A stretch of 64,000 nucleotides of DNA from Brevibacterium luteolum. GTDB lineage: Bacteria > Actinomycetota > Actinomycetes > Actinomycetales > Brevibacteriaceae. This document shows, in pieces, positions 1-64,000 of this stretch (the stretch's first letter is position 1; each line of letters begins with the position of its first letter). Position numbers and translations under genes: made by a program. The stretch is from assembly GCF_013004595.1 (NCBI RefSeq), contig NZ_JABEMC010000001.1, forward strand, positions 620,001 through 684,000. The letters run 5' to 3'. Below the pieces are notes generated by a model. It worked only from the letters and a program-made list of their open reading frames with translations. It did no database searches and was not told the origin of the DNA.

Positions 1-2
1 TC

Positions 3-641
3 AACCTCACCGTCTTCGCCTTCCTCGCCCAGTACATCGTGCCCGAACTCGCCCGCGGCCTGGCCGAGCACAACCCGCGCATGCTCCCGCGCGCCATCGT
101 CACCGGCATGGTCGCCACCGGCACGCTGCTCGCCCTCATCCCGCTCTCAGCGCTCGGGCTCATGGGCCACGACGGACTCACCCCGGTCGTCACCCTCGGC
201 TGGGGCCAGCAGCTCGGACCTGTTGCCTACTACCTGGCCAACATCTTCGCCGCGCTGGCGATGCTCACCTCGTTCTGGGCGCTCGGCCTGACCCTGCACA
301 CGAACATTCTCGACCGTTTCAACCTGCAGGAGAGCAACTACCGGCACCGCGCGATCTCGATCGCGGCAGCCTGCCTCGTCCCATTTGCCATCGGTCTCAT
401 CGGGCTGGCCGGATTCGTCTCCGCCCTCGGCTACGCCGGTGCCTTCGCCGGTGCGGTCATGGCGGTCGTTCCAGTCCTCATGCTCACCCGCGCCCGGCGC
501 ACCGGTGACGTCGAACCGGCCTGGCAGGCCGGCTGGGTCGCTCACCCGGTCATCCGCATCGCCATGATCACCGTGTTCACCGGCGCGTTCATCTACTCGC
601 TGCTGACGATCATCGGCCTCGTGCCCAACGGCTGGACGTGA
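3..641 (+). CDS. Aromatic/hydroxy amino acid permease family transporter, 5'-truncated by window edge
   Basis: Frame open from position 3 (NLTVFAFLAQYIVPELARG); multiple hydrophobic helices; LTSFWALG and GFVSALGYAGAF motifs resemble TyrP/Mtr-type permeases. Confidence 0.75.
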   Translation, partial: NLTVFAFLAQYIVPELARGLAEHNPRMLPRAIVTGMVATGTLLALIPLSALGLMGHDGLTPVVTLGWGQQLGPVAYYLANIFAALAMLTSFWALGLTLHTNILDRFNLQESNYRHRAISIAAACLVPFAIGLIGLAGFVSALGYAGAFAGAVMAVVPVLMLTRARRTGDVEPAWQAGWVAHPVIRIAMITVFTGAFIYSLLTIIGLVPNGWT

Positions 642-664
642 GTGCCTGCGATACCGTTGGAGTC

Positions 665-1198
665 ATGAGCACAGTAGTCGCCCGCCTGGGCAAACCGCAC
701 GGCATCCGCGGTGAGATGACCGTCGAAGTCCGCACCGACGATCCCGATGAGCGCTTCGTTCCCGAGGCGGTGTTCGGCACCGAACCCGACATCGGCCCGC
801 TGACGCTCACCCGCGCCCGCTGGCACCGCGACCGGCTGCTGCTGAGCTTCGCTGAGGTCCCGGACCGCAACCGGGCCGAGGAGATCCGCAACACCCTCAT
901 CACCGTCGATGCCGAGGACACGGAGGACGACGATGAGGATGCCTGGTACATCGACGACCTCATCGGTGCCGATGCCCTCATCGGCGAGCACCTCGTCGGG
1001 AAGGTCTCCGGGGTCAGCCCCGGTGCAGCCCAGGACCTGCTGCACATCACACCCTCGGCCGAACAGGTCGAGCGCACAGGCTCCGATGAGGAGATCCTCG
1101 TGCCCTTCGTCGCTGAGATCGTCCCCGAGGTCGACATCGACGCCGGACGTATCGTGCTCACCCCGCCGGCTGGCCTCATTCCGGGATTCGACGACTGA
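665..1198 (+). CDS. rimM: 16S rRNA processing protein RimM
   Basis: [14 protein letters not shown]-terminus, [18 protein letters not shown]; upstream of trmD; ATG 665 lies 7 nt after TACCGT. Confidence 0.97.
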
Positions 1199-2040
1199 TG
1201 CGCATCGACGTCATCTCGATCTTCCCCGACTACCTCGCCCCGCTGCAGCTCTCACTGACCGGCAAAGCGATGGCCGCTGGCCTCCTCGACGTCGGCATCC
1301 ACGACCTGCGCGACTGGACCACCGACCGGCACCGCACCGTCGACGACACCCCCTACGGCGGGGGCGCGGGCATGGTGATGAAGCCCGAACCGTGGGCCCA
1401 GGCACTCACCGACGTCGCTGGGCTGGCTCCTGCGAGCCAGGTGCCGGCCGTCGCCCAGGCAACCGCCGCCTCGGGCCCGGTCACCGCCGCCGAGGCGGGG
1501 GAGCGGCCGGTGCTCATCGTCCCCTCACCGGCCGGGGCCCCCTTCACCCAGGCCGACGCCCGCCGGCTGGCCGGCCGATCGCATCTCGTGTTCGCCTGCG
1601 GGCGCTATGAGGGCATCGACCAGCGGGTCATCGACTGGGCAGGTGAGGACTTCGACGTCGAACTCGTCTCGATTGGCGACTACGTGCTCAACGGCGGTGA
1701 GGTCGCAGCACTCGTCATCATCGAAGCCGTCGCCCGGCTCATCCCCGGCTTCATGGGCAACCCGGACTCCCTCATCGAGGAGAGCTACGAGGACGGGCTG
1801 CTCGAATACCCCGTCTACACCAAGCCCGCCGATTGGCGCGGAAACCAGGTGCCAGATGTGCTGCTCTCAGGCAACCACGCCGCGATCGCACGGTGGCGGC
1901 GCGACCAGCGGCTCATCCGCACCCAGCGCACCCGCCCCGACCTGCTTGCCGGCCTGCCCGACGAAGCCCTCGATGCTCGTGACTGGCAGGTGCTCACCGA
2001 GGCCGAACGTGAAGTTGAGCCCGGCGGACCCGGCGGCTAA
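1198..2040 (+). CDS. trmD: tRNA (guanine37-N1)-methyltransferase
   Basis: [46 protein letters not shown] motifs. Confidence 0.99.
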
Positions 2041-2240
2041 GATAGAGCATTGCGTTTGTTGGCACCGATCTGCCCCGGGGGAGCAGGTGCCAGCGCCCAC
2101 CGTTAGCCCATGAGGATCATGCCAGCAGGTGTGCGCAGCAGAGGAACACCGTTCCGGCAGACGAACTCATCTCATCACCGGCTGCGGCCGGGCTGATCGA
2201 AGCTGTGCCGGCCCGAGGCGAGCACACAGGAGAACACATC

Positions 2241-2582
2241 ATGCAGAAGCTTGACATTGTCGACAATAAGTCGATGAAGACGGACATCCCCGAGTTCCGC
2301 GCAGGCGACACTGTTGACGTCGCCGTCCGCGTCATCGAGGGCAGCCGCTCGCGTATCCAGATGTTCAAGGGTGTTGTCATCCGCCGTCAGGGTGCCGGCA
2401 TCTCCGAGACCTTCACCGTGCGCAAGATCAGCTTCGGCGTCGGCGTTGAGCGTACCTTCCCGCTCCACTCGCCGACCGTCGAGCGCATCGACGTCGTCTC
2501 CCGCGGCATCGTCCGCCGCGCGAAGCTGTACTACCTGCGCGACCTGCGCGGCAAGGCAGCTCGCATCCGCGAGAAGCGCTGA
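2241..2582 (+). CDS. rplS: 50S ribosomal protein L19
   Basis: [42 protein letters not shown] before ATG 2241. Confidence 0.99.
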
Positions 2583-2602
2583 TCACTCGCCACGGCGAGA
2601 CC

Positions 2603-3253
2603 ATGACACCGACGAAGGGCGTGACTGCACAGTCGCGCCCTTCGCCGCGCCCGAGGCGGTGGCTGCGGTTGATCGCGATCCTCGCGGTCGTCGCCGTGCT
2701 CGCCGCCGCCGGCATCCGGGCCCTGGGCGTCCAGTCGTTCTCGATCCCGTCTGAGTCGATGGAGCCGACCTTCCATCCCGGCAACCGGGTCACGGTGCTG
2801 CGGGCCGACGCCCTGACCGGCAGCATCGAGGCCGGTGACGTCGTCGTCATCGACGGCCGCGGCTCCTTCCTGCCGACCAGCCCGCCGAACGCCGCCCAGC
2901 AGCTCGGCTCCTGGTTCGGAGTCGGGCCCGGTGACGTCTTCTTCATCAAACGCGTCATCGCAGTACCCGGCGACACCCTCGAATGCTGCTCTGATGACGG
3001 CAAGCTCATCCGCAACGGCGAAGAGATCGACGAACCCTATCTCGCCAGCTCGCCAGGTGCCGACCACCCGGCCTCAGCCACCCCGTTCGCCGTCGAAGTG
3101 CCAGCCGACCGACTGTGGCTCATGGGCGACAACCGGGACAACTCGACAGACTCCCGCGCGCTGCTCGGCAGCCCCGGCGGCGGGATGATCCCCACCCGGC
3201 GTGTCATCGGCGTCGTCATCGGCCACGGCTCCTCGGCTGACCGGGGCAAGTAG
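2603..3253 (+). CDS. lepB: Signal peptidase I
   Basis: TM helix, IPSESMEPT (catalytic Ser), IKRVIA (Lys), MGDNRDNSTDSR. Confidence 0.95.
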   Translation: MTPTKGVTAQSRPSPRPRRWLRLIAILAVVAVLAAAGIRALGVQSFSIPSESMEPTFHPGNRVTVLRADALTGSIEAGDVVVIDGRGSFLPTSPPNAAQQLGSWFGVGPGDVFFIKRVIAVPGDTLECCSDDGKLIRNGEEIDEPYLASSPGADHPASATPFAVEVPADRLWLMGDNRDNSTDSRALLGSPGGGMIPTRRVIGVVIGHGSSADRGK

Positions 3254-3266
3254 GTAGACTGCCTGC

Positions 3267-3938
3267 GTGGCCCAAAAAAAGACAGAGAAGAAGAGCCTGC
3301 GATACTTCCTCGTGGAAGTCGCTGTCATCCTCGTCATCGCCCTGGTCGTCTCGACTGCCGTGAAGACGTGGGTGGTGCGCTCCTTCTACATCCCCTCCAG
3401 CTCGATGGAGCCGACCCTGCTCGTCAACGACCGGGTGCTGGCCAACCAGCTGCCGGGCAACACCGTTGACCGCGGGGACATCGTCGTCTTCACCGATCCC
3501 GGCGGATGGCTCTCACCCGGGCTTGTCGCTGACTACAAGCCCAACCCGATCCTCGAATTCATCGGCCTCGTCCCCTCCGATGCCGGCACCCAGCTCGTCA
3601 AACGCGCGATCGCCGTCGGCGGCGACCACGTCGAATGCTGCGATGCCGAAGGTCGCGTCTCCGTCAACGGCCAGCCGCTGGACGAGACCTACCTCGGGGA
3701 GGGCACCGAACCCTCGGAGATCGAGTTCTCCGAAGACGTCCCGGCCGGCCACTACTGGGTGATGGGCGACAACCGCACCAACTCTCTGGACTCCCGCTAC
3801 AACGGCGACGCACCCGGCGGCGCTTTCGTCCCCGAGGACAAGGTCGTGGGCACTGTGTTCGTGCGCAACTGGCCGCTGGACCGGATCGGCCGGCTGAAGA
3901 ACCCGGAGGCGGTCTACGCCGATGTCCCGCAGCCCTGA
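3267..3938 (+). CDS. lepB: Signal peptidase I, second paralog
   Basis: IPSSSMEPTL, VKRAIA, MGDNRTNSLDSR. Confidence 0.95.
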   Translation: MAQKKTEKKSLRYFLVEVAVILVIALVVSTAVKTWVVRSFYIPSSSMEPTLLVNDRVLANQLPGNTVDRGDIVVFTDPGGWLSPGLVADYKPNPILEFIGLVPSDAGTQLVKRAIAVGGDHVECCDAEGRVSVNGQPLDETYLGEGTEPSEIEFSEDVPAGHYWVMGDNRTNSLDSRYNGDAPGGAFVPEDKVVGTVFVRNWPLDRIGRLKNPEAVYADVPQP

Positions 3939-4647
3939 CGCCGCCACCCTCGAACGCACCACCCGCACGGGCAGCACGGCTGCCGGTCTGCGCGACCTGA
4001 GCGCCGAACGTGAGCTTGCCGCTGCCGGTGTCGAGACGATCATCGGCATGGATGAGGTCGGCCGCGGCTGCGTGGCCGGGCCGATCGGCGTCGGTGCCGT
4101 TCACTACCGGCTGGTTGACCTGCTCGCAGGCGACATCCCCGCGGGCATCCACGACTCCAAGCAGCTGAACATCACCGCCCGGCAGACGATCGCCCAGACT
4201 GTCACCGCCTGGCAGCAGCACACCGCCGTCGCCTACGCGTCTCCTGCTGAGATCGATGCCCTCGGTGTCACCCTGGCGCTGTGCCTGGCCGGCCGGCGGG
4301 CACTTGCCGCACTGCCGCCGGCCAGCCTCGTGCTCCTTGACGGCAGCCACGACTGGCTGTCCTCCCCGCTCACCCTCGACTGCTTCGACACCTTCGGACC
4401 CGCCGCCGAGGTCGATGTCCCTGAAGTGCGCACGATCATCAAGGGCGACGGCACCCGCGTGACGATCGCTGCTGCCAGCGTGCTGGCCAAAGTCGCCCGC
4501 GATGAGCTCATGCACGCCCTTGCCGCCGAATACCCCGGTTATGCCTGGGATTCCAACGTCGGCTACCTCACCCAGGCCCACCGCGCCGGAGTCGCCGCCC
4601 ACGGGATGAGCCCGCACCACCGGCGCAGCTTCCGCATCGACGTCTGA
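3922..4647 (+). CDS. rnhB: Ribonuclease HII
   Basis: GMDEVGRG, DSKQL, LLDG, IKGD, AAASVLAKVARD, NVGY, HRRSF. Confidence 0.97.
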   Translation: MSRSPDAATLERTTRTGSTAAGLRDLSAERELAAAGVETIIGMDEVGRGCVAGPIGVGAVHYRLVDLLAGDIPAGIHDSKQLNITARQTIAQTVTAWQQHTAVAYASPAEIDALGVTLALCLAGRRALAALPPASLVLLDGSHDWLSSPLTLDCFDTFGPAAEVDVPEVRTIIKGDGTRVTIAAASVLAKVARDELMHALAAEYPGYAWDSNVGYLTQAHRAGVAAHGMSPHHRRSFRIDV

Positions 4648-4732
4648 ACACTAGCCGGGCAGAGGCTCACTGTCTGCACCCTGCTGCCGGTTCATGATTC
4701 TGCAACCGCTGACAGTGGCATAGGATGACGCC

Positions 4733-5053
4733 ATGAGCGCCGAGGACCTGGAAAACTACGAAGCCGACCTGGAACTGCAGCTGTACCGCGAGTACCGCGA
4801 TGTTGTCGGACTGTTCTCATACGTCGTCGACACGAACCAGCGGTTCTACCTGGCCAATTCGGTCGATCTCAAGGCCCACCATGAGGGCTCGGACGTCTAC
4901 TTCGAAGTCACCCTCAAGGACGCCTGGGTGTGGGACACCTACCGCACCGCCCGGTTTGTCAAGCACGTCTCGATCCTGACGTTCAAGGACGTCAACATCG
5001 AGGAGATCGCCAAGAACGAGGACTTCGATCCGCCGCAGTCGCTGCGCCCGTGA
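4733..5053 (+). CDS. DUF2469 family protein
   Basis: MSAEDLENYE...LYREYRDVV...DAWVWD; conserved actinobacterial neighbour of rnhB. Confidence 0.93.
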   Translation: MSAEDLENYEADLELQLYREYRDVVGLFSYVVDTNQRFYLANSVDLKAHHEGSDVYFEVTLKDAWVWDTYRTARFVKHVSILTFKDVNIEEIAKNEDFDPPQSLRP

Positions 5054-5060
5054 ACGCCGA

Positions 5061-5098
5061 AGAGCTGTGACCACACGTCGTTGTGCGGTCACAGCTCT
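5061..5098. terminator. Hairpin between convergent genes, probable bidirectional terminator
   Basis: Perfect 12-bp inverted repeat AGAGCTGTGACC...GGTCACAGCTCT. Confidence 0.75.
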
Positions 5099-5115
5099 GC
5101 GCTACTGCCTGTGGA

Positions 5116-6198
5116 TCAGCGAGCGTCGGCGATGCGCTGACCGGCCATCTCCTCAGCGACCTCGGCAGCCGGACGGTCTTCTGCCTCGGCCTGATCGAGG
5201 ACCTGCGTGACCCGGTCGAACAGCGAGAGCACGCTGGCACGCGAACCCTCCAGCGATGGCTCGGAGTAGATCATCGTCGCTGCGGCCATGACACCGCCGG
5301 CGTTGGCGAGGAAGTCGGGCACGTAGGCGATGCCGCGCTCACGCAGCTGCCGGCCGTGGGCCGGGGTGGCGAGCTGGTTGTTGGCGATGCCGCTGATGAG
5401 GCGGGCCTTGATGTCGCCGATCGTGTCATCGTTGATGATGCCGCCGAGAGCACACGGGGCGAACACGTCGACATGCTGGGCGTGGATCTCATCGGCGGGA
5501 ACCGCGGTGGCGCCGAAAGCCTCAACGGCGGAGTCGACAGCCGGCTGGTAGACGTCGGAGACGACGAGTTCGGCACCGGCCTCATGCAGCATCCGGCACA
5601 GTTCGCGCCCGGTGCCGCCGAGTCCCTGCACGGCCACGCGCAGACCCGACAGGTCAACCCGGTCAGCTGGGTCTGAGGTGTCGGCCTTGGCGCGTTCCTT
5701 CCACACGTGTGCGACACCGGCCTGCAGCGACGTGAACGCGCCGAGGGCGGTGAACTGGGAGGTGCTGACACCTGCGGGGAACTGGCTGGCGCGGGCGAAG
5801 ATGTAATCGCAGTTCTCCGCCAGCACATCGGCATCCTCCGGGCCGACGCCGACGTCGATGGCGGTCCAGTAGCGGCCGCCGAGCGTCTGCACGTGCTTGG
5901 AGAAGGCGCGCAGCACCTCTGCCTTGTCGGGTCGGTGCGGATCGGCGATGATGACGCACTTGCCGCCGCCGAGCGGCAGGCCGGCGATCGAGTTCTTATA
6001 GGTCATGCCGCGTGAGAGGCGCAGCACGTCGGTGAGCGCATCGGCTTCGGACTCGTACGGATACATTCGGCAGCCGCCGGCAGCCGGTCCGAGAGTGGTG
6101 TCGTGCACGGCGATGATGGCGCGCAGGTCGAGGTCGCGGTCATGGCAGAAGATGACCTGCTCGTGGTGATCGAACTCAGGGTGCGAGAAGAGGTCCAC
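5116..6198 (-). CDS. Glu/Leu/Phe/Val dehydrogenase (Leu/Phe type)
   Basis: HDTTLGPAAGGCRM, LSRGMTYKN, GGGK, VQGLGGTG, APCALGG, ANNQL, YVPDFLANAGG; SD GAAGGAG before GTG at 6198. Confidence 0.93.
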   Translation of the reverse strand: MDLFSHPEFDHHEQVIFCHDRDLDLRAIIAVHDTTLGPAAGGCRMYPYESEADALTDVLRLSRGMTYKNSIAGLPLGGGKCVIIADPHRPDKAEVLRAFSKHVQTLGGRYWTAIDVGVGPEDADVLAENCDYIFARASQFPAGVSTSQFTALGAFTSLQAGVAHVWKERAKADTSDPADRVDLSGLRVAVQGLGGTGRELCRMLHEAGAELVVSDVYQPAVDSAVEAFGATAVPADEIHAQHVDVFAPCALGGIINDDTIGDIKARLISGIANNQLATPAHGRQLRERGIAYVPDFLANAGGVMAAATMIYSEPSLEGSRASVLSLFDRVTQVLDQAEAEDRPAAEVAEEMAGQRIADAR

Positions 6199-6592
6199 GG
6201 TGACTCCTTCGGTCTCAGGTGTGAGCAGCAGGCGCGGGATGTGCGCCCGTGCAAAAACCGCACGCGGTTCGCGCGAGCGGCCTTTGACCTCACCGTACAT
6301 CGGTTCTGCCGGACAGAGGTAGCTGGGCGGGATGGTCCGGTGGCTGTACTACTTCTACTCTGGCTGTCCTTCTCGTCGCGCCTGTGCATGTGGGTGTTTG
6401 ATGAGCCTTGACCCCGGGATTTCGGGCGCGGATCTTTTCCAGGACGTGTCGACAATTCGCGCAGTTCGGGAGTTAAAAACTCGAGGCTGGGTGATCCAGC
6501 GCAGATGATGGCGTGGGCACACGAAAAGCGGATTGGCCGAAAATGCAGATTCTGGCAATATTCGGCTGGGCGCGGCGACTGGCAGCGAGCGG

Positions 6593-6943
6593 TTATTTCG
6601 TCTCGTTCGGGTGGCTTGTGTGAACCTGCTCGAGGAATACAGTCTTGTCGACGACGAAGTACCAGATCCGAGCAGTGCCTTTCGCGGTCGGTTTGTGCTG
6701 CCAACGTTCGTGCGTGGTTCCGCCTCGGGAAAGATGTCCGAGCTGGCCCTTGAGCCGATAGTTGGTTGGAGTGGTGGTCAAAGGCGCCCGGGTGAGGAAA
6801 TCCCAGGTATCGGCCATCGGATTGCGGATGGTTGCGACGAGGTCGCGCCAGCCCTTCTGTGCTTCGGCGGTAGCGAATCTGATTTCATACTCGACCTTCT
6901 TCGGAGGCCGAGGAACCAACTTGCCCTTCTTGCTGCCTGACAC
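6593..6943 (-). CDS. Putative RelE/ParE-superfamily toxin
   Basis: 116 aa basic protein (YEIRF...KGWRDL...LKG...RIWY...HP) 2 nt downstream of a Phd-like antitoxin. Confidence 0.65.
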   Translation of the reverse strand: MSGSKKGKLVPRPPKKVEYEIRFATAEAQKGWRDLVATIRNPMADTWDFLTRAPLTTTPTNYRLKGQLGHLSRGGTTHERWQHKPTAKGTARIWYFVVDKTVFLEQVHTSHPNETK

Positions 6944-6945
6944 GG

Positions 6946-7407
6946 TCAGGGGCGCTCCACGACGTCGTCACCCTCGTCGAGCCATTCGAGTTCGGCACTC
7001 CCGAGTCCGGCGGCCATTGCCGTGGCTGTCTCCTTCCACGACGTCAGCTCAGCGATCGCCAGGTGCGGTTGATCAGTCGAGAAGGACGCTCGTGCGGCGT
7101 CGACGAGATTGTGAGCGCAGGACTCGCGGTCCTCAGGAGAGAGAGCGTGCATCCACGGGAACGACCTCGTCATGCGTTCGGGGAGAGTGCCGGATTCGTC
7201 GAGGGCGACGGTCAGCAACCGAGCAGCGAAGTCAAGCAGGTGAGTGCGGGCGTCTGCCTCGCGCTGCGACATGAGTACGAGCGCTTCGCCGTCTCGGCGC
7301 GTCACCGTGACGGGGTGATCTTCAGCCTCGGCGAAGACCTCGGCGGAGTGCTTACTCAGATCCGACGAGCGCCGAGTGTAGGCAGGGAGGGCGGAAGCAG
7401 CGGTCAT
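6946..7407 (-). CDS. Prevent-host-death (Phd/YefM-like) antitoxin with C-terminal extension
   Basis: N-terminal SSDLSKHSAEVFAEAEDHPVTVTRRDGEALVLMS matches the Phd pattern; acidic C-terminus. Confidence 0.75.
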   Translation of the reverse strand: MTAASALPAYTRRSSDLSKHSAEVFAEAEDHPVTVTRRDGEALVLMSQREADARTHLLDFAARLLTVALDESGTLPERMTRSFPWMHALSPEDRESCAHNLVDAARASFSTDQPHLAIAELTSWKETATAMAAGLGSAELEWLDEGDDVVERP

Positions 7408-7413
7408 AGATCC

Positions 7414-7437
7414 ATCATATTCGGAACGTGTTCGGAA
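7414..7437 (-). promoter_or_regulatory. Leaderless promoter of the TA operon with adjacent candidate operator
   Basis: TATGAT (minus, 7414-7419) 6 nt before ATG; TTCGGAA-N4-TTCGGAA repeat/imperfect palindrome at 7420-7437. Confidence 0.6.
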
Positions 7438-7605
7438 GTCTAGGGTTTATTGCTGCGGCTGTCTTCCCTCCGATGCTGACCTCGCGACTGGCTGGGTGTG
7501 GACCGGCGCGGAGGCGTGAGCCCGGTCGGGTGTGCACGATCGGTGTCCGTCCACACCGGTAGGGCAGGCGTTCTCACCAGCCGCATGCGCTGGTGAGGTG
7601 GAGCC

Positions 7606-7956
7606 ATGAAAGCACAGACACTCGGCCGCACCGGTGAGGACTACGCCACCCGCTACCTCGAATGCCTCGGTTGGACGATCCTGCACCGCAACTGGCGCTG
7701 CTCCAATGGCGAGATCGACATCATCGCCCGCGACGGTGACACGCTCGTCTTCGTCGAGGTCAAAACCCGTATCGCGTCCTGGGCAGGGCACCCGCTGGAG
7801 GCGATCACCCCGATCAAGCTCAGAAACCTGCGGACCCTCGGTCTGCGGTTCCTGGCCGAGTGCGATGAGTGGTATCCGCAGTTCAGGTTCGATGCCATCG
7901 GCATTCTGTGGAGCGCCCGCCAACCGGACCTCCAACACGTCAGGGATGTGCAATGA
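7606..7956 (+). CDS. yraN: YraN (UPF0102) family protein
   Basis: LGRTGED, RNWRC, GEIDII, FVEVKTR, RFDAI. Confidence 0.95.
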   Translation: MKAQTLGRTGEDYATRYLECLGWTILHRNWRCSNGEIDIIARDGDTLVFVEVKTRIASWAGHPLEAITPIKLRNLRTLGLRFLAECDEWYPQFRFDAIGILWSARQPDLQHVRDVQ

Positions 7957-9533
7957 GTGCAGTGGAAGAGGAGCAGAAGGCCCGCGTCGTCGGCGGGGTG
8001 CGCAACCGCCTCGGCCGGGCCCAGGCGGTCGCCCTGTGGGGCACCAGCGGCACACTGATCAGCATCGAGACGAGCATGAACCAGGGCCTTCCCGGAATCG
8101 ACATCATCGGCCTGCCCGATGCCTCGGTCAGCGAATCGCGCAAACGGATCCGGGCGGCACTGTCGAATCTGGGGATCTCGCTCAGTGCTGCGAAGGTGAC
8201 AGTCAACCTGCAGCCGGGTGCGGTCAGGAAGGTCGGAACATCCTTCGACCTCGGCATCGCGGTGACGATCCTCGCCTGCGAGGAGCTCATTCCGGAGCAC
8301 TCAGCAGATGGGGTCGTGCACTGCGGTGAGCTCGGTCTCGACGGGCGCATTCTGCCTGTGCGCGGGGTGCTGCCGACGATCCTCGCCGGTCTGGAGGCGG
8401 GCTTCACTCGCTTCGTCGTTCCCTACGGCAATCGTGCCGAAGCAGCTCTTGTCCCGCAGGCTGAGGTCGTTGCCGCCGGGCATCTGGCCGATGTCGTCCA
8501 GGCTCACGGTGGTCGTGCGGCACCATCCAACACCGAACCAGTGCCCGCGGCTCCCAGCAGTCGCGAGAACGTCATCGAACCCACCGATCTCGCCGACGTC
8601 CACGGTCAGCATGACGCCCGGCGCGCACTCGAACTGGCGGCCGCCGGTGGCCACCACTTGCTCATGAGCGGTGCTCCCGGCGCCGGCAAGTCGATGCTCG
8701 CCGCCTGTCTCAGCGGCATCGTGCCGCCGTTGAACCGCGATGAGCGCATAGAAGTGCTGGCCATGCAGTCACTGGCCGGCTGCGTCGAAGCCGATGAACT
8801 CGATGCTGTTGCTCCACCGTTCGAAGCGCCTCATCACCGGACGACAGCCACGGCGATGGTCGGTGGCTCCCGGCCGGGAGCGATCGGAGTGTTCTCACGC
8901 GCTCACCGCGGGGTGCTGTTCCTCGATGAGGCTCCGGAATTCAACCGCGACGTGCTCGAAGCGCTGCGTCAGCCGCTGGAGAGCGGCTACTGCGATATCC
9001 ACCGCGCCTGGGGGTCGGTGGTGCTGCCGGCGAAATTCCAACTCGTGCTGGCGGCCAACCCGTGTCCCTGCGGTGTCGCTGGCAGCAGCACCCAGACGTG
9101 TTCGTGCACCCCGCACGTGCGCCGCCGCTACCGGCAGAAGCTCTCCGGCCCGCTGCTCGACCGCGTCGACATCCAGCTCGACGTCCTGCCTGTCACCGCA
9201 GCCGACCTGCGCACGGATGCGCCAGTCGAGTCGTCGACTGTCGTCGCCGAGCGGGTGGCGGCAGCACGGGAGCGCCAGACCCACCGCTATGCCGATATGC
9301 CGTGGAACACGAACGCCCGCGCACCGGGTGCGTATCTGCGAGAAGCGTTCTCCTTCAGATCCAGTGAGACTCACGTCCTCGACCAGGCACTCGAACGCGG
9401 TCTGCTGTCGATGCGCGGATATGACCGAGTGCTGCGGATCGCCGCGACCATCGCCGACCTCGCCGGCCGAACCCGCCCCGATGGCGACGATGTGCTCGCC
9501 GCGGCACTCCTGCGCATGCGGGAGGCACAATGA
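7953..9533 (+). CDS. yifB: YifB/ComM family Mg-chelatase-like AAA+ ATPase
   Basis: IIGLPD, GELGLDG, AAAGGHH, GAPGAGKSMLA, LFLDEAPEF, AANPCPCG, SGPLLDRVD; ATGA overlap with yraN. Confidence 0.95.
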   Translation: MSAVEEEQKARVVGGVRNRLGRAQAVALWGTSGTLISIETSMNQGLPGIDIIGLPDASVSESRKRIRAALSNLGISLSAAKVTVNLQPGAVRKVGTSFDLGIAVTILACEELIPEHSADGVVHCGELGLDGRILPVRGVLPTILAGLEAGFTRFVVPYGNRAEAALVPQAEVVAAGHLADVVQAHGGRAAPSNTEPVPAAPSSRENVIEPTDLADVHGQHDARRALELAAAGGHHLLMSGAPGAGKSMLAACLSGIVPPLNRDERIEVLAMQSLAGCVEADELDAVAPPFEAPHHRTTATAMVGGSRPGAIGVFSRAHRGVLFLDEAPEFNRDVLEALRQPLESGYCDIHRAWGSVVLPAKFQLVLAANPCPCGVAGSSTQTCSCTPHVRRRYRQKLSGPLLDRVDIQLDVLPVTAADLRTDAPVESSTVVAERVAAARERQTHRYADMPWNTNARAPGAYLREAFSFRSSETHVLDQALERGLLSMRGYDRVLRIAATIADLAGRTRPDGDDVLAAALLRMREAQ

Positions 9534-10735
9534 CCACCGACACTCAGCGACTGGCCTGCGTCGACCTGCTGCGCCTAGCCGAACCAGGCGATGAGATCCT
9601 CAAAGCCGGCGTTCTCGCCCTTGGTGCCGAGCGGATGCTCGCGCTCATCCGCTCCCGGCAGTCCGAGGCCGTTCCGCAGCTGCATGAGGCATGCGAAGCC
9701 GTCGGTCTGCAGGTCCCGGGAGACAAGCTGTCGACGGTTCACGAGCGGTGGCGGATGCGCCTGCCCAGCCTCAATGCCGTCCAAGAGCAGCGGATCATGG
9801 CCCGGCTCGGAGCCCGCCTCATCCATCCGGAAGATGATGAGTGGCCGACACAGCTGACTGAGCTCGGCATCCACGAGCCCCTCGCGCTGTGGGTGCGCGG
9901 ACCTGGGAACCTGCAGGAGCTGCTCACCGGTTCGATCGCACTCGTCGGAGCACGTGCCTCAACGCACTACGGTGAGCATGTCGCCGGCAGCATCGCCTAC
10001 GAACTGGCCATGCGAGGACACACCATCGTCTCCGGCGGCGCCTACGGCATCGACGCAGCCTCCCACCAGGCGGCGCTCGCCGCCGCCGAGACACCCGAGG
10101 TTGGGACGGTCGCCTTCATGGCCGGGGGAGTGGATCGCTATTATCCGCGCGGCAACGCCGACATGCTCACCCGCATCGGCACTCGGTATGCCGTCGTGTC
10201 CGAAACGGCAGCCGGACAGACGGCTATGAGGCACCGGTTCCTCCTGCGCAATCGCCTGATTGCCGCCGCTGCCCAGGCCACCATCGTGGTGGAAGCCGGT
10301 TGGCGGTCCGGTGCACTGAATACTGCCAACCGGGCAGCTGAATTGCTGCGCACGGTCGGGGCGGTGCCCGGGCCGATCACCAGCCAGGCATCCGCCGGCT
10401 GCCACCGTCTCATCCGCGAGGGCCAGGCTGTGTGCGTTACGTCAGCCGATGACATCGCCGAACTCGTCGAACCGATCGACACCACCCGCAGCGAGACCGA
10501 GCATCAGCCAGCGCTGCGGATCACTGACGAGATGACCGCAGAACAGAGCAGGACCTACAACGTGCTGCCGACCTCTCGCGGGATCGAAGCGGCGACTGCC
10601 GCCGTCCGCTCGGGTCTCGACGCCCACACCGTCATGGCGGCGCTTGCCGCACTCGAACTGTCCGGGCACGTCGAACGCGAAGCCCACGGCTGGGTGAAGA
10701 AGCGCGCAGTCGTCACCCGAGGAGCGACCGGCTGA
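9530..10735 (+). CDS. dprA: DNA processing protein DprA
   Basis: VGARAST, VSGGAYGIDAASH, FLLRNRLIAA, VEAGWRSGALNTA, GAVPG; C-terminal winged helix. Confidence 0.96.
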   Translation: MTTDTQRLACVDLLRLAEPGDEILKAGVLALGAERMLALIRSRQSEAVPQLHEACEAVGLQVPGDKLSTVHERWRMRLPSLNAVQEQRIMARLGARLIHPEDDEWPTQLTELGIHEPLALWVRGPGNLQELLTGSIALVGARASTHYGEHVAGSIAYELAMRGHTIVSGGAYGIDAASHQAALAAAETPEVGTVAFMAGGVDRYYPRGNADMLTRIGTRYAVVSETAAGQTAMRHRFLLRNRLIAAAAQATIVVEAGWRSGALNTANRAAELLRTVGAVPGPITSQASAGCHRLIREGQAVCVTSADDIAELVEPIDTTRSETEHQPALRITDEMTAEQSRTYNVLPTSRGIEAATAAVRSGLDAHTVMAALAALELSGHVEREAHGWVKKRAVVTRGATG

Positions 10736-10918
10736 CGCGGCTCGAATCCGGTGGCAGCGGTCAGCAGTCTGCCTGCAGATCAGTCGCCGGCACACGATGT
10801 CGCTCATACGACGTCATCTGGCCAGCCACTCCACGCTCAACGCTCGCGGCAGCGTCAGCTGCTCGTCGCCGGCGAGCCACCGGCTGGCCCGACAGCGTGG
10901 CTGGCTACACTGAGAAGC

Positions 10919-11926
10919 ATGTCGACTTCCCCCGACACCGAGGCACAGCTGCCCGGAGAGTACGCTGAAGCGCTCGCCGCCTTCGCCGAAGAGCTGCGTG
11001 TGCACCGAAACGCGTCTGAGCACACCGTGCGCAATTACCTCAGCGATGTGCGCACCTTGCTGACCTTCCTCATCGACGACGATGGACACCTGCCGTTGGA
11101 CGCCATTGAGCTGGGCAACTTGCGCCAATGGCTGCTCGCTCAGTCGCGCAGTGGAGCTGCGCCGGCGACCACTGCGCGGCGGATCGCAGCGGTGCGCGCC
11201 TTCTGCGCGTTCTGCACCCGCCACCAGCTCATGCGATCCAATCCCGCGCTGCGCTTGGCAAGCCCCCGCAAGGCCTCGCGGCTGCCGGCAGTCCTGCAGC
11301 AGCGCCACGTCGATGCCGTCATGCAGCACACTGAAACCGAACCCAGTGAGGTGACTGCTCGCACTGATCCCGAGGAAACCGGTGAGACCGAACGCTCCCC
11401 GAAAGACGAGGCGCTGCGGCTGCGCGATGCCGCACTGCTCGAACTGCTCTACGCCACCGGCGCACGCGTCTCAGAGATCGCGGCGCTGCACACGACGAGC
11501 ATTGACACGGATCGCAGGCTCGTCACCGTCATGGGCAAGGGCAGCAAGGAACGCCGCGTGCCCTTCGGACTGCCTGCCCAGCGTGCACTGCGGGCGTGGC
11601 TGCAGCGCGGCCGGCCAGTGTTGGAGAACGACAGGACCGCTCGTGATGCTACAGCACTCTTCCTCGGTGCCCGCGGCGGGCGCATCGATGTCCGCCAGAT
11701 CCGCTCAGTCGTCCACACAGCGACTGCCGGCCTGCCGGACTCACCGGAGCTCTCACCGCATGGGCTGCGGCACTCGGCGGCCACCCACATGATCGAAAAC
11801 GGTGCTGACCTGCGCGAGGTGCAGGAGTTCCTCGGGCATGCCTCACTGAGCTCGACGCAGATCTACACCCACGTCTCCCTCGGACGGCTGGCCGAAAGCT
11901 ACCGGCAGGCGCACCCCCGCGCCTGA
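10919..11926 (+). CDS. xerC: Tyrosine recombinase XerC
   Basis: RDAALLELLYATGARVSE, GKGSKER, HGLRHSAATH, LGHASLSSTQIYTHV; canonical position after dprA. Confidence 0.93.
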   Translation: MSTSPDTEAQLPGEYAEALAAFAEELRVHRNASEHTVRNYLSDVRTLLTFLIDDDGHLPLDAIELGNLRQWLLAQSRSGAAPATTARRIAAVRAFCAFCTRHQLMRSNPALRLASPRKASRLPAVLQQRHVDAVMQHTETEPSEVTARTDPEETGETERSPKDEALRLRDAALLELLYATGARVSEIAALHTTSIDTDRRLVTVMGKGSKERRVPFGLPAQRALRAWLQRGRPVLENDRTARDATALFLGARGGRIDVRQIRSVVHTATAGLPDSPELSPHGLRHSAATHMIENGADLREVQEFLGHASLSSTQIYTHVSLGRLAESYRQAHPRA

Positions 11927-11941
11927 ACCGGCAGCAGCTTG

Positions 11942-12610
11942 TCAGGAGCCCAGCGTGGCCTTGAGGCTTTCGTGCATCGGGGTCTCACCGTCAATGATGT
12001 CGAACTCCCGGCCGATGGTGCGGCCGTCATCGAGGATCATCGCGATGAACTCCGCGACATCCTCACGCCGTGTCGTGGCCCCACGTTCGGTCCCGGTGGC
12101 GATGTCGAGGCAGCCGGTGCCAGGCTCATCGAGCAGCCGGCCCGGCTTGACGATCGTCCAGTCCAGGCCGCTGGCGCGCAGAGCATTGTCAGCCTCGCGC
12201 TTGGCATCCCAATAGGCGGCGAAGACCTCTTCGGTGCCTTCCGGCGTCGGACCGCCGGCGCCGATGAACGAGATCTGCACGAACCGGTCGATGCCTGCCG
12301 CGGCGGCTGCCTGCATCGCCGCGATCGAGGCGGCCAGGTCGACGGTGTACTTGCGGAAGATGCCAGAACCGCCACCGGCTCCGGCGGCGAAGATGACGGC
12401 ATCGGCATTGCCGAACGCCTCCACCAGCTCAGCCTGCGAGGCCTTCTCCAGGTCGCAGACAACCGGCACAGCGCCGAGCTCTTCAAGTTCAGCAGCGTGC
12501 TCCGGGTTGCGGATGATCGAGCGGACTTCCATATCCGGGGTGACAATTTCAGTGAGGTGACGGGCGATCTTTCCGTGGCCGCCGACGACGGCGATGCTGT
12601 GAATGCTCAT
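11942..12610 (-). CDS. NAD(P)H-binding atypical SDR oxidoreductase
   Basis: IAVVGGHGKIA, FAAGAGG, YWDAK, WTIVKPG, RREDVA. Confidence 0.9.
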   Translation of the reverse strand: MSIHSIAVVGGHGKIARHLTEIVTPDMEVRSIIRNPEHAAELEELGAVPVVCDLEKASQAELVEAFGNADAVIFAAGAGGGSGIFRKYTVDLAASIAAMQAAAAAGIDRFVQISFIGAGGPTPEGTEEVFAAYWDAKREADNALRASGLDWTIVKPGRLLDEPGTGCLDIATGTERGATTRREDVAEFIAMILDDGRTIGREFDIIDGETPMHESLKATLGS

Positions 12611-12618
12611 GCCAGCCA

Positions 12619-12645
12619 CAACGACACACACCAGGCAGCTATTCC
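12619..12645 (-). promoter_or_regulatory. SigH/SigR-type ECF promoter (GGAAT-N18-GTT)
   Basis: Minus strand GGAAT agctgcctggtgtgtgtc GTTG, about 8 nt before ATG 12610. Confidence 0.65.
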
Positions 12646-12681
12646 AGTTCTGACACGGCAGGGCAGTGGGTGGCAGCGACC

Positions 12682-13770
12682 CTAGTGCCGTCCCTTGTAC
12701 TCCCAATGCCACGCTTCCGGCAGCGACCCGGACTGCCGGGCCCAGCTCGGGTGCACCCAGCCGAAGCGCGGGGCGTTGGAGCGCATCCACTCATGCTGCA
12801 CAGTCCCGAATCGGTTGATCCCACCACCGAGGTCGACTGCCAGGCCCCAGCCGTGATTCGACTTGCCGGGCGTGGCGGCCATCCGGCCCTTGCGCCTTTT
12901 GAGGATCACCTGTGTCTGATAGTCCCGGTACGAGTCCGTCACCGAAATCAGCTGGCCGAAGCGCTGCCGGTAGGCATCGCTGAGCTCATCGAACGACCGC
13001 GCCGCGTCACAGCGCAGCCGATGCCCAGCGGCACGATCCAGCGGGCACAGCGCAACGGCTGGGATCCGGCCGTTTGAATGCCCTCCCCACGCACCAGCAC
13101 CCGAGGTGCCGTCATCACCGGAAGCCTCCGGCATCTCCTCAGGGGCCTGCGCCTCAGGCAGCAGGATCGAGAAGTCCTGCGAGAAGAACGCAGCCGGATT
13201 CAGATAGTCCTTCGGCTTGCCGCTCGCCCACACCCCAACGTGCACGCACCCGTCATCACAATGACTCGGATCAGCAACTGTGCCGACCGGATGACCAGCC
13301 CACACCTCATCACCGGCTGTCAGATCCGTCTCGACCGGTTCGAACGACACGATGTGCCTACCGACATCCAGACTGAGCACCGGACGCCCGGCCACACTGC
13401 CAGCGAAGTGCACCGTTCCTGACCGCGGGGCGCGGATCGACTCACCCGGCAGCACCGCGACATCGATGCCGCGGTGGCCTGACTGCCAGTTCTGCTTCGG
13501 CTTGTCGAAGGCACGCACCACCTCAAACCCGGGCACCGGAGTCACCCAGTCACCGGAATCGGCTGCAGCTTCCGCCGCCTGTGCCGCCGCCGGGGCGATG
13601 ATGACCACGGGCCGGCCGAACCTGTCAGGATCACCGGCCTGCTCTGCCGGCAGCCCGGCCGGCACGGCCACAACCCCGGCGAGGATCCCGCACACGGCGA
13701 TCCACCCCAGCTGCTGCAGTCTGGCCCTGATCCCGGTGCGCTCACGTCCACTCATGCCCTCCACACTCAT
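12682..13770 (-). CDS. Secreted M23 peptidase fused to an M15B (VanY-like) DD-carboxypeptidase domain
   Basis: Signal/TM segment; HRGID and CVHVG (M23); SYR, SNHGWGLAVD, EAWHW (M15B); start uncertain (13770 or 13755). Confidence 0.85.
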   Translation of the reverse strand: MSVEGMSGRERTGIRARLQQLGWIAVCGILAGVVAVPAGLPAEQAGDPDRFGRPVVIIAPAAAQAAEAAADSGDWVTPVPGFEVVRAFDKPKQNWQSGHRGIDVAVLPGESIRAPRSGTVHFAGSVAGRPVLSLDVGRHIVSFEPVETDLTAGDEVWAGHPVGTVADPSHCDDGCVHVGVWASGKPKDYLNPAAFFSQDFSILLPEAQAPEEMPEASGDDGTSGAGAWGGHSNGRIPAVALCPLDRAAGHRLRCDAARSFDELSDAYRQRFGQLISVTDSYRDYQTQVILKRRKGRMAATPGKSNHGWGLAVDLGGGINRFGTVQHEWMRSNAPRFGWVHPSWARQSGSLPEAWHWEYKGRH

Positions 13771-13984
13771 GCCGCGCACACACCCAGCCCACACCTCGGG
13801 CACGGCTGTGGAGGACGCCTCGCCATCCCCAGCACTCCTGGCACGCACGCCGGGACCATCCACACACCTCGGGCCCGGTGAGGGCAGGGGCGGCAGGTTT
13901 GGTCGCTGGCGGGGAAGATCGTAGACTACACATAGCAGAACTGTGTGCTCTTCAGCCCCGCGCCCGCGCGAGACTGATCAGGTG

Positions 13985-14150
13985 CAGATCTGACTACGCG
14001 CATCCGAGTACCCGCGGCGGGCCACCGGTGCAGATCCCATCCTCCGCGACACCGCACACACGTGTGCGGTGGCGTGCGGCTGAGCTGGGACTGTCGGCCC
14101 GACACGGCGGATGCCAGGCATCAACCGAATGACAATGAAAGGAGTGCGCC
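13985..14150 (+). promoter_or_regulatory. Structured rpsB-tsf 5' leader (candidate S2 autoregulatory element)
   Basis: About 200 nt leader after TAGACT (13922); GCATCCG/CGGATGC long-range complementarity; internal hairpin ACCGCACAC-GTGTGCGGT. Confidence 0.45.
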
Positions 14151-14153
14151 GGC

Positions 14154-15047
14154 ATGGCCGTCGTCACTATTCGCCAGCTGCTTGACAGCGGCGTCCACTT
14201 TGGACACCAGACCCGTCGTTGGAACCCGAAGATGAAGCGCTTCATCTTCACCGAGCGCAACGGCATCTACATCATCGACCTGCAGCAGACGCTGGGCTAC
14301 ATCGACACCGCCTTCGAATTCATCAAGGAGACGGTCGCTCACGGTGGCTCGATCATGTTCGTCGGCACCAAGAAGCAGGCCCAGGAAGCCATCGAAGAGC
14401 AGGCCAAGCGCGTCGGCCAGCCGTACGTCAACCAGCGTTGGCTCGGCGGCATGCTGACGAACTTCCAGACCATCTCCGGTCGTCTGCGCCGCCTCAAGGA
14501 GCTTGAGGAGATCGACTTCGACGACGTCGCAGGCTCGATGTACACCAAGAAGGAACTCCTCATCCTGCGCCGCGAGAAGGACAAGCTCGAGAAGACCCTC
14601 GGCGGCATCCGCGACATGCAGCGCACCCCGTCGGCCGTCTGGATCGTCGACACCAAGAAGGAGCACCTGGCCGTCGACGAGGCGAAGAAGCTGGGCATCC
14701 CGGTCATCGCCATCCTCGACACCAACTGCGACCCCGACGAAGTCGACTACCCGATCCCGGGCAACGACGACTCGATCCGCTCGGTCGCCCTGCTCACCCG
14801 CATCGTCGCCGACGCTGTGGCAGAGGGCCTCATCAAGCGCCACTCCTCGGACGAGGGCGGCGAGAAGAACATCTCGGCCGTCTCCGTCGAGCCGATGCCG
14901 GAGTGGGAGCGCGAGCTCCTCGAGGGCAAGGGCGAGGACAAGGCTGAGGAGACCGAAGCCAAGGCCGAGGAGACTGCTGAAGCCCCGGCCGAGCAGCAGA
15001 CCGAAGAGACCGCTGAGGCCGGCTCCACCGAGTCGACCGAAGCCTGA
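14154..15047 (+). CDS. rpsB: 30S ribosomal protein S2
   Basis: [37 protein letters not shown]. Confidence 0.99.
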
Positions 15048-15098
15048 GCCGCATCCGCTCGTCTGACCCAGACCACCACGTCTCAACAAGGAGATCGC

Positions 15099-15926
15099 AT
15101 GGCAAACTACACTGCCGCTGACATCAAGGCGCTGCGCGACCGCACCGGCGCCGGCATGATGGCTGTCAAGAAGGCTCTCGACGAAGCACAGGGAGATCAG
15201 GCCAAGGCCATTGAGATCCTGCGCGTCAAGGGACTGAAGTCCGCTTCGAAGCGCGAGGACCGCTCGACCTCTGACGGTCTCGTCGCCACCCACGTCGAGA
15301 ACGGCGTCGGCACGATGATCGAGCTCAACTCGGAGACCGACTTCGTCGCCAAGTCCGACAAGTTCGGTCAGCTCGCCGACGAGGTCCTCAAGCTGGCAGT
15401 CGAGGCCAAGGCCGACAGCGCCGAGGCGCTGCTGGACTCCGAGGCCAACGGCAAGAAGGTCTCGGAATTCATCGCCGAGCAGGGCGCTGTCCTCGGTGAG
15501 AAGGTCGTGTTGCGTCGCGTCGGCCGTGTCGAAGGCAGCAAGGTCGACTCGTACCTGCACCGCACCAACCCGGACCTGCCCCCGCAGGTCGGCGTTCTCT
15601 TCGCCTACGAAGGCGATGACGACGAGGCAGCCCACGATGTCGCCGTGCACATCGCCGCTATGACCCCGACCTACTTCTCGCGTGAGGACGTCCCCGCCGA
15701 CGTCGTCGAGAAGGAGCGCAGCATCGCACTGGAGACCTCGAAGAACGAGGGCAAGCCCGAGCAGGCGATCCCGAAGATCGTCGAGGGCCGCGTTAACGCG
15801 TTCTTCAAGGACAACTGCCTGCTCGATCAGCCCTTCGCCAAGGAGCCGAAGAAGAGCGTGCAGACCATCCTCGATGAGGCCAAGGTCAAGCCGCTGGGCT
15901 TCCAGCGCTTCCGCGTCGGCAGCTGA
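15099..15926 (+). CDS. tsf: Elongation factor Ts
   Basis: LRDRTGAGMM, ELNSETDFVA, GKPEQ..KIVEG. Confidence 0.99.
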   Translation: MANYTAADIKALRDRTGAGMMAVKKALDEAQGDQAKAIEILRVKGLKSASKREDRSTSDGLVATHVENGVGTMIELNSETDFVAKSDKFGQLADEVLKLAVEAKADSAEALLDSEANGKKVSEFIAEQGAVLGEKVVLRRVGRVEGSKVDSYLHRTNPDLPPQVGVLFAYEGDDDEAAHDVAVHIAAMTPTYFSREDVPADVVEKERSIALETSKNEGKPEQAIPKIVEGRVNAFFKDNCLLDQPFAKEPKKSVQTILDEAKVKPLGFQRFRVGS

Positions 15927-15947
15927 GCGACGCACTGATCGCTGACT

Positions 15948-15983
15948 GAAGGCGGCAGTCCCCACGTGGGGCTGCCGCCTTCG
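15948..15983 (+). terminator. Intrinsic terminator hairpin after tsf
   Basis: GAAGGCGGCAG.CCCCA / TGGGGCTGCCGCCTTC inverted repeat. Confidence 0.75.
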
Positions 15984-16123
15984 GCATGTCCGCACCCCGT
16001 GCCCGAGGTGGTGGTGACCTGCCGTGCCGCAGGTGGAACCGGGGGCGTGCGGACACGTTAGACTGATCGGTGGTGTGCCCTCAGAAAGGGCCGCCAGCCT
16101 GCCGCCTGACAAGGAAGAAAGCG

Positions 16124-16885
16124 ATGTCGGAATCTCCAGTCCATTCCTCCAAGCACGACCAGATCTCCCCGGTGCGCACCGATCGCCGGCGCATCCTGCT
16201 GAAGCTCTCCGGTGAGGTGTTCGGCGGCGGCACCGTCGGCGTCGACCCCGACGTCGTGGCAGCGGTGGCCAAGGAGATCGCCACCTGTGTGCCGGAGGTC
16301 GAGATCAGCATCGTCGTCGGCGGCGGCAACTTCTTCCGCGGCGCCGAGCTCTCCCAGCGCGGCATGGACCGCACGCGCGCCGACTACATGGGCATGCTCG
16401 GCACCGTCATGAACTGCCTGGCCCTGCAGGACTTCCTCGAACAGCAGGGAGTCGACACCCGCGTGCAGTCGGCGATCCCGATGACGCAGGTCGCAGAGAC
16501 CTACATTCCGCGCCGGGCGATGCGCCACATGGAGAAGGGTCGGGTAGTCATCTTCGGCGCCGGCGCCGGACTGCCGTTCTTCTCCACCGACACGGTCGCC
16601 GCCCAGCGCGCCCTGGAGATCCGCGCCGATGAGGTCCTCATCGCCAAGAAGGGCGTCGACGGCGTCTACACCGCCGACCCGAAGACCGACCCGACTGCTG
16701 AGCGGATCGACTCGATCACCTACCAGGAGGCGCTGCAGCGCGGCCTCAAGGTCGTCGACGCCACCGCCTTCAGCCTGTGCATGGACAACGCCCTGCCGAT
16801 GCGGGTGTTCGGCATGCAGGGCGAGCACAACCTGCGCCGCGCGATCGCCGGTGAGCCGATCGGCACCACCGTGCGCGGCGCCTGA
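16124..16885 (+). CDS. pyrH: UMP kinase
   Basis: [30 protein letters not shown]. Confidence 0.98.
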
Positions 16886-17003
16886 GCCGCCAGGCCCCCT
16901 ATCACCCTGCCCGCCTGCCGTGCTGGTGGAGGCGGAGACAATAGAATAGACCTGAGGGACGACCAGCAGTTCCGCAACCGACCGAAGAAAAGAGTGCACC
17001 GCG

Positions 17004-17558
17004 ATGCAAGCAACTCTCGCCGAAGCCGCAGAGAAGATGGACAAGACGATCGAGGCGACGAAGGACGACTTCGCCTCGGTGCGCACCGGACGCGCGAACC
17101 CCGCACTGTTCGCCCACATCGAAGTCGAGTACTACGGCACCCCGACCCCGCTGCAGCAGCTGGCGTCCTTCCAGGTGCCCGAGGCCCGCACTCTGCTCAT
17201 CACCCCCTATGACCGCACCGCCCTCGGCAACATCGAGACCGCGTTGCGCAACTCCGACATCGGCGCCAACCCGGCCAACGACGGCAACGTCATCCGCGTG
17301 GTGCTCCCGGAGCTGACCGAGGATCGCCGCAAAGAATACGTCAAGATCGTCAAGGGCTACGCCGAACAGGGCCGCGTGTCGATCCGCAACATCCGCCGCA
17401 CCGCCAAGGACGCCATCGAGAAGATGCAGAAGGACGGCGAGGTCGGTGAGGACGAAGCCAAGCGCGCCACCGGTGAGCTCGACGAGCTGACGAAGAAGAA
17501 AGTCGACTCCATCGACCGCCTCCTGGCAGCCAAGGAAGAAGAGCTGCTCGAAGTCTGA
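17004..17558 (+). CDS. frr: Ribosome recycling factor
   Basis: [31 protein letters not shown]. Confidence 0.99.
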
Positions 17559-17566
17559 GCCCAGCG

Positions 17567-18811
17567 ATGGCCCAGCAACCAGTCGACGGCGAGAAGTGGG
17601 AACTCTACACCCAGGAGTTCCCGCGTCGTCGTGATGCCATAAGAGCCGAGCGGGAAGCCGCCCGGACCGGGCAGCTGCCGGTCATCCAGCCGGCGCCCAC
17701 ACCGCCGGCTCAGCGGACGGGCAACACCGCCGCCGGGGCCGAAGCGCAACGGCAGGCGACTGAAGCGCAGCGGCAGGCTGCTGATGACGCGCAGCGCGTT
17801 GAGGAACAGTCCCAGGCGACCGAGACCCAGCCGCACGCAGTGGTCGGCTCCCCGCCGGCCTCGGCCTACGGACACGGGCTGGTCACCCCGACCCCGGAGG
17901 CGGAGAAGGCCGCCGAGGCCACCAGCGCAGATACCGCGACGGCAACCGACAATGCCCCGGGATCGGCCACCGCCGCCGAACCGGAGAAGAAGGACTACGG
18001 GCGCGCCGGGCGCAATCTGCCGGCGGCCATCGCCGTCGGCGCGGTGCTCGGCGGGGGAGTGCTGGCCTCGCTGCTGTTCTACCCGCCGTCCTTCGTCGTC
18101 ATCGTGCTCATCGGCGTCATCGTGGCGATGTGGGAGCTGGCCAACGCGCTCTCACGCTCCGGCTCCGTTGTCGCCCGCGTACCGACCGTCACCGCCGCAG
18201 GCCTCATGATCCTAGCGACCTACCTGGCCGGCCGTGAGGCCCTGTGGGTGGCTTTCACCGTCGGGGCCGGAGCGATCCTGCTCTTCACACTCCTCGAACG
18301 CCGCCCCAATCCGGTCAAGGACGTCTGCTTAAGCCTCTTCGCACTCACCTATGTGGGGCTCATGGCCTCCTCGGTCGTCTTCATCCTCACCCAGCCGGAC
18401 GGCAACCTGCTCGTCATCCTCTTCCTCGCCCTCGTCATCGCCAGCGACATCGGCGGCTACACCTTCGGCGTGCTATGGGGCAAACACCCGATCGCCCCGA
18501 AGATCAGCCCGAAGAAGTCCTGGGAGGGTTACGCCGGCTCCGCCGTGTTCTCCACCGCCGTGGGCATCTGCATGGCGCTGTGGGCCTTCGACGCCCCAAT
18601 CTGGACCGGCGTCGTCCTCGGCACGATCATCCCGGCATTCGCCACCCTTGGTGACTTCTCCGAATCCATGATCAAACGCGACCTCGACCTCAAGGACATG
18701 GGCACCCTGCTGCCCGGCCACGGGGGAGTGATGGACCGCCTCGACTCGATACTCCCGACCGCCCCGGTCGCCCTCGTCCTGTTCACCTTCCTGCCTGGAT
18801 TCATCACATGA
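17567..18811 (+). CDS. cdsA: Phosphatidate cytidylyltransferase with long low-complexity N-terminal extension
   Basis: AGRNLPAAI, SDIGGY, PKISPKKSWEG, GDFSESMIKR...KDMG..LPGHGGVMDRLDS. Confidence 0.96.
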   Translation: MAQQPVDGEKWELYTQEFPRRRDAIRAEREAARTGQLPVIQPAPTPPAQRTGNTAAGAEAQRQATEAQRQAADDAQRVEEQSQATETQPHAVVGSPPASAYGHGLVTPTPEAEKAAEATSADTATATDNAPGSATAAEPEKKDYGRAGRNLPAAIAVGAVLGGGVLASLLFYPPSFVVIVLIGVIVAMWELANALSRSGSVVARVPTVTAAGLMILATYLAGREALWVAFTVGAGAILLFTLLERRPNPVKDVCLSLFALTYVGLMASSVVFILTQPDGNLLVILFLALVIASDIGGYTFGVLWGKHPIAPKISPKKSWEGYAGSAVFSTAVGICMALWAFDAPIWTGVVLGTIIPAFATLGDFSESMIKRDLDLKDMGTLLPGHGGVMDRLDSILPTAPVALVLFTFLPGFIT

Positions 18812-20187
18812 GCCTTCTTGCCTCCCTGTCTCAGGTCCTCCCGACCGAGACGATCATCACCGATGCCGACATCATGGCCTCCTACCTGCACGACGAGGCC
18901 GAATGGGCGCCCTACGGCCAAGCCCTGGCGATTGTGCGCCCGCGCGAAACCGCCGAAGTGGTCGCCGCCGTGCGCTGGGCGATCGAGCACTCGGTCGCCG
19001 TCGTCGCCCGCGGGGCCGGCACCGGGCTGTCCGGCGGGGCGAACGCGCTGGAGGGATGCCTGGTCATCAGCTTCGACGCGATGAACCAGATCCTCGACGT
19101 CGACCCGGTCGAACGCACCGCCCGGGTGCAGCCCGGCGTCGTCAACAATGACCTGCGCGCCCGGGTGGCAGAAGACGGCCTGTGGTACCCGCCGGACCCG
19201 GCGAGCGCCCCCTGGTCGACGATCGGCGGCAACGTCGCCACCAACGCCGGCGGACTGTGCTGCGTCAAATACGGCGTCACGAGCGAATACGTCCTCAACC
19301 TCGAAGTCGTCACCGGCACCGGCAAGCTCGTGCGCGTCGGCAAGACGACAGCGAAGAACGCCGCCGGCTATGACCTGCGCGGCCTCATCATCGGCGCTGA
19401 GGGCACACTCGGCATCGTCACCGAGATCACCGTGCGTCTGCTGCCGCTGCCGCAGGACTCCCGGGCGATCGTCGGCTACTTCGACAGCCTCGTTGACGCC
19501 GGCCAAGCCGTCGCCAACGTCACGGCTGCCGGCATCATCCCCTCCGCGCTCGAACTCGTCGACTCCTACTGCCTCAAAGCAGTTGATGAGTGGAAGAACA
19601 TGGGTCTTTCGGCCGAAGCCGAGGTGCTGCTGCTGGCTGCCACCGACGTTCCCGGTGCTGCCGGGCAGGCCGAAGCGGAGGGCATCGTCGCCGCCTTCGA
19701 ATCCGCTGGCGCCACCTTTGCTGCCATCAGCGAGGACGCTGAGGAAGCCGATGCGTTCTTTGCCGCCCGCAGGCTCGCCTATCCGGCTCTTGAACGGCTC
19801 GGCCCGGTGCTGACCGAAGACGTCTGTGTGACCCGCTCGAAGGTGCCCGAGGTGCTCGGCAAGATCCAGGAGATCGGCCGCAAGCACGACACGGTGCTCG
19901 CCCAGATCGCCCACGCCGGCGACGGCAACCTGCACCCGCTGCTCGTCACCCCGATCGGCGACGACGCCGCCCGCGAACGCGCGCAGGCGGCATTCGAGGA
20001 GATCATCACTGTCGCCTTGGAAGCCGGCGGCACCGTCTCCGGTGAGCACGGGATCGGGCTGCTGAAGAAGCCGGGCCTGTCCCGGGAGCTGAGCGACGAC
20101 GTCCTCGACATGCACCGGGCGATCAAGTCCGCGCTCGACCCGCACGGCATCATGAACCCCGGCAAGGTCTTCAGCCTCGAGGCGTAA
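18808..20187 (+). CDS. FAD-linked oxidase (GlcD/D-lactate dehydrogenase family)
   Basis: RGAGTGLSGG, YPPDPAS, IGGNVATNAGG, GAEGTLGIVT, HAGDGNLHP, GEHGIG. Confidence 0.92.
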   Translation: MSLLASLSQVLPTETIITDADIMASYLHDEAEWAPYGQALAIVRPRETAEVVAAVRWAIEHSVAVVARGAGTGLSGGANALEGCLVISFDAMNQILDVDPVERTARVQPGVVNNDLRARVAEDGLWYPPDPASAPWSTIGGNVATNAGGLCCVKYGVTSEYVLNLEVVTGTGKLVRVGKTTAKNAAGYDLRGLIIGAEGTLGIVTEITVRLLPLPQDSRAIVGYFDSLVDAGQAVANVTAAGIIPSALELVDSYCLKAVDEWKNMGLSAEAEVLLLAATDVPGAAGQAEAEGIVAAFESAGATFAAISEDAEEADAFFAARRLAYPALERLGPVLTEDVCVTRSKVPEVLGKIQEIGRKHDTVLAQIAHAGDGNLHPLLVTPIGDDAARERAQAAFEEIITVALEAGGTVSGEHGIGLLKKPGLSRELSDDVLDMHRAIKSALDPHGIMNPGKVFSLEA

Positions 20188-20395
20188 GCAGACGGTCCTC
20201 AATCAGCGGCGGAGCGATCGGCGTCCCGCTGCGCCGGCGAGCACCCTGGAGCGTCTCGGCGAAGAGCCAGAGGCCGGCAACGATCTGCACGACGGAGAGC
20301 ACGCGATTCCACGCAGCACCGTCGATGAACAGGTAGATGCCGACGGCGACCACGAGCAGGCAGGCGACCAGCCGGAGCTTCTCATGACCGGTCAC
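20171..20395 (-). CDS. Small 2-TM membrane protein (paralog B)
   Basis: Two hydrophobic segments then RRR; GTGA overlap with the upstream paralog. Confidence 0.7.
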   Translation of the reverse strand: MTGHEKLRLVACLLVVAVGIYLFIDGAAWNRVLSVVQIVAGLWLFAETLQGARRRSGTPIAPPLIEDRLLTPRG

Positions 20396-20637
20396 CGCAG
20401 ATCGCCTACGACCGGTTCACGCGAGGTTCGGCTCGCGGAGTCAGCAGCGGGATCGGCCGCTTCGTCCCGGCGCCGCCTGCGGATGCCCTGGATGAGGTCG
20501 ATGAGGAGGATGATGCCGGCGATGACCGCCACCGCGCAGATGAGCGGAAGCCATCCAGCGGTTCTGAACACCAGATAGGCACTGGCGCCGATGACAACGA
20601 GCGCAGCGACGAACCGGACGATCTCGTTGCCCGTCAT
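20392..20637 (-). CDS. Small 2-TM membrane protein (paralog A)
   Basis: MTGNEIVRFVAALVV...IAGIILLIDLIQGIRRRRR; similar to the downstream gene. Confidence 0.7.
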   Translation of the reverse strand: MTGNEIVRFVAALVVIGASAYLVFRTAGWLPLICAVAVIAGIILLIDLIQGIRRRRRDEAADPAADSASRTSREPVVGDLR

Positions 20638-20774
20638 GGGGATCACAGCTTTCGTGTGGGGGGGTCTTCCATCGTGCCAGATGAGATCGCCTGCCACCAG
20701 CATCTGAGGGTTCTTCGCTAGGAGAGTGCCGCTCTCACACATCGCCCAGCCTGCACATGCGATACTGGGAGGAC

Positions 20775-22124
20775 ATGACTGAGAAGACCTCCTCCACACC
20801 GACCAACAGGCCGCCCCGCCGACAGGTGCGGCCCATCGTCGAGCACGCAGACGGCACCACCTCGCGCACCCCGACGCGTGACGGCCGGCCGCTGCTGAAC
20901 TTCAAGTCCCCGCGCGTCACCCAGCCGCCGACCCACCTGGCCGATATGTCGATGGACGAGCGGATCGCCGCCGTCACCGAGATAGGACTGCCAGCGTTTC
21001 GCGCCAAGCAGCTCTCGACCCACTACTTCGTCCACCACACCACCGACCCCGAGGCAATGACCGACCTGCCGAAGGAGCGGCGTGCCGAACTGGCCGAGAG
21101 GTTCTTCCCACCGCTTTTGACCGAGGTGCGCCGGCTGCGCACCTCCAACGGCGACACCATCAAGTTCCTGTGGCGGCTCTTCGACGGCGCCCTCGTCGAA
21201 TCGGTGCTCATGCGCTACCGCAACCGCATCACCCTGTGCGTGTCCTCGCAGTGCGGCTGCGGCATGAACTGCCCGTTCTGCGCCACCGGCCAGCAGGGCC
21301 TGACGAGGAACATGTCGACAGCTGAGATCGTCGAGCAGGTCATCCGCGCCAACCAGGTCATCGCCGCTGGCGAACTGGCCGACGACACCTCGGGTGACAC
21401 CGACATGCTCGGCAACCCAGCCGCCGCCGTCGGCTCCGAAGCCGACGAAGACCAAGGCGAGGCCCCAGCCCAGGCGAGCGAACATGCTGAGGGCACCACC
21501 GCCTCGGGCGCGGGGCAGGCCGAACGCGTGACCAACATCGTCTTCATGGGCATGGGCGAGCCGCTGGCCAACCACAAGCGCGTCATGAACGCCGTGCGCC
21601 GCTTCGTCGACCCGGCCCCGGCCGGCCTGGGCATGGGTGCGCGCCGCATCACCGTCTCGACAGTCGGGCTGGTGCCCGGAATCAACAAGCTCGCCGCCGA
21701 GGACATCCCGGTCACCTTCGCACTCAGCCTCCACGCCCCAGACGACGGCCTGCGCGATGAGATGATCCCGGTCAACACCCGCTGGAAGGTCGACGAGGCC
21801 ATCGACGCCGCCTACAACTACTACAAGGTCACCGGCCGGCGCGTGAGCATCGAATACGCTCTCATCAAGGACATGAACGACCACGCCTGGCGCGCCGAAC
21901 TGCTGGGCAAGAAGCTCAACGCACGCGGCCGCGGCTGGGTGCACGTCAACCCGATCCCGCTCAACCCGACCCCCGGTTCGGTGTGGACGGCATCCGAGCC
22001 CGAGGTGGCAGCTGAGTTCGTGCGCCGCCTCCAGGACGCCGGGATCCCGACGACGATCCGCGACACCCGAGGTCAGGACATCGACGGGGCATGCGGCCAG
22101 CTTGCCACGGCCGAAGAGGACTGA
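20775..22124 (+). CDS. rlmN: 23S rRNA (adenine2503-C2)-methyltransferase RlmN
   Basis: [18 protein letters not shown] (radical SAM), [21 protein letters not shown]. Confidence 0.98.
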
Positions 22125-22168
22125 GCGCTACACTTTAAGCACCGCACAGCATTCACAAGGAGAGCGAC

Positions 22169-22726
22169 GTGGAGACGAACTTCCCCAGGATGTCGGGTTG
22201 GAAGAACGGATACGACCCCGCACAGGTCGACAGCTTCTTCAAGCGGGCCCGCGAATCCTTCGAATCCGACACGCCGCAGCCCGGCGATCTCGACGCGCGT
22301 GCGGTGCGCACCGTCGGCTTCGACCTGGTGCGCAACGGCTACCACGTCGGCGTCGTCGACGCCGCCCTCGACCGTCTCGAAGACGCCTTCGCCAAGCGCA
22401 GCCGCGACCGGCTCATCTCCAGCTCCGGTGAGGACGCCTGGGTCAAGGAGCTCACCCGTGCCGCCAGCTCGCTGCGCGGACGCCTCGCCCGCGAATACGG
22501 CGAACGGTTCAACCACCCGGAGAAGGGCCAGATCGGCTATGACGTCGAAGAGGTCGACGATCTGTGCGACCGCATCAACGGCTACTTCACCCAGGGCAAG
22601 CCGATGAGTGTTGACGAAGTCCGTCGCGTGCTCTTCCGCACCCGCAAGGGCAACCGCGCCTACGACGAGGACCAGGTCGATGCGTTCATCGACCGGGTCG
22701 TCGAGGTCATGGCCAGTGTCGACTGA
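22169..22726 (+). CDS. DivIVA domain-containing protein (multiple repeats)
   Basis: Repeated GYDPAQVD, GYHVGVVD, GYDVEEVD, AYDEDQVDAFIDRV. Confidence 0.9.
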   Translation: METNFPRMSGWKNGYDPAQVDSFFKRARESFESDTPQPGDLDARAVRTVGFDLVRNGYHVGVVDAALDRLEDAFAKRSRDRLISSSGEDAWVKELTRAASSLRGRLAREYGERFNHPEKGQIGYDVEEVDDLCDRINGYFTQGKPMSVDEVRRVLFRTRKGNRAYDEDQVDAFIDRVVEVMASVD

Positions 22727-23393
22727 TCAGCTGCACTGGTTCCGCAAGCCGGGCACGAACTCACCGAAGGACAAGGGTACTTTCAACCCCGTCTTCGAGC
22801 TGCTCGACTACCCGATCGTCACCGGGCGGGCTGACGAGATCTTCTTCGCCGACGCCGAGGTGTCGCTGACGTACGAGGACGCACTCGACCGGGTGGCGAA
22901 GTTCGCCGGCATCCTGCGCGTGGTCCACGAACCGGCCCCGCCGTTCCTCGTCATCGACGACGGGCTGCGCCCGGTCACCCTCATCCTCGCGATGCTCGCT
23001 GCGCTGCGGCTGGGCAGCTGCGTGGTCCTCGGATCCAAGAGCCTGAAGCCGGGGGAGAAGAAGACAGCCCCCGTGCTCCGCCCGGCCGAAGGCGCGCAGG
23101 CGGAAGCCGGCGAGCACGCCAGCAGAAACGGCGACGCCGCCGCTCAGACTGCAGCGAAGGCCGGCATGCACACGGAGACCCGCAAGATCTGGTCGCACTT
23201 CGAAGGCACCGAGCTGCTCGCCGACGGACCGGAGAGCAAACCGCTCGACGCCGGAGCGCTGATGAAGGAATCGGCGTTCAAGCATGCCGCGGCGGCAGAG
23301 ATCGGACCCGGCCGCGAAGTCCTGCGCCTCGACGGGGTGAGCCTGAGTGCTGCCGAGAGTCTCAACGCTGTGGAGATGTTCCTCAGCCGCTGA
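22716..23393 (+). CDS. Hypothetical protein resembling the N-terminal part of acyl-CoA synthetases
   Basis: GTFNPVFELLD..IVTGRADE..LTYEDALDRVAKFAGILR; GTG start overlaps the end of the DivIVA gene. Confidence 0.65.
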   Translation: MSTDQLHWFRKPGTNSPKDKGTFNPVFELLDYPIVTGRADEIFFADAEVSLTYEDALDRVAKFAGILRVVHEPAPPFLVIDDGLRPVTLILAMLAALRLGSCVVLGSKSLKPGEKKTAPVLRPAEGAQAEAGEHASRNGDAAAQTAAKAGMHTETRKIWSHFEGTELLADGPESKPLDAGALMKESAFKHAAAAEIGPGREVLRLDGVSLSAAESLNAVEMFLSR

Positions 23394-23498
23394 GCGATCT
23401 GAGCCAGCCAGACAGCCCGTGGAAAGGCCGCGATCGGCTCTGTGCCGCCGATCACAGACGTCCGAAACGGCCTTGATCCCGGTGTTACCGTAAGCCTC

Positions 23499-24674
23499 AT
23501 GGCGATCGACAGACGGAAGCTGGCGCGGCGGGCGCGCCGCTATTGGGCGATCGTCATCGTCATCTGCACGTACTTCGGCTTCCACTCCTTCATGCTCACC
23601 GGCCTGGCCGTCATGGCCCCGAACCTCGGGCTGGCCTCGTTAACGGTGACGATCTACATGGGCCTGGGCATCCTGCTCGACTCACCGGCCGCCTCGGCGA
23701 TCGAGCGCTACGGACTGCGGCGGGTCATCGGCACCTCCGGCATCCTCATCCTGCTCATCACCATCGGGCTGCTCATCGCCGGCTCCGGCTGGTGGATCGT
23801 CATCTTCGGAACCCTCTACGCCTGCTGCTCCAGTCTCATCTACATCCCCGCCCTCGCGCACTACGCCTCGATGCTCGGGGAACGGCAGGCCGACGGCCAG
23901 CGCATCAACGTCTTCATCCAGCGCGGCGGCGCACTGGCAGCAGGCCTGTTCATCACCTGGGCCCTGGCAGCCGAGCAGCCCCGCGTGCTGTTCGTCATCG
24001 TCGCCACCACCGGGCTCGGAATCCTCGTCGCCGCCTGGTGGCTGCCCGGGCCCAGCCGCGACCGGCACGTCACCCAGCGGGTGCCGCTGCTGAGCACCAT
24101 CGTCTATTCGGTCGCAGCGATCGGCCGGTCATCAGTCATGGCCCGCGGGGCACTGTCGGCCTCAGCACTGCCGGTCATCTTCATCACGACGAGCTCGATC
24201 TTCCCGCTCGCCCTGCCGGAGTTCGGCGCTGCGATCGGTGTCGGACTCGTCATGCGCGAACTCATTGCCATGGCCACAGCGACCGCTTTCGGTCACGGCT
24301 CGATGCGCCGAACCAACCGCGAGTTCGCGGCTGCGGTGCTGCTCGCCCTGATCGGAATCTCCGGGGCACTGTGGATCGAGCAGAACTGGGCCGTCATCAC
24401 CGGCATCATCCTCACGGGCCCACTCATCAGCTCCGCGATCGTCACGTCATCGCTCAACACCCGCATGGCAAGCCTGAGTGCAGCGCACCCGTGGGCCTGC
24501 TTCGCCGGTATGGGCATCGCATCACGGACCAGCGGCCTGCTCGTCCCGCTTGTGCTCAGCGCGGCACTGTCAACCAGCCGGCAGGCGCTGGAGGTCGTGC
24601 TCGTCATCGTGCTCATGCTCATCGCTTGCGGCATGCTCATCGGTCGGCAGCGTCAGGACGGGCTGCCGGGCTGA
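23499..24674 (+). CDS. MFS transporter
   Basis: About 12 hydrophobic segments; motif-A-like IERYGLRR. Confidence 0.8.
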   Translation: MAIDRRKLARRARRYWAIVIVICTYFGFHSFMLTGLAVMAPNLGLASLTVTIYMGLGILLDSPAASAIERYGLRRVIGTSGILILLITIGLLIAGSGWWIVIFGTLYACCSSLIYIPALAHYASMLGERQADGQRINVFIQRGGALAAGLFITWALAAEQPRVLFVIVATTGLGILVAAWWLPGPSRDRHVTQRVPLLSTIVYSVAAIGRSSVMARGALSASALPVIFITTSSIFPLALPEFGAAIGVGLVMRELIAMATATAFGHGSMRRTNREFAAAVLLALIGISGALWIEQNWAVITGIILTGPLISSAIVTSSLNTRMASLSAAHPWACFAGMGIASRTSGLLVPLVLSAALSTSRQALEVVLVIVLMLIACGMLIGRQRQDGLPG

Positions 24675-24791
24675 GACCTACCGAGCGCATTGTTGAAGAC
24701 CGCCTCTGAATTCCCGAGATCGCTGCCCAGAATCCGGCACGCATTGGAGGTGCTCCTGTGAGCTCGTCGGCGAATCCGAGGGCGAACGGCA

Positions 24792-24828
24792 ACGGCCCCT
24801 GTGACTTGCGCAGAGTCACCGGGGCCGT
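24792..24828. terminator. Hairpin between convergent MFS and acyl-CoA dehydrogenase genes
   Basis: ACGGCCCC.GTGACT / AGTCAC.GGGGCCGT. Confidence 0.65.
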
Positions 24829-24844
24829 GATGTCGGTCGGCCGA

Positions 24845-26050
24845 TTAGCCCTCGTAGTTGGCGAAGGCGTTGATGCCGGTCATCGCGCGGCCGAGGGTCA
24901 GCTGGTGCACCTCGTGGGTGCCCTCGTAGGTGAGGACGGTCTCGAGGTTGATGGCGTGGCGCAGCGGAGAGTACTCACTCGTGATGCCCGAACCGCCGAA
25001 GGTGGCGCGCAGGTCGCGGGCGATGTTCATCGCGGTGTCGACGTTGACCATCTTGCCCAGGGAGATCTGCTCCGGGCGCACACCGACGGTGTCCTTGAGC
25101 TTGCCGAGGTGGGCGGCCAGCAGGGTGATCGACGAGTACTGGCCGAAGGCCTTCGCCAGCTTCTGCTGTGTGATCTGGAACGACGACAGCGGACGGTTGA
25201 ACTGGATGCGAGTGCCGGTGTACTCCAGTGCGGAGAGGAGCGAGTCACGGGCAGCACCGGTGACGCCGAAGACGATGCCGTAGCGGGCCTCGGACAGGCA
25301 GGACAGCGGTCCCTTGAGCCCCTTGGCCTTCGGCAGCATCGCCGATTCCGGCAGACGGACGTTGTCGAGCACGATCTCACCGGTGATCGAGGCGCGCAGC
25401 GACAGCTTGCGCTTGACCTCGGGCACCTCGACACCGGGGGTGTCGGTGGGGACGACGAAGCCGCGGACAACTGGGCGGCCCTTCTCGTCCTCTTCTTCGG
25501 TCTTGGCCCACACGACGCAGACATCGGAGACCGGGGAGTTGGTGATCCACATCTTCGCGCCGTTGAGGATCCAATCGGAGCCGTCCTTGGTCGCGCGGGT
25601 CTTCATGCCAGCCGGGTCCGAACCGACATCCGGTTCGGTCAGGCCGAAGCAGCCGAGCTTCTTGCCGGCGGCCATCTGCGGCAGCCATTCTTCCTTCTGC
25701 TCCTCGGAGCCCCAGTTGTGGATGGCGAACATCGCCAGCGATCCCTGCACGCTCACCAGCGAACGCAGACCCGAATCGATGGCTTCGAGCTCACGGCATG
25801 CCAGGCCGTACTGGGTGGCGGTCGCTCCGCCGCAACCGTATCCTTCCAGATGCATGCCGAGCACGCCGAGCTCACCGAGCTGCTCTGCCAGCTCACGAGC
25901 CGGGATCGTGCCTTCGAGGTACCAGTCGCCGATCTTCTCCCGGACATTCTCGTCCAGCCACTTGCGGACGATGCCCGCCCATTCGAGGTCTTCCTTCTCG
26001 AAGACCGAATCGATCGCCAGAATCTCGTCAGGGGTCATGGTTTTGCTCAT
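24845..26050 (-). CDS. Acyl-CoA dehydrogenase, glutaryl-CoA dehydrogenase-like
   Basis: DSGLRSLVSVQGSL, GCFGLTEPDVGSDP, NGAKMWITN, SLRASITG, TYEGTHEVH. Confidence 0.93.
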   Translation of the reverse strand: MSKTMTPDEILAIDSVFEKEDLEWAGIVRKWLDENVREKIGDWYLEGTIPARELAEQLGELGVLGMHLEGYGCGGATATQYGLACRELEAIDSGLRSLVSVQGSLAMFAIHNWGSEEQKEEWLPQMAAGKKLGCFGLTEPDVGSDPAGMKTRATKDGSDWILNGAKMWITNSPVSDVCVVWAKTEEEDEKGRPVVRGFVVPTDTPGVEVPEVKRKLSLRASITGEIVLDNVRLPESAMLPKAKGLKGPLSCLSEARYGIVFGVTGAARDSLLSALEYTGTRIQFNRPLSSFQITQQKLAKAFGQYSSITLLAAHLGKLKDTVGVRPEQISLGKMVNVDTAMNIARDLRATFGGSGITSEYSPLRHAINLETVLTYEGTHEVHQLTLGRAMTGINAFANYEG

Positions 26051-26131
26051 CGTCGAGTTCCTCTCCTCGTGGGGCAGCAGTGAGCGCACGTGTCATCGCG
26101 TTCTAAGAAATCAATGAGATGATCTGTCACC

Positions 26132-27370
26132 GTGAAGGTACGTAACGTCATTGTACTGGGGGCCACTGGCTCGGTCGGCACCCAGGCTCTCGAAGTCATC
26201 GCCGCCAACCCCGCCAGATTCGCCGTCACCGGCGTCGGAGCGGGGTCGAATATCGACACCGCAGTCGACCAGGCGATCCGCGCCGGGGCCCGCGCACTAG
26301 CCATCGCCACCCCGCCTGCCGGGGGAGAAGCCCAGGTCAGGCAGCTGCTGGAGGAACGCGCCGTCCAGCTCGGCGCGCAGGTGGCAGTCGAGACGATCTT
26401 CACCGGTCCCGAGGCGTCGGCCCGGTTGGCAGCCGAACCCGCCGACGTCGTGCTCAACGCTGTCACCGGTGCCGCCGGTCTGACCTCGACGCTGGCAGCC
26501 CTCGAATCAGGCACCGATGTCGCGCTGGCGAACAAGGAGTCCCTCATCATCGGCGGTGAGCTCGTGCTGCGCACCGCTGAGGAGAACGCAGCCCAGCTCA
26601 TCCCCGTCGACAGCGAGCATTCGGCGATCGCCCAGGCGCTGCGCGCCGGCCGCCGCGAGGAGGTCTCCCGGCTCATCATCACCGCCTCCGGAGGTCCCTT
26701 CCGCGGCATGAGCGCAGACGAGCTGGCAGCCGTCACCCCCGAACAAGCGCTGGCCCACCCGACGTGGAACATGGGCACCGTCATCACGACGAACTCCGCG
26801 ACCCTGGTGAACAAGGGCCTGGAGGTCATCGAAGCGCATCTGCTCTTCGGCATCGACTACGACCGCATCACCGCCGTCGTCCACCCGCAGAGCCGCATCC
26901 ACTCGATGGTCGAGTTCGTCGACGGCTCGACGATCGCCCAGGTCTCCCCACCTGACATGAAGCTGCCGATCGCCTACGCCCTCGGCACCGATCGCGACGG
27001 CACCACCACCCGTATCGCAGGTGCCACCGCACCCGAACCCTTCGACGCCGCGAGCTCCTGGACCTTCGAGCCGGTCGATGACGCGAACTTCCCGGCCCTC
27101 GGTCTGGCGATCCGGGCCGGCAGGGCCGGCGGGACCGCACCAGCGGTATACAACGCCGCCAACGAAGAGCTCGTCGCCGCCTTCCACGCAGGCACGATCA
27201 CCTTCCCGCAGATCTCCGAGGGCATCGCCGCAGCCCTCGACCAGCACCTCGGGAACGGGGGAGAGGCCACCGAGCTGACCCTGGAGACCGTGCTGGCAGC
27301 AGACCGCAGTGCCCGCGAGTTCATCGCCGGCTGGCTTGAGCCGGCTGCCGCGGAGGGGGCCCGCGCATGA
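26132..27370 (+). CDS. dxr: 1-deoxy-D-xylulose-5-phosphate reductoisomerase
   Basis: [41 protein letters not shown]. Confidence 0.98.
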
Positions 27371-28845
27371 CCAGTCTGCTCTACGCCCTGGGCATCGTCC
27401 TCATCCTCATCGGGGTCTCCATCTCGATCGCCCTGCACGAACTCGGCCACCTCATTCCGGCCAAGAAGTTCGGCGTCAAAGTCACCCACTACATGGTCGG
27501 CTTCGGCCCGACCCTGTTTTCCCGCCGCCGCGGGGAGACCGAATACGGCATCAAGGCGCTCCCACTCGGCGGGTTCATCGCGATGCCGGGCATGTACCCG
27601 CCCAAGCACGCCACCCACGCCACCGTCGACCAGTCGCACGGGGCCACCGACGCCTCGGGCATCGTCACCGAAGCCGTCGAAGGCCACGAGGACAGGGAGC
27701 TGGCCGGAGTCGGTGCGAGCGCCGAAGCTGCAGGCGGGTCCACAGAGATCCCGACGGAGTCCCGGAAGCCGCGGATGTTCGAGCGCACCATGGACGACGC
27801 CCGCGAATACTCCAACCAGTTCATCGAGCCCGGCGAGGAGCACCGCACTTTCTACGCCCTCTCGGTGCCAAAGCGGCTCGTCGTCATGTTCGGCGGCCCG
27901 CTGGTCAACCTGCTGCTGGGCATCCTGATCCTCGGGATCATGCTGCTCGGCGTTGGTGTTCCGACCCTGAACACCACCGTGGCCACCGTCTCCGAATGCG
28001 CGGTTCCGGCCACCGAAATGGCCAAACGCGCACCAGCCGACCAGAATCGCTGCCTGCCCGGCGACCAGCCGACCCCTGCAGCCGAGGTCGGCATCGCGCC
28101 GGGCAACACGATCATCTCCATCGACGGCAAGCCGATGCACTCCTGGAACGACATCACCCGCGAAGTCCGCGGCCTGGCCGGCAAAGAGGTCGACATCGTC
28201 GTCGAGGACGGCGGAGCGCAGAAGACCATCCCGACGACGATCATCGCCGCCGAGCGCCCCGTCTACGAGAAAGGCGAGCTCACACGCGACGGCAACGGCG
28301 AGCTCGTCACCGAGACCGTCGGCTTCCTCGGCGTCGGCCCGGACAAGGAGTACACGCCGATCCCGCTGAGCGAGTTCCCCGGCCAGATCGGCCAGGCCCT
28401 CGGCCGGACCTTTACAGCACTGGCGACGCTGCCGGTCAAGCTCGTCGACATCGTCCAGGTTGCCACGACGAACAAGGAGCGCGACCCTGAGGGCATCATG
28501 GGCATGGTCGGCGTCGGCCGGGTTGCCGGTGAGATCGTCTCGACCGACCAGATCGACGTCACCGGCAAAGTCGTTACCGGCCTCGGGCTGCTCGGCTCGC
28601 TCAACCTGTTCCTCTTCGCCTTCAACATGATCCCGCTCCTGCCGCTCGACGGCGGGCACATCGCCGTCGCCCTGTACGAAGGCGCCCGACGGCGGATCAA
28701 CCTCGCCCGCGGTCGCGGGATCATCGGGCCCTTCGACACCGCCCGGCTGCTGCCGCTGACCTACGTCGTCGTCGGGCTGATGCTGTGCATGACCGTGCTG
28801 CTCGTCTACGTCGACATCGTCAAACCCGTCGTCCTGTTCCAGTAG
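27367..28845 (+). CDS. rip1: M50 site-2 zinc metalloprotease (RseP/Rip1) with PDZ domain
   Basis: [31 protein letters not shown]; follows dxr. Confidence 0.93.
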
Positions 28846-28982
28846 CGACGGCAATCGTTAGCGAACTGTAGCCACCGGAAATCCTGAACCGCAGCTGAGC
28901 GCTGTGTGAGAGGTTACGATGATTCCACCAGCGGCCGGTCACCGGCCGCCGGGACCACCACCTCCGACGTACAGGGAGCCCA

Positions 28983-30287
28983 GTGCACCACGCTCAGCGG
29001 CGCGCGACCGCGATGTCCGACGCCTTGGCCCGGGAGATGCTCCCGGCCGACTACCCGATCATCGGCATGGTCGACCTCGACACCCTCGATGAGCTGTTCC
29101 GCGCCGCCGAGGCGGCCTTCGACTCCCCATCACCGGTCACCCACGCAGTCGCTGCGAAGGCCGTGACCCTCGTGCCGATGATGCGCCACCTCGCCGAGCT
29201 CGGCGCCGGCTGCGAGGTCGCCAGCCCCGGTGAGCTCAGGATGGCGCAGCTGGCCGGGTTCACCCCCGACCGGATCGTCTTCGACTCCCCGGCCAAAACT
29301 CGCCACGACATCGACACCGCCTTAGACCTCGGCGTGGCGATGAACCTCGACAACTTCACCGAACTCTCCCGCATCGACGAGCATTTGGCCGCCGCGACCC
29401 CCAAGGGCCGGATCGGCGTGCGCATCAACCCGCAGCTGGGCGCCGGCAAGATCGAGGAGATGTCGACCGCGACCCCGACGTCGAAGTTCGGCATCCCGCT
29501 GCGCGACGAGGGATCCCGGCAGGCGATCATCGACGCCTACGCCGCCCGCCCGTGGCTCAACCAGATCCACGTGCACTCCGGCTCCCAGGGCATGGCCCTG
29601 TCCTCGATGGCCGCCGGTGTGCGCGCCGTCGTCGACCTCGTCGCCGACATCCACGCAACGATCGGCCACCAGCAGATCACGCACATCGACATCGGCGGCG
29701 GGCTGCCGGTCAACTTCGACTCCGACGCCCACACCCCGAGCTTCGCCGACTACCGAGCCGCGCTCGAGGCGGAGGTCCCCGAGCTCTTCGACGGCACCTA
29801 CGGCATCATCACCGAGTTCGGCCGCTCCCTGCTGGCCAAGTCGGGCACGATGCTCACCCGCGTCGAATCGACCAAGGTCGTCGGCGGCCGGCCGATCGCC
29901 GTCTGCCACGCCGGCGCGCAGGTTGCTGCCCGCACGATCTTCATGCCCAATGCCTGGCCGCTGCGCGTCAGCGTCCTCGACCCGACAGGCGAGGAGCGCG
30001 AAGACGACGTCTGCGTCCAGGACGTTGCAGGGCCCTGCTGCTTCTCCGGCGACATCATCGCCCACCAGCGTGCGCTGCCGCTCATCCGCGAAGGCGATGT
30101 CATCGCCATCCACGACGTCGGCGCGTATTACTTTTCCAACTCATTTTCCTACAACGCCTTGCCACGGCCTGCCGTCTACGGATACAGAGAGAAGGACGGC
30201 GCAGTGGCCTGGGTCACCCTCAGGCGACAGCAGACCATCGACGAGGTGGTCGCTGAGGCAGGAGGCGACGTTGACTCCAGCTGGTAG
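28983..30287 (+). CDS. PLP-dependent fold-III decarboxylase (diaminopimelate decarboxylase-like paralog)
   Basis: AAKA (PLP Lys), EVASPGE, SKFG, HVHSGSQ, DIGGG, EFGR, GPCCFSGD, GAY. Confidence 0.88.
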   Translation: MHHAQRRATAMSDALAREMLPADYPIIGMVDLDTLDELFRAAEAAFDSPSPVTHAVAAKAVTLVPMMRHLAELGAGCEVASPGELRMAQLAGFTPDRIVFDSPAKTRHDIDTALDLGVAMNLDNFTELSRIDEHLAAATPKGRIGVRINPQLGAGKIEEMSTATPTSKFGIPLRDEGSRQAIIDAYAARPWLNQIHVHSGSQGMALSSMAAGVRAVVDLVADIHATIGHQQITHIDIGGGLPVNFDSDAHTPSFADYRAALEAEVPELFDGTYGIITEFGRSLLAKSGTMLTRVESTKVVGGRPIAVCHAGAQVAARTIFMPNAWPLRVSVLDPTGEEREDDVCVQDVAGPCCFSGDIIAHQRALPLIREGDVIAIHDVGAYYFSNSFSYNALPRPAVYGYREKDGAVAWVTLRRQQTIDEVVAEAGGDVDSSW

Positions 30288-30425
30288 CAGCCGGTCCGGC
30301 AGCCACTGGCATCCGGCGGTCGCAGCACAGGGCTGCACCGCCGCCTGACAGCTCATGCGGCCCACCAGCCGCAGCGGTAACCACCGCAGGTGAGAAACGG
30401 AAACCACAAAAGGAGCGAACCCGGT

Positions 30426-31439
30426 ATGAAGATCGGACTCGTAGGACGCGCGGCGGCAATCATGTCCGCTGCAGCACTTGTACTGAGCGCATGCGGCGGC
30501 GGCACCGGAGGCGGTGGCGGCAATGGCGGCGGCGAACCGGCAGAGGACTTCACGCAGGACCTCACCTTCGCCACCGGCGGCACTGCAGGCGTGTACTACC
30601 CGCTGGGAAATGAGTACTCCCGCATCTTCCAGAACGAAGTCGACGGCCTCACGGTCAACGCTGTGGAGACCGACGGCTCGGTGGACAACCTCGGCCGCAT
30701 CGCCAAGGGCGAAGCCCAGCTGGCGTTCACCCAGAACAACACCGCCCACGATGCTGTGAGCGGCTCCGGTGAGTTCGAAGAGCTTGGACAGCCGCTGGAG
30801 AACATCGGCTGGATCGGCCAGCTGTACCCCGAGGCTGCACAGGTCATCACGCTGGAGGACAGCGGCTTCGAGTCGATCGAAGACCTCAAGGGCAAGAAGA
30901 TCGCCGTCGGCGCCCCCGGTTCGGGCACCGCGGCTGTTGCCAAGCTCATCCTCGATGCCTACGGCTTCGAAGACGGCGACTACGAGCCCTTCGAGGAGAG
31001 CTTCGCCGATGCCCGCTCGAAGCTCCAGGACGGCAACATCGACGCTTCGATCGAGATCCTCGGCGTCCCGGCGGCATCGCTGTCGGAGCTGGCAGCCAAC
31101 GCTGATGTCAAGCTGCTGCCGCTGGACAAGGACAAGGCCGACCAGATCGCCGGCGAATCGCAGTACGAAAGCTACGTCATCCCGGGCGGCTCGTATGACT
31201 TCGCCCCTGACGACGTGCAGACCGTGACGGTGTTCGCCACGATCGTCGCCTCGACCAACCAGGTCAGCGAAGAGGACGCCTACGGCATCACGAAGGCGAT
31301 CTACGAGAAGGCCGGAGACATCTCCCTGGCGCAGGGCAAGCTCATCAAGACTGAAGACGCTCTGCTCGGCCGCGGTGATGTGGAACTGCACCCGGGTGCT
31401 AAGAAGTACTTCGACGAACAGGGCATCAGCACCGAATGA
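30426..31439 (+). CDS. TAXI-family TRAP transporter solute-binding lipoprotein
   Basis: Lipobox LSAC; ATGGTAGVYY, TDGSVDN, LYPE, GAPGSGT, LHPGAKKY. Confidence 0.93.
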   Translation: MKIGLVGRAAAIMSAAALVLSACGGGTGGGGGNGGGEPAEDFTQDLTFATGGTAGVYYPLGNEYSRIFQNEVDGLTVNAVETDGSVDNLGRIAKGEAQLAFTQNNTAHDAVSGSGEFEELGQPLENIGWIGQLYPEAAQVITLEDSGFESIEDLKGKKIAVGAPGSGTAAVAKLILDAYGFEDGDYEPFEESFADARSKLQDGNIDASIEILGVPAASLSELAANADVKLLPLDKDKADQIAGESQYESYVIPGGSYDFAPDDVQTVTVFATIVASTNQVSEEDAYGITKAIYEKAGDISLAQGKLIKTEDALLGRGDVELHPGAKKYFDEQGISTE

Positions 31440-31504
31440 TGATCGGGCCCGGTCGGCCTACGCCGGCCGGTGATCATCGCCTAGCTCAACTGAGGCCCTG
31501 TGAG

Positions 31505-31539
31505 GTGTGCGCAGGCCGCCGCCTGCGGCCTGCGCACAC
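31505..31539 (+). other. 15-bp perfect stem-loop between the TAXI receptor and permease genes
   Basis: GTGTGCGCAGGCCGC / GCGGCCTGCGCACAC. Confidence 0.7.
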
Positions 31540-31563
31540 ACTCCTGAACACCGGAGAACCCCG

Positions 31564-33768
31564 ATGAACTCGACGAGAACCCCGCGCGACGACGAGAAGC
31601 CTGAGGGCGGCAGCACCGCCGCAGGCCGCGCAGCTGACCGCAATGACGCCGGCGATCCCGGCGCTGCTGCCACCGACGCCTACCGCGATGCCAAGCACCA
31701 CGGCGCCGCGTCAGAGACCGCCGGCGATCCGGACGTCGACGCCAGCAACGTCGCCGTCATGAGCTCGGCCGAAGCCGAGGAGAAAGCTCAGGAGGTGCTG
31801 CGCGAGCACGACACCGCCTCCCGCCACCGTGTGGACTCCGAACTCGGTCCGTGGCGCTGGCTCATCTTCGTCCTTGCGCTCGGCCTCACCGGGTTCCAGC
31901 TGTACACCGCCTTCGCCGGCTCCCGCCCGACCCTCATCCAGGGTGCGATCCACGTCGGCGGCGCGATGGGTCTCATCTTCCTGCTCTACCCCCTGCACCG
32001 CAGCCTGAGCCTGCGCGAGGACACCAAACCGGGACTGTACTGGGGCTCCCTCGTTCTCGACACGATCCTCGCGTTCGCCGCGATGGGCTGCTCGGCCTAC
32101 ATGGTCCTCAACTACGACTACCTCACCGGCGTACAGGTCCAGATGTTCGGCTACAGCGACTTCGACACGACCGTCGCCCTCGTCGGCATCCTCCTCATCC
32201 TCGAAGGCACCCGCCGCTGCGTCGGCCTGCCGATCGTCATCATCGCCACCCTGGCGCTGCTGTACTTCTGGCTCGGTAAGTACTCGCCGATCCTGCCGTA
32301 CCACGGCACCACCTGGCAGAACATGGTCCAGCAGACCTGGTACTCCTCGCGCTCGATCTTCGGCATCCCGATCCAGGTGTCCTCGACCTTCGTGTTCCTC
32401 TTCCTGCTCTTCGGTGTCGTGCTCGTGCGCACCAACATCGGCGCCTACTTCAACGGCCTGGCCTTCCGGCTGACCGGTAAGTTCGCCGGCGGGCCGGCCA
32501 AGGCAGCCGTCGTCGCCTCGGCGATGCAGGGCACCGTCACCGGCTCTTCGGTCGCCAACGCCGTCGCATCGGGATCCTTCACCATCCCGATGATGAAGAA
32601 GGTCGGCTTCAAGGCGAAGTTCGCCGCCGCCACCGAGGCGACCGCCTCGACCGGCGGGCAGATCATGCCCCCGATCATGGGTGCGGCTGTGTTCATCATG
32701 GCCGAGTACACCGGCATCGCCTACTCGACGATCATCCTCGTGGCGGTCATCCCGGCATTCATGTACTTCGCCGGCGTCATGCTCGCTGTGCACTTCGAAG
32801 CCAAGCGCAACCGCATCCACGGCATGCGCAAGGACCAGCTGCCGAGCTGGAAATACCTGCTCACCCGCATCGACCAGTTGCTGCCGCTGGCCGTCATCAT
32901 CTACATGCTCATGACCGGCACCACTCCGGCAAAGGCCGCACTGTGGGGCATCGGCACCGCACTTGTGCTCAGCTTTCTGCGCGAGTCGACCCGCCTGAGC
33001 ATCCGCGGCATCTTCGAGGTCCTCGAATCCGGTGCCCGTGTGGCCCTGCCGGTCATCGCCGCCTGTGCGACCGCCGGCATGGTCGCAGGCATCGTCACCG
33101 CCACCGGCCTCGGCGGCCGCCTGGCCGACGGCATCCTCACCGCAGCCGGGGAGAACTTCTTCCTCGTCATGTTCTTCACCATGGTCGCCTGCCTGGTGCT
33201 GGGCATGGGACTGCCGACCACCGCGAACTATGTCGTCACCGCCACGGTGGCCGCGCCGATCCTCGTCAGCAACTTCGACGTCCCGATCCTGGCCGCCCAC
33301 CTGTTCGTGTTCTACTTCGGCCTGCTCGCCGACATCACCCCGCCGGTGTGTCTGGCCGCCTACGCCGCTTCCGGCATCGCCGGATCGAATCCGCTCAAGT
33401 CCGGTGTCACCGCCTTCCGGGTGGCGATCGCCGGATTCATCGTGCCCTACGTCTTCGTCTCCGCACCGGGCCTGATCTTCCAGACCGACGACACCGTCAT
33501 GCATTTCCTGCAGGTGTTCATCACCGCGCTGCTGGGTATGACGGCGATCTCCGCAGCAACAGCCGGGTACTTCTTCGACCACCTGCACTGGTGGGAGCGG
33601 ATCGTGCTCATCGCCGCCGGCATCGCGATGGTCATCCCAGCACTGTGGGTCTCGCTCATCGGTATCGCCGTCGCCGTGCTCATGGCGCTCCTGCAGCGCA
33701 TGCGCGCCAAACGCCGCGACGGTTCGACACCGCCTGCCGAGCGGCCAGCTGCCGCCGGCGAGGCGTAG
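31564..33768 (+). CDS. TRAP transporter fused permease (4TM/12TM, DctQM)
   Basis: [48 protein letters not shown]. Confidence 0.95.
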
Positions 33769-33788
33769 GCTGGGTCTGGGTGCCGACC

Positions 33789-33814
33789 GCTCGTGTGTGC
33801 TCGAACACACGAGC
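33789..33814 (+). terminator. Hairpin after the TRAP permease
   Basis: GCTCGTGTGT / ACACACGAGC. Confidence 0.55.
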
Positions 33815-33913
33815 GGTTCAGCAATCATTCACATGCCCCGCCTAGAATGGGGAGCAACGACCACCGGCCCCACAGGCCGGATAGCCATCTGCTGTCGAAC
33901 TGAAGGGACGTCT

Positions 33914-35062
<1,149 letters not shown>

Positions 35063-35119
35063 CCGGCGCAGCCCTGCGAAAGGCTGTCCGGTCGCCCCAC
35101 CAGGGAAGGACGTGGAGGC

Positions 35120-35995
35120 GTGACACTGGCACCGCTGCGCGCCATGGACACCCAGTGGCTGCGCGACATCATCGCAGCTGATCCCGCCGGTTACGCCTAT
35201 ATCGCACGACTGTTCGAACACACCGGCAGCGCTGAGATCGACACGCCTGCCGGACGGCTGTGGGGCTGGTTCATCCACGGCCGGCCGGTGAGCGCCTACT
35301 ACATCGGCGGCACCATCATGCCGGTCGCCGCGACCACCGGCGGCAATGCCGCTGTCGCCCGGATGCTCAATGCCCGCGGCCGCTACATGTGCTCATTCGT
35401 CGGCCCCGCCAACGCCGTCCTCGACCTGCACCACCGGCTGACCTGGGGTGTGCCCAGAGTGCTGCGGTCCAAGCAGCCGTTGCTGATCGCCGACCGCCAA
35501 CCCGACACTGCCGCTGACCGTCGGGTGCGCCTCGGCCGGCCTGAGGAGATCGACATCGTCTTTGAGGCTGCGGTGCACATGTTCACCGAAGAAGTCGGCT
35601 TCTCACCCATCGAAATGGGCAAATCCGGCTACCTCCACCGGGTGCGCGGACTGCTGAGTGCCGGGGAGACCTTCCTCATCACGAGTGGCCACAGCCCTGA
35701 CGGCGGGCCGATCCGCCGCTACCCGGCACCGGAGTCCGCCGAGCAGGTGGTGTTCAAAGCCGATATCGGCATCCGATCCGAGCAGGTCGCCCAGATCCAG
35801 GGCGTATGGGTGCACCCGGACTTCCGCGGCCGCGGTCTGGCCGCCCCGGCTGTCGCGGCTGTGACCGAGCAGGTCAAGGCGACGATGAGCCCGCTCGTGA
35901 GCCTGTACGTCAACGCTTTCAACGAACCGGCCCTGCGCACCTACCGGCGGGCCGGCTACCGGCAGATCGGCACCTACGCCACCGTCATCTACTGA
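35120..35995 (+). CDS. GNAT N-acetyltransferase (DUF4081-type)
   Basis: MFTEEVG, QIQGVWVHPDFRGRG, SLYVNAFN; conserved downstream of ispG. Confidence 0.9.
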   Translation: MTLAPLRAMDTQWLRDIIAADPAGYAYIARLFEHTGSAEIDTPAGRLWGWFIHGRPVSAYYIGGTIMPVAATTGGNAAVARMLNARGRYMCSFVGPANAVLDLHHRLTWGVPRVLRSKQPLLIADRQPDTAADRRVRLGRPEEIDIVFEAAVHMFTEEVGFSPIEMGKSGYLHRVRGLLSAGETFLITSGHSPDGGPIRRYPAPESAEQVVFKADIGIRSEQVAQIQGVWVHPDFRGRGLAAPAVAAVTEQVKATMSPLVSLYVNAFNEPALRTYRRAGYRQIGTYATVIY

Positions 35996-36006
35996 CCCGA
36001 GGGCGT

Positions 36007-36417
36007 CTACTGACCGGAGGACCGGTAGCCGCGCAGCCGGTCGAGCTCACGGCGATCCTTCTTCGTCGGCCGGCCCAGACCCTTGTCACGGCGCGGCGTG
36101 AACCCGCGCAGCGCAGGATCCGGTGCCGGCGTGTGATCCTCATACAGCTGCTGGGCCAGCGACGCCGGCCCGCGCCGGTCGACGAAGCCGCGGATGACGA
36201 GGATCTGCTCGAAGCCGGCCTTGCGCACCCGGACCGTATCGCCGATCCGCACCTTCTGCGCAGCCTTCACCCGCTGCCCGTCGACGTGGACGTGCCCGCC
36301 GCGGCAGGCCGTTGTCGCCGCCGAGCGGGTCTTGAAGATCCGGGCCGTCCACAGCCACAGATCGATGCGCTGACTGCGCTCAGGCGAGAAGTCGGGGCTC
36401 ATGTCCATCGTCCCCAC
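36007..36417 (-). CDS. S4 RNA-binding protein (Hsp15/HslR-like)
   Basis: RIDLWLWTARIFKTRS, GRPTKKDRR. Confidence 0.9.
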   Translation of the reverse strand: MGTMDMSPDFSPERSQRIDLWLWTARIFKTRSAATTACRGGHVHVDGQRVKAAQKVRIGDTVRVRKAGFEQILVIRGFVDRRGPASLAQQLYEDHTPAPDPALRGFTPRRDKGLGRPTKKDRRELDRLRGYRSSGQ

Positions 36418-36427
36418 AGCCTAGCGC

Positions 36428-37336
36428 CTACGGGGTCGGCTGACCGCCGTTGACATTGAGCGTCTCACCGATGACATAGCTCGACTCCGGGGAGGTGAGG
36501 AACACATACGCCGGTGCGAGCTCAGTCGGCTGACCGGCCCGGCCGAGCGGAGTGTTCTTCCCGAACTCCGGCAGCGCCTCCTTCGGCTGGCCGTCCGAGA
36601 CCTGCAGCGGCGTCCAGATCGGGCCCGGCGCCACCGCGTTGACGCGGATGCCGCGCGGGGCCAGCTGCTGGGCGAGTCCCTTGGTGAAGTTGTTGATCGC
36701 CGCCTTCGTCGAGGCGTAGTCGAGCAGGTGCGGGGAGGGATCGTAGGCCTGCACCGAGGTCGAATTCACGATCGTCGACCCAGCCGGCATGACCTTGATC
36801 GCCTCCTGGGTGATGCGGTAGATCGCGTGGATGTTCGTGGCGAACGTCGTCGTCCACTGCTCATCGGCCAGCTCACCGAAGTCCTCGATCGCGATCTGCT
36901 TGCCAGCGTTGTTCACCAGCGCATTGAGCCCGCCGAGAGCCTGCTCGGCCTCAGTGACGAGCCGGCGGCAGAAGTCAGCGTCGGTCAGATCGCCGGGGAA
37001 CAGGAACGCCCGCTGCCCGGACTCCTCGATCCAGCCCTTGATCTCCTGCGCATCAGCCTCCTCATCGGGCAGATACGACAGCGCGACATCGGCACCCTCA
37101 CGGGCGAAGGCGATCGCCACAGCCGCTCCGATCCCGGAGTCAGCCCCGGTGATGAGGGCCTTGCGGCCGACGAGCCGGCCGGTGCCGCGATAGGAGTGCT
37201 GCCCGCGATCGGTCTGCGGGCTCAGGTCCTGATCGAGACCGGGCTCAGGCTGATGCTGCTTCGGCGGGCTGATCTCGGGGAAGCGGGTGACGGGGTTCTG
37301 GAAGCTCAGCTGATCGCGCTGCTCTGCTGCATTCAT
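36428..37336 (-). CDS. SDR oxidoreductase (YghA/general-stress type)
   Basis: [40 protein letters not shown]. Confidence 0.93.
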
Positions 37337-37566
37337 GTCTCAAGCCTAGTCTGCGTCAACTGCCGGGACAATGGTCTCAATGCACAACCTGCCTTGCCGG
37401 AAAGGCGACCGGTCCCGAGGCGGTGGTCACCACCACCTCGGCGCCGGTGTCCCAGCGGTCTCCTGGAGCCGTGCGACAGGGCCTGCTGCGCGGCGCGGGG
37501 GCGGGGTTCGGCAGTGATAGAGTCCGAGGTGACCGTCCTGAGAACGAACTAGGGGAGAACACCTTC

Positions 37567-39396
37567 ATGGCCCTGCGGATGTCGACGCTGTTTGCGCGCA
37601 CCCTGAAAGAAGACCCGGTCGATGCCGAGGTCGCCAGCCATAAGCTGCTGCACCGCGGCTCCTACATCCGCCGTGCCGCCCCAGGGATCTACACGTGGCT
37701 GCCGCTCGGGCTCGAGGTGCTGCGCCGCATCGAGAGCATCGTCCGCCAGGAGATGGTGGCCGCCGGTTCCCAGGAAGTCCACTTCCCAGCCCTCCTGCCG
37801 GCCGGTCCCTATGAGGCCTCGGGCCGCTGGGAGACCTACGGTGACGGAATCTTCAGGCTCAAGGACCGCAAGGAAGCCGACTACCTGCTTGCACCGACCC
37901 ACGAGGAGCTGTTCACGCTGCTCGTCAAGGACCTGTACTCCTCGTACAAGGACCTGCCGCTGAGCATCTTCCAGATCCAGACGAAGTACCGCGACGAGGC
38001 CCGCCCGCGGGCTGGCCTGCTGCGCGGACGCGAATTCATCATGAAGGACGCCTACTCCTTCAACATCGACGACGCCGGCCTCGACGACTCCTACCAGATC
38101 ATGCGCGATGCCTACATCCGCATCTACGAGCGCCTCGGCCTGCCCTATGTCATCGTCGAGGCCACCTCCGGCGCGATGGGCGGATCGGGCACCGAGGAGT
38201 TCCTCTACCCCTCCGAGGTCGGTGAGGACACCTACGTGCGCACCGCCGGCGGATACGCCGCCAACGTCGAAGCCGTCACCACCCTCATCGGGGAGCCGCT
38301 CGACGCCTCAGATGCGCCTGCCGCACACAAGGAGACGACCCCGGGAGCGAACACCATCGCCTCCCTGGTCGACGTCTCCAACGAGCTCTTCGCCCGCGAA
38401 GACCGCCCATGGGAGGCCGCAGACATGATGAAGCTCGTCATGTGCACCCTCGTCCACCCCGATGGGCGGCGCGAGGTCATCGCCATCGGCCTGCCCGGCG
38501 ACCGGGAAGTCGACCTCGACCGGGCCGCCGGCTCCGGGATGCTCTCCAGCGGCGAGATCGACCTCGAACCGGCCAGCGCGGAGGACCTGGCCAAGCACCC
38601 GGACATCGTCGCCGGCTACATCGGCCCCGGCACCTCGCTGAAAGACCAGGTGCTCGGCGCCGAAGGCAGCTCCGGTGTGCGGTTCTTCGTCGACCCGCGC
38701 ATCACCCGCGAGGGCTCGCGCTGGGTGGCCGGCGGCAACGAGGCCGGCACCCACGTCTACGACCTCATCCTCGGCCGCGACTTCACCGTCGACGGTGTGC
38801 TCGAAGTCGCCGAGGTCCGCGAAGGCGACCCGGCACCGGACGGCTCCGGCCCGCTGGAGCTGGCCCGCGGAGTGGAGATCGGCCAGATCTTCAAGCTCGG
38901 CACCCGCTACGCCGAGGCGCTCGACCTCAAGGTGCTCGATGAGAACGGCAAGACCCAGGTTGTGACGATGGGCTCCTACGGCGTCGGCGTCACCCGCGCG
39001 ATGGCCTGCATCGCCGAGGAGAACCACGACGACAAGGGCCTCATCTGGCCCCAGCACCTGGCACCGGCCGATGTGCACATCGTCGCCACCGGCAAGGGCG
39101 CAGAGCCCATCGAAGCGGCTGAGAAGATCACCGCCGAACTCGAGTCGATGGGCGTGCGCGTCCTCCTCGACGACCGCCCGAAGGCCTCACCGGGCGTGAA
39201 GTTCGGCGACGCCGAACTGCTCGGGGTGCCGACGATTCTCGTCGTCGGCCGCGGTCTGGCCGAGGGCAGACTGGAGCTGCGCGACCGACGCACCGGCGAA
39301 GCGACCAACGTGCCGGTCGAAGACGCTGTCGCCCGCACCGTCGAGGCGATCGACGCGAAGTATGCGGAACTCGGAGCCAAGCGCGGCGAACTCTGA
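37567..39396 (+). CDS. proS: Proline--tRNA ligase with INS editing domain
   Basis: [48 protein letters not shown]. Confidence 0.99.
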
Positions 39397-39406
39397 GCTG
39401 AGCCTC

Positions 39407-39446
39407 CGCAGTGGCTGGGAGACGCATCCGTGTCCCGGCCGCTGCG
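39407..39446 (+). terminator. Hairpin after proS
   Basis: CGCAGTGGCTGGGA / TCCCGGCCGCTGCG with G-U pairs. Confidence 0.55.
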
Positions 39447-39686
39447 CTGTGTCTGCTGCTGTGCCCCAGCGCCTGCTGTCACGGTTCAACCGTTGTTAGG
39501 GTTGAACAGCAGTCGGGGTTGAATTGCGGTAACGGCTCATCTGCTGTCAATGTTCATGACGAACAACGGCGCTACACGACCACAGGTGACACCAGACGTC
39601 GGCGAATGACATCACCGGCGCCTCGGGAACGGGCCAGCCGTCAGGCTGGGCGTGTCGCATCGACACCCAACTGTTCTGGAGGGCCC

Positions 39687-40000
39687 TTGACCGAGGCTCC
39701 CGTCTCCCCAGGAACTACACCTAGAGGGCTCAGCGACAGCATCGCAGGCGTCCTCGCGGCAGCGGCATCTGGTCAACGGTGCGCAGCCGCTGCGGCCCGG
39801 TTCGGTCTCAACGGCACCCCGGTTGCGATCGAGTACGTCGGCCGCGAGAGATCATCCCGCGGGTGCGTGCGCTCGAAGCCGACCTCGCCCGAGCCCGTGG
39901 CGTCGAGCTGCAGGCAGGCCCGCAGCCGGCGGCGGCGATTGCGTGGGGTGATGCGACAGACAGCAGACCGAAATCCGGCGCGCAGGGGCCGGAACCGTAG
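39687..40000 (+). pseudogene. Remnant of an LLM-class flavin monooxygenase (SfnG-like C-terminus), deleted and frameshifted
   Basis: SD GGAGG plus TTG 39687; RFGLNGTP, then IEYVGRE joins IIPRVRALEADLARARG if the extra AG at 39849-39850 is removed. Confidence 0.5.
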
Positions 40001-40059
40001 AGGTTTCGGTCCCTAAAGCTTCGCTGCTCTCCGGCGTCAGCCGACGGGTACGCGCACCG

Positions 40060-40101
40060 GCGGTTCGAGGGGCTGCCGTTGAGGAGGACAATGCGCGGCA
40101 T
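40060..40101 (-). pseudogene. N-terminal stub of an NAD(P)H-dependent FMN reductase (SsuE-like)
   Basis: SD GAAAGG, then MPRIVLLNGSPS; similarity lost after about 12 codons. Confidence 0.45.
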
Positions 40102-40230
40102 GGGATTCCGACCTTTCGCCACGGGGACGGGCTGACCGTTCACACGCTCAAGCGCACCGCGGGCAGGCGCGCTTCTGACCGTCACGTCATCGCCTGTCAT
40201 ATGACGTCACGTCCAGGCAGCCGGCAGCCC

Positions 40231-41256
40231 TCAGCCGAGGCGCTTGAGGTCGTGGGCGCTGACGCCGCCGACGCTGACCCCGCACATCGCCCGGCACACC
40301 CACAGCGAGCGGGCGGCGTCGCCGAAAGCCTTCTGCGTGCCCTTATAGGCAGAGCGCAGGTACCAGAACATGTTCTCCAGCTCGCGGACGACCGTTGCGC
40401 CCATGCCGTAGGCGGCTTCGATTTCGGCGTGATGACACAGCCGGTGGGCGAACTCGCGCAGCCACTGTGCCTGCTCTTCACCGGTGGGCCGGGGGATCTC
40501 ATACAGCCGGTTCCACAGGACCGGGGCGACCATATAGGCCGTCGGGCCGGTCAGCGGCTGCGGGTCGATCGCCTTCCAGGTGGCTACCCCGCTGAGGTCC
40601 GGGTGGCCGGCGAGGATGTTGTAGTAGTGCAGGTCGGCGTGCAGCAGCCAGTGCTCATCGGAGGATGCCAGCTTCTCCATCCACATCCGGGCGCTGTCGA
40701 GCACCTGATAGTCCTGGGCGGAGAATTCCGGGAAGTCGCGCACGAGCGCGCAGTCGGCCTGGAAGGTCTCCAGCCATTTCGCGGCGATGTCCTGCACGCG
40801 CACGAACCCCGGCACGCCGGGGACCTTGAGCGCGCGGACGAGCTGGCCCCAGATCGGCGGCACGCTGCCCAGCGGCTCGGTCGAGAGGTTGACGGTGGTG
40901 CGCAGCCGCTCCTGCAGCGTCGCCCGGAACGAGCTGTCCTGTTCGAACACGCGCACCGCACCGTGGCCCTGCCAGGCCTGCAGGGCCTCGAGGACCTGCC
41001 GGTGGACCTGCGGGTTGGCGGTGTTGGGGGCGGCGAAGCGGATGATCGCCTGATAGTTCTCCTGTGTCAGCACGGGGATGACAAGGCTCTCAGCTCCGGC
41101 CCATGGCGAACCGGGCACCGGGTCGCGGGTGAGATTCCACCGGTCGAGCAGCTCGATGAGCATGAAGTCCAGCGCCTGCGCCCACGCGCCGGCGTATTCG
41201 GCGCCGATCACCTCAGCAGCCGAATTGAACAGCACAGCAGGTACGCGCATCGTCAT
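40231..41256 (-). CDS. Aminoglycoside/hydroxyurea phosphotransferase-fold kinase (APH(6)-like)
   Basis: WQGHGAVR, LLHADLHYYNIL, AIDPQPL; ATGA-coupled to the upstream gene. Confidence 0.85.
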   Translation of the reverse strand: MTMRVPAVLFNSAAEVIGAEYAGAWAQALDFMLIELLDRWNLTRDPVPGSPWAGAESLVIPVLTQENYQAIIRFAAPNTANPQVHRQVLEALQAWQGHGAVRVFEQDSSFRATLQERLRTTVNLSTEPLGSVPPIWGQLVRALKVPGVPGFVRVQDIAAKWLETFQADCALVRDFPEFSAQDYQVLDSARMWMEKLASSDEHWLLHADLHYYNILAGHPDLSGVATWKAIDPQPLTGPTAYMVAPVLWNRLYEIPRPTGEEQAQWLREFAHRLCHHAEIEAAYGMGATVVRELENMFWYLRSAYKGTQKAFGDAARSLWVCRAMCGVSVGGVSAHDLKRLG

Positions 41257-42230
41257 CCTTCCGTTGTCGGCGTGGCGGTGGCAGGATCGGTGATGTCGAA
41301 GCGCAGCGTCTGCAGTTGCCCGAGCTGTGCGCGGGCTGAAGCTGACTGCCACAGGCTCGCCAGCCCCAAGCGCGGGGCCTGCACATCGTCACCGAAGAGC
41401 GGCTGGATCCGCGTGATGAGCGCATCCTCATAGGCGGCGCCGGCCGTCTCTGCTCCGGCGCTGGCCGGATCCGGGTCGATCTGCCAGGCCGGCCGATTCT
41501 CCGCTGCCGGGTGGCCGGCATCGGCCAGCCGCTCATTGGCCAGGTCGGCTGCGACATCGAGTTCGGTGATCCGGGTGCGCATCATCTGGCGGGCGGGCGC
41601 GTCAGCGGGGACGAGCACGGCGGTGCGCTCGTAGGCGTACGAGCCCTGATAGCAGGCCTCGGCGAAGGCGGTCAGCGCCTGCTGCTGCGGATCGGCGTCC
41701 TCGTCCTCGTCGGCCGGGGTATCGCTGCCGTCGCTCGGCGAGGCGTCGGCGTCGGTGTCCGGCCGGTCGGCCGGCACAGCGCGGATCGTCTCCAGCAGCG
41801 TCTCAGCCCGGTCATCGCCGGCCTGCTGCAGGTGCAGCACCGCACCGACAGCGACATCGGCCAGCACCGCGCGCATCGAGTCGAGGTCATCGAAGCGGGT
41901 CACGATCGCCTCGGCGGCGGCATGCAGCCCGTCGGCATAGGTATAGGAATCCGCGCCCGAGGTGGGGGTCGGGGTGACGAGTTCTCTCGGCGGCGCCCAC
42001 TCGGGCCCGACCGCCGCAGCCAGGGTGTCCACGACCTCGGCGTCGGTGCCATCAGCCTCGGTGCGGGCGAGGATCCGGGCGACGGTGTTGCGCACCTCAT
42101 CAGCGGTCGAGAGCGCAGGGACCTCCGGGTCGCGGTCGAGGCGCAGGCCGCAGCCGGAGAGCGCGAGCACCAGCGCTGCCGCCCCGCCGATGAGCGTCCG
42201 GCGGCTGATCCTCTTCCCCTGCAATGCCAT
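41253..42230 (-). CDS. Tat-exported lipoprotein, ferritin-like/DUF4439-type
   Basis: SRRTL twin-arginine motif plus LSGC lipobox; YAYE motif; divergent from rimP. Confidence 0.7.
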   Translation of the reverse strand: MALQGKRISRRTLIGGAAALVLALSGCGLRLDRDPEVPALSTADEVRNTVARILARTEADGTDAEVVDTLAAAVGPEWAPPRELVTPTPTSGADSYTYADGLHAAAEAIVTRFDDLDSMRAVLADVAVGAVLHLQQAGDDRAETLLETIRAVPADRPDTDADASPSDGSDTPADEDEDADPQQQALTAFAEACYQGSYAYERTAVLVPADAPARQMMRTRITELDVAADLANERLADAGHPAAENRPAWQIDPDPASAGAETAGAAYEDALITRIQPLFGDDVQAPRLGLASLWQSASARAQLGQLQTLRFDITDPATATPTTEG

Positions 42231-42331
42231 GCTGACAATCCTAACGGCATGGACCTCCCCGCCGGCCCACCGCGTGCGGCCCGTCGGCAAAGGTCAGCCC
42301 ATGTTCAGAGACCGCCCGTAGGGTGTGGGAC

Positions 42332-42805
42332 ATGGACAAGCACACAGCCCCCGTCAGGGACGCCATCGTCGAACCGCTGGCCGCCCGCGGCATCGTCGTC
42401 GAGGACATCACCGCCCATGTCGCCGGCCGCTTCCGCACGCTGACCGTCGTCATCGACCTCGACGGCACGACCACCGATCCGGTCTCGCTTGACCACATCA
42501 CCGAGGCCACCCGCATCATCTCCGAGACCATCGACGACCTGCCGCTGTTCAACGACCACGCCTACGACCTGCAGGTCACCTCGCCGGGCGCGACTCGCCC
42601 GCTGCGCGAGATCCGTCACTTCCAGCGTGTGATCGGCCGCACCCTGGCCGTGCGCACTACTTCGGACGAGGAGTTCGAAGGCGTGCTGCTGACCGTCAGC
42701 GATGGTGACGCTCCCGAGGCGGCCTTCCGGCTTGCCGACGGATCGGAACGGGCCCTGACGCTTGCCGGGATCGCCCACGCCGAGGCGGTCCTCCAGTTCA
42801 AATAG
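42332..42805 (+). CDS. rimP: Ribosome maturation factor RimP
   Basis: SLDHITEATRIISETID, YDLQVTSPGATRPL, HFQRVIGR. Confidence 0.93.
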   Translation: MDKHTAPVRDAIVEPLAARGIVVEDITAHVAGRFRTLTVVIDLDGTTTDPVSLDHITEATRIISETIDDLPLFNDHAYDLQVTSPGATRPLREIRHFQRVIGRTLAVRTTSDEEFEGVLLTVSDGDAPEAAFRLADGSERALTLAGIAHAEAVLQFK

Positions 42806-42960
42806 GCTCGCGCCTCGGCCCTGGGCAGGCGGCAGCAGACGACGATCGGATGCTTCCCTGGCCCAGGCAACTCCGCTAGGCTCAAGGGCACATCGCCCAT
42901 ACCGACAACTCAACAGCCGGCACGACCCGCACGGGTCCTGGTGCCGAGAAGGACTCAGCA

Positions 42961-43944
42961 ATGGACATCGACCTCTCAGCGCTCCGTCTGATCGAGCACG
43001 AAAGGGAGATCCCGTTCGAAACGCTCGTCGAGCTCATCGAGCAGGCCCTCCTGACCGCCTACCAGCGCACTGAGGGCGCCTACCCGGACGCCCGTGCGGA
43101 ACTCGACACCAAGACCGGCACCGCCACCATCTGGGCGGTGGAGTTCGACAACGACGACAACCCGATCGGCGAGTTCGACGACACGCCTGACGGATTCGGG
43201 CGGATCGCGGCGATGACCGCACGCAACATCATCCACCAGCGGCTGCGCGACGTTGAGGACGCCTCGGTGCTGGGGACCTTCAAGAACCGCGAAGGCGAGA
43301 TCGTCTCCGGGCTCATCCAGCAGGGCCGCGATGAGCACATGATCCAGGTCGACCTCGGCGAGGTCGAGGCCGTGCTGCCGCCGCACGAACAGGTGCCCGG
43401 CGAGGAATACAGCCACGGCAACCGGATCCGCGTCTACGTCACCGATGTGCACAAGGGCCTCAAAGGGCCCTCGATCACGGTGTCGCGCTCGCACCCGAAC
43501 CTCGTGCGCAAGCTGTTTGCGCATGAGTCCCCGGAGATCGCCGACGGCACCGTCGAGATCGTCTCGCTCTCCCGCGAGGCCGGCCACCGCACGAAGATGG
43601 CCGTGCGGGCCACGGTGCCCGGTGTCAACGCCAAGGGCGCGTGCATCGGCGAGCTCGGCTCCCGGGTGCGTGCGGTGATGGCCGAGCTGGGGGAGGAGAA
43701 GATCGACATCGTCGACTACTCCGACTCGCCGGCGAAGTTCGTCGCCAACGCGCTCTCCCCAGCACGGGCGATGCGCGTCGATGTGCTCAACGAAGCCCAG
43801 AAGCTCGCTCGCGCCGTCGTCCCGGCCGACCAGCTGTCGCTGGCGATCGGCAAGGAGGGGCAGAACGCCCGCCTGGCCGCCAAGCTCACCGGTTGGAAGA
43901 TCGACATCGTCACCCCCGAGGACGACGCCGCCGGCGAGGGCTGA
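42961..43944 (+). CDS. nusA: Transcription factor NusA
   Basis: MDIDLSAL, FGRIAA, SRSHP, REAGHRTK, LSLAIGKEGQNARLAAKLTGW. Confidence 0.99.
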   Translation: MDIDLSALRLIEHEREIPFETLVELIEQALLTAYQRTEGAYPDARAELDTKTGTATIWAVEFDNDDNPIGEFDDTPDGFGRIAAMTARNIIHQRLRDVEDASVLGTFKNREGEIVSGLIQQGRDEHMIQVDLGEVEAVLPPHEQVPGEEYSHGNRIRVYVTDVHKGLKGPSITVSRSHPNLVRKLFAHESPEIADGTVEIVSLSREAGHRTKMAVRATVPGVNAKGACIGELGSRVRAVMAELGEEKIDIVDYSDSPAKFVANALSPARAMRVDVLNEAQKLARAVVPADQLSLAIGKEGQNARLAAKLTGWKIDIVTPEDDAAGEG

Positions 43945-43983
43945 GTGACGGCAGCGCCTGCGGGCAGTGTTAGACTGGCAGAC

Positions 43984-44262
43984 GTGGTATGTGCTGGTGA
44001 ACCTCTGCGCATGTGTCTGGCATGCCGGAAGCGGGAGCCGATGAGTCGGCTCGTCAGGCTCGCAGTGGTTGACGAGAGCACACCGCACATTGCGGTTGAC
44101 GCCCAGCGCAGGCTGCCCGGAAGGGGAGCCTGGATCCATCCCGATCAGCGCTGCGTCGACTCAGCAGTGAAGAGAAGCGCGTTCAGGCGAGCGCTGCGCA
44201 CCCAGGCCCCGGCCGGTGCACAGCTGCTCGATGACATCCGTCGGATTACGGAAAGCAGATGA
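43984..44262 (+). CDS. ylxR: YlxR/RnpM (DUF448) family RNA-binding protein
   Basis: PLRMCLACR, LVRL, PGRGAWIH, C..SA.KR.AF.RALR; GTG 43984 lies 7 nt after TAGACT. Confidence 0.9.
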   Translation: MVCAGEPLRMCLACRKREPMSRLVRLAVVDESTPHIAVDAQRRLPGRGAWIHPDQRCVDSAVKRSAFRRALRTQAPAGAQLLDDIRRITESR

Positions 44263-44353
44263 ACCGAATGGAAACCCAGCAGTGAGTGCTCAGAAATGAC
44301 ACCCGACGCATACGGTCGTGAGCAGTGAAATGAGAACTGTTCACTCACGATGA
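44259..44353 (+). promoter_or_regulatory. Chain of five start-stop-overlapping mini-ORFs upstream of infB
   Basis: RTGA overlaps at 44259, 44282, 44296, 44325, 44330 and 44350; peptides MNRMETQQ, MSAQK, MTPDAYGREQ, MK, MRTVHSR. Confidence 0.7.
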
Positions 44354-44389
44354 GGTTCCTTCCTGTCCGGGAAGGAACCCGGACAGGAG
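44354..44389 (+). promoter_or_regulatory. Two mutually exclusive hairpins at the infB ribosome-binding site
   Basis: 44354-44363 pairs with 44370-44379 (10 bp); 44361-44371 pairs with 44378-44388 (11 bp, covers the AGGA of the SD). Confidence 0.65.
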
Positions 44390-44393
44390 AAAA

Positions 44394-47150
44394 GTGGCAA
44401 AGCCCCGTGTCCATGAGCTCGCGAAGGAGCTCGGCACAACAAGCAAAGACGTGCTGGCGAAGCTGCAGGAGATGGGCGAATTCGTCCGCACTGCATCCTC
44501 GACAGTCGAAGCACCGGTGGTGCGCAAGCTGAAGGAAGCCTACGGCGATTCCGGCAGCGCAGGTGCGAAGAAGGACAAGGCTGCACAGAAGCCTGCCGCC
44601 CCGAAGCCGGGCGCGAAGTCCGCCCCCAAGCCCGGAGCCTCCGGCAGCGCCAAGCCTGCCGGCCCGGCAGCCGAGGAGAAGAAGGCAGCTGCCCCGAAGC
44701 CGGCCGCCAAGCCCGGCCAGTCAGCCCCGATGCCGGGCGCGCAGCCCGCTCCCAAGCCGGCCCCCAGGCCCGGTGCTGCCGGAGCCAAGCCCGGACCGCG
44801 CCCCGGAGGCGTTCGCGGCGGCGCACGCCCTGGCAACAACCCGTTCGCACCCTCGCAGGGGATGCCCAAGCCCGGACCGCGCCCTGGTGGCGGCGGCCGC
44901 GGCGGTGCACGTCCTGGCAACAACCCGTTCGCGCCCTCGCAGGGGATGCCCAAGCCCGGACCGCGCCCCGGTGGCAGCGGCGACGCCGCCCGCACCGGCG
45001 GTGGCCCGAAGCCGCGCGGCGGCAAGCCAACCCCGCGTCCGGGCGCACCGCGCCCGAACCCGGCGATGCTGAAGAACTCCGCCCTGGCCAAGCCCGCGCC
45101 TTCGCGCGGCGGCGGCCGGGGACCCGGCGGCCCGGGCGGCCCCGGCGGCGGTCCCGGTGGACCTCCGCGCGGCGGACGTCCGGGTGGTCCGCGCGGCTCC
45201 GGTCGCGGTCGCGGCGCCACCCAGGGTGCCTTCGGCCGCGGCGGCGGTCGTGCACGGAACAAGAAGTCCAAGCGCGCAAAGCGCCAGGAGATGGAGCAGA
45301 TGCAGGCTCCGTCGATCGGCGGCGTCACCGTTCCGCGCGGCGACGGCAGCACCCCGCTGCGCCTGCGCCGCGGATCCTCGCTGGCCGACTTCGCCGAGAA
45401 GATCAACACCGATCCGACGAACCTCGTCACGGTGCTCTTCCACCTCGGTGAGATGGCCACGATCACCCAGTCGCTGGACGAGGAGACCTTCCAGATCCTC
45501 GGCGAGGAGCTCGGCTACAAGATTCAGATCGTCTCGCCTGAGGACGAGGACCGCGAGCTGCTCGAGAGCTTCGACATCGACCTCGAGGCCGAAGCCGAGG
45601 CTGAGGACGATGAGGATCTGCAGGCCCGTCCGCCGGTCGTGACCGTCATGGGTCACGTCGATCACGGTAAGACGAAGCTGCTTGATGCGATCCGCTCGGC
45701 TGACGTCACAGCCAAGGAGGCCGGCGGCATCACCCAGCACATCGGCGCCTACCAGGTGTCGATGGAGCACGAGGGCGAGAACCGCCGCATCACCTTCCTC
45801 GACACCCCCGGTCACGAGGCGTTCACCGCCATGCGTGCCCGCGGTGCCAAGGCCACCGACGTCGCGATCCTCGTCGTCGCTGCCGATGACGGTGTCATGC
45901 CGCAGACCATTGAGGCGCTCAACCACGCCCAGGCTGCCGGTGTGCCGGTCGTCGTGGCGGTCAACAAGATCGATAAGGACACCGCGAACCCGCAGAAGGT
46001 CATGTCGCAGTTGACCGAATACGATCTCATCGCCGAGGAGTTCGGCGGCGAGACGATGTTCGTGCCGATCTCGGCGCTGCAGCGCAAGGGCATCGACGAC
46101 CTGCTCGAGGCCGTGCTGCTGACCACTGATGCGGCACTGGACCTCAAGGCCAACCCGGACAAGTCCGCCCGCGGCATCGCCATCGAAGCCAAGCTCGACA
46201 AGGGCCGCGGTGCCGTTGCCACCGTGCTCGTCGAGTCCGGCACCCTCAAGCAGGGCGATGCGATTGTCTGCGGCACTGCCTACGGTCGTGTGCGTGCGCT
46301 GTTCGACGAGAACGGCCAGTCGGTCGAAGAGGCCGGACCCTCGCGTCCGGTGCAGGTGCTGGGACTGTCATCGGTGCCGCGCGCCGGTGACACGTTCCTG
46401 GCCACCGATGACGACCGCACTGCCCGCCAGATCGCGGAGAAGCGCGATGCCATCGAACGCAATGCCGCTCAGGCACGCGGACGCAAGCGCATCAGCCTCG
46501 AGGACTTCACCAAGGCGCTCGAAGAGGGCAAGGTCGACATGCTCAACCTCATCCTCAAGGGCGACGTCTCCGGTGCAGTCGAAGCACTCGAGGATTCGCT
46601 GCTCAAGATCGATGTGGGCGAGGAAGTCGACCTGCGGATCATCCACCGCGGCGTCGGTGCGATCACCGAGAACGACATCAACCTCGCCACCGTCGACAAC
46701 GCGATCGTCATCGGCTTCAACGTCCGGCCCGAAGCCAAGGCCCGCGACCTGGCGGAGTCCGAGGGCGTCGATGTCCGGTACTACTCGGTCATCTACGACG
46801 CGATCGACGACATCGAGAACTCGCTCAAGGGCATGCTCAAGCCCGAGTTCGAGGAAGTCCACACCGGTTCGGCCGAGATCCGCGAAGTGTTCCGCTCCTC
46901 GAAGTGGGGCAACATCGCCGGCTGCATGGTCAAGGACGGCGTCATCAAGCGCAACTCCAAGGCCCGCATCACCCGCGATGGAGTCGTCGTCGGCGACAAC
47001 CTCACAGTGGAGTCGCTGCGCCGCTTCAAGGACGACGCCACCGAGGTCCGCGAGGGCTTCGAGTGCGGTGTCGGACTCGGCAGCTTCAACGACATCCGCG
47101 AAGGCGACCTCATCGAGACCTTCGAGATGCAGGAGAAGCCGCGCGACTGA
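44394..47150 (+). CDS. infB: Translation initiation factor IF-2
   Basis: [34 protein letters not shown]. Confidence 0.99.
44785..44975 (+). repeat. Tandem 81/84-bp coding repeat (about 2.3 copies) in the IF2 N-domain
   Basis: Units start at 44785, 44866 and 44950, encoding [26 protein letters not shown]. Confidence 0.85.
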
Positions 47151-47167
47151 CGCGACAGCATGACTGC

Positions 47168-47202
47168 CCGGCGCCTGCCCGTGACCTGCGGGCAGGCGCC
47201 GG
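47168..47202 (+). other. 14-bp perfect hairpin between infB and rbfA
   Basis: CCGGCGCCTGCCCG / CGGGCAGGCGCCGG. Confidence 0.7.
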
Positions 47203-47243
47203 TTCCACCGAAGAGGCCCGGCACACGAAGAGAAGGAACCACC

Positions 47244-47684
47244 ATGGCTGATGCCACCCGCGCCAGGAAGATCGCCGACCGCATCAAGGTCATCGTCGCG
47301 CAGACGCTCGAGAAGCGTATCAAGGACCCGCGCCTGGGCTTTGTCACCGTCACCGACGTCCGCGTCACCGGCGACCTGCAGCACGCCTCGATCTTCTACA
47401 CCGTCTACGGTGACGAGGATCAGCTCGTCTCCACGCAGGCAGCGCTGAATTCGGCCAAGGGGCTGATCCGCTCCGAGGTCGGCAAGGGACTGCAGATCCG
47501 GCTGACCCCGTCGCTGGAGTTCATCGCCGACTCGGTGCCGGCCGCAGCAGCCGAGCTCGAAGAGCTGCTCGCCCAGGCGGCAGCCCGCGATGCCGAGGTC
47601 GCAGCACTTGCCAAGGACGCCGCCCCGGCAGGGGAGGCCGATCCGTACCGCAAGCCGCACGAGGACGACGAGTCCCGCGACTGA
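47244..47684 (+). CDS. rbfA: Ribosome-binding factor A
   Basis: [29 protein letters not shown]. Confidence 0.98.
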
Positions 47685-47736
47685 GGCACCGGTCAGCATG
47701 ACTGACTGCGCGCCGAGCAAACAGAACTGAACAGCT

Positions 47737-47772
47737 GCAGGCAGGCACTGGAACCCCTCCGGTGCCTGCCTG
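47737..47772 (+). terminator. Terminator-like hairpin after rbfA
   Basis: CAGGCAGGCACTGGA / TCCGGTGCCTGCCTG. Confidence 0.65.
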
Positions 47773-47826
47773 ACTGTCTGCACGAGACACACCTGTGTCA
47801 CCGGAACCAGGGGAGGAGCAGCCTGC

Positions 47827-48627
47827 ATGGACTTGCTGATGAACACCGGTAGCATCGACGTGACGATGACTCTCGTGATGCTGCTCCTGGCCGCCGGCCT
47901 GCTCGCCGGATGGATCGACGCCGTCGTCGGCGGCGGAGGCCTCATCCAGCTGCCGGCCCTGCTCATGATCCCCGGCATCACCCCAGTCCAGGCGCTGGCG
48001 ACGAACAAGGTCGGGTCCATCGCCGGGACCACCGCATCGGCACTGACCTATCTTTCCCGGGTCAGACCGGACAAGTCAGCGACGATCCCCGCCTCGGTCA
48101 CCGCGCTCCTCGGGGCGATCCTCGGCGCCCGCGTCGCCACCCTGCTGCCGACGGCCGTGTTCGAACCCGTGATCCTCACTGCGCTTGTCGCCGTGGCCGT
48201 CTTCACCATGCTCAAACCCCAGCTCGGTCTGGTCGCCCAGCTGCGCTTCGGCGAGCACTCCAAACGACACCACGCGATCTCCTGGCTCATCGGACTGCTC
48301 ATCGGGTTCTACGACGGTCTGCTCGGCCCGGGCACCGGCTCCTTCCTCGTCATCGCCTTCGTCTCCATCATCGGCTTCGACTTCCTCCACGCCTCGGCCA
48401 TGGCGAAGATCGTCAACTGGGCGACCAACCTCGGGGCGCTGCTGTACTTCGTCCCCAACGGCCACGTCATCTGGGCACTCGGGTTGGCAGTGGCGACCGG
48501 CAACGTCGTCGGCGGGTTCATCGGCGCCCGCACCGCGATCCGGCTCGGCAGCGGGTTCGTGCGCGTCGTGTTCCTCGTCGTCGTCACCGCGCTCATCCTC
48601 AAACTCGGGTTCGACTTCCTCTTCTGA
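47827..48627 (+). CDS. TSUP (TauE/SafE) family transporter
   Basis: AGWIDAVVGGGGLIQLP, ATNK, GFYDGLLGPGTGSF. Confidence 0.92.
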   Translation: MDLLMNTGSIDVTMTLVMLLLAAGLLAGWIDAVVGGGGLIQLPALLMIPGITPVQALATNKVGSIAGTTASALTYLSRVRPDKSATIPASVTALLGAILGARVATLLPTAVFEPVILTALVAVAVFTMLKPQLGLVAQLRFGEHSKRHHAISWLIGLLIGFYDGLLGPGTGSFLVIAFVSIIGFDFLHASAMAKIVNWATNLGALLYFVPNGHVIWALGLAVATGNVVGGFIGARTAIRLGSGFVRVVFLVVVTALILKLGFDFLF

Positions 48628-48688
48628 CACCGCGTTAACCCTGGTGAGCGGCAGTCCTGCCGGCTGGTGGAAACGTCCGGTGCCGAGG

Positions 48689-48790
48689 TGTGACAGAGCT
48701 CGCAGAGATGGGCTTCCGTCATTGTTTTGTTATCGCCTGGGATGCCGTTACACTTTTACGAGATCACAGAACGATTACAGCTTTGTTAAG
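48689..48790 (+). promoter_or_regulatory. Candidate CRP/GlxR site plus OmpR-family-like direct repeats
   Basis: TGTGA-cagagc-TCGCA at 48689-48704; GATCACA/GATTACA 11 bp apart in an AT-rich stretch. Confidence 0.5.
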
Positions 48791-48801
48791 GGATAGTCGA
48801 A

Positions 48802-49695
48802 TTGGGTAAGCACTCTGATCCGAACCAGTCGTCCTGGGCCTCCAGCGCCCGCACGCTCGTCCGCGATCTCAGCCGCCTCGGACGCTCCGGCAGCGGACGG
48901 CACTCTGCCGAGCATGCCTCGACGGCCACCGGCGTCATCAAGACCATCAAGCGCAAGCCGATGGTGGCCGCCATCGCCATTCCGGCCGCTGCCACCACTG
49001 CGATCGTCGCCTCCTCCTTCGCGCTCGGACCCAACAGCGAGTCCGGCGTCGTCAAGACCGAGCAGCAGGCAGCCTCCTCGCCGGAGCCCGAAGAGGACAT
49101 CAGTCTCGTTGACGAAGACGCGCTCAACCAGCAGCGCGAGGAAGCCGCCAAGGCCTACGAAGAGGGTCTGAAGGACAACAAGGACTACCAGAGCAAGTCC
49201 GGTGCCGTCAGCGCAACCACCCCGAAGCCGAAGCCGGAGCCGAAGTCGGCCGCCGCGCCGAGCAGCTCCTCGAAGTCGACGACCCAGCGCGGCGGCGATG
49301 ACACCGCCTCCCGCTCCAAGGGACGCGACACCAACGTCTCCTACGAAGCCTGCAGCGTGTCCTCGAGCATCGAATCCGGTCTGCAGCCGGCGGCCGTCAA
49401 CGGCTACCGTGCGATCTGCGCGAACTTCCCCGAGGTCAAGACCTACGGTGGACACCGCAACCAGGCCGGCTCGGACCACAACAGCGGCATGGCCGTCGAC
49501 GCGATGATCCGCGGTTCGGTCGGCGACCAGATCACGAAGTTCCTCATCGACAACCGCCAGGAGCTCAACGTCAAGTACGTCATCTGGGAGCAGAAGTACT
49601 ACGCTTCGACCAACGGCTGGAAGGGCAAGCCGATGGAGAACCGCGGCGGCGACACCGCCAACCACTACGACCACGTGCACGTGTCCTTCAAGTGA
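48802..49695 (+). CDS. Membrane-anchored secreted protein with C-terminal LAS-type metallopeptidase-like domain
   Basis: GKHS/GRHS N-terminus, TM, coiled/PK linker, SDHNSGMAVD, YVIW, NHYDHVHVSF; TTG start. Confidence 0.75.
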   Translation: MGKHSDPNQSSWASSARTLVRDLSRLGRSGSGRHSAEHASTATGVIKTIKRKPMVAAIAIPAAATTAIVASSFALGPNSESGVVKTEQQAASSPEPEEDISLVDEDALNQQREEAAKAYEEGLKDNKDYQSKSGAVSATTPKPKPEPKSAAAPSSSSKSTTQRGGDDTASRSKGRDTNVSYEACSVSSSIESGLQPAAVNGYRAICANFPEVKTYGGHRNQAGSDHNSGMAVDAMIRGSVGDQITKFLIDNRQELNVKYVIWEQKYYASTNGWKGKPMENRGGDTANHYDHVHVSFK

Positions 49696-49769
49696 CGTGA
49701 CCGGCGGGCCGCCCACCCGCACCCGACTCTCCCACAGCAGGCTCAAGCGCTAGGCTTGAGCCTGCTGTC

Positions 49770-50738
49770 ATGTCCGCCGAGCGACCGGAGACACCCTTCA
49801 TGGCCAAGCGCACCGACTCGCCGGTCAACGGCATCCTCATCATCGACAAGCCCACCGGCATGTCCTCCCATGCCGTGGTCTCCCGGCTGCGCCGCTGGTA
49901 CGGCACCCGGCGGGTCGGCCACGCCGGCACGCTCGACCCGATGGCCACCGGGGTGCTCGTGGCAGGCCTGGGCCGCGGCACCAAGCTGCTGACCTACCTC
50001 ATCGGACTCGACAAGACCTACACCGCCACCATCCGGCTCGGCGCCTCCACCCCATCCGATGACGCCGACTCAGCAGCCGACCGGTTCGCCGACCCTGCCG
50101 CCCTGGCCGCCGTCACCGACGAGCAGATCCACGCCGGCGTCGACTCGATGCGCGGGCCGATCGAACAGGTGCCCAGCGCCGTCTCGGCGATCAAGGTCGA
50201 CGGCAAACGCGCCTACCAGCTCGTCCGCGCCGGTACCGACGTGCAGCTCGCAGCCCGGCCGGTGACGATCACCGGCTTCGACATCCACGACATCCGCCGG
50301 CACCTCGACACCGACCCGCCGGCCATCGACCTCGACGTCACCGTCTCCTGCACCTCGGGCACCTACATCCGGGCACTGGCCCGCGACCTCGGCGCAGGCC
50401 TCGGTGTCTACGGCCACCTCACCGCACTGCGCCGCACCCACGTCGGTCCCTTCGAACTGCCCGGCCACCAGCTGCCAGACGACCTCACCACTCCCGAGGC
50501 GGTGCAGCCTCCCGTACCGATCGACCTCGCCACCGCTGCCGCGCAGGTCCTGCCGGTGCGCGATCTCACAGCCGAGGAGTCACGAGCCCTGCTCAGCGGC
50601 CAGTTCATCGACCCGGCCACCGCCTCGGGACCGGGGCCCTGGGCCGGCATCTGCTCCGGTGAGCTCATCGCCGTCATCGAACGCCGCGGCGAGAAGCTCA
50701 AGACCGCCGCCGGCATCGCCCAGCAGCCCCCGGCATGA
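49770..50738 (+). CDS. truB: tRNA pseudouridine(55) synthase
   Basis: DKPTG, VGHAGTLDPMATG, SAIKVDG, SGTYIRALARD. Confidence 0.98.
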   Translation: MSAERPETPFMAKRTDSPVNGILIIDKPTGMSSHAVVSRLRRWYGTRRVGHAGTLDPMATGVLVAGLGRGTKLLTYLIGLDKTYTATIRLGASTPSDDADSAADRFADPAALAAVTDEQIHAGVDSMRGPIEQVPSAVSAIKVDGKRAYQLVRAGTDVQLAARPVTITGFDIHDIRRHLDTDPPAIDLDVTVSCTSGTYIRALARDLGAGLGVYGHLTALRRTHVGPFELPGHQLPDDLTTPEAVQPPVPIDLATAAAQVLPVRDLTAEESRALLSGQFIDPATASGPGPWAGICSGELIAVIERRGEKLKTAAGIAQQPPA

Positions 50739-50825
50739 GCAGAGCAGGGCTGAGCGTGCGGTAACGTTGTGGCGGTATTCGACACCAGCGATATGAGACC
50801 AGCGACGCCTGGGAAGGGGCGAGAA

Positions 50826-51773
50826 GTGGAAGTTCTCTGGGACATCGACCAGATCCCACCCGATTTCGGTCACACCGCCGTCACGCTCGGCAACTTCGAC
50901 GGCGTGCACCGCGGCCACCAGGCCGTGCTCGGCCAGCTCGCCGAGCTCGCCCGCGCACGCGGCCTGCGGTCCCTGGCGATCACCTTCGACCCCCACCCGC
51001 GCAGCGTCCACGCCCCCGACTCGGCACCCGAGCAGATCACCGGGCTGACCGAGCGGCTGGCCCGGATGTCGGAGACCGGCATCGACGCAGTGCTCGTGCA
51101 GCGCTACTCACTCGACTTCGCCGACCAGACCGCTGAGGACTTCGTCAACGACTACCTCGTCGGCCGGCTGCGCGCCAAGCTCGTCGCCGTCGGCCGCGAC
51201 GTGCGCTTCGGCCGCGGCAACCACGGCACCATCGAGACCCTCAAACGGCTCGGCGCCGACAACGGCCTGGAGATCGTCACCATCGACGACGTCGGCCACG
51301 CCCCTGATACGACCGGCCGGGACTCCTCGACTCTCGTGCGCGAACTGCTGGCCGAAGGCCGCGTTGACGCCGCCGCCGAGGTGCTCGGCTCCCCGCACAC
51401 CGTCGTCGGCACCGTCGTCCACGGCGATGCCCGCGGCCGTGAGCTCGGTTTCCCGACCGCCAACCTCGGCGAGGACAGCGAGGGAATGGTGCCCGCCGAT
51501 GGCGTCTACGCCGGCATCGCCCACTTCGATTCCGACCCCGAGGGTTACCCGGCGGCGATCTCCGTGGGCACCAATCCGACCTTCGACGGCGTCTGCCGGC
51601 GGGTCGAGGCCTATGTGCTCGACAAGGAGTTCGCCGACTTCGACGTCTACGGATCGACCATGAGCCTGGAGTTCGTCAAGCTCATCCGCGGCCAAATCAC
51701 CTTCGACGGAATGGAGGACCTCATCGCCCAGATGCACGAGGATGTCTCCGAAGTCCGCAGTGTGCTAAGCTGA
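50826..51773 (+). CDS. ribF: Bifunctional riboflavin kinase/FAD synthetase
   Basis: [34 protein letters not shown]. Confidence 0.98.
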
Positions 51774-51792
51774 TCGACGCTGTCTTTTCAGC

Positions 51793-51860
51793 ATGCCGTC
51801 ACGCCGGCCGCGGTCTGACAGGGCCGGAGCAGAAGGCTCCGGCGCCGCGCAACGACGTGG
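51793..51860 (+). promoter_or_regulatory. Structured rpsO leader (candidate S15 autoregulatory RNA)
   Basis: GCCGGAGC/GCTCCGGC hairpin flanked by complementary CGCGG/CCGCG just upstream of the SD. Confidence 0.5.
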
Positions 51861-51876
51861 AAGAAGGAGAGATCTC

Positions 51877-52146
51877 ATGGCACTTGATCCGAAGGTCAAG
51901 CAGGACATCATCAAGGAATATGCAACTCACGAAGGCGACACGGGATCTCCCGAGGTCCAGGTCGCAATCCTGACCAAGCGCATCACCGACCTGACCGAGC
52001 ACTTCAAGGAGCACAAGCACGACCACCACTCGCGTCGTGGCCTCCTGCTGCTCGTCGGTCAGCGCCGCCGCATGCTCAAGTACCTGCAGCAGATCGACAT
52101 CGAGCGCTACCGCTCGCTCATCGCTCGCCTCGGCCTGCGCCGCTGA
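51877..52146 (+). CDS. rpsO: 30S ribosomal protein S15
   Basis: [27 protein letters not shown]. Confidence 0.99.
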
Positions 52147-52164
52147 GCGAAAGCGATCTGCACG

Positions 52165-52210
52165 ACGCGACAGGGAATCGCCCGACACGGCGGTTCCCTC
52201 TCGCGTTTTC
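52165..52210 (+). terminator. rpsO terminator
   Basis: ACGCGA.AGGGAATCGCC / GGCGGTTCCCT.TCGCGT followed by TTT. Confidence 0.75.
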
Positions 52211-52269
52211 AGTGCAGGAGACCTGCTTGTTACACTGACCATGAGCCTGGAACCGGCAGCTGACGAAGC

Positions 52270-52326
52270 TCCGGTGGTCGGTAGTGGCCTCCGCACCTCG
52301 TGCGTGGGTCTCGATCGATGACCGGA
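52270..52326 (+). promoter_or_regulatory. pnp leader stem-loop, probable RNase III site
   Basis: TCCGGT.GTCGGT..TGGCC / GGTC.CGATCGAT.ACCGGA imperfect stem; rpsO-pnp RNase III processing is known in Streptomyces. Confidence 0.55.
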
Positions 52327-52442
52327 TCCCTTGCAGCCGGCTCGCGTGTGCGCAGTCCTGCCCACCCGCCGCAGATCTTTCAGCGCAGGCGATCCGCGCG
52401 CCGGGCAGAGAGCCCGAGCGCAGAACCCGAATGGAGAAACAC

Positions 52443-54656
52443 TTGGGAATCAATCCCGAATCTGCAGTTGCCCACATTGACAACGGGCGCTTCGGCTCCC
52501 ACACCGTCCGCTTCGAAACCGGCCGCCTGGCCCAGCAGGCCGCAGGCTGTGCTGTCGCCTACCTCGACGACGAGACGATGCTGCTCTCGGCGACCGCCGT
52601 GAGCAAGAACCCGAAGGAGCACCTCGACTTCTTCCCGCTCACCGTCGACGTCGAAGAGCGCATGTACGCCGCCGGCCGCATCCCCGGCTCGTTTTTCCGC
52701 CGCGAGGGACGCCCCTCGACCGATGCGATCCTCGCCTGCCGCCTCATCGACCGGCCGCTGCGCCCGTCGTTCGTCAAGGGCCTGCGCAACGAGGTGCAGA
52801 TCGTCGTCAACGTCATGGCGATCCACCCCGACCACATCTACGACACCCTGGCCATCAACGCCGCCTCGATGTCGACCCAGCTCTCCGGTCTGCCGTTCTC
52901 CGGCCCGATCGGCGGCGTGCGCGTCGCCCTCATCGACGACCAGTGGGTTGCGTTCCCGAACCACTCGCAGCTGGAGAACGCCGTGTTCGACATGGCGGTT
53001 GCCGGCCGTGTCGTCGGTGACGACGTCGCCATCATGATGGTCGAGGCCGAAGCGTCGGAGAACGCCTGGAACACCATGCGCACCGGCGGCACCGTCCCGA
53101 CCGAGGAGATCGTCGCCGAAGGCCTCGAAGCCGCCAAGCCGTTCATTCAGGAGCTGTGCCGCGCCCAGCAGGAGCTGGCCGACAAGGCCGCCAAGCCCGT
53201 CGCCGAGTTCCCGGTGTTCAAGCCCTACGAGGACGACGTCTACGCCGCCGTCGAGTCCGCTGCCCGCGAGCAGCAGACGAAGAACTTCCAGATCGCTGAC
53301 AAGAAGGAGCGCGAAGCCGCCGGTGACGAACTCCTCGCAAAGGTGCTCACCGACCTCGGCGAGCAGTTCGAAGGCCGCGAGCAGGAGATCGTCGCAGCCC
53401 TCGATGCTCTGACCAAGGACATCGTGCGCAAGCGCATCCTCACCGACCAGATCCGCATCGACGGCCGCGGTCTCAAGGACATCCGCCCGCTGACCGCCGA
53501 GACCGGCGTCATCCCGCGGGTGCACGGCTCGGCGCTGTTCGAGCGCGGCGAGACCCAGATCCTCGGCGTCACCACGCTCAACATGCTCAAGCTCGAGCAG
53601 CAGATCGACTCGCTGTCGCCGGTCACCTCGAAGCGCTACCTGCACCACTACAACTTCCCGCCGTATTCGACCGGTGAGACCGGCCGTGTCGGCAGCCCCA
53701 AGCGCCGCGAGATCGGCCACGGCGCACTCGCCGAGCGCGCGCTCGTGCCGGTGCTGCCCAGCCGCGAGGAGTTCCCGTACGCGATCCGCCAGGTCTCCGA
53801 GGCCCTCGGTTCGAACGGTTCGACCTCGATGGGCTCGGTGTGCGCTTCGACCCTGTCGATGCTCGAAGCCGGTGTGCCGCTGCGCGCCCCGGTCGCCGGC
53901 ATCGCCATGGGCCTGGTCTCCGACGTCATCGACACCGCTGACGGACCGCAGACCGCCTACGCCGCCCTGACCGACATCCTCGGTGCCGAGGACGCCTTCG
54001 GCGACATGGACTTCAAGGTCGCAGGCACCAAGGACTTCATCACCGCCATCCAGCTCGACACCAAGCTCGACGGCATCCCGGCCTCGGTTTTGGCCGCAGC
54101 GCTCAAGCAGGCCAAGGACGCCCGCCTCGTGATCCTCGATGTCATGAACGAGACCATCTCCGCACCGGCGGAGATGAACCCGACCGCACCGCGGATCATC
54201 TCGGTTAACATCCCGGTCGACAAGATCGGCGAGGTCATCGGCCCCAAGGGCAAGATGATCAACCAGATCCAGGAGGACACCGGCGCTGAGATCAGCATCG
54301 AAGACGACGGCACGGTGCTCATCGGCGCCACCGACGGCACCTCGGCTGAAGCGGCGCGCTCGGCGATCAACGCGATCGCCAACCCGCAGGTCCCCGAGGT
54401 CGGTGAGCGCTACCTCGGCACCGTCGTCAAGTGCATGTCCTTCGGTGCCTTCGTCTCGCTGACCCCGGGCAAGGACGGCCTGCTGCACATCTCCGAGCTC
54501 AAGAAGCTCAACGGCGGCAAGCGCGTCGAAGACGTCGAAGACGTCCTCGGTGTCGGGCAGAAGATCCAGGTCGAGATCACCAAGGTCGACGACCGTGGCA
54601 AGCTCTCGCTCGTCCCGGTCGCAGGCGAAGAGGAAGAAGCAGGCGAACAGGAGTAA
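52443..54656 (+). CDS. pnp: Polyribonucleotide nucleotidyltransferase (PNPase)
   Basis: [45 protein letters not shown] and S1 domains; start TTG 52443 (SD GGAG) or ATG 52431. Confidence 0.99.
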
Positions 54657-54660
54657 TCCT

Positions 54661-55941
54661 CTGCACACCGAACAGCTCCTGGGGGAGGACAGCAGCGTCT
54701 GGCGCTCTGTCCTCCCTTCGGGTATCCGTGTCATCACCGAGACCATGCCCTCGCTGGCATCGGAGACCGTCGGCGTGTGGGTCGACTCCGGCTCCCGCGA
54801 CGAAACCGACCTGACGGCAGGCTCGACCCACTTCCTCGAGCACATGCTGTTCAAGGGCACCACCAGCCGGTCAGCCAAGCAGATCGCGCAGATTTTCGAC
54901 CGCACCGGCGGCGAGTCCAACGCCGTGACCTCGAAGGAGTACACCTGCTACTTCTCCCGCTGCCTGGTCGACGATCTGCCGCCGGTCACCGACCTGCTGT
55001 GGGACATGGTGCTGCACGCCACGCTCGATGCCGGCGAGTTCGAACGCGAACGCGGCGTCATCGTCGAAGAGCTCGCGATGGCCGCCGACGACCCGACCGA
55101 TGTGCTGTACGAGAAGTTCGACACCCTCGTCTACCCAGGCCACCCGCTCGGCCGGCCGGTCGGGGCGACGAAGGAGCAGATCCGCACCCTTGCCCACACG
55201 GTGCTGCGCGAGCACTACGAGACCGCCTACATCGGCCCGCGGCTGGTGTTCACCGCAGCAGGCGGGGCCACCCATGAGCAGATCGTCGCGCTCGTCATCA
55301 AAGCGACTGCTCATCTGCCGGATGCCGCGCCCGAGGTGGTCCGCCCGTCGCGTGTCGCGCCTGAGTTCGCCTCGGAAACCGCATGCATCGGCAAGGACAC
55401 CGAACAGCAGGGCATCATCATCGGCATGCCCGGGCTGAGCGAAGGCGATGAGCGCCGGTTCGCGTTCTCCGTCATGTTCTCGCTGCTCGGCGGCGGGATG
55501 TCCTCACGGCTGTTCCAGTCCGTGCGCGAAGACCGCGGACTGGCCTATTCCGTCCACAGCATCGCCTCCCGGTACTCGGATTCCGGCCAGTTCGGCATGT
55601 ACGCCGGCTGCGCCCCGCAGGCCGCCCAAGACGTCATCGACCTGTGTGTTGCTGAGTTCGAGCGCCTCGCTGCCGAACTGCCCGGCGAGGAGGAGGTCGC
55701 CGACATCGTCGCTCAGGCAGCCGGGTCGATGATGCTGAGCCTGGAGAGCTCTGCGGTCCGGATGAACCGGCTGGCCCGCTCCGAACTCGCAGGTCTTCCG
55801 CTGGAGTCCCCGCAGAACCTGCTCGACACCGTCCGCAAGGTCACCCCAGCCGATGTCTCGGCAATCGCTGCCGACCTCGCTGCCGGACCGCGTGCGCTCG
55901 TCACCCTCGGCCCGCGCGGGGACCTGCGCCTGCCGCAGTGA
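54661..55941 (+). CDS. M16 family zinc peptidase (PepR-like)
   Basis: HFLEH, FKGT, GGESNA, LGGGMSSRLFQ.VRE.RGLAYS; start uncertain (CTG 54661 proposed). Confidence 0.93.
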   Translation: MHTEQLLGEDSSVWRSVLPSGIRVITETMPSLASETVGVWVDSGSRDETDLTAGSTHFLEHMLFKGTTSRSAKQIAQIFDRTGGESNAVTSKEYTCYFSRCLVDDLPPVTDLLWDMVLHATLDAGEFERERGVIVEELAMAADDPTDVLYEKFDTLVYPGHPLGRPVGATKEQIRTLAHTVLREHYETAYIGPRLVFTAAGGATHEQIVALVIKATAHLPDAAPEVVRPSRVAPEFASETACIGKDTEQQGIIIGMPGLSEGDERRFAFSVMFSLLGGGMSSRLFQSVREDRGLAYSVHSIASRYSDSGQFGMYAGCAPQAAQDVIDLCVAEFERLAAELPGEEEVADIVAQAAGSMMLSLESSAVRMNRLARSELAGLPLESPQNLLDTVRKVTPADVSAIAADLAAGPRALVTLGPRGDLRLPQ

Positions 55942-55972
55942 CACACGCACCTGCCGCAGTGACCCGGGCTGT

Positions 55973-56770
55973 TCAGCTGACGCTGTCGTCCGTGCCGGGG
56001 TGGCGTGTGCGCAGGTAGAGCTCGGCGGCATTGCCCCACAGTGCCGCCTGCGTCTGTGCAGGAGTCAGCACGTCGCGGACGAGGGTGAGGTCGTCATCGG
56101 CGAAGGGCCGATCTGCCCGCGTCGAGGGCAGATCGGTACCAGCCATGAGCGCCTGCGGGTTCGCCTCGGCGATCCGCCGCAGGGCACCGGTTGGGTCGAA
56201 TTCGATCCGGCCGAAACCGGTGGCCTTGATCTTGGCACCGGCTTCAGCGAGGCGCAGCAGCTGCGGAAACCCAGCCTGTGAGAGTCCGAGGTGGTCGATG
56301 CTCACCTGCGGCAGCCGGGTCAGCAGCGGGCTGAGCTGGCTGAGATCGCGGGCATCGAGATAGAACTCGGCATGCCAGCCGGAACGATCCCAGACCCGCC
56401 GCGCGAGCAGTTCGGCATCCTCGATGCCGGCGGAGCCTCCGCGGCGCAGATTGAACCGCACCGCCCGAACTCCTGCGGCATCGAGCGCATCGATCTCAGC
56501 ATCCGTGACACTGACCGGCACCTGCGTGACCCCGACGAAGCCCGGACCGAGAGCTGCAAGCGCTGCGACAAGATGCGTCCGGTCGAAGCCCTGGAACGAC
56601 CCGGACACGACCGCACCGCCGACGACCTCCATGCCGGCAGAAGCTGGCAGGCCTGCGATGCGCTGCCGGTAGTCAGCGACGGTGAAGGGATCGGGCAGAT
56701 ACCCGTCATTGGCCGTGAGCGGAAAGCCCGGATCGATGATGTGCAGGTGCGCGTCGAAGACCGGCTGCAT
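55973..56770 (-). CDS. Amidohydrolase family protein (2-pyrone-4,6-dicarboxylate hydrolase-like)
   Basis: FDAHLH, VRAVRFN, IDHLG, KATGFGR, GTDLP. Confidence 0.88.
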   Translation of the reverse strand: MQPVFDAHLHIIDPGFPLTANDGYLPDPFTVADYRQRIAGLPASAGMEVVGGAVVSGSFQGFDRTHLVAALAALGPGFVGVTQVPVSVTDAEIDALDAAGVRAVRFNLRRGGSAGIEDAELLARRVWDRSGWHAEFYLDARDLSQLSPLLTRLPQVSIDHLGLSQAGFPQLLRLAEAGAKIKATGFGRIEFDPTGALRRIAEANPQALMAGTDLPSTRADRPFADDDLTLVRDVLTPAQTQAALWGNAAELYLRTRHPGTDDSVS

Positions 56771-57180
56771 GACGACTCCTCATCTCAGGTGATCCGCTTG
56801 CCGGCCATCCTAACCGTCGGCAGGCGCGCGGCAGAGCTGCGCGCAGGGGAGAGCGATAGGACCGGAGACCGCACCCCGCCTCCCCGAGACGAATGAGACT
56901 CCCAAGACCCCTTCGTGAACCCAGCAGACCCGTACCACGGACACCACCGCCTCGGGCCCGGTGACCGGCATCCGCCTCCCGCCCCGTCCGCCATCGGCAC
57001 TATCGGCGCCGTCTGCGCGCCGTTCCACCACCGGCTGGAGGGGGCTGCGCGGATCGCCTGGGGATTCATCTCGCTCATCGGCGGCGTGTGCTGCGCGCCG
57101 ACTGCCATGTACGTCGGCACCTTCCTCTTCGGACTATGACGAGATATTCACTTCCTCACTTCTGAAACCGATTGAGCGAT

Positions 57181-57206
57181 GGAATAAGGTGGGTAGCGAG
57201 CCCGTT
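57181..57206 (+). promoter_or_regulatory. SigH/SigR-type promoter of sodA (GGAAT-N18-GTT)
   Basis: GGAAT aaggtgggtagcgagccc GTT. Confidence 0.65.
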
Positions 57207-57265
57207 ATGCCGGACAGAGCCTGGCACAACCGACGGGCCGTCATCCACGTATGAGGAGGATTCTC

Positions 57266-57892
57266 ATGGTTGAGCAGTACACGCTCCCGGACCTGCCCTA
57301 TGACTACGCAGCACTTGAGCCGCATATCTCGGCCAAGATCATGGAGCTGCACCACGATAAGCACCACGCCACCTACGTCAAGGGTGCCAACACCGCCCTG
57401 GAGCAGCTGGCCGAGGCCCGTGAGTCCGGCGACCTGTCGAACCTGCCGAAGCTCACCCGCGACCTGCAGTTCAACCTCGGCGGCCATGTCAACCACTCGA
57501 TCTTCTGGAACAACATGTCCCCGGACGGCGGCGACAAGCCGGTCGGCGAACTCGCAGCAGCCATCGACGACGCCTTCGGCTCGTTCGACAAGTTCCGCGA
57601 GCAGTTCACCACCGCCGCGACCACCATCCAGGGTTCGGGCTGGGCTGTGCTGTACTACGACGCACTCGGCGGAAACCTGCTCATCGGCCAGCTGAAGGAC
57701 CAGCAGTCCGATATCCAGCTCGGCGGTGTGCCGGTTCTGCAGCTCGACATGTGGGAGCACGCCTTCTACCTCGACTATCAGAACGTCAAGCCCGACTACG
57801 TCAAGGCCTGGTGGAACGTCGTCAACTGGGAGGACGCCGGAGCCCGCTTCGAGCGTGCCCGCCAGCAGACCAAGGGCATGCTGCTCGGCTGA
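57266..57892 (+). CDS. sodA: Fe/Mn superoxide dismutase
   Basis: [39 protein letters not shown]. Confidence 0.98.
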
Positions 57893-57913
57893 ACCGCCGC
57901 GTACTGAACCCCC

Positions 57914-57945
57914 GGCGGCTCGGATCCACCCGGATCCGGGCCGCC
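57914..57945 (+). terminator. Hairpin after sodA
   Basis: GGCGGCTCGGATCC / GGATCCGGGCCGCC. Confidence 0.65.
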
Positions 57946-58005
57946 ACTGCTTTCACCGCCCACTCCATTCACCTCAAGGCACCCTGTCTCCGATAGGCTG
58001 GCACG

Positions 58006-58599
58006 ATGACCGATTCCCTGTTCCGCCTCGCGCACTGGCAGCCGGAGACTGCCGTGCAGCTCATCGAGATCCACCAGGCTGCGCTGCGCGATGACGATCT
58101 CGACCTGCAGCGCAACACCCCGGAGCTTGCCGACGCTGTGGCAGCCGCGCGCTTCGCCCAGAAGCTCGCCGCCACCGAGGCCGAGGGCACCATGTGCGCG
58201 CGGGTGATCCTCGGCACCGGGGAGACAGAGGGGCGGGTGCTCGGGCAGGTGATGGCATCCCAGATCGAGCGGACCCATTCGACCGCATGGATCTCCTACT
58301 GGCTGCGCCCAGAAGCCCGCGGACGCGGGATCGCGTCTGCGGCACTGCGCCAGTGCGTCGACATCCTGCACGACGAGTGTGGCATCTACCGGCTCGAACT
58401 CGGCCACCGGGTCGACAACTCGGCATCCGGCCACGTCGCTGCGGCTGCCGGCTTCCTGCTCGAGGGCACCGAACGGCAGCGGCTGGCCTACGGCACACAG
58501 CGCTATGACGTCCACCGGTGGGCCCGGCTCGCCGGCGACCCCAGGCCATGGCAGCGAAGTCGCCAAGGCCACACCGCCTCGGGTGCGGCCGGGCACTAG
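58006..58599 (+). CDS. GNAT N-acetyltransferase, RimJ/RimL type
   Basis: ISYWLRPEARGRGIA, RLELGHRVDNSAS, GFLLEG. Confidence 0.88.
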   Translation: MTDSLFRLAHWQPETAVQLIEIHQAALRDDDLDLQRNTPELADAVAAARFAQKLAATEAEGTMCARVILGTGETEGRVLGQVMASQIERTHSTAWISYWLRPEARGRGIASAALRQCVDILHDECGIYRLELGHRVDNSASGHVAAAAGFLLEGTERQRLAYGTQRYDVHRWARLAGDPRPWQRSRQGHTASGAAGH

Positions 58600-58636
58600 A
58601 CTGAAACCCACGCACCCGCGACCTGAAAAGAGGAAC

Positions 58637-59386
58637 ATGAGCGCAATCCGCGTCGCCGTTATCGGAGCTCACGGACGCATGGGCAGCCACGCCGTCGAAG
58701 CGATCGAAGCCGCAGACGGACTCGAACTCGCCGCAGCCCTCGGCAGCTCCGACTCCCTTGACTCCCTCACCGATGCCGGCATCGACGTCGCCGTCGAACT
58801 CACCGTGCCCAAGGCGACCGCCGACAACGTCTCCTTCCTCGTCTCCCACGGCATCGACACCGTCGTCGGCACCACCGGCTGGGACGCCGCACGCCTCGAT
58901 GCGCTGGAGAAGCAGCTGGCCGGCCAGCCGGGCACCGGCGTGCTCATCGCCCCGAACTTCTCGATCGGTGCGGTGCTGGCGATGCACTTCGCTGAGATCG
59001 CCGCCGCCTACTTCGACTCAGCCGAAGTGCTCGAGATCCACCACCCGCGCAAACTCGACGCGCCGTCCGGCACCGCCGCCCACACCGCCCAGCGGATCGC
59101 TGCCGCCCGCAAGGCTGCTGGCCTGGGACCGGCACCGGATGCCACCGAATCCGATCCCGGCGGCGCCCGCGGCGCGGTCATCGATGGCATCCACGTCCAC
59201 GCCGTCAGGCAGGCCGGCATGAACGCTAGCGAGGAGATCATGTTCGGTTCTCAGGGCGAGGCTCTCACCATCCGCACCGACACCTTCGACACGCAGGCCT
59301 TTATGCCCGGAATCATCACCGCCGTGCGCGCCATCGGCGACAAGCCCGGCCTGACCGTCGGGCTCGAGCACTTCCTGTCGATCTGA
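58637..59386 (+). CDS. dapB: 4-hydroxy-tetrahydrodipicolinate reductase
   Basis: GAHGRMG, VVGTTG, APNFSIG, EIHHPRKLDAPSGTA. Confidence 0.97.
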   Translation: MSAIRVAVIGAHGRMGSHAVEAIEAADGLELAAALGSSDSLDSLTDAGIDVAVELTVPKATADNVSFLVSHGIDTVVGTTGWDAARLDALEKQLAGQPGTGVLIAPNFSIGAVLAMHFAEIAAAYFDSAEVLEIHHPRKLDAPSGTAAHTAQRIAAARKAAGLGPAPDATESDPGGARGAVIDGIHVHAVRQAGMNASEEIMFGSQGEALTIRTDTFDTQAFMPGIITAVRAIGDKPGLTVGLEHFLSI

Positions 59387-59400
59387 GCACCGTCGCACGC

Positions 59401-59847
59401 ATGTCGAAAGCGAAGCTCGGCGCGCTCATCATCTCAGCGCTGCTGGTCCTGTACTTCTTCTTCATGCTCCAGCGCGCCTGGATCATGCTGAGCGACCCCA
59501 ACCTCATCGCCAAGGGACTCGGGCTCGCCCTCCTCGTCCTGCCGATCGTCGGGGCGTGGGCGCTCATCCGCGAACTGCTCTTCGGCACCGCCATGGAGCG
59601 GCTGGCCCGGATCCTCGGCAAGGAGGGCGGACTGCCGCCGGATACGCTGCCGCGCACCCCGGGCGGGAAGATCATCCGCGCAGCCGCCGAGGAGGAGTTC
59701 GAGAAGTACCGCGCCGAAACCGAGGCCGCCCCAGAGGACTGGCGCAGCTGGTTCCGTCTCTCATGCGCCTACGATGCCGCCGGCGACCGGCGCCGGGCAC
59801 GCTCGGCGATGCGGCATGCGATCAAGCTGGAGAAGACAACAGCCTGA
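59401..59847 (+). CDS. Conserved membrane protein with C-terminal TPR-like segment
   Basis: Two TM helices; PEDWRSWFRL..AYDAAGDRRRAR; conserved downstream of dapB. Confidence 0.85.
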   Translation: MSKAKLGALIISALLVLYFFFMLQRAWIMLSDPNLIAKGLGLALLVLPIVGAWALIRELLFGTAMERLARILGKEGGLPPDTLPRTPGGKIIRAAAEEEFEKYRAETEAAPEDWRSWFRLSCAYDAAGDRRRARSAMRHAIKLEKTTA

Positions 59848-59870
59848 GACCGGCTGATAGCCCTGCCGGT

Positions 59871-61094
59871 TCACGCCCTCCCAGCAGGCGGGCCCGGCAG
59901 CAGGCCGGCACGGACCCGGGAGACCAAGCGGCTGAGGGGCCACTCCAAGGGCCCCCGCGGACTGACGAAGCGCACCCACAGGCTGGCGAAGACCAGGGCG
60001 GCGAGGATGTGCAGTGCGAGTCCTGCCAGCGGCGGGAGGAGCGCATCGGTGATCTCCACGCCGACGACGTGGACGGTGTAGATGCTCAGCGGCATCGCAC
60101 CGGCTGCGATGAACGGGGCCAGCCAGCGCAGCGCCGGCCCGCGGGCGGCGAGCATGCACACCGCCAGCACCGCAACTGCCACCCCGGAGGTGTGCAGCAG
60201 GTCCAGGGGAGTGGCCGCGTGAGGACCAGCCGTTGCCAGCCACCACCACGACCCCGGCGGGGTCGTGCCGTAGTTGCCGACCGTGAGCAGATACTCCAGG
60301 TCGTAGCCGAACGGATCCACGCCCGAGGCGAGCTCGGCCTCGAGCACAGCCCGCCCGCCCATCGTCAGCAGCAGGGAGGACGCGAACAGCGACAGCGCCG
60401 CCACCGCCGAGCCGATGAACGCCAGTCCGGTCCACAGACTGCGGGAAGTCCAGTCGAGCCGGGCGATGAACATGCCCAGCAGCACGAACCCCATCCACTG
60501 CAGCACCGGGTAGTAGCCGGTGAACGCCAGCTCTTGAAAAAGCAGCCCCGGATCGGCGAGCATGAACACATCCGGAACGTCGTAGCTGGTGTACAGACCC
60601 TGCTCGGTGCGCAGCGCATGGCTGAGGAACGGGGTGGCGATGAGCCACAGCGGCGCCAGGATGCCCAGTGCGAGCCTCGGCAGGCGCAGCAGGAACGAGG
60701 CGATGATGAACATCAGCCCGTAATTGGCCAGGATCACCGCCACCGACGACCCGAGTGTGGCCAGCAACAGACCGAGAACGAAGATCACCGCCCCGCGCAC
60801 CCACAGCCCAGAGGCAGCCGCCAGCAAGGCGCGCGGACCGGGCACAGAGAGCAGGGTGCGCGTCGAGAGCACCACCGAGACACCGGCGAGCACCGCGAAC
60901 AGGGCAGAGGACCGGCCTGCGAAGAGCGTCGCCCACGTCGGATCCGGATCATCGAGCGGGATGATATGTGTGATCATCATCCCGAACAGCGCGATCGACC
61001 GCGCCAGGTCCACACCCAGCAGGCGCATCCCGGCAGCCGCGCCCGAGGCGGTGGCCGGCCTGGCAGCAGGCGGGCTGGCAGGCGTGTCGGTCAT
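59871..61094 (-). CDS. DUF418 / heparan-alpha-glucosaminide N-acetyltransferase-like membrane protein
   Basis: RLLGVDLARSIALFGM, GRSSALFAVLAG, GYYP, GAMPLSIY, GPLE. Confidence 0.8.
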   Translation of the reverse strand: MTDTPASPPAARPATASGAAAGMRLLGVDLARSIALFGMMITHIIPLDDPDPTWATLFAGRSSALFAVLAGVSVVLSTRTLLSVPGPRALLAAASGLWVRGAVIFVLGLLLATLGSSVAVILANYGLMFIIASFLLRLPRLALGILAPLWLIATPFLSHALRTEQGLYTSYDVPDVFMLADPGLLFQELAFTGYYPVLQWMGFVLLGMFIARLDWTSRSLWTGLAFIGSAVAALSLFASSLLLTMGGRAVLEAELASGVDPFGYDLEYLLTVGNYGTTPPGSWWWLATAGPHAATPLDLLHTSGVAVAVLAVCMLAARGPALRWLAPFIAAGAMPLSIYTVHVVGVEITDALLPPLAGLALHILAALVFASLWVRFVSPRGPLEWPLSRLVSRVRAGLLPGPPAGRA

Positions 61095-61195
61095 GGTCCC
61101 TCCCGGTGGTGCGAGGCGCAGAATATCGCCCCCGATTCTTCCACAGCCGCCGTGCCTGTCCTCTCAGCCGCGACCGGCGGCGGTAGGATGAGACC

Positions 61196-62116
61196 ATGGC
61201 TATGGTGAACTCTGCGCAGGCACACGACGCTGCCGCGGCCTTCGGCACGGTCGGCACCGCAATGGTGACTCCCTTCTCCGCCTCGGGCGAGGTCGACTAC
61301 GACACCGCCGAGGCGCTCGCCGCCCACCTCGTCGACCTCGGCAACAACATGCTCGTCATCTCCGGAACCACCGGCGAATCACCGACGACGACCGATGCTG
61401 AGAAGTCCGAACTGCTCACCGCCGCCCGCCGCGGCGCCGGTGACCGCGCCAAGCTCGTCGCCGGGATCGGCACGAACAACACCACCCACTCGATCGAACT
61501 CGCCTTACAGGCCCGCGATGCCGGCGCTGACGGGCTGCTGCTCGTCACCCCGTACTACTCGAAGCCGCCGCAGGACGCCATCGTCACCCATATGCGCGCC
61601 GTCGCCGATGCCACCGACCTGCCGGTGATGCTCTACGACATTCCCGGCCGCTCCAGCGTGCCGCTCGAACCGGCCACCCTGGCCGCACTCGACGCGCATC
61701 CGAACATCCTCGCCGTCAAGGACGCCAAGGGCGACATCGCCACCGCCCTGCAGGTGATGAGCGAGACCGGCCTGGCCTACTACTCCGGTGAGGACGCACT
61801 CAACCTGCCGCTCATGAGCTGCGGGGCGATCGGCGTCGTCTCCGTCGCCGGGCACGTCTGCGCCGACCGGCTCGCCCAGATGACCGACCATGTCGGTGCC
61901 AACGATCTCAACGCTGCCCGCGACGTGGCAGCGGGCCTCGTCAGCCTCATCGACGCCATCATGAACCACATGCCGGGAGTGATCTCCGCCAAGGCGGCGC
62001 TTGAACTCCAGGGTGTGCTTCCCACCCGCGCAACCCGCCTGCCGCTGCTTGAGGCATCGGAGGACCAGGTGGAGTTCCTGCGCCGCGAAATGACAAGGAG
62101 CGGTTACCTCACGTGA
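61196..62116 (+). CDS. dapA: 4-hydroxy-tetrahydrodipicolinate synthase
   Basis: AMVTPF, GTTGESPT, TPYYSKP, LYDIPGR, VKDA. Confidence 0.98.
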   Translation: MAMVNSAQAHDAAAAFGTVGTAMVTPFSASGEVDYDTAEALAAHLVDLGNNMLVISGTTGESPTTTDAEKSELLTAARRGAGDRAKLVAGIGTNNTTHSIELALQARDAGADGLLLVTPYYSKPPQDAIVTHMRAVADATDLPVMLYDIPGRSSVPLEPATLAALDAHPNILAVKDAKGDIATALQVMSETGLAYYSGEDALNLPLMSCGAIGVVSVAGHVCADRLAQMTDHVGANDLNAARDVAAGLVSLIDAIMNHMPGVISAKAALELQGVLPTRATRLPLLEASEDQVEFLRREMTRSGYLT

Positions 62117-63840
62117 CCAACCAGATGACGAACTACGCGATCGATCCCGGCGACCCACCGAAGGCAGACCCCGAGGCGATGCGCATCGTCGCCCTCGGCG
62201 GCCTCGGCGAGGTCGGCCGGAACATGACCGTGTTCGAGTACCACGGCAAGCTGCTCATCGTCGACTGCGGTGTGCTCTTCCCCGAAGAGGAGCAGCCCGG
62301 CGTCGACCTCATCCTGCCCGACTTCAGCTACCTTGATGACCGGATGGACGACATCGTCGGACTCGTCCTCACCCACGGTCACGAAGACCACATTGGTGCC
62401 GTGCCCTACCTGCTCAAGCGCCGTGAGGACATCCCCGTCCTCGGCTCCTCGCTGACCCTGGCGCTGGTGGAGGCAAAGCTCAAGGCGCACCGCCTGCGCA
62501 AGACCGTCACCCGCGTGGTGCGCGAGAACGAAACCGACCAGCTCGGCCCCTTCGACCTCGAGTTCGTCGCCGTCAACCACTCGATCCCCGACGCGCTGGC
62601 CGTGTTCATCCGCACCGGTGCCGGCACCGTGCTGCACACTGGCGACTTCAAGATGGACCAGCTGCCGCTCGACCGGCGGATCACCGACCTGCGCGCCTTC
62701 GCCCGCCTCGGCGAAGAGGGCGTCGACCTGTTCCTCACTGACTCGACCAACGCCGAGGTCCCCGGCTTCACCGCCCCGGAGAAGGAGATCGGCCCGGTCC
62801 TCGACTCCGTCATCGCGACGGCGACCAACCGGGTCATCGTCGCCTCCTTCGCCTCCCACGTCCACCGCGTCCAGCAGGTGCTGGAAGCCGCTCAGGCCCA
62901 CGGCCGCAAGGTCGTGCTCGTCGGCCGGTCGATGGTGCGCAACATGAAGATCGCCCAGGACCTCGGGTTCCTGCACGCCCCGCGCGGGGTCATCATCGAC
63001 ATGAAGGACCTCGACAAGTACCCCGACGACCAGATCGTGCTCATGTGCACCGGTTCGCAGGGCGAGCCGATGGCCGCACTGTCGCGGATGGCCAACGGCT
63101 CGCACCCGAAGGTCGAGGTCAGCGCCGATGACACGATCATCCTCGCCTCCTCGCTCATCCCCGGCAACGAGACCTCCGTCTACCGCGTCATCAACGGGCT
63201 CATGAAGCTCGGCGCCCGCGTCGTGCACAAGGGCAACGCGAAGGTCCACGTCTCCGGCCACGCCTCGGCAGGGGAGCTGCTGTACTGCTACAACATCGTC
63301 AAGCCCAAGGGCGTGATGCCGGTGCACGGCGAATGGCGGCACATGCTCGCCAACGGCAAGCTCGCCGCCCAGACCGGCGTGCCGGAGGAGAACATCGTCA
63401 TCGCCGATGACGGCTGGGTCGTCGACCTCAAGGACGGCCGCGCCCGCGTCGTCGGCGCCGTCGACTGCGAATACGTCTTCGTCGACGGCTCGTCGGTCGG
63501 CGAGATCACCGAAGCCGACCTCAAGGACCGCCGCATCCTCGCCGGCGAAGGCTTCGTCTCCATCTTCATGACCGTCGACACGAAGGCGCAGAAGGTCATC
63601 ACCGGGCCGGTCATCAACTCCCGCGGCATGGCCGAGGACGACGACGTGTTCGACCACATCAAACCCAAGATCGCCGACGCTGTCGCCGAAGCGCTCACCG
63701 ACGGAGTCAAAGACCAGCACAAGCTCCAGCAGATCATCCGCCGCACCATCGGCCGCTGGATCTCCTCACGCCTGCGCCGCCGGCCGATGATCGTCCCGAT
63801 GGTCGTCGTCGTGCCCGGCGCCGACGCCGCAGTGAACTGA
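62113..63840 (+). CDS. rnj: Ribonuclease J
   Basis: LGGLGEVGRN, THGHEDHIG, NHSIPD, HTGDFK, DSTN, TGSQGEP, HVSGHA, PVHGE. Confidence 0.98.
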   Translation: MTNQMTNYAIDPGDPPKADPEAMRIVALGGLGEVGRNMTVFEYHGKLLIVDCGVLFPEEEQPGVDLILPDFSYLDDRMDDIVGLVLTHGHEDHIGAVPYLLKRREDIPVLGSSLTLALVEAKLKAHRLRKTVTRVVRENETDQLGPFDLEFVAVNHSIPDALAVFIRTGAGTVLHTGDFKMDQLPLDRRITDLRAFARLGEEGVDLFLTDSTNAEVPGFTAPEKEIGPVLDSVIATATNRVIVASFASHVHRVQQVLEAAQAHGRKVVLVGRSMVRNMKIAQDLGFLHAPRGVIIDMKDLDKYPDDQIVLMCTGSQGEPMAALSRMANGSHPKVEVSADDTIILASSLIPGNETSVYRVINGLMKLGARVVHKGNAKVHVSGHASAGELLYCYNIVKPKGVMPVHGEWRHMLANGKLAAQTGVPEENIVIADDGWVVDLKDGRARVVGAVDCEYVFVDGSSVGEITEADLKDRRILAGEGFVSIFMTVDTKAQKVITGPVINSRGMAEDDDVFDHIKPKIADAVAEALTDGVKDQHKLQQIIRRTIGRWISSRLRRRPMIVPMVVVVPGADAAVN

Positions 63841-63940
63841 CCGCTCACGGCTGCCGTGCAGGCGGCAGCCGTGCGGCCATTTCCCTACACGCCGAGCCAA
63901 ATTCGGCCCGGCCTGCCGCCGCACCCCTACGATAGGCACC

Positions 63941-64000
63941 ATGGCGACCAGTACGACTTCCCCCACTGGTACCGGACGCAAGAGGCGCGGCAAGCAGGCC
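63941..64000 (+). CDS. 5' end of the next gene, probably DNA translocase FtsK (3'-truncated by window edge)
   Basis: ATG 7 nt after TACGAT; MATSTTSPTGTGRKRRGK; identity rests only on rnj-ftsK synteny. Confidence 0.5.
   Translation, partial: MATSTTSPTGTGRKRRGKQA

What the first reader, a model, noticed from the sequence alone, without database searches (positions are those of the whole stretch)
44259..44532. Relay of six (A/G)TGA-coupled mini-ORFs from the ylxR stop into infB: candidate reinitiation sensor for IF2 autoregulation
Seen in sequence: the ylxR stop overlaps an ATG (ATGA, 44259). From there every ORF's stop overlaps the next start by 4 nt: MNRMETQQ* (44259-44285), GTG-SAQK* (44282-44299), MTPDAYGREQ* (44296-44328), GTG-K* (44325-44333), MRTVHSR* (44330-44353), then a 60-codon ORF (44350-44532) that runs out of frame across the infB SD and start. 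A side route exists: a GTG directly after the first stop opens 44286-44321, whose GTGA at 44318 is in frame with MRTVHSR, so both routes converge. That is seven RTGA tetramers in about 95 nt of high-GC DNA, all frame-linked. Established: RTGA overlaps drive termination-reinitiation, and initiation needs IF2 and fMet-tRNA. Inference: the fraction of ribosomes completing 5-6 serial reinitiations would depend steeply on IF2 activity, giving feedback on infB by RBS occlusion or hairpin switching. I know of no description of such a system but cannot check the literature.
Basis: partly seen in the sequence, partly recalled or inferred. Interest (0 to 1): 0.88.

Follow-up and report, generated by a model that had tools for sequence, protein, structure and literature searches.

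The report
Mini-ORF relay leader before infB
Between ylxR and the gene for translation initiation factor IF2 of this Brevibacterium lies a chain of tiny reading frames, each stop overlapping the next start, ending just before a hairpin; the same arrangement stands in front of infB throughout the Actinomycetes and I could not find it described.

Summary
A chain of 6 or more from the ylxR stop arises in 24 of 20,000 dinucleotide shuffles.

It is the Brevibacterium form of a leader shared by the whole class. Of 211 genomes from 50 families of Actinomycetes, 173 hold a strict chain of 3 or more stop/start-overlapped ORFs between ylxR and infB, against 15% of shuffles. Spacings between neighbouring RTGA are 3n+2 in 156 of 191 distinct units, against 18 of 68 in flanking coding DNA, while unit interiors and peptides vary.

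The chain ends at a stop 1-4 nt before a covarying hairpin, S1. S1 ends 12-19 nt before the infB start. A strict form of the motif occurs about once per genome, at infB. It was not seen in other classes of the phylum. Rfam has no match and nine literature searches found no description.

Most likely ribosomes pass along the chain by serial termination-reinitiation to a fixed stop, where they must melt S1 and so gate infB initiation. IF2 sensing remains an untested, attractive extension. Translation itself has not been shown.

The parts
43945..44262 (+). ylxR (DUF448/YlxR); its TGA stop (44260-44262) is inside the first ATGA
   Evidence: Pfam PF04296, E 4.5e-21; ORF list. The protein is only 37-57% identical within the genus.
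44259..44285 (+). Mini-ORF 1 (MNRMETQQ*). The start conserved across the genus is the internal ATG at 44268 (METQQ*).
   Evidence: The ATG at alignment columns 17-19 of A3 is invariant in 24 of 24 distinct Brevibacterium sequences. The ATGA on the ylxR stop is not conserved.
44282..44299 (+). Mini-ORF 2, GTG start overlapping the stop of ORF 1 (GTGA)
   Evidence: TGA is invariant; the preceding base is G in 23 sequences and A in 1 (L025), so a start codon is kept in all 24.
44296..44328 (+). Mini-ORF 3 (MTPDAYGREQ*), ATGA link at 44296
   Evidence: The ATGA is invariant in the genus. The interior varies and in some species changes length by 1-2 nt, which moves the in-frame stop to the next TGA.
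44325..44333 (+). Mini-ORF 4 (GTG-AAA-TGA), GTGA link at 44325
   Evidence: The link is lost in L011, L018, L022 and L023, so it is not essential in the genus.
44330..44353 (+). Mini-ORF 5 (MRTVHSR*). Its stop (44351-44353) is the terminal stop just before hairpin S1.
   Evidence: ATGA 44330 is invariant. The stop/start at 44350-44353 is ATGA in most sequences, TGATG in some, and TAGTG in L003 and L008, so both a stop and a start are kept.
44350..44532 (+). Sixth ORF (60 codons), reading through S1, the SD and the infB start out of frame
   Evidence: Its frame and end are not conserved in the genus, so only its start seems constrained.
44286..44321 (+). Side-route ORF (GTG 44286 to the TGA inside GTGA 44318)
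   Evidence: Read. GTGA 44318 is replaced by GAGA in the larger Brevibacterium clade, where it covaries as part of helix P2.
44286..44302 (+). Hairpin P1 (44286-44290 with 44298-44302), specific to the genus and weak in the window
   Evidence: 91.7% of cells paired, 1 pair with changes on both sides. Window energy -3.8 kcal/mol, z -1.1.
44318..44344 (+). Hairpin P2 (44318-44326 with 44336-44344), specific to the genus. Its loop holds the conserved GTGA/ATGA of links 44325 and 44330.
   Evidence: 89.3% paired, 3 pairs with changes on both sides. Energy -11.3 kcal/mol, z -4.5.
44354..44379 (+). Hairpin S1 (44354-44363 with 44370-44379), the class-wide hairpin that follows the terminal stop
   Evidence: Genus alignment: 97.4% paired, 4 pairs with double changes. 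Class alignment: 95.7% of 834 cells paired, 36 cells with double changes, 0 of 500 shuffles reach this, and slid controls reach at most 60%. Energy -17.6 kcal/mol.
44360..44389 (+). Possible alternative helix S2 (44360-44371 with 44378-44389), which would pair the SD and is mutually exclusive with S1
   Evidence: It is the minimum-free-energy fold of the window (-23.0 kcal/mol). It shows no covariation, and a central mismatch is left uncompensated in 13 of 24 sequences.
44385..44396 (+). infB Shine-Dalgarno sequence (AGGAG, 44385-44389) and GTG start (44394)
   Evidence: The SD region is invariant in the genus. GTG is the infB start in 210 of 224 genomes.

Best explanation
The window holds the Brevibacterium version of an infB leader that is conserved across the class Actinomycetes.

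Anatomy. One to five tiny ORFs of 4-7 codons, more in Brevibacterium, are joined by overlapping stop/start signals. ATGA is commonest, with GTGA and TGATG also used. None has a Shine-Dalgarno sequence of its own. The chain is often entered directly from the ylxR stop. It ends at a stop codon 1-4 nt before a covarying hairpin (S1), which in turn ends 12-19 nt before the infB start.

Proposed working. Ribosomes that finish ylxR, or that start at the first mini-ORF, are passed from frame to frame by serial termination-reinitiation. This places them at a fixed stop. There the ribosome's footprint must unwind the 5' arm of S1, right next to the infB ribosome-binding site. infB initiation is thereby tied to translation coming from upstream.

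What is shown: the conservation, the reading-phase signature, the hairpin, the geometry and the restriction to infB.

What is inferred: that the ORFs are translated, that S1 melting changes infB initiation, and in which direction. For Brevibacterium the folding model predicts unmasking of the SD, that is, activation.
For: (1) Conservation. Of 211 genomes analysed (50 families), 173 have a strict chain of 3 or more overlapped ORFs in the spacer, against 15% of dinucleotide shuffles. 45 of 50 families have at least one such genome.

(2) Reading phase. Spacing between adjacent RTGA is 2 mod 3 in 156 of 191 distinct units. It is 11 nt in 31 families, 14 nt in 42 and 17 nt in 6. In flanking coding DNA the figure is 18 of 68.

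(3) Starts are selected, not only stops. The base before TGA is A in 265 of 422 cases in the spacer, against 180 of 1006 in flanking coding DNA. ATGA changes to GTGA, and ATGA to TAGTG or TGATG, and these replacements keep both signals.

(4) Interiors and peptides vary. Column entropy is 1.0-1.7 bits. Terminal ORFs of 5, 6 and 7 codons occur in 51, 69 and 8 distinct forms. TAA, TGA and TAG interchange at the terminal stop.

(5) Geometry. The terminal stop lies 1-4 nt before S1 in 130 of 141 sequences. S1 ends 12-19 nt before the start in 140 of 141. S1 covaries.

(6) Specificity. The pattern ATGAG-N6-ATGAG-N9-ATGA matched in 74 of 151 class genomes, with 78 matches in all. 73 of these lie 60-260 nt upstream of infB. 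The reversed control pattern gave 0 matches in 151 genomes.

(7) A mini-ORF is almost always kept. At least one stands between ylxR and S1 in 210 of 211 genomes. The relay persists in 15 genomes where no ylxR was found.

(8) Folding model. A ribosome placed at the terminal stop raises the predicted SD accessibility by more than 0.1 in 84 of 190 genomes and lowers it in 17. In Brevibacterium it rises from 0.19 to 0.50.

(9) Established knowledge. ATGA and TGATG overlaps mediate termination-reinitiation coupling (PMC6728339, passages). Overlaps of uORF with uORF and of uORF with ORF are noted in a mycobacterium (bioRxiv 10.1101/2022.06.01.494293, passages).
Against: - No ribosome-profiling or reporter evidence was available, so translation is inferred from sequence alone.
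- In 81 of 211 genomes the ylxR stop does not overlap a start. In 54 of 211 the chain begins more than 10 nt downstream of it. In the 15 genomes without a detected ylxR, the first mini-ORF needs its own entry, and no clear SD was seen.
- Some positions inside the units are more conserved than a pure start/stop relay needs. Examples are the G after ATGA and the CG before it. A repeated protein-binding motif would also produce this.
- The SD-accessibility model is indifferent in 89 of 190 genomes and goes the other way in 17. In many lineages the SD is already predicted to be open.
- S2, the only helix that would directly hide the SD, has no covariation support.
- Shuffles that keep dinucleotides still give chains of 3 or more in 15% of cases.
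- Genomes of one clade are related, so the counts overstate the number of independent events.
Confidence: 0.55

Rival explanations
1. IF2 or initiation-capacity sensor (the first reader's idea; a bacterial counterpart of delayed reinitiation at yeast GCN4). Each SD-less restart needs IF2 with fMet-tRNA. The share of ribosomes that complete several restarts would then depend steeply on initiation capacity and would set infB translation through S1 and the SD.
For: - The relay stands in front of infB and almost nowhere else in each genome.
- Several serial restarts are conserved, and at least one mini-ORF is kept even where ylxR could end directly at S1 (210 of 211 genomes).
- The restarts lack SD sequences.
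- infB itself nearly always starts with GTG (210 of 224).
- That initiation needs IF2 and fMet-tRNA is established knowledge. GCN4 is recalled, not read here.
Against: - Nothing here measures any dependence on IF2.
- The number of links varies from 1 to 6 between lineages, which fits poorly with a tuned ultrasensitive device.
- The predicted direction in Brevibacterium is activation by the relay. That would give positive feedback, not homeostatic feedback.
- No IF2 autoregulation is reported in the E. coli infB literature that I read (PMC6511841, passages), where control is by NusA, promoters and mRNA stability.
Confidence: 0.15
2. Transcription-level device. Translation of the relay keeps a ribosome close behind RNA polymerase through the spacer. 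This prevents Rho loading on the C-rich, G-poor units, or prevents NusA/NusG-assisted pausing or termination at S1. infB transcription would then depend on upstream translation, in the manner of an attenuator.
For: - The terminal stop is placed so that a ribosome there blocks formation of S1, as in leader-peptide attenuators.
- Unit sequences are C-rich.
- Premature termination linked to translated uORFs and Rho is reported as common in a mycobacterium (bioRxiv 10.1101/2022.06.01.494293, abstract and passages).
- ilvB1 attenuation by a uORF is described (PMC13236596, passages).
- NusA autoregulates the E. coli operon (PMC6511841).
Against: - S1 is not followed by a U tract, and no intrinsic-terminator-like site lies in 43900-44500.
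- S1 sits 12-19 nt from the start codon, next to the SD, which suggests a role in initiation.
- There are no regulatory codons in the peptides, which vary freely.
- RNA-library contigs of three studies run from ylxR across the spacer into infB. This is weak evidence, since contigs prove neither a single transcript nor the absence of termination.
Confidence: 0.2
3. Not translated. The repeated units (consensus ATGAG with C-rich tails) are binding sites for a protein such as YlxR/RnpM, NusA or IF2, or form a structured RNA. On this reading the start/stop overlaps are incidental.
For: - The units are direct repeats with some conserved interior positions.
- YlxR is an RNA-binding protein (search listing and abstracts of PMC10853771 and PMC11622646).
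- A further conserved box (GGAAGC-R-GGTCGA) lies upstream of the relay, and it is read in different frames in different lineages.
- Genus-specific helices P1 and P2 covary in Brevibacterium.
Against: - Spacings vary (5 to 29 nt) yet stay 3n+2, which a binding array does not predict.
- ATGA-to-GTGA and ATGA-to-TAGTG or TGATG replacements keep coding signals rather than sequence.
- All three stop codons interchange at the terminal stop.
- Unit number varies from 1 to 5.
- The relay persists where ylxR was not found.
- No Rfam family matches, even at E up to 10.
Confidence: 0.08
4. Chance, or neutral debris of a ylxR 3' end that has moved back and forth, with stops in all three frames simply catching any reading frame.
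For: - TGAs lie in all three frames, so any ORF that enters the region ends on one of them. The coincidence of the ylxR stop with a unit is therefore automatic (my reading).
- The ylxR end is highly variable.
Against: - The arrangement is conserved class-wide in 45 of 50 families, including low-GC lineages.
- A precedes TGA in 63% of cases in the spacer against 18% in flanking coding DNA.
- The strict motif is unique to infB within each genome.
- The geometry relative to S1 is fixed.
Confidence: 0.02

Closest known systems
Translational coupling by termination-reinitiation at overlapping gene pairs (ATGA, TGATG); Huber et al. 2019, PMC6728339 (passages read)
   Same: The same stop/start overlaps of 4 nt and 1 nt, on one strand, with the downstream start reached by a terminating ribosome.
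   Different: - There, two full-length genes are coupled. Here 1-6 frames of 2-10 codons are strung in series, and the products vary freely.
- The restarts here have no SD, whereas that paper found the SD important in 4 of 5 E. coli pairs.
- The chain here does not end on the regulated gene. It ends about 40 nt before it, at a hairpin.
NUGA/URRUG overlaps between uORFs and ORFs, and between uORFs, in a mycobacterium; D'Halluin et al., bioRxiv 10.1101/2022.06.01.494293 (passages read)
   Same: Short upstream ORFs overlap the next ORF by 4 or 1 nt. Many lack an SD. A link to termination-reinitiation and to premature transcription termination is proposed.
   Different: - It is a genome-wide survey. 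infB, Rv2839c, Rv2840c and nusA do not occur in its main text.
- It describes no conserved multi-link chain and no cross-class conservation.
- Its supplementary tables could not be read. The preprint's are closed, and the journal version PMC10122055 is not held. They might list such uORFs.
Leader-peptide attenuators (trp type; ilvB1 in mycobacteria, PMC13236596, passages read)
   Same: A short translated ORF has its stop placed so that the ribosome's footprint decides which hairpin can form.
   Different: - There are no regulatory codons, and the peptides vary.
- There is no terminator with a U tract.
- There are several chained ORFs instead of one.
- The hairpin abuts a ribosome-binding site.
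GCN4-type control by reinitiation after short uORFs in yeast (recalled, not read here)
   Same: Several short uORFs. Whether the ribosome restarts depends on reloading the factor that delivers initiator tRNA.
   Different: - That system is eukaryotic and depends on scanning.
- Its uORFs are spaced apart, not overlapping.
- No evidence here that the relay senses anything.
Known control of the nusA-infB operon: the rimP-leader attenuator (PMC2965389, passages) and NusA autoregulation, promoters and RNase III sites in E. coli (PMC6511841, passages)
   Same: The same operon and the same regulated gene.
   Different: - Those elements lie at the 5' end of the operon or act on transcription.
- None lies between ylxR and infB.
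- E. coli has no ylxR-infB spacer of this kind.
Autoregulation of IF3 through its unusual start codon (mentioned in PMC6511841; details recalled)
   Same: An initiation-factor gene whose own translation initiation carries a special cis feature.
   Different: A single atypical start codon that IF3 discriminates against. It involves no relay and no hairpin.

Membership tests
Termination-reinitiation (TeRe) coupled ORFs | Stop and next start overlap by 4 nt (NTGA) or 1 nt (TRRTG) on the same strand | tested here: met
   Window: six consecutive 4-nt overlaps. Class: strict chains of 3 or more ORFs in 173 of 211 genomes.
Termination-reinitiation (TeRe) coupled ORFs | All ORFs lie on one transcript | tested here: inconclusive
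   RNA-library contigs of three studies bridge ylxR, the spacer and the infB start (43882-44421, 43956-44447, 44078-44459). Contigs do not prove one transcript, and DNA carry-over is possible. No promoter-like or terminator-like site was found in 43900-44500.
Termination-reinitiation (TeRe) coupled ORFs | Translation of the downstream ORF depends on translation of the upstream one | not testable with these tools
   Needs reporters or ribosome profiling.
Leader-peptide transcription attenuator | Leader peptide enriched in codons for the regulated end product | tested here: not met
   Peptides vary freely (MSAR, MSTR, MTTR and others; MSTQR, MSTSR and others) with no recurrent codon run.
Leader-peptide transcription attenuator | Intrinsic terminator (hairpin plus U tract) downstream of the leader ORF | tested here: not met
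   0 terminator-like sites in 43900-44500. S1 is followed by the purine-rich SD region.
Leader-peptide transcription attenuator | Mutually exclusive alternative helices | tested here: inconclusive
   S1 and S2 exclude each other in the window, but only S1 covaries.
rimP-leader attenuator of the rimP-nusA-infB operon | Lies in the 5' UTR of rimP, with a GGGc...gCCC terminator stem and a U stretch | tested here: not met
   The element lies between ylxR and infB, 1.9 kb downstream of the rimP start. The family description is from PMC2965389.
Any curated RNA family (Rfam 15) | Match to a covariance model | tested here: not met
   Only 3 chance-level hits in 43700-44700 at E up to 10 (best E 3.7, about 14 bits against gathering scores of 45-75).
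SD-sequestering translational operator or riboswitch-like leader | A conserved helix that pairs the SD, supported by covariation | tested here: not met
   S2 is paired in 93.8% of cells but has 0 double changes, and one central pair is broken in 13 of 24 sequences. It is absent outside the window's order.
GCN4-like delayed-reinitiation sensor | Output depends on the availability of the factor that delivers initiator tRNA | not testable with these tools
Only the uORF series itself is shown.

The most novel reading that the evidence does not exclude
Actinomycetes set the synthesis of IF2 with a dedicated ribosome relay. A series of SD-less, overlapping mini-ORFs works as a multiplicative gauge of the cell's capacity to re-start translation, that is, of IF2 with fMet-tRNA, possibly under ppGpp control. 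The ribosome that completes the series opens the hairpin at the infB ribosome-binding site. This would be a bacterial counterpart of GCN4-type reinitiation control, acting on the initiation factor itself. It would be conserved from Bifidobacterium to Streptomyces and Mycobacterium.
Probability: 0.15. Interest if true: 0.95.

Novelty: new variant of a known kind. Interest (0 to 1): 0.8.

Why it matters
How bacteria set the level of IF2 after transcription is largely unknown. The E. coli paper I read says that nothing was known about the mechanism of cold induction of infB, and it describes only transcriptional and stability control (PMC6511841).

Here a compact cis element sits in front of infB and is unique to it. 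It is found across a whole class, including genera of industrial and medical interest: Streptomyces, Bifidobacterium, Mycobacterium, Arthrobacter and Brevibacterium.

It shows a clean evolutionary signature of serial termination-reinitiation. That makes two open questions directly testable:
- whether bacterial ribosomes can be handed through several SD-less restarts in a row;
- whether an initiation-factor gene is gated by upstream translation or by initiation capacity.

It also matters for annotation, because the ylxR-infB 'intergenic' region in these genomes is probably translated. And it offers a natural test bed for measuring reinitiation efficiency.

Tried and rejected
- Rfam scan of 43700-44700 at E up to 10: only chance-level hits.
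- RNAalifold on the 141-sequence alignment A1 predicted no pairs, because the alignment is too gappy. I then tested a named helix with the count of structure pairs.
- The hammerhead-like CUGAUGAG and K-turn-like GA motifs came to mind (recalled). They were dropped because Rfam found nothing and the 3n+2 spacing points to reading frames.
- An SD-sequestering switch (S2) as the core mechanism was rejected as a conserved feature. It shows no covariation and is absent outside the window's order.
- The 60-codon ORF across the infB start as a conserved link was rejected. Its frame and end vary within the genus.
- Codon-periodic conservation inside the units was looked for and none was seen, so there is no evidence for functional peptides.
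- An internal promoter or intrinsic terminator in the spacer: none by the consensus scans. These scans do not cover actinobacterial promoter types.
- The other long mini-ORF chains in the genome (C1:548515, C15:72444) look like GTGA-rich repeats or chance and were not pursued.
- RNA evidence. Only contigs were on hand, so starts, ends, strand and level could not be read. Parts of infB without cover say nothing.
- Literature. Nine full-text searches and term look-ups in eight papers gave no description of an infB mini-ORF relay. The held supplements of PMC9094748 contain neither infB, Rv2839c nor Rv2840c, although their tables may go by coordinates. One search used locus tags recalled from memory and returned mostly unrelated papers. 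PMC10122055 is not held.
- Earlier notes of this scan: nothing on this element.

Full report
**What is in the window**

The region is part of a rimP-nusA-ylxR-infB-rbfA operon (Pfam; ORFs). ylxR (DUF448) ends at 44262 and infB begins with GTG at 44394.
- ATGA at 44259 overlaps the ylxR stop.
- Five mini-ORFs of 2-10 codons follow, and then a 60-codon ORF. Each starts on an RTGA that holds the previous stop (44282, 44296, 44325, 44330, 44350).
- A side route runs through GTGA 44318.

This RTGA density is the highest in the 64-kb window (7 in 98 nt against a mean of 0.6 per 95 nt). A chain of 6 or more from the ylxR stop arises in 24 of 20,000 dinucleotide-preserving shuffles. Genome-wide, chains of 5 or more mini-ORFs occur at 3 places in 5.9 Mb of both strands.

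The spacer also folds unusually well (z = -4.0). It contains hairpins P2 (44318-44344) and S1 (44354-44379), and an alternative helix S2 (44360-44389) that would pair the Shine-Dalgarno sequence.

**The organism and its genus**

The IF2 N-terminus is 98% identical to that of a Brevibacterium sp. record. In 33 Brevibacterium genomes the spacer is conserved at DNA level, although YlxR itself is only 37-57% identical. All 33 carry strict chains of 4-6 ORFs.
- Links at 44282, 44296, 44330 and 44350 are kept. One species has ATGA instead of GTGA at the first of these. Two species have TAGTG instead of ATGA at the last. In each case both a stop and a start survive.
- The link on the ylxR stop itself, the links at 44318 and 44325, and the frame of the last long ORF are not conserved.
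- Helices S1, P2 and, weakly, P1 covary.
- S2 does not covary, and it has an uncompensated central mismatch in 13 of 24 distinct sequences.

**The wider picture**

I located infB with its N-terminal 60 residues in 198 of 201 genomes of the same order and in 146 of 151 genomes of the class. I then fetched the upstream DNA.

ylxR and infB could both be placed in 224 genomes. 13 were dropped because the inferred start position was not a start codon, which left 211 genomes from 50 families.

Nearly all show one architecture:
- units of about 4 and 5 codons joined by ATGA, typically giving peptides such as MSAR and then MSTQR;
- a terminal ORF of 5-7 codons ending in TAA, TGA or TAG;
- then 1-4 nt, a hairpin (S1, typically GGUCCG paired with CGGACC), a further 12-19 nt containing GGAG, and the GTG of infB.

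Named examples include Arthrobacter, Kocuria, Rothia, Bifidobacterium, Streptomyces, Mycolicibacterium, Mycobacterium montefiorense, Micromonospora, Amycolatopsis, Actinomadura, Glycomyces, Williamsia and the low-GC Ca. Nanopelagicaceae.

In 19 published genomes of other classes of the phylum, ylxR ends close to infB and I saw no relay.

**Is it a reading-frame phenomenon?** Four lines of evidence say yes.
1. Strict chains of 3 or more ORFs occur in 173 of 211 spacers, against 15% of dinucleotide shuffles.
2. The distance between neighbouring RTGA varies (5, 8, 11, 14, 17, 20 ... nt) but is 2 mod 3 in 156 of 191 distinct units. In flanking coding DNA the figure is 18 of 68. That is the spacing needed for each TGA to close the frame opened by the previous RTG.
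3. The base before TGA is A in 63% of cases in the spacer and in 18% of cases in flanking coding DNA. Start codons are therefore selected, not only stops.
4. Unit interiors and peptides drift freely. Terminal ORFs differ by whole codons, and the three stop codons interchange.

One caveat applies. Because TGAs lie in all three frames, the coincidence of the ylxR stop with a unit is automatic and is not independent evidence.

**Link to infB**

A strict form of the motif (ATGAG-N6-ATGAG-N9-ATGA) matched in 74 of 151 class genomes, with 78 matches in all. 73 of these lie 60-260 nt upstream of infB, by comparison with the coordinates, and 5 lie elsewhere. The reversed control pattern matched nowhere. 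The counts 'of 151' include two unpublished genomes, which had no match.

At least one mini-ORF stands between ylxR and S1 in 210 of 211 genomes. The relay persists in 15 genomes (families f6, f49, f35) where I found no ylxR between nusA and infB. The element is therefore a leader of infB rather than an appendage of ylxR.

**The hairpin**

Across 141 distinct sequences, S1 is paired in 95.7% of cells, with 36 cells changed on both sides. None of 500 shuffles reaches this, and sliding the partner by one column drops pairing to 60% or 43%.

By the established footprint of a bacterial ribosome, which covers roughly 10 or more nt 3' of the A-site codon, a ribosome on the terminal stop must cover the 5' arm of S1. 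S1 therefore cannot coexist with a terminating ribosome. This step is inference from known geometry.

**Mechanism**

I take the best-supported reading to be a termination-reinitiation relay. It carries ribosomes from ylxR, or from the first mini-ORF, to a fixed stop at the foot of S1, and so couples or gates infB initiation.

A folding model with the ribosome placed on the terminal stop gave these results over 190 genomes:
- predicted SD accessibility rises by more than 0.1 in 84;
- it falls by more than 0.1 in 17;
- it stays within 0.1 in 89;
- in Brevibacterium it rises from 0.19 to 0.50.

The direction of the effect is thus only weakly indicated, and mainly for the window's own genus.

The rivals are listed here with my odds:
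- control at the level of transcription, by masking Rho sites or a pause hairpin (0.2);
- a repeated protein-binding motif without translation (0.08);
- neutral debris (0.02).

RNA-library contigs from three studies run from ylxR across the spacer into infB. That is compatible with one transcript but does not prove it. No sigma-70-like promoter or intrinsic terminator was found in the spacer.

**Comparison with what is known**

Termination-reinitiation at ATGA and TGATG overlaps is well described for gene pairs (PMC6728339, passages). 4-nt and 1-nt overlaps that include uORF-uORF cases have been noted in a mycobacterium (bioRxiv 10.1101/2022.06.01.494293, passages). Neither text mentions infB.

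The known controls of the operon lie elsewhere: the rimP-leader attenuator (PMC2965389), and NusA autoregulation, promoters and RNase III sites in E. coli (PMC6511841).

Rfam 15 has no family for the region. Nine full-text searches found no description. Supplementary uORF tables of the mycobacterial Term-seq study could not be read and might list such ORFs for one species.

I therefore rate the element as a new variant of a known kind. The parts are known (stop/start overlaps, uORFs, a leader hairpin). The architecture is new: conserved, serial and dedicated to infB.

**Verdict**
The relay is real and tied to infB. IF2 sensing is untested, and the SD-hiding helix is unsupported.
- Interest is high, because the signature is strong, the phylogenetic span is wide and decisive experiments are simple.

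Noticed in passing
Upstream of the relay in many loci, e.g. L030:1420-1445, L166, L175, L334 (about 15-25 nt before the first unit); the window has no clear copy: A conserved box (GGAAGC-R-GGTCGA) precedes the first mini-ORF in many families of the class. It falls in different reading frames in different lineages, sometimes inside the ylxR 3' end. It therefore looks like an RNA-level element. Its role is unknown; it might be an entry site for the first mini-ORF.
   Followed up: partly
window 43945-44262 versus 44263-44393: Within Brevibacterium the ylxR protein is poorly conserved (37-57% identity). The downstream non-annotated spacer matches at 79-88% DNA identity. This is the reverse of what is usual for a gene and a spacer.
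   Followed up: partly
Family f23 loci (e.g. L065, L069, L094) and Brevibacterium L004, L005, L014, L037: Here a further ORF starts on the terminal stop (TAATG or ATGA), reads through S1 and the SD, and stops 8 nt past the infB start, inside infB codons 2-3. The chain therefore reaches infB itself.
   Followed up: partly
L073-L092, L115, L142 (family f6) and L158-L165, L203 (family f49): No ylxR was detected between nusA and infB in these small-genome lineages. Judging by the named records, they are relatives of Bifidobacterium and of Ca. Nanopelagicaceae. A relay and S1 are still present. I did not search elsewhere in these genomes for ylxR.
   Followed up: partly
Family f13 genus g13 loci (L027, L045, L047, L048, L050, L051; cf. 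named Pseudokineococcus L279): The spacer between the ylxR stop and infB is 360-650 nt instead of about 60-150 nt, with the relay at its 3' end. I did not examine what fills the extra DNA.
   Followed up: no
G000:C1:548515-548621 (+) and G000:C15:72444-72638 (+), both outside the window: These are the only two other places in the genome with chains of 5-6 overlapped mini-ORFs. Both are rich in GTGA/GGTGA repeats and have no obvious downstream gene link.
   Followed up: partly
G360:C256:2685-2713 and G312:C73:8348-8376 (same genus): A second, nearly identical three-unit ATGA motif lies away from infB in two genomes of one genus. It might be a relay before another gene.
   Followed up: no
window 44394 and all loci: infB starts with GTG in 210 of 224 genomes examined. 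This is an unusually uniform use of a non-ATG start.
   Followed up: no
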